15,987 bases of DNA from Okeania sp. (lineage in GTDB: Bacteria; Cyanobacteriota; Cyanobacteriia; Cyanobacteriales; Microcoleaceae): the NCBI RefSeq assembly GCF_035285525.1, contig NZ_JAYKGW010000170.1, positions 1 to 15,987 of the forward strand. Reading direction: 5' to 3'. Below are positions 1-15,987 of this stretch, piece by piece; position 1 is the stretch's first letter; each line of letters starts with the position of its first letter. A program made the translations under genes and the position numbers. The notes under the pieces are model-generated. The model was not told the origin of the DNA. It saw only the letters and a program-made list of their open reading frames with translations, and made no database searches.

Positions 1-70
1 TAAGATGGAAGGGGAGGCTAAGATGGAAGGGGGGGCTAAGATGGAAAGGGAGGCTAAGATGGAAAGGGAG
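1..70. repeat. 18-bp tandem repeat (taagatggaaRgggRggc), about 3.9 copies, truncated by the window start
   Basis: Units read directly at 1-18, 19-36, 37-54 and 55-70. The core ggctaagatg recurs at the CHAT start codon (221-230). Confidence 0.9.
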
Positions 71-227
71 TTTAGACCTCAGTCTAAGTCTAACTCTAAC
101 TCTGTTCACAGTTCCCCCCCTTACGAAGGGGGGGCTAGGGGGGGATATCAAAACAGTAGCATATCCACACCAATATTCCTGGGTAACTGATGAATCCCCC
201 CAACCCCCCTTTGAAAGGGGGGCTAAG

Positions 228-1607
228 ATGAGAGCAAGTTTGAATATGTGGGGTGATGAACCTGAATCTACTGAAACACCCGCAAAACATTATGTCTATG
301 ACTCCGAACCGGGTAAGCAACTTCGAGAGGCAGTTTTTGATAAGTTGCGGGATAAATTAGCAGGTTGCAGTCATTTAGTAATAGCTCCCGATGGGGACTT
401 AAACTTGGTGCCATTTCAGATATTGCCAGAGGATGATGACACAAAATTGCAGGATAGGTACAACATTAGTTATGTCAGCGTCGGGCGAGATTTATTACGC
501 CGTCGCATCAAAACCAAGGGTATGGCAAACGAACCATTAATTATCGCCGATCCTAATTTTGATTGGCCTCAGCACGATGCAGATAATCAAAAACCAGAGT
601 CAAATGTGGCTGTTTCTAGTCTTAATGTTAGTCAAGTGTTCGGTACTCTGGCAGGTGTAAGATTCGAGCGAGTGAAGGCAACCGCTGATTTTGCGGAAAA
701 TGCAGGTCAAAAGTTAGGAGTCAAACCTTTCTTGCAAAATAAGGCAACAGGCGATCGCCTCCTCAAATGTAAATCTCCCAAACTGCTGATAGTTGCTACC
801 CACGGTTATTACTCCCAGAGAGGCGAAGAATATAGGCGTTTGTTGATAGAGTTGCTAAAATGCTCCCAGGAAAAACAAGCAGAAATATTAGCAAAAAATT
901 ATGGTTTCGTTGATGAGGAGTTTCTGAAATATATTGAAGCATTGCAAAACGACGAAGATATTGATCGTGAAACCAGAGAAAAGTTGGGAGCAATATATTC
1001 TCTGGTGAAACGACAGATAAACACCACTTCAGCAAAACCCCCAGTTAATAACATGGAATTTGAAACTTTCCAACCAAACCGCCTTCAAGCAAAAGTCGAA
1101 AACCCGATGATGCGTTCGGCGATCGCTTTGACAGGAGCAAATACCTGGTTGTCTGGAGGCCAACTACCGGAAAAATTCCCAACCATGGTATTTGCTCAAG
1201 ACATTGCGGGAATTGACCTCTGGCAAACAGAACTCACGATTTTAATTGCCTGTCAAAGCGGGTTAGGAGACGTGCAAACGGGAGAAGGAGTTTTCGGGTT
1301 GCGTCGTGCATTTGCGGTAGCTGGCAGTAAAACATTAATAATGAGTTTGTGGAGCGTACCAACATTAGCAACTATGTTATTAATGGAGCAATTTTTAGAT
1401 TATTTAAAAGCAGGTATTGGTCCGGCGGAAGCATTGAAAAAAGCGCAGAAATATATCATTAATGTCACCGTTGGAGAGTTACAAAAAAGTAAATTAGGTC
1501 AGGATATTTTAGCTGAATTAATGTTAGGAAATAATCTGAAAATTGACAGTCAACCATTAGCTCATCCCTATTTTTGGGGAGCTTGGGTTTGTCAGGGAGA
1601 GAGCTAG
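228..1607 (+). CDS. CHAT-domain (caspase-like peptidase fold) protein
   Basis: 459-aa ORF. It has the CHAT-type catalytic context LIVATHGYY (His) and LIACQSGLGDVQTGEGVFGLRRAF (Cys), and the typical C-terminal AHPYFWGAWVCQG. The domain opens with LVIAPDGDLNLVPFQIL. The frame stays open upstream through the repeats to base 3, so the true 5' end is uncertain. Confidence 0.85.
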   Translation: MRASLNMWGDEPESTETPAKHYVYDSEPGKQLREAVFDKLRDKLAGCSHLVIAPDGDLNLVPFQILPEDDDTKLQDRYNISYVSVGRDLLRRRIKTKGMANEPLIIADPNFDWPQHDADNQKPESNVAVSSLNVSQVFGTLAGVRFERVKATADFAENAGQKLGVKPFLQNKATGDRLLKCKSPKLLIVATHGYYSQRGEEYRRLLIELLKCSQEKQAEILAKNYGFVDEEFLKYIEALQNDEDIDRETREKLGAIYSLVKRQINTTSAKPPVNNMEFETFQPNRLQAKVENPMMRSAIALTGANTWLSGGQLPEKFPTMVFAQDIAGIDLWQTELTILIACQSGLGDVQTGEGVFGLRRAFAVAGSKTLIMSLWSVPTLATMLLMEQFLDYLKAGIGPAEALKKAQKYIINVTVGELQKSKLGQDILAELMLGNNLKIDSQPLAHPYFWGAWVCQGES

Positions 1608-1613
1608 TAGAGA

Positions 1614-1667
1614 GTGTGGTCCGGGTGGTCCGTGTGGTCCGTGTGGTCCGTGTGGTCCGTGTGGGAG
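1614..1667. repeat. 9-bp tandem repeat (gtgtggtcc), about 6 copies, directly after the CHAT stop codon
   Basis: Direct reading: gtgtggtcc, gggtggtcc, gtgtggtcc x3, gtgtgggag. Confidence 0.9.
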
Positions 1668-1668
1668 G

Positions 1669-1703
1669 CGTAGGTTGGGTTGAGGAACGAAACCCAACAT
1701 TAG
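1669..1703 (+). repeat. Solitary copy of the hairpin repeat gtaggttgggttgaggaacgaaacccaacatta, the same family as the core of the 57-bp array at 15341-15987
   Basis: Perfect 8-bp stem gttgggtt/aacccaac with the 9-nt loop gaggaacga. It is near-identical to array unit 3 (15455-15511). Confidence 0.85.
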
Positions 1704-1718
1704 TACCGGGTATTCCTT

Positions 1719-1760
1719 TATCAGTTATCAGTTTTTAGTTGCCAGTTATTAGTTTAGTAG
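1719..1760. repeat. STRR-like heptamer repeat tract (cagttat variants)
   Basis: Reads tatcagttatcagtttttagttgccagttattagtttagtag. The same heptamer family occurs at 11457-11497 and 11667-11700. Confidence 0.75.
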
Positions 1761-1796
1761 TGGCGCGTCAAACTTGAAAATGTGGATGAAAAAACC

Positions 1797-1880
1797 TAAC
1801 CCCCCAACCCCCTTCCCTGCTAGCGTTGGGGGGATTTCTCCCCTCTCCTCGCAGGAGAGGGGTTGGGGGAGAGGTCTTCT
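1797..1880. repeat. GC-rich palindromic repeat cluster
   Basis: Contains a 9-bp stem cccctctcc (1840-1848) / ggagagggg (1854-1862) and CCCC/GGGG-rich arms. Related hairpins occur at 6625-6690. This cluster explains the spurious ORF 1774-2016. Confidence 0.7.
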
Positions 1881-2001
1881 AGGTTGCTCGCTCCTAATCC
1901 ACAATTTTAGAGTAGTTTGTAGTTATTCCCAATATTTCGGTGCGTTACGCTCCGCTTTTCATGTCCGCTCAAGCGCGGAAACACACCCTACTGAACTACA
2001 T

Positions 2002-2856
2002 TTATTCCCTCAATAATTCTAACTGATAACGATACAATGCTACGGGGCGATTAACTACTGAAAAATAATCGGGATCTCGAGGAGATAAATAAATAGCAGT
2101 TATCTGATTTGCTTCAATTATTTCGCCTCGTTTTTCATCAATAATATGATGATAATCTGTTGTTGTTTCTACCTCATTTAAGTAAATCATTGTCTCACTT
2201 TGAAATACCTGTTGAGTTATTTCTGAACTAATAAAATTATCTGGATTTAATTGTTGGCTACCTCGACTGGTAATAACGGAAACTAATTCTAAATTTTCTG
2301 CCAAAATAGTTGTCTGACGATTAGGATTATCTTGGTCAACTTTCACCGCTAAAATTGCATCATCACCTAATAATGCTTTGCCAATATTCAACCCATTAAA
2401 TTCTCGATCAGCCATAACTCCTTCTGGGGGTAAGTCTGATTTTTGAGTTTTATTTCTATTAGTTAGGGGCAACCAAAATGTGGGAAAATTTATTAATTTT
2501 TGTTTCGATATTTCTGGGTTATTCAACTTTGATTTAAGATGAATAAATCTAACTTGAAAATTCACAGGTTTATCCAAATATTGACGATTATTTTCAAAAC
2601 CTGGGGTGACAATTTTGGGAGCTAATGGAGCAACCATTTCTATTAAAGTGCTTCTCACATTCCAATTTCCTGCCATCCAGTCTGGATAAATTAAATCTCC
2701 TTTAGCAAGACTAATTGATGGTTTATTTTCCCAGTTAGGAAAATTAGCAACTCTGTCAGATAGGGTTTCTGCTACTGCATTATTGGGGAAAAGTAAAATA
2801 ATTGTAATTAAGCAGAAATTTAAAATTATTTGGCAAAATTTTTGGTAATATTCCAT
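2002..2856 (-). CDS. Hypothetical exported protein with an N-terminal signal peptide
   Basis: Long ORF. I place the start at the internal ATG at 2856 (MEYYQKFCQIILNFCLITIILLFPNNAVAE), which gives a signal-peptide-like N-terminus ending in AVA-E. The longer start at 2946 would overlap the neighbouring divergent gene. I recognise no family. Confidence 0.7.
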   Translation of the reverse strand: MEYYQKFCQIILNFCLITIILLFPNNAVAETLSDRVANFPNWENKPSISLAKGDLIYPDWMAGNWNVRSTLIEMVAPLAPKIVTPGFENNRQYLDKPVNFQVRFIHLKSKLNNPEISKQKLINFPTFWLPLTNRNKTQKSDLPPEGVMADREFNGLNIGKALLGDDAILAVKVDQDNPNRQTTILAENLELVSVITSRGSQQLNPDNFISSEITQQVFQSETMIYLNEVETTTDYHHIIDEKRGEIIEANQITAIYLSPRDPDYFSVVNRPVALYRYQLELLRE

Positions 2857-2888
2857 AATACAAAATTGATAAATATTTGTTATAAATC

Positions 2889-2916
2889 GTAGGGAGGTTG
2901 TATGCAACTTCCCTAC
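2889..2916. repeat. Palindromic repeat gtagggaggttg-tatg-caacttccctac in a divergent intergenic region
   Basis: About 12-bp stem with one mismatch. Same family as the palindromes at 11513-11540 and 11716-11743. Confidence 0.7.
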
Positions 2917-2963
2917 GTCTGAGAGAAGAAGTAAGTAGATTGACATTGGTACTTAATCATATC

Positions 2964-4004
2964 ATGCAAATTGACATTCAAACATTTACAGTTCATAAAA
3001 GATTTCCTTTAAAAATTAGTCGGGGAACTACTGCTCAAACTACAAATATTTTGGTCAAAATACAACACGAAAATATCGAAGGTTGGGGAGAAGCTTCTCC
3101 TTTTTCAACAGGAGAAAAAACACAACCAACCACAATTATACAGCAAGCTTTACAACAAATTACTCCTGCTCTAGAAAAGTTTAGTCCTCTCGATAGACAA
3201 CAAATAGAGCAACTCTTAACGGAATCACAAATACCATCAGCAGCAAGAGCAGCTATCGATATTGCTTTGCATGACTGGGTAGGAAAAAAAGTAGGTTTGC
3301 CTTTATGGCGACTTTGGGGACTGGAACGCCATCGCATTGTTCCTATTTCTGTCACTATCGGTATCAGTACCCCGGAAGTTGCTCAACAAAGGGTACGAAA
3401 CTGGTTAGAATTTATTGATGTGCGAGTGTTGAAACTAAAATTAGGAAGTTCGGAAGGTGTGGAAGCAGATCAGGCAATGTTGATGGCGGTGAAAGAGGCA
3501 GCACCTCCAGATACTTTGTTATATGTGGATGCAAATGGGGGTTGGAGTCTGGAGGATGGGGTGAAAATGTGTGATTGGTTGGCAACAGTAGGGGTTGTTT
3601 ATGTGGAACAACCATTAGCTGCTGTTTCGGCAATGACAGATTTACCTCATCTTTATGAGCGATCGCCACTACCTATTTTTGTCGATGAAAGTTGTTTTAC
3701 TGCTCAGGATATTCCTCCGTTAGCAGATCGAGTACATGGTATTAATATTAAGTTGATGAAGTCAGGGGGATTAACGGAAGCGATGCGAATGGTTTATGTA
3801 GCGAAAGCTTGTGGTTTGCAAGTAATGTTTGGTTGTTATTCTGACAGTTGTTTGGCGAATACAGCAGCAGCACAACTTGCGCCATTTGCAGATTATTTAG
3901 ATTTGGATAGTCATCTGAATTTAATTGACGATCCGTTTACGGGTGCAGTGATGGAAAAAGGGCGGTTATTGCCCAATGATTTACCAGGATTAGGGGTGAA
4001 GTAG
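2964..4004 (+). CDS. Dipeptide epimerase (L-Ala-D/L-Glu epimerase-like), enolase superfamily, MLE subgroup
   Basis: Start chosen at ATG 2964 (MQIDIQTFTV). Enolase-superfamily landmarks are GWGEASP, the KxK motif in LKLKLG, the metal-ligand contexts YVDANGGW, VEQP and VDES, and the second catalytic Lys in INIKLMKSGG. Confidence 0.85.
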   Translation: MQIDIQTFTVHKRFPLKISRGTTAQTTNILVKIQHENIEGWGEASPFSTGEKTQPTTIIQQALQQITPALEKFSPLDRQQIEQLLTESQIPSAARAAIDIALHDWVGKKVGLPLWRLWGLERHRIVPISVTIGISTPEVAQQRVRNWLEFIDVRVLKLKLGSSEGVEADQAMLMAVKEAAPPDTLLYVDANGGWSLEDGVKMCDWLATVGVVYVEQPLAAVSAMTDLPHLYERSPLPIFVDESCFTAQDIPPLADRVHGINIKLMKSGGLTEAMRMVYVAKACGLQVMFGCYSDSCLANTAAAQLAPFADYLDLDSHLNLIDDPFTGAVMEKGRLLPNDLPGLGVK

Positions 4005-4109
4005 GGAAGACAGAGGACAGAAGGAAAAGAAAGGTTGAAAAGGAAAAAGTTTTTTGATAGCGTCAGCAGAACGGAGTTCTATCGCTGATTATCCAGACAT
4101 GATATAATT

Positions 4110-4211
4110 AGGACTTACGCAAAGAAACCCGGTTTCTGGGAGAAACCGGGTTTCTGGGTTCAGTTCAAATCACGAGATTTTGTCGATAGACCCAGTTTCT
4201 GCGTAAGTCCT
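4110..4211. mobile_element. MITE-like element (102 bp) with aggacttacgca terminal inverted repeats
   Basis: The left end is aggacttacgcaaagaaacccggtttct. The right end agacccagtttctgcgtaagtcct is its approximate reverse complement. There is an internal direct repeat, aaacccggtttctggg x2. Solo ends of this family occur at 5187-5200 and 11603-11620. Confidence 0.7.
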
Positions 4212-4326
4212 GATCATACACAAGTGGTTTGTATTTTCTTATGTTTCCTAAGTCGTGAAACTTATACAGTGGACTCTACACAAAGGGCGCGGATATTTAT
4301 AAGTCCTGAAATCTTTTGATAGTCTA

Positions 4327-4354
4327 CTGTTCCCTGTTCCCTGTTCCCTATTCC
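4327..4354. repeat. Heptamer tandem repeat ctgttcc x4 (STRR-like)
   Basis: Direct reading: ctgttcc ctgttcc ctgttcc ctattcc. Confidence 0.85.
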
Positions 4355-4373
4355 CTAGCGCTATAACTGAATA

Positions 4374-5141
4374 ATGAATATATATCAAATTCTCAAACAA
4401 AGTCAACGTCTAAGAGTTAGCGATCGCCAAGTTGTACCTATTCTCAGTGGTTGTGAAAATGTGAATCGTCTTTTGATCATAATTTGGTCACAATTAGGCG
4501 ATTTTGACAATCTGGAATATGCTTGGTGGTTACAACGAAAATCAGCAAATTTACAAAAATTAGGAGTGACAATACGAGCGATCGCTATTGGTAATCATGC
4601 TTCTGGTAAGAAATTTTGTGAATATACTGGGTTTCCTGCTGAATCATTATTTGTCGATCCAGATGCTAAATTACATCGAGAATTAGAATTATATCAGGGA
4701 TTAACCTGGAAATTTCCCTTATTAAATAAAGGTCAAAATGCTTTCTTAAATTTAATGTTCATGTGTGCGGGTATTGGTAGTCCGGGTACTTTAGCAGAAG
4801 TGCTGAGAGGTTATACGGGAGATCAAAAAGCACCTCAACTAATCGGTGATAATGAAGTCATTCATGCTAAACCTCTACCACCCCTGAAAGGTTCATTTTT
4901 TAATTTAGCAGGTGGAAAAGGTTTTCAACGTCCTTTTGAGCTAGCAACATTGAGATTAAGAAATATGACTCAAGTTTTGAGTAACTGGTCAACTTATGTA
5001 CCTAATGCTGCTTATTTGACTCAAAGAGGTGGAACTTTTCTATTTGATCATCAGGGAAATTTGTTGTATAAACATTGCGATCGCGGCATTTTGGGGTTTG
5101 CCGAGAATAAAAGTGATCCTTTATTTTTCTTAAGGGAGTAG
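4374..5141 (+). CDS. Thioredoxin-fold AhpC/TSA-like (peroxiredoxin-like) family protein
   Basis: 255-aa ORF containing three HIP1 sites. The N-terminal region LIIIWSQLGDFDNLEYAWWLQ...LGVTIRAIAIGN resembles the peroxiredoxin-like fold but has WSQLGDFD where a redox Cys motif would sit. The family call is from memory. Confidence 0.65.
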   Translation: MNIYQILKQSQRLRVSDRQVVPILSGCENVNRLLIIIWSQLGDFDNLEYAWWLQRKSANLQKLGVTIRAIAIGNHASGKKFCEYTGFPAESLFVDPDAKLHRELELYQGLTWKFPLLNKGQNAFLNLMFMCAGIGSPGTLAEVLRGYTGDQKAPQLIGDNEVIHAKPLPPLKGSFFNLAGGKGFQRPFELATLRLRNMTQVLSNWSTYVPNAAYLTQRGGTFLFDHQGNLLYKHCDRGILGFAENKSDPLFFLRE

Positions 5142-5266
5142 TTTGATAATTAATAATTAATAATTAATAATTAATAATTAACTATCAGAACTTACGCAAA
5201 ACCACAATATAGGGTAAGGGTGAATGGCATTCGCCCTTACTTAAATCCCCGTGACAAAAACAAACT

Positions 5267-5385
5267 CTAACTTTTAAATTTTGAATGCATGACTTATTTT
5301 TCTAACTTTTGAATTTTAAATTTTGAATGCATGACTTATTTTTCTAACTTTTGAATTTTGAATGCATGACTTTTGAATTCAAAAA
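5267..5385. repeat. Tandem repeat of 35-42 bp (ctaactttt[gaatttt]aaattttgaatgcatgacttattttt), about 2.8 copies
   Basis: Units at 5267-5301, 5302-5343 and 5344-5370. It ends in the palindrome ttttgaattcaaaa, which contains the stop codon of the McrB-like gene. Confidence 0.85.
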
Positions 5386-6467
5386 GTTAACCATTCACAA
5401 GAAATAATTCCATCAATAAAATCATCTGATAAAGCCACAAAATCAGAATAAGTAATTAACTTAATACTTTGGCGATCACCTTTCGACAATAAACTTTCTA
5501 AAGGTCTTCTATCTCTAGAAAATACACTATCCCACAAATAAAACATTAACTTATTTTCTATGGATTCTTTAGTAACTTGATTATTCTCTGGTTTCAAAAA
5601 CCAAACACCAATTTGTTTATCTTCAATCCGCCGAATTACTTGATGATTAACCTTAATAAAATCATTGAGCTTATTCACAAAATCCAACCATTTTTCCTCC
5701 CTACTTTCTATCAAAATATCCTTAATTTTTTCTCTGCCATAACCAGGTACATCCACATATTCCCAATCCCACCTTCTTTTAAAAGCACTATCCAAATAAT
5801 ATATAGACTCATCCGAAGTATTAATCGTCGCCATAATTGACAAATTTCTAGGAATAGAAATTCTGTGACTGGTCAAATTTTATAATACTCGTAAACCATC
5901 TAAATTATCATTCATTTCTAACTTCATTTTAGTCATCTGACAAAACACATCAAAATTACTTCCATCCACCTGTATATTCTTATCAGCTGTTTGAGCATCA
6001 TATCTCATTGCTCGTAACAAAGGGACTATTTCTAACTCTGATAAATTTACATCATAAGTTGACCAATTATCTATTTCTCGGTCTAACAATTGAAAAATCG
6101 GAACGAAAATAGCAGCAGCATTTCCTCTATTTAATTCATCAATTACGAAAAGTACATTTTGGCTACTACCATCTATTAAATATTTATATGCCAACCCCAA
6201 TACTTGCAGAAAATGACCGGGATAAAATTTATAAATAACAGAACCACCTGCCGTAGTTTGTGGCAATAGTTTTCCTATAAAATATGAATATGTATACTCA
6301 GGATGAAAGACAGTTTTAATTGTATTTTCTAGGGATTTTGTTTGCTCATTCCATTTAATTTGTAAGGAATTATTTGCTATTTCTCGTACTTTATAACTTT
6401 TGCCTGTACCAGGACTGCAAAATAGAATTTTTTGAATAGGTTTTGTTGTTTGAGAGATTTCTGACAT
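5379..6467 (-). pseudogene. McrB-like AAA+ NTPase (restriction-system GTPase family) interrupted by an in-frame TAA; no McrC partner
   Basis: ORF-track fragments 5880-6467 and 5379-5876 are in the same frame. They are separated only by TAA (5880-5882), read as GLRVL*NLTSHR. The M of the second fragment is really TTG. Motifs are Walker A SPGTGKS, the McrB-type Walker B FVIDELNRGNAAAIF, then MATINTSDES and AFKRRWDWEYV, which match the MNTADRS and RRRF signatures. Confidence 0.75.
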
Positions 6468-6552
6468 AGATCAATTTTATAAGTCTATTTTGATTATTTA
6501 TATTAATTTAGGCAGTAAGTATTTAGGGATTAGCGATCGGCTTTCAGCAATA

Positions 6553-6728
6553 ATATCATGTCTGGATAATTAGAAAAAACTTTCTCTTTCTTCTCCTCTT
6601 CTTCTTTCTTCCCTCCTGACTTCCCTTCCTGGAAGGGGTAGGGTTTGGTTAACTCCTGAATTCCCCTCTTGGGAGGGGTTAGGGGTGGGTTAGTTATTTA
6701 TTTATAACTGTTCAACCGGACATGATAT
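6553..6728. mobile_element. MITE-like element (176 bp) with 13-bp terminal inverted repeats atatcatgtctgg / ccggacatgatat
   Basis: The ends are reverse complements at 12 of 13 positions. The interior is a polypyrimidine tract plus two GC-rich hairpins (cccttcctggaagggg, cccctcttgggagggg). A related end lies at 4088-4105. Confidence 0.65.
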
Positions 6729-7176
6729 AAGACCAAATATATAGGGAACTTTTCGACTTTATTTAGTAAGATTTAATTTGATACACTTTAGGTTCTGCTC
6801 TTAAGAATAAGGGTAAGTATTTTCTCAGGAAATCCAGAGGCTTTAAATAATGAAATTTATTTTTTTTATCCCCTTAAAAGGGGAAGCTTTATACCTCTTT
6901 TTTTGGTGAATTTAATTTTAGTAAAAAAGCCTATTTTTAAAGAATAAATTTATTAAAAAAAAGGCAGTTTTAAAGTTTAAGTGCTTATGGAAAATTAATT
7001 GTATAATTCCCTGAAGATTGAGGTTTTTATTGCTAATAGCTGAATACTTACGACTCAGGTTTAAACAAAGCTTTTATTATGCAACTAAAACCAATAGCTG
7101 ATTGCTTACAAAATAGATTACAATAATACTCACTAAAATCAAAAATCTTATTTTTGAAATTAAAGGCTAATTAATT

Positions 7177-9072
7177 ATGAAATATTTTTTTGGGAGTAAA
7201 TTTCAGAATAACTTAATCTTATTATTAATATCAGGAATTTTATTACCTGTAGGTGCTGTGACACTATACAGCACTATTTCCTCAAGTAATGTCTTGAGAA
7301 ATTTAGTTTCTCAACAAATGAAATCAAAGGGGGAAGATAGTGCAGAAACTATTAATCTGTTTTTAGAGAACCTCAGATCGGACATTATGTATTTAAGTAA
7401 TACTCCTCCTATTCAAGGAATTATTAGAGCTAGAAATAATAATGGTACCGATCCCTTAGATAATTCTAGTTATCAAAATTGGGTTAATCGTTTAAATTTG
7501 ATATTTGCTTATTTTATAGAGTCAAACTCTTATTATGATAATATTACTTATTTAGATGAAAATGGTAATGAATTAGTAAGAGTTAATCGTCAAGGTAATC
7601 AAATTATTAAATTAGCTGAAAATCAACTTCAAAGTCAAGCAAATCAAAATCAATTACAAGAAATACTAAACTTGCAGCCAGGGGAACTCTATGTATCAAA
7701 AATATCTCTTTCTCGAAAAAATGGAATTATAGAAGAACCTTATAAACCTGTGATTATTTATGGTGTTACTATTTACGATCAAAAAGGTATTAAGAAAGGA
7801 GTTATAGTGGCTAGCATTCTGATTGAAAATATTTTAAAACTTGCTGTAGATAAAGAATTAGAGGAGCAATTAAAACAACAATTTTTTGTGGTTAATGAAG
7901 AAGGATATTATATTCTGCATCCAGAACCAGATAAAACCTGGGGTTTTGAACTAGGTAATAATATAACCCTGCAACAAGACTATTCTTCAGAAGTGACCAA
8001 TCAAGTTCTTTCTAGAAATCAAGGATTAATTAAAAAAGTCACCCAAAATCGCCAAAATTACTTGTTGAGTTATTATACAATTTTTCCTAACCAAGATACC
8101 AATTTATTTCCTTTTACTTTGGTATATCAAACACCATATAAAACCATATTTTTATCAGTTAAAGTTTTAGTAATATTGGTAATCCTTATGACAATTGTTT
8201 CGATGATTATAGTAGTCACAAGTGGGATTTTAATTTTAAGAAAAATAGTTGTTTCAGCATTAGATACAACAACTTTTGTGGCATCTTTTTCTAATCAAGT
8301 TCTCTCTACAATTGATGAACAAGAGAAAGTTGTCAATCAACAATCTGTATCAGTACAAAAAACAACTATTGCCATGGAAGAATTAAATATTTCATCTCAA
8401 CAATCAGCCAATCAAGCAAAATCAGCATTAACAGGGGCAAAATCAGCATTATCTTTAGTAGAAGAAGGTACTAATAGTATTCAAAAAACATCTATAGCTA
8501 TGACAACTTTAAAAGATAAAGTAGAAGCTATTTCTCAGCAAATTCTCCACTTAAGTCAACAAAATCATCAAATTGGTAATGTTTCTAATGTTGTTAGTTC
8601 TCTTGCTAATCAAACTAATATTTTAGCTCTCAATGCTACCATAGAAGCTATTCATTCTGGAGCAGAAGGTAAAGGTTTTTCTGTAGTTGCTGGAGAAATT
8701 CGTAAACTAGCAGACGAAAGTAAAAAATCAGCAGACCATATAAGTATTTTAGTTAGAGATATTCAAACAGCAATTAATTCTACTGTATTAGTCACAGAAG
8801 AAGGAACAAAATATGCAGAACAAATAACTCAAATTAGTGAAAGTATGGCACAAATTTTTGTGGATGTTGCACAATCAATGGAGGAAATAGTTAATAATAG
8901 TCAACAAATTGCTTTAAACTCTAAACAACAGGCAAATGCTACTCAACAAGTAACAAATAATATAGATACTTTAAATCGAGGCTCATTACAAATTACAGAA
9001 GGAGTTGACCAAACAAAAATAGGCATCAAGAAACTTAATGAAGCTGTCTCAAAATTAAAAGCAATTATTTAA
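7177..9072 (+). CDS. Methyl-accepting chemotaxis protein with a periplasmic Cache-type sensor
   Basis: 631 aa. TM1 is LILLLISGILLPVGAVTLYSTI. An extracytoplasmic region of about 290 aa has Cache-like strands (PVIIYGVTIYDQKGIKKGVIVASI, FVVNEEGYYILHPEP). TM2 is VLVILVILMTIVSMIIVVTSGILIL. The MCP hairpin-tip signature is NILALNATIEAIHSGAEGKGFSVVAGEIRKLADES (about 8610-8720). I see no obvious HAMP domain and no che genes in the window. Confidence 0.9.
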   Translation: MKYFFGSKFQNNLILLLISGILLPVGAVTLYSTISSSNVLRNLVSQQMKSKGEDSAETINLFLENLRSDIMYLSNTPPIQGIIRARNNNGTDPLDNSSYQNWVNRLNLIFAYFIESNSYYDNITYLDENGNELVRVNRQGNQIIKLAENQLQSQANQNQLQEILNLQPGELYVSKISLSRKNGIIEEPYKPVIIYGVTIYDQKGIKKGVIVASILIENILKLAVDKELEEQLKQQFFVVNEEGYYILHPEPDKTWGFELGNNITLQQDYSSEVTNQVLSRNQGLIKKVTQNRQNYLLSYYTIFPNQDTNLFPFTLVYQTPYKTIFLSVKVLVILVILMTIVSMIIVVTSGILILRKIVVSALDTTTFVASFSNQVLSTIDEQEKVVNQQSVSVQKTTIAMEELNISSQQSANQAKSALTGAKSALSLVEEGTNSIQKTSIAMTTLKDKVEAISQQILHLSQQNHQIGNVSNVVSSLANQTNILALNATIEAIHSGAEGKGFSVVAGEIRKLADESKKSADHISILVRDIQTAINSTVLVTEEGTKYAEQITQISESMAQIFVDVAQSMEEIVNNSQQIALNSKQQANATQQVTNNIDTLNRGSLQITEGVDQTKIGIKKLNEAVSKLKAII

Positions 9073-9797
9073 TTAATTAGTAAGCATTCAGCAGTCAACC
9101 ATCAGCTATCAGCTCTTTAATAAATAGTGCTAAATCTAGTAATATCAGTTAAATAAAGCATATTATCCCGGTAAGCATTTAGCACTCAGCTATTGATTTT
9201 ATTTTGATAAAAAAGCTTGATAATACGGTTCCCGATAAATCAGAAATTTTATCTGACTACAAAATTCAGTTCTCACTTTCTTTATTCCTTTAAATATCTT
9301 TGTTGAAATTGAGATTTTTATTCCTGATGACTGACAGCTAATAGCTGAATCTTTACTGATTCCGACTTGATATTATATGCTATATTTATTGTACTAAAAA
9401 AAAGCTTTTATTATGTAACTAAAGAAAAAAAAATAGCTGACGGCTGTTTGCACAGCATTCCAGAGGAAATGCTTACCAAACAATTAATAATTAATAGTTA
9501 ATAATCAAGAATTTATAGTCAATAATTATTAATTCCAAAATTCGCGCCTTGAAGCCTCCCCTTTTAAGGGGATAAATAAAAAAAATTCCTTTTAGTCAAT
9601 CCCCTTCTTTTAAGAATGGCTAATTATTAATTATTAATTTTTCATTGTTAATTGCTGAAATTAATTACAGATACAACAATTCTAAATGTAAGAGCATAAT
9701 TCTCAAAAACATACCTTTTTAAAACTCCTCACACTTCCCACCTTTCCAACTATAATAATTAAGTATTCAACCAGATTTAATCTAAAAGGGAAGCCAA

Positions 9798-11453
9798 ATG
9801 CTATCTAGTCTTGCAGTAACTAACTCTCGTCAAGCAGAAATAGTCGAAATTGTCCTCCGCAACGGCTGGGACTACATGAAAACTCTTCTCACAGGAGGCA
9901 AAACTGGTGAACCAGACTTACCAACACCAGCAGTTTTACGGAACATTTTTGTAGATTTAGGCCCAGTATATATAAAGCTTGGTCAGCTATTGAGTACCCG
10001 TCCAGACATATTACCAGCAGATTATATTGATACTCTATCAACCTTGCAAGCCGACGTACCACCAATACCTTGGTCTGAAGTAGAAATGTTAATTCGTCAA
10101 CAACTTTCTCAACCTTTAGAAGAAGTATTTAGCAACATAAATACTAAATGTGTTGCCGCAGGTTCCATCGCTCAAACTTATAAAGCTACTTTAAAAGATG
10201 GTACCGAAGTAGCTCTCAAAGTTCAACGTCCGGGTATTGATAGAATAATTAATAAAGATATTGCTTTACTGAAAAGTTTAGGTGAGTTAGTATCATTTAC
10301 AGAATTTGGTAAAAGTTATGATATTGTGTCTTTGGCTGAAGAATTTGGTGATGCTTTACAAGCAGAATTAAATTTTACTAAAGAAGCTGGTTATACTGAT
10401 GAATTAAGTCGGAATTTATCTACAAGCAAATGGTTTGATTCAAAACAAATTATGGTTCCAAAAGTATATTGGGAGTTCACTACTCCGAAGCTTTTAGTTC
10501 TAGAATGGTTAAACGGTAAACCAATTTTATCAGCAACAGTTAAAGGTACTAATTATAATGGCGATATAAATGCAGAAAAGCAAGCACTTTCTACATTATT
10601 ATGTCGTGCTTTTTTCCAGCAATTTTATATTAATGGTTTTTTTCATGCTGACCCCCATCCAGGCAATATCTTTTATTTGGAAGATGGGAGAATTGCTCTT
10701 TTAGACTGTGGAATGGTAGGTCGTCTCGATCCTCGGACTCAAGAAAATTTAACGGAATTATTATTAGCAATAGTTGATTTAGATGCTCAAAGGTGTGCCC
10801 ATTTAACTTTAGAAATAGCAGAAGTTTCTCAACTTTCCAATTTAGCTAAATTGGAAAATGATTATAGCAAAATGCTGCGAAAATATTATAATCTCAGCTT
10901 GTCTGAACTTAACTTTTCTGAGGTATTTTATGACATTTTAGAACTGTGTCGTAACAATAAAATTAAATTGCCCAGTAATTTAGGTTTATATTCCAAAACT
11001 TTAGGAAATTTAGAAGGAGTTGCTCGGAGTTTTTATCCCCAAATTAATCTTTTAGATGAGATTAAACCATTAATGACTGATTTATTTCGCCGACAATTAT
11101 TAGGAGACGATCCGGTACAAACTTTATTAAGAACAGCTATTGATGTGAAGAATTTATCTTTAGGTTCTCCTCGTCAGTTAGACTTATTTTTAGATAGACT
11201 TACTTCCGAAACATTGAAGTGGAATTTAACTATAAAAGATATTGAATTTTTGGGTCGGAGTGTAGATAAATCAGCTAATAGATTATCTTTTAGTGTGGTT
11301 GTTGGTTCGTTAATTATTGGTGCTGCTATTGTGACTGCGGGTTCTCAAAGTAGTCAGTTATCTGTGTTAAGTGAAGCTTTATTTACTACGGCTAGTTTTC
11401 TGGGGTTATGGTTAGTTATTAGTATTCTTCGTTCTGGTCGTTGGAAGGAGTAA
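9798..11453 (+). CDS. ABC1/UbiB (AarF) family atypical protein kinase
   Basis: 551 aa. Family motifs are LGPVYIKLGQLLSTRPDILP, AAGSIAQTYKA, VALKVQRPGI, FFHADPHPGNIF and LLDCGMVGRL. There are C-terminal hydrophobic helices. Confidence 0.9.
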   Translation: MLSSLAVTNSRQAEIVEIVLRNGWDYMKTLLTGGKTGEPDLPTPAVLRNIFVDLGPVYIKLGQLLSTRPDILPADYIDTLSTLQADVPPIPWSEVEMLIRQQLSQPLEEVFSNINTKCVAAGSIAQTYKATLKDGTEVALKVQRPGIDRIINKDIALLKSLGELVSFTEFGKSYDIVSLAEEFGDALQAELNFTKEAGYTDELSRNLSTSKWFDSKQIMVPKVYWEFTTPKLLVLEWLNGKPILSATVKGTNYNGDINAEKQALSTLLCRAFFQQFYINGFFHADPHPGNIFYLEDGRIALLDCGMVGRLDPRTQENLTELLLAIVDLDAQRCAHLTLEIAEVSQLSNLAKLENDYSKMLRKYYNLSLSELNFSEVFYDILELCRNNKIKLPSNLGLYSKTLGNLEGVARSFYPQINLLDEIKPLMTDLFRRQLLGDDPVQTLLRTAIDVKNLSLGSPRQLDLFLDRLTSETLKWNLTIKDIEFLGRSVDKSANRLSFSVVVGSLIIGAAIVTAGSQSSQLSVLSEALFTTASFLGLWLVISILRSGRWKE

Positions 11454-11828
11454 ATACAGTTATCAGTTATCAGTTATTAGTTAATAGTTAACAGTTTTAA
11501 ATTTAATCAGATGTAGGGATGTTCCATGGAACTTCCCTACCATTTGTTTTATTAATAATATTAGGGATTATTTGTAGATGAGTCTAAATATTCTTTATTA
11601 TTAGGACTTACGCAAAGACACTTATATATAGCGTGTCTTCGTTCTGGTCGTTGGAAGGAGTAAATACAGTTATCAGTTATCAGTTATTAGTTAATAGTTT
11701 TAAATTTAATCAGATGTAGGGATGTTCCATGGAACTTCCCTACCATTTGTAAAAAACATTTGTTGTTTTTGATAATATTAGGGAGTATTTGTAGAAGAAT
11801 CTAAATATTCTTTATTATCTAAATATAT
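11426..11828. repeat. Tandem duplication (period about 210 bp) of the convergent intergenic region plus both flanking gene 3' ends
   Basis: Copy 1 is 11426-11602 and copy 2 is 11636-11828. They are joined by the 33-bp aggacttacgcaaagacacttatatatagcgtg. Each copy carries the last 27 nt of the ABC1 CDS, STRR heptamers, the palindrome gtagggatgttccatggaacttccctac (11513-11540, 11716-11743; a possible bidirectional terminator) and the last 45 nt or so of the HEPN CDS. Confidence 0.9.
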
Positions 11829-12464
11829 TTCAATATTCTCTAAAATTTGTCTTAAATATTCTACTACTTTATTTTTAATTTCCATCAGTTTGTCAGCAGT
11901 TATTTCTTTTCCTACTTCCCCAAAAGTTCTCATACCATGCGCTAACTCATTTCTATTATCCTTGACTTTCAATATATCGCTACTATCAATTTTTGTTTTT
12001 GGAGAAAATCCATATTCTTGAGCTATTTTTTTAATCTTTTTAACATCAATATTTCCAGAAAATAGTTTTTCTTTATCAAATCCAACAGTAATAATATCTA
12101 TTGATATATCTACAATTTTTTGACAAACTTTGTCAGAATTTTTATGGTTCAAGTTCCGAAGCACAATTTTCTGTAATTCAGGTCTAAGATTATCAAAGGA
12201 AATTCCTTGATTTTGTAGCTCACTAAATATTGATTCAATAGCATTTCTCATAGTAGATTCTATTAAATTGTAAATTAACAAATAAGCACTTGCGTTCAAG
12301 GTATCTTCTCACTCCTTAGTGATTTTTTTAGGTTTATTATTTCCTTGATTTTCTGCGATAAATCTTATTTTTCCTTTCTGTAAATTATCAATAAAAGTCA
12401 AATATTCACTAACTTCTTTAGAAAGCTTATTAAAATCTTCAAATACAAATGATATGTTTGCCAT
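11778..12464 (-). pseudogene. HEPN-like nuclease (resembles the MAE_28990/MAE_18760 HEPN family) interrupted by an in-frame TGA
   Basis: The ORF-track fragment 11778-12299 begins at TTG, not ATG. A 51-codon segment in the same frame starts at ATG 12464 (MANISFVFEDFNKLSKEVSEYLTFIDNLQKG...KITKE). It is separated from the fragment only by TGA at 12309-12311. The HEPN Rx4H motif is RNELAHG. The total of 227 codons fits a complete single-domain HEPN protein. Confidence 0.65.
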
Positions 12465-12467
12465 TAA

Positions 12468-13580
12468 TTATTTACCTAATAGTTTATCCCTGACATATTC
12501 AATTCGTCGCACTACTTTAACATTGGAAGTACTTCCATCGCTCTTTGTGTAGTCTTTAAATTTCTTTGTATTGAGTAAATCATCTCCTTGATAATGAAGA
12601 TTATTTTTTTCTCTTAAAGCAAGAGCAATACCTACAGAAAGAGACTCAAATTTAATTCTAGTTGTTGTTTTATCTAAATTTTTACCTGAGCGAAAACCAT
12701 TAGGAAAATGCTTTCTCGCAAAACTTATCATTGCTTGAAATTCATTTTTCATTTCCTTTAAATTTATTTTTTTATCTTGATTAACATTATGCAAATATTC
12801 ATTAAGAAAATCATTTATTCCTAGTGTAATTTGAAAATTTTGATAATTATTTAAGAAAGCAAAAAAACGTAAAACATATTCTTGAGGTTCACGTTTATTA
12901 ATAGCAGTTTCAGAAAAATAACAAAGTTCTATAAATGTTGATAATTTTGATAACTCCTCTACTAAATCAGTAACTTTTCCAGGTAATATACCTCTGCGTT
13001 TCTCCATTTCATTTAACTGAACACTACCTGTATTAATTCTTTCAAAAATATCTCGTCGTGTTTCCTCATTTGCTTTTTCTGTTAATTCAATTATCCTAAC
13101 AGTAGCTCTGTTAAAGCGTCTCTGACGAGGAAGAGGTAAATCTTCAAATTTAAAATTATTAAGCTTAGTTAACTTTTTTAATTCAGATAGTTTTAGCTCA
13201 TTTTTAATAAATCTAGTTAAGGTACGAGTACGTTGAGTTCCATCAATAATCTCTAAACGACCTTCATCCTCTTCATTGTCTCGATCGTTAATATCAGCAA
13301 TAAATATTGGAGGTATTGGTAATCCTAAAAATACAGATTCAATAAATTTTGACTGTCTTTCTTCATCCCAAATCATCTCTCTTTGATAATCAGGTATAAA
13401 TAATTCATTAGTATCGTCTTCTCTTCCTTCGATATACTTCTGAACCAGAACTTCTACTGGATATTCTGTTGTTCAATAATTAACAGCTTTTTGCTTTTCC
13501 CTAATTTCAGCTTCAGCAGCTTCTTTTTGTTCATTAGTTATTTGGGATTTACTATTAGTATTTGTTGGCATAGTTGACAT
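12468..13580 (-). pseudogene. DUF262 (ParB/Srx-fold, GmrS-like) domain protein interrupted by an in-frame TGA
   Basis: The ORF-track fragment 12468-13376 starts in the middle of the domain. The frame is open upstream to 13472 and encodes TTEYPVEVLVQKYIEGREDDTNELFIPDYQRE before MIWDEERQSKFIESVFLGLPIPPIF and the DGTQR motif. TGA at 13473-13475 separates this from a same-frame 35-codon leader starting at ATG 13580 (MSTMPTNTNSKSQITNEQKEAAEAEIREKQKAVNY). Confidence 0.8.
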
Positions 13581-13630
13581 ATTTTTACTTTAGGTAGTGG
13601 CGTGACACGCCTTAAATAATGCAATAGTAG

Positions 13631-13687
13631 GGGCGGGTTTTAGCTAGAATTTTAATGGTTACTCTAATATTTACATAAACCCGCCCT
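13631..13687. repeat. Hairpin repeat gggcgggttt-N37-aaacccgccc
   Basis: Perfect 10-bp stem read directly. It lies upstream of the DUF262 gene and downstream of the MFS gene. The smaller hairpins ggcgtgacacgcc (13599-13611) and ggtttggtctccaaacc lie nearby. Confidence 0.7.
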
Positions 13688-13903
13688 CATCCACAGTTTT
13701 AGTTGTGTCAGTCTAGTAGGTTCTTTAATATTGAAAATTAATTATATAGCAATCCTAAATAAGTTCTAATATTTTATCCTATAGGTTTGGTCTCCAAACC
13801 CAAAAGCAAAGGAATAAAGAATAAATTTTGAATAAAGTAGCAATATTAGATATTATTCAAATTTTCTACTACTCCTTATTCCCTCTTCCCTATCTTAATT
13901 TTC

Positions 13904-15340
13904 CTAATCTAATTCTCCTTCTAAAATAGTAGCGATCGCCACATTTGCATTATCTTTAAATTCTCGAACATTGACTCTATTTAACAGAAAAATTGACCCG
14001 ATCATTCCTATTCCTGCTAATACAAAAACTAATCCATAAGCCAACATAGAAATATCAAACAAAAGCCGACCTAAATCTAAAGTTGCACCCCCAATAACTG
14101 TAGATAAACCTCTTGCCATTGCTTGTGCTAATCCCCAAGCACCAATAAAAGTTCCTGCTGTTTCTGCCACAGTTAAATCTAACATTAAACTGAGAGAAGC
14201 AGTAGTAGTTAAACCAGCAGCTAAACCATATAAAAATAAAGCAGTTTTAAATAAAGAAGCTTCCCCAGTAAACCCAGACATAACTATCAACATAAAACTA
14301 ATTGCTGTAGCTATACATCCAACTTTTAAAGAATTTTTCTTACCTAATCTTGGTACTACTAAAAATCCCGTTGTACCTAATCCCAATAAAGTTCCCATTC
14401 CCGAAACAGCATTCAATCTAGTAGATTCAGAAATTGGCATCGAAAATATCTCCCCAGCATAAGGTTCTAAAACTGCATCCTGCATAAATAAACTAATAAT
14501 TAGAACAAATAAAAATGTAAAAAATAAACCAGTTTGTCGATTCGCTCTTAAAACCTTGAAAGTTGTTGCTAAAGTAATTTTATCTTCCCGATTAGCAATA
14601 GTTGAACGAGTACGATAACGAGAGTATTTTTGTTCAACTCCCACAGTAGCAATAAAAGCAAAAATCAACACAATTGTTGGTACTTTAATAAACAAACTAT
14701 TAACAGATGCTTTCACAGTTTCTAACGGTGCTTCTACACCAACTTGTTTCAATAAAATACTACTGGTAATCGCCCCAATAATAATTCCCACCATCAACAT
14801 TGACCAGACAATACCAACAATTTTCGAGCGATTATTTTCATCAGAAATATCTACTAATAAAGCAGCAAAAGGTGTCGAACTTGCACTTAAAGCTAGACCG
14901 TAAATGATAAACATTAAACCCAAAATTCCAATCCAAAAATAAGTCGGATTACTCCAACCATTCGCTGTTAAACTATCACCAACCTGCCACATAACTTGCA
15001 CCGCAAAAAAAGCAGTCACCGTAAATAAAACTGTACCTATCCACATATAACCAGTGCGGTGTTGACCAAATAAAGGTTTAACGTCAGACATTTGCCCAAA
15101 CCAAACTCTGGCTGGAGCCATAAATTGATATAATGATAAAGTTACTGCTACAATTGTAGCTGGTATTTTTAATTCAGCAATCATTATTCGGTTTAAAACT
15201 CCGAGAGTTAAAACTGACATTATTCCCAATCCCATTTGAAAGAAACCTAATCTAAATATGGTGAATAAATTAAGTTGAGGTGGAATTTTTTGATTGTCAA
15301 GATTATCTAATTTTTCGACTTGTAAATTTTCGTTTTTCAT
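13904..15340 (-). CDS. MFS transporter, PucC/LhaA (BCD) family
   Basis: 478 aa with about 12 hydrophobic segments. The N-terminal signature LGFFQMGLGIMSVLTLGVLNRIMIAELKIPATIVAVTLSLYQFMAPARVWFGQMSD matches my recollection of the PucC/BCD family. It contains one HIP1 site. Confidence 0.8.
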   Translation of the reverse strand: MKNENLQVEKLDNLDNQKIPPQLNLFTIFRLGFFQMGLGIMSVLTLGVLNRIMIAELKIPATIVAVTLSLYQFMAPARVWFGQMSDVKPLFGQHRTGYMWIGTVLFTVTAFFAVQVMWQVGDSLTANGWSNPTYFWIGILGLMFIIYGLALSASSTPFAALLVDISDENNRSKIVGIVWSMLMVGIIIGAITSSILLKQVGVEAPLETVKASVNSLFIKVPTIVLIFAFIATVGVEQKYSRYRTRSTIANREDKITLATTFKVLRANRQTGLFFTFLFVLIISLFMQDAVLEPYAGEIFSMPISESTRLNAVSGMGTLLGLGTTGFLVVPRLGKKNSLKVGCIATAISFMLIVMSGFTGEASLFKTALFLYGLAAGLTTTASLSLMLDLTVAETAGTFIGAWGLAQAMARGLSTVIGGATLDLGRLLFDISMLAYGLVFVLAGIGMIGSIFLLNRVNVREFKDNANVAIATILEGELD

Positions 15341-15987
15341 AGTTAAATTAATAGTGTAGGTTAAGTTGAGGAACGAAACCCAACATTAATTTTTCATAGT
15401 TAAATTAATGCTGTAAGTTAGTTGAGGAACCAAAGCCCACATTAATTTTTTCATAGTTAAATTAATAGTGTAGGTTGGGTTGAGGAACGAAACCCAACAT
15501 TAATTTTTCATAGTTAAATTAATAGTGTAGGTTAAGTTGAGGAACGAAACCCAACATTAATTTTTCATAGTTAAATTAATGCTGTAAGTTAGTTGAGGAA
15601 CCAAAGCCAACATTAATTTTTCATAGTTAAATTAATGCTGTAAGTTAGTTGAGGAACCAAAGCCCACATTAATTTTTTCATAGTTAAATTAATATTGTAG
15701 GTTAAGTTGAGGAACGAAACCCAACATTAATTTTTCATAGTTAAATTAATAGTGTAGGTTAAGTTGAGGAACCAAAGCCAAAATTAATTTTTCATAGTTA
15801 AATTAATGCTGTAAGTTAGTTGAGGAACGAAATCCCACATTAATTTTTCATAGTTAAATTAATAGTGTAGGTTAAGTTGAGGAACGAAACCCAACATTAA
15901 TTTTTCATAGTTAAATTAATGCTGTAAGTTAAGTTGAGGAACGAAACCCAACATTAATTTTTCATAGTTAAATTAATAGTGTAAGTT
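15341..15987. repeat. 57-bp tandem array, 11 full units plus a partial one, running off the window end
   Basis: Unit boundaries are at 15341, 15398, 15455, 15512, 15569, 15625, 15682, 15739, 15796, 15852, 15909 and 15966. Each unit is agttaaattaat + hairpin-repeat core + attaatttttcat. There are two core variants, agtgtaggttaagttgaggaacgaaacccaac and gctgtaagttagttgaggaaccaaagccNac, plus hybrid units. Confidence 0.95.

Follow-up and report, generated by a model that had tools for sequence, protein, structure and literature searches.

A DUF262 Gene and a HEPN Gene Share One Reading Frame

The window analyzed here is a stretch of 15,987 nt from Okeania sp. On its minus strand, two genes lie within a single frame of 601 codons (13580..11778). 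The upstream gene (12468..13580, minus strand) consists of 370 codons and a TAA stop and is predicted to specify a ParB-like NTPase of the DUF262 (GmrSD_N) family with a helical C-terminal half of DNA-binding type. The downstream gene (11778..12464, minus strand) consists of 228 codons and a TAA stop and is assigned to the MAE_28990 family of stand-alone HEPN proteins, with RNELAH as its Rx4H motif. The junction (12462..12470, minus strand) reads TAA-TTA-ATG: the DUF262 stop at 12470-12468 is followed by TTA and then by the HEPN start codon at 12464-12462, which places the stop 3 nt ahead of the start in the same frame. These coordinates agree with the original prediction of a tightly coupled pair, and the motifs on which it had built, IPDYQRE-x-W, LPIPPIF and DGTQR for DUF262 and RNELAHG for HEPN, were all found in the translated frame. 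The arrangement of two co-oriented genes thus stands, but neither open reading frame is intact, as each contains one in-frame TGA. Both are annotated here as pseudogenes.

The pair is flanked by an ABC1 kinase gene and a PucC/MFS gene, the order downstream of DUF262 being HEPN and then the convergent ABC1 kinase gene. The intergenic region between ABC1 and HEPN carries a tandem duplication of ∼210 nt (11426..11819), with copies at 11426-11602 and 11636-11819. Both the flanking genes and this duplication scar are as predicted. The duplicated unit spans the 3′ end of ABC1, a palindrome and the 3′ end of HEPN; the palindrome is 28 nt long in each copy (11513-11540 and 11716-11743). The duplication is defined by the repeat families D1-D3 (spacing 203-217 nt, 91-100% identity) together with the inverted repeats I1, I6 and I7. 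Logan contig breaks are seen at 11455, the start of the first copy, and at 11721, inside the second. A scan for promoters and terminators gave no signal above shuffled controls, and neither a tRNA nor an Rfam match was obtained for the window.

Both Genes Are Interrupted by a Single Nonsense Codon

The TGA in the DUF262 gene occupies codon 36 (13473..13475, minus strand) and precedes the IPDYQRE motif. At this position the six closest homologues have Arg, and more distant ones have Asp or Asn; the TGA is one substitution away from CGA. The longest DUF262 reading frame left starts at M69, is 302 aa long and excludes the invariant residues P63-D64-Y65-Q66. In the HEPN gene the TGA is found at codon 52 (12309..12311, minus strand), where 14 homologues have a near-invariant Leu (column “EL”); a single substitution from TTA accounts for it. 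Downstream of this codon, a frame of 173 aa can be read from a TTG at 12299, in which the first long helix is missing. With one nonsense codon in each gene, the sequence indicates that the cassette in the window is most likely non-functional. The Logan contig supporting the window comes from one run (SRR19514071), and the window may itself derive from those data.

No frameshifts were seen in either gene, and the dN/dS values of comparisons involving the window sequence (0.27-0.34 for DUF262, 0.30-0.52 for HEPN) are similar to those between intact genes. Both observations argue that the inactivation is recent. As intact orthologues exist, we regard the locus as a young pseudogene pair.

The same observations, together with the intact DGTQR and RNELAH motifs and the fact that both interruptions are TGA, could be taken to mean that the locus still functions, either by rare read-through of TGA or through active truncated proteins (302 aa from M69 and 173 aa from the TTG), with a toxic system being kept at low dose. 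However, the truncated DUF262 protein would lose the invariant PDYQ and the truncated HEPN protein its first long helix, and TGA acts as a true stop codon in this genome. We looked into genome-wide recoding of TGA and rejected it: the TGA of the AAA_5 gene falls exactly where its orthologues end, and the in-frame stops of the relatives are TAA or TAG at other, unrelated codons. The latter therefore points to sporadic decay rather than recoding. The AAA_5 gene, likewise of defence type, is interrupted by a TAA nonsense codon, giving a total of three such genes broken by single stops, which is consistent with general decay and also speaks against a functional locus. Taken together, we consider continued function of the pair highly improbable.

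The Two Proteins Belong to the DUF262 and HEPN Families

Pfam assigns aa 52-198 of the DUF262 protein to GmrSD_N/DUF262 (PF03235, E = 4.7e-30), and in an alignment of homologues the residues D113, G114, Q116 and R117 of the DGTQR motif are invariant. The protein shares 84% identity with intact Dapis proteins of 370 aa. DUF1524 gave no Pfam match even at E ≤ 1. On this basis, and because the model is helical in that part, we rejected the possibility that the C-terminal half conceals a DUF1524/HNH domain.

When the AF2 model of the Dapis DUF262 orthologue was searched with Foldseek, the top matches were SspE (6jiv, E = 2e-4), BrxU (7p9k, E = 5e-4) and ParB/Noc. Among the PADLOC models the best match was NsnA (E = 1.1e-57, positions 20-376 of the 385-position model). 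PD-T4-2_A (PDLC04027), which scored lower, matched aa 62-362 to positions 54-356 of a 363-position model with E = 3.6e-33, and the match to “REase_II” was weak (E = 2.2e-6).

The HEPN protein matches PF18737 (HEPN_MAE_28990) with E = 3.1e-31 and a score of 109.6 bits (cut-off 26.8), covering positions 6-211 of the 211-position model, and also matches PF18735 (HEPN_RiboL-PSP) with E = 1.5e-10. It is 76% identical to an intact 226-aa protein of Okeania. The putative catalytic motif is RNELAH, in which R171 shows no variation and at least 90% of 15 sequences retain H176. AF2 models the HEPN orthologue as all-alpha (pLDDT 86), and a Foldseek search of this model against the PDB gave no significant match, the top one being Csm6 (4rgp, E = 0.19). 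PDB sequence searches with the DUF262 and HEPN profiles gave no matches. In a profile comparison with hhalign, only the R..AHG motif was aligned with one RiboL-PSP-type partner (E = 0.06). The predicted combination of a DUF262 protein devoid of DUF1524 and a stand-alone HEPN protein is supported.

The Pair Is Conserved and Is Not a Fresh Insertion

Searching from the DUF262 side, we found HEPN directly after DUF262 in 77 of 80 cyanobacterial species loci. In the adjacent loci the gap between the genes is 3-27 nt, except in the disrupted locus L026, and about 70 of the 80 species have both reading frames intact and side by side. Searching from the HEPN side, DUF262 was located directly upstream in all nine viral contigs. 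The two families, which the original prediction had expected to co-occur, therefore do so far above chance. Annotated pairs, both genes of which already carry NCBI names, are present on plasmids of E. coli, Klebsiella, Rhizobium and Phaeobacter. Intact systems include the pair of Dapis BLCC M126, the Klebsiella pair WP_023341342/WP_023307400, which forms a triad with WP_023307401, and the E. coli IncF pair WP_034169386/WP_034169387. When the E. coli plasmid pair was used to search 5,426 E. coli genomes at the DNA level, only identical plasmid copies were returned.

The closest relatives are Okeania, Dapis and Trichodesmium, which belong to Oscillatoriales and not to Nostocales as had been supposed. 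The ABC1 and AAA_5 genes are syntenic with those of Dapis and Okeania, and the pair itself adjoins ABC1 in 11 genomes of Okeania, Dapis and relatives. Because it occupies this place in the relatives as well, the pair is not a fresh insertion.

The pair is, as noted originally, more AT-rich than its surroundings, with a GC content of 0.278 vs. 0.335 for the whole window. The orthologous pairs of the relatives, at ∼0.30 vs. ∼0.38 for ABC1, are equally low, so that the low GC is no sign of recent arrival. The lack of HIP1 sites, which had been cited alongside, is uninformative, since the 16 kb window has 7 sites, which corresponds to an expectation of only ∼0.8 for a stretch of 1.8 kb. The case for an island-like context is weak, and we reject recent insertion as an island, given the ABC1 synteny in 11 relatives and the same low GC in their pairs.

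A C5-Cytosine Methyltransferase Gene Often Accompanies the Pair

A gene for a C5-cytosine methyltransferase (PF00145) adjoins the pair in 42 of the 80 cyanobacterial loci and in eight of the nine viral contigs, and is also present beside it on Klebsiella and Phaeobacter plasmids. Its placement varies: it can be convergent downstream, co-directional downstream or upstream. At the same chromosomal site as the window pair, the Okeania loci L020, L026 and L042 have the methyltransferase gene between HEPN and ABC1. A tblastn search of the window with the PF00145 methyltransferase found neither a gene nor a remnant. As the third gene in many genomes is a C5-cytosine DNA methyltransferase, the cassette resembles a restriction-modification module.

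The pair could accordingly provide the restriction activity of a type II-like restriction-modification system with three genes (m5C methyltransferase, DUF262 and HEPN) and attack unmethylated DNA, in which case the window would hold an orphaned restriction half, silenced after loss of the methyltransferase. The frequent linkage in three arrangements, the three Okeania loci with a methyltransferase at the same site, the weak “REase_II” match and the coincidence of an absent methyltransferase with two broken genes in the window would all fit. Intact pairs with no adjacent methyltransferase are common, however, and include the closest relatives (L001-L004, L006 and L007) and the pair on E. coli IncF plasmids. 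Broken copies occur both with a methyltransferase (L027, L038 and L060) and without one (L005 and L008). Furthermore, HEPN domains are typically RNases rather than DNases, and the related two-gene system PD-T4-2 functions in K-12 as two genes. On balance we find this explanation unlikely, if by no means far-fetched.

We give slightly more credence, though still only tentatively, to a related reading of the intact relatives. They may form a restriction-modification-like triad of C5-cytosine methyltransferase, ParB-like DUF262 NTPase and MAE_28990 HEPN protein, in which a ParB-type NTPase would read an epigenetic self-mark and the effector would be an RNase instead of a DNase. If this is true, the ABC1 locus of Okeania and Dapis is a natural allele series, with methyltransferase, without it and decayed, of which the window represents the decayed end.

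The Cassette Is Related to Described Defence Systems

The original prediction had presented the pairing as novel and uncharacterised. This does not hold, as both a computational description and a phage-tested relative precede it. Operons in which a MAE_28990 HEPN gene is found with ParB and DNA methylase genes were described computationally by Anantharaman, Makarova, Burroughs, Koonin and Aravind (2013, Biol Direct 8:15). The window pair agrees with this description in that the HEPN protein belongs to PF18737 above the Pfam cut-off and has a ParB-like DUF262 gene as its immediate upstream neighbour; the C5 methyltransferase is present in relatives of the pair exactly as the paper describes. 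The window copy differs in having no methyltransferase and in that both genes are nonsense-mutated. In the searchable literature, we found no biochemical or genetic work on a MAE_28990-type pair.

The phage-tested relative is PD-T4-2 of E. coli ECOR65, located at 338334-339873 of QOYX01000002 (accession RCO39066.1) and annotated as “DUF262, HEPN” (Vassallo et al., 2022, Nat Microbiol, PMC9519451). Its deletion in the native strain led to a dramatic rise in the plaquing efficiency of T4, and PD-T4-2B was assigned to PF18735 and PF18737 by HHpred. Like the window pair, PD-T4-2 is a two-gene operon of DUF262 and a stand-alone HEPN, with neither DUF1524 nor a methyltransferase. The comparison, which was made through PADLOC models, Pfam families and published sizes, shows that the DUF262 protein matches the PD-T4-2_A model and that the HEPN protein shares both Pfam families. 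The HEPN protein differs in having no match to PD-T4-2_B at E ≤ 1, and among its homologues only one of 15 matches that model (E = 0.007); the likeness of the second gene is thus confined to the level of Pfam families. The sizes differ as well: both reading frames of PD-T4-2 together span 1540 nt with a HEPN protein of ∼165 aa, whereas the window pair spans 1803 nt with a HEPN protein of 228 aa. A match to a named defence system is therefore partial, the first protein matching NsnA and PD-T4-2_A and the second not matching PD-T4-2_B. Given its prediction in 2013 and its phage-tested relative, we consider the cassette ordinary rather than new.

According to reviews, PD-T4-2, Menshen and Dazbog all contain DUF262 but no DUF1524. 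In Menshen (NsnABC; Millman et al., 2022), NsnA has a ParB-DUF262 architecture with a helical “ParBDB” part and is proposed to be a DNA sensor (PMC12065111, NAR 2025). The DUF262 protein resembles NsnA over its full length in PADLOC, but the window contains neither the NsnB ABC-ATPase/DUF3696 gene nor the NsnC inPIN-effector gene and has the HEPN gene downstream instead. With NsnB and NsnC missing and no ATPase reading frame downstream, membership in Menshen was rejected.

GmrSD, BrxU and SspE share with the pair an N-terminal DUF262 with a DGxQR motif, and SspE and BrxU are the best structural matches of the orthologue model. They differ in that the DUF262 protein described here has no DUF1524/HNH nuclease, the presumed effector being the separate HEPN protein.

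Proposed Function of the Intact Cassette

In SspE and GmrSD, DUF262 is an NTPase that functions as the sensor. By analogy, we infer a mechanism in which a DUF262 sensor acts on a HEPN effector. The DUF262 protein would bind DNA and, by binding or hydrolysing NTP, distinguish self from DNA that is foreign or unmarked. Upon such recognition it would release or activate the HEPN nuclease, most probably an RNase that uses its Rx4H site, and phage propagation would thereby be stopped. Where a methyltransferase is present, it would mark self DNA.

The HEPN RNase could also be the toxin of a toxin-antitoxin-type addiction module with the DUF262 NTPase as its neutraliser, comparable to HEPN-MNT and to ParA/Soj-MAE_18760, and with the stabilisation of mobile elements, not phage sensing, as its main role. 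The module occurs on plasmids, both conjugative and small, as well as on viral contigs, and its two genes are tightly coupled, as in a toxin-antitoxin operon; these features are in line with this idea, and a toxin-antitoxin role for MAE_18760 with ParA/Soj was proposed by Anantharaman et al. (2013). We nevertheless judge it improbable. At 370 aa, the upstream partner is a large protein with the sensor architecture also seen in SspE, GmrSD and NsnA, the recurrent linkage to a methyltransferase points to a logic of DNA modification, and PD-T4-2 confers phage defence in its native chromosomal context.

We conclude that the locus is very probably a recently inactivated copy of a widespread two-gene DUF262-HEPN defence cassette. 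Being a dead copy of a cassette described computationally since 2013, named by NCBI and with a phage-validated relative in PD-T4-2, the window itself matters little. The searchable literature yielded no mechanistic study of either PD-T4-2 or the MAE_28990 branch, and the intact orthologues are reasonable material for such work. The comparative value lies in the near-invariable linkage of DUF262 and HEPN across cyanobacteria, proteobacterial plasmids and prophage-like contigs, in the frequency with which the pair travels with an m5C methyltransferase, and in the one chromosomal site of Okeania and Dapis that carries divergent, methyltransferase-less and decayed alleles.

Organization of the gene pair

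Translation of the minus strand places both genes in a single frame of 601 codons, from 13580 to 11778. The DUF262 gene (gene A) starts with an ATG at 13580 and ends with a TAA at 12470-12468 (370 codons). After three bases (TTA) the HEPN gene (gene B) begins with an ATG at 12464 and runs to a TAA at 11780-11778 (228 codons). Coordinates and junction are the same as in the original prediction, which was right about the pair, but each of the two genes is broken by one in-frame TGA, at 13475-13473 in gene A (codon 36) and at 12311-12309 in gene B (codon 52). For this reason an ORF listing of the window contains only fragments, of 302 aa for gene A and of 51 and 173 aa for gene B.

The sole Pfam match of gene A was GmrSD_N/DUF262 (PF03235, E = 4.7e-30, aa 52-198), and the search gave no DUF1524 match even at E ≤ 1. 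It carries the motifs IPDYQRE-x-W, LPIPPIF and DGTQR, and P63, D64, Y65, Q66, W71, D113, G114, Q116 and R117 are invariant in alignments. Gene B matched HEPN_MAE_28990 (PF18737, E = 3.1e-31) over nearly the full model length as well as HEPN_RiboL-PSP (PF18735, E = 1.5e-10), both above the curated cut-offs. Its Rx4H signature reads RNELAH, with R171 invariant and H176 nearly so. Thus, the assignment of gene A to DUF262 proteins lacking DUF1524, and of gene B to Rx4H-carrying HEPN proteins, is confirmed.

Searches of PDB sequences with profiles of the two proteins yielded no matches for either, and AlphaFold2 models were built from intact orthologues. In the DUF262 model (pLDDT 79) the N-terminal domain is alpha/beta and the C-terminal half consists of helices; the top PDB folds for this model were SspE (6jiv, E = 2e-4) and BrxU (7p9k, E = 5e-4), followed by the ParB and Noc CTPases. 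The HEPN model (pLDDT 86) is all-helical and had no significant match among PDB folds, with Csm6 on top (E = 0.19).

Probable inactivation of the pair

Full-length, uninterrupted homologues of both genes are abundant. The search with gene A gave 3,502 matches, headed by 370-aa Dapis proteins (84% identity), and that with gene B gave 313, headed by 226-aa Okeania proteins (76% identity). The column of the gene A TGA holds Arg in the six closest homologues, which implies a single change from CGA to TGA, and that of the gene B TGA holds a nearly invariant Leu, which implies a single change from TTA to TGA. Both are ordinary nonsense mutations. Recoding of TGA was considered and rejected: the occasional in-frame stops of relatives occur at other codons and are TAA or TAG, and the neighboring AAA_5 gene ends at a genuine TGA where its orthologues end.

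Pairwise dN/dS values that include the window were 0.27–0.34 for gene A and 0.30–0.52 for gene B, values that intact orthologues also show among themselves, and comparison with orthologues revealed no frameshifts in either gene. As judged from these sequence comparisons, the inactivation is probably recent. Both stops are also found in a Logan assembly of run SRR19514071, which is 100% identical to window positions 11721-15362 and may share the window's source data. The products left after the stops are unlikely to be working proteins, since the invariant PDYQ motif is missing from the longest leftover ORF of gene A and the first long helix from that of gene B.

Conservation of the linkage and relation to known systems

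To assess how often the two genes occur together we scanned one genome per species for relatives of gene A and kept the best 80 of 201, every one cyanobacterial. Among these 80 loci a gene B homologue lies immediately 3′ of gene A in 77, at a distance of 3–27 nt except in the disrupted Okeania locus L026, and both ORFs are intact in about 70. Starting from the HEPN side, an IMG/VR search recovered nine loci, all with a DUF262 gene directly upstream. The co-occurrence of the two families is therefore clear from either side. NCBI annotation names the pair (“DUF262 domain-containing protein” and “MAE_28990/MAE_18760 family HEPN-like nuclease”) on an E. coli IncF plasmid and on plasmids of Klebsiella, Rhizobium and Phaeobacter. 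In K. aerogenes and on A. baumannii pAB1, the HEPN partners of further DUF262 proteins are of the RiboL-PSP type.

The pairing had been proposed to be uncharacterized, which does not hold. Operons of MAE_28990 HEPN, ParB and DNA methylase genes have been described computationally (Anantharaman et al., 2013), and HNH, PD-(D/E)xK or HEPN nucleases are often combined with DUF262/COG1479 (Makarova et al., 2013). PD-T4-2 of E. coli ECOR65, recorded as “DUF262, HEPN,” has been validated against T4, and its deletion from the native strain greatly raised T4's efficiency of plaquing (PMC9519451). Two later papers state that the DUF262 proteins of PD-T4-2, Menshen and Dazbog lack DUF1524. The searchable literature yielded no mechanistic study of either PD-T4-2 or MAE_28990.

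Among PADLOC models, gene A matched NsnA of Menshen (E = 1.1e-57) and PD-T4-2_A (E = 3.6e-33), both at full length. In contrast, gene B did not match PD-T4-2_B (one of 15 homologues did, at E = 0.007), and NsnB and NsnC of Menshen are missing at the locus, so PADLOC would probably call neither system. PD-T4-2B was nevertheless assigned by HHpred to the two families of gene B, PF18735 (97.8%) and PF18737 (96.9%). The description that fits the locus best is the MAE_28990 branch of a DUF262-HEPN superfamily, for which PD-T4-2 serves as the tested example. The architecture and linkage of the original prediction hold up and its claim of novelty does not; the window pair belongs to a cassette that is already known and widely distributed, and is by all appearances recently inactivated.

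A methyltransferase partner

We searched for a third partner by clustering the neighboring ORFs of the 80 loci. One family of ∼346 aa recurred, in 42 loci, convergent to the HEPN gene and touching its 3′ end. It is a C5-cytosine DNA methyltransferase (PF00145, E = 4e-53; PADLOC type II MTase and DrmMII models). In three of the loci next to an ABC1 kinase gene (see below) it abuts the HEPN gene at 8058-9119 (L020), 8703-9764 (L026) and 7766-8827 (L042). The methyltransferase is convergent on the Klebsiella plasmid and co-directional, overlapping the HEPN gene, on the Phaeobacter plasmid; eight of the nine viral contigs have it, some on the downstream and some on the upstream side. Across cyanobacteria, plasmids and viral contigs it accompanies the pair in three different gene orders. 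A linkage kept through rearrangement speaks for a functional tie. In a rival, less likely reading the pair would be the restriction half in a restriction-modification system of the classical type, but many intact pairs have no methyltransferase next to them, which weakens this reading. No trace of the gene was found in the window, and it is missing from the window's closest relatives too.

By analogy, a sensor-effector scheme is most likely. In SspE and GmrSD the DUF262 domain, an NTPase, senses the state of the DNA and activates the attached nuclease, the same sensor role has been proposed for NsnA, and HEPN proteins tied to restriction-modification systems, such as PrrC, offer a second analogy. 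The gene A protein would bind DNA, tell invader from self DNA through nucleotide binding or hydrolysis, and then license its HEPN partner, probably an RNase. Where present, the m5C methyltransferase would provide the self-mark.

Genomic context and alleles

The same ABC1 kinase gene adjoins the pair, in the same convergent orientation, in 11 related loci: L001-L003 from Dapis, L004-L008, L020 and L026 from Okeania, and L042. It is 84–93% identical to that of the window at the amino acid level over its full length in 10 of them, L005 having only a fragment, and an AAA_5 gene lies further along in most. On the upstream flank the window has a PucC/MFS gene, and this side is not common to the relatives. 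Given the shared neighbor, the pair is not a fresh insertion, contrary to the island-like context proposed for it. The low GC content cited for that context is real (0.278 against 0.335 for the window) but is also seen in the relatives' orthologous pairs, and HIP1 sites are indeed absent from the pair, but within expectation. The “duplication scar” is a real tandem repeat of ∼210 nt; it takes in the final 28 nt of ABC1, a 28-nt palindrome and, from the 3′ end of the HEPN gene, ∼40 nt. Scans of the whole window detected no tRNA genes or Rfam families.

Two alleles occupy this site. One, in L001-L008, has no methyltransferase and a DUF262 protein 71–84% identical to that of the window; the other and more distant one, in L020, L026 and L042, has the methyltransferase and a DUF262 protein ∼64% identical. 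Two divergent alleles at one Okeania/Dapis site suggest allelic replacement at a fixed defense locus.

Downstream of the intact pair, the Dapis-related loci L002 (∼8189-8318) and L001 (as a second HEPN match) have one more HEPN-like fragment, degenerate and with in-frame stops, which hints that the HEPN gene was once duplicated or underwent allele exchange. The window DUF262 protein is closest to Dapis (84%), while the HEPN protein has its closest counterpart in Okeania KiyG1 (76% identity; 60% for Dapis), consistent with such an event.

Other features of the window

The AAA_5 (McrB/LlaJI-like) ATPase gene (5379-6467, minus strand) is split by an in-frame TAA at 5882-5880. Intact 361-aa Okeania/Dapis orthologues have Glu in this column, implying a GAA to TAA change. 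The orthologue matched AAA_5 of Pfam (E = 1e-5) and the “REase_II” models of PADLOC (E = 1.4e-36). The window's copy is the third defense-type gene in the window with a single nonsense codon; the housekeeping genes are intact. A 459-aa ORF at 228-1607 encodes a CHAT-domain (caspase-like protease) protein (PF12770, E = 8e-49), a domain often met in defense and conflict systems.

The short motif TTGCGTAAGT[C/T]CT lies where the two copies of the 210-nt duplication meet (11603-11635) and recurs downstream of the AAA_5 gene (5225-5250); a small dispersed repeat with a part in the rearrangements may be its origin. Several AT-rich tandem repeats lie within 5150-5390, with TTAATTA runs at ∼5160-5200 and units of ∼30 nt at ∼5290-5380. 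Near the AAA_5 gene, the G/C-rich intergenic DNA at 6590-6730 contains inverted-repeat-like segments (CCCCTAACCCCTCCCAAGAGGGGAA...) and may represent a miniature mobile element.
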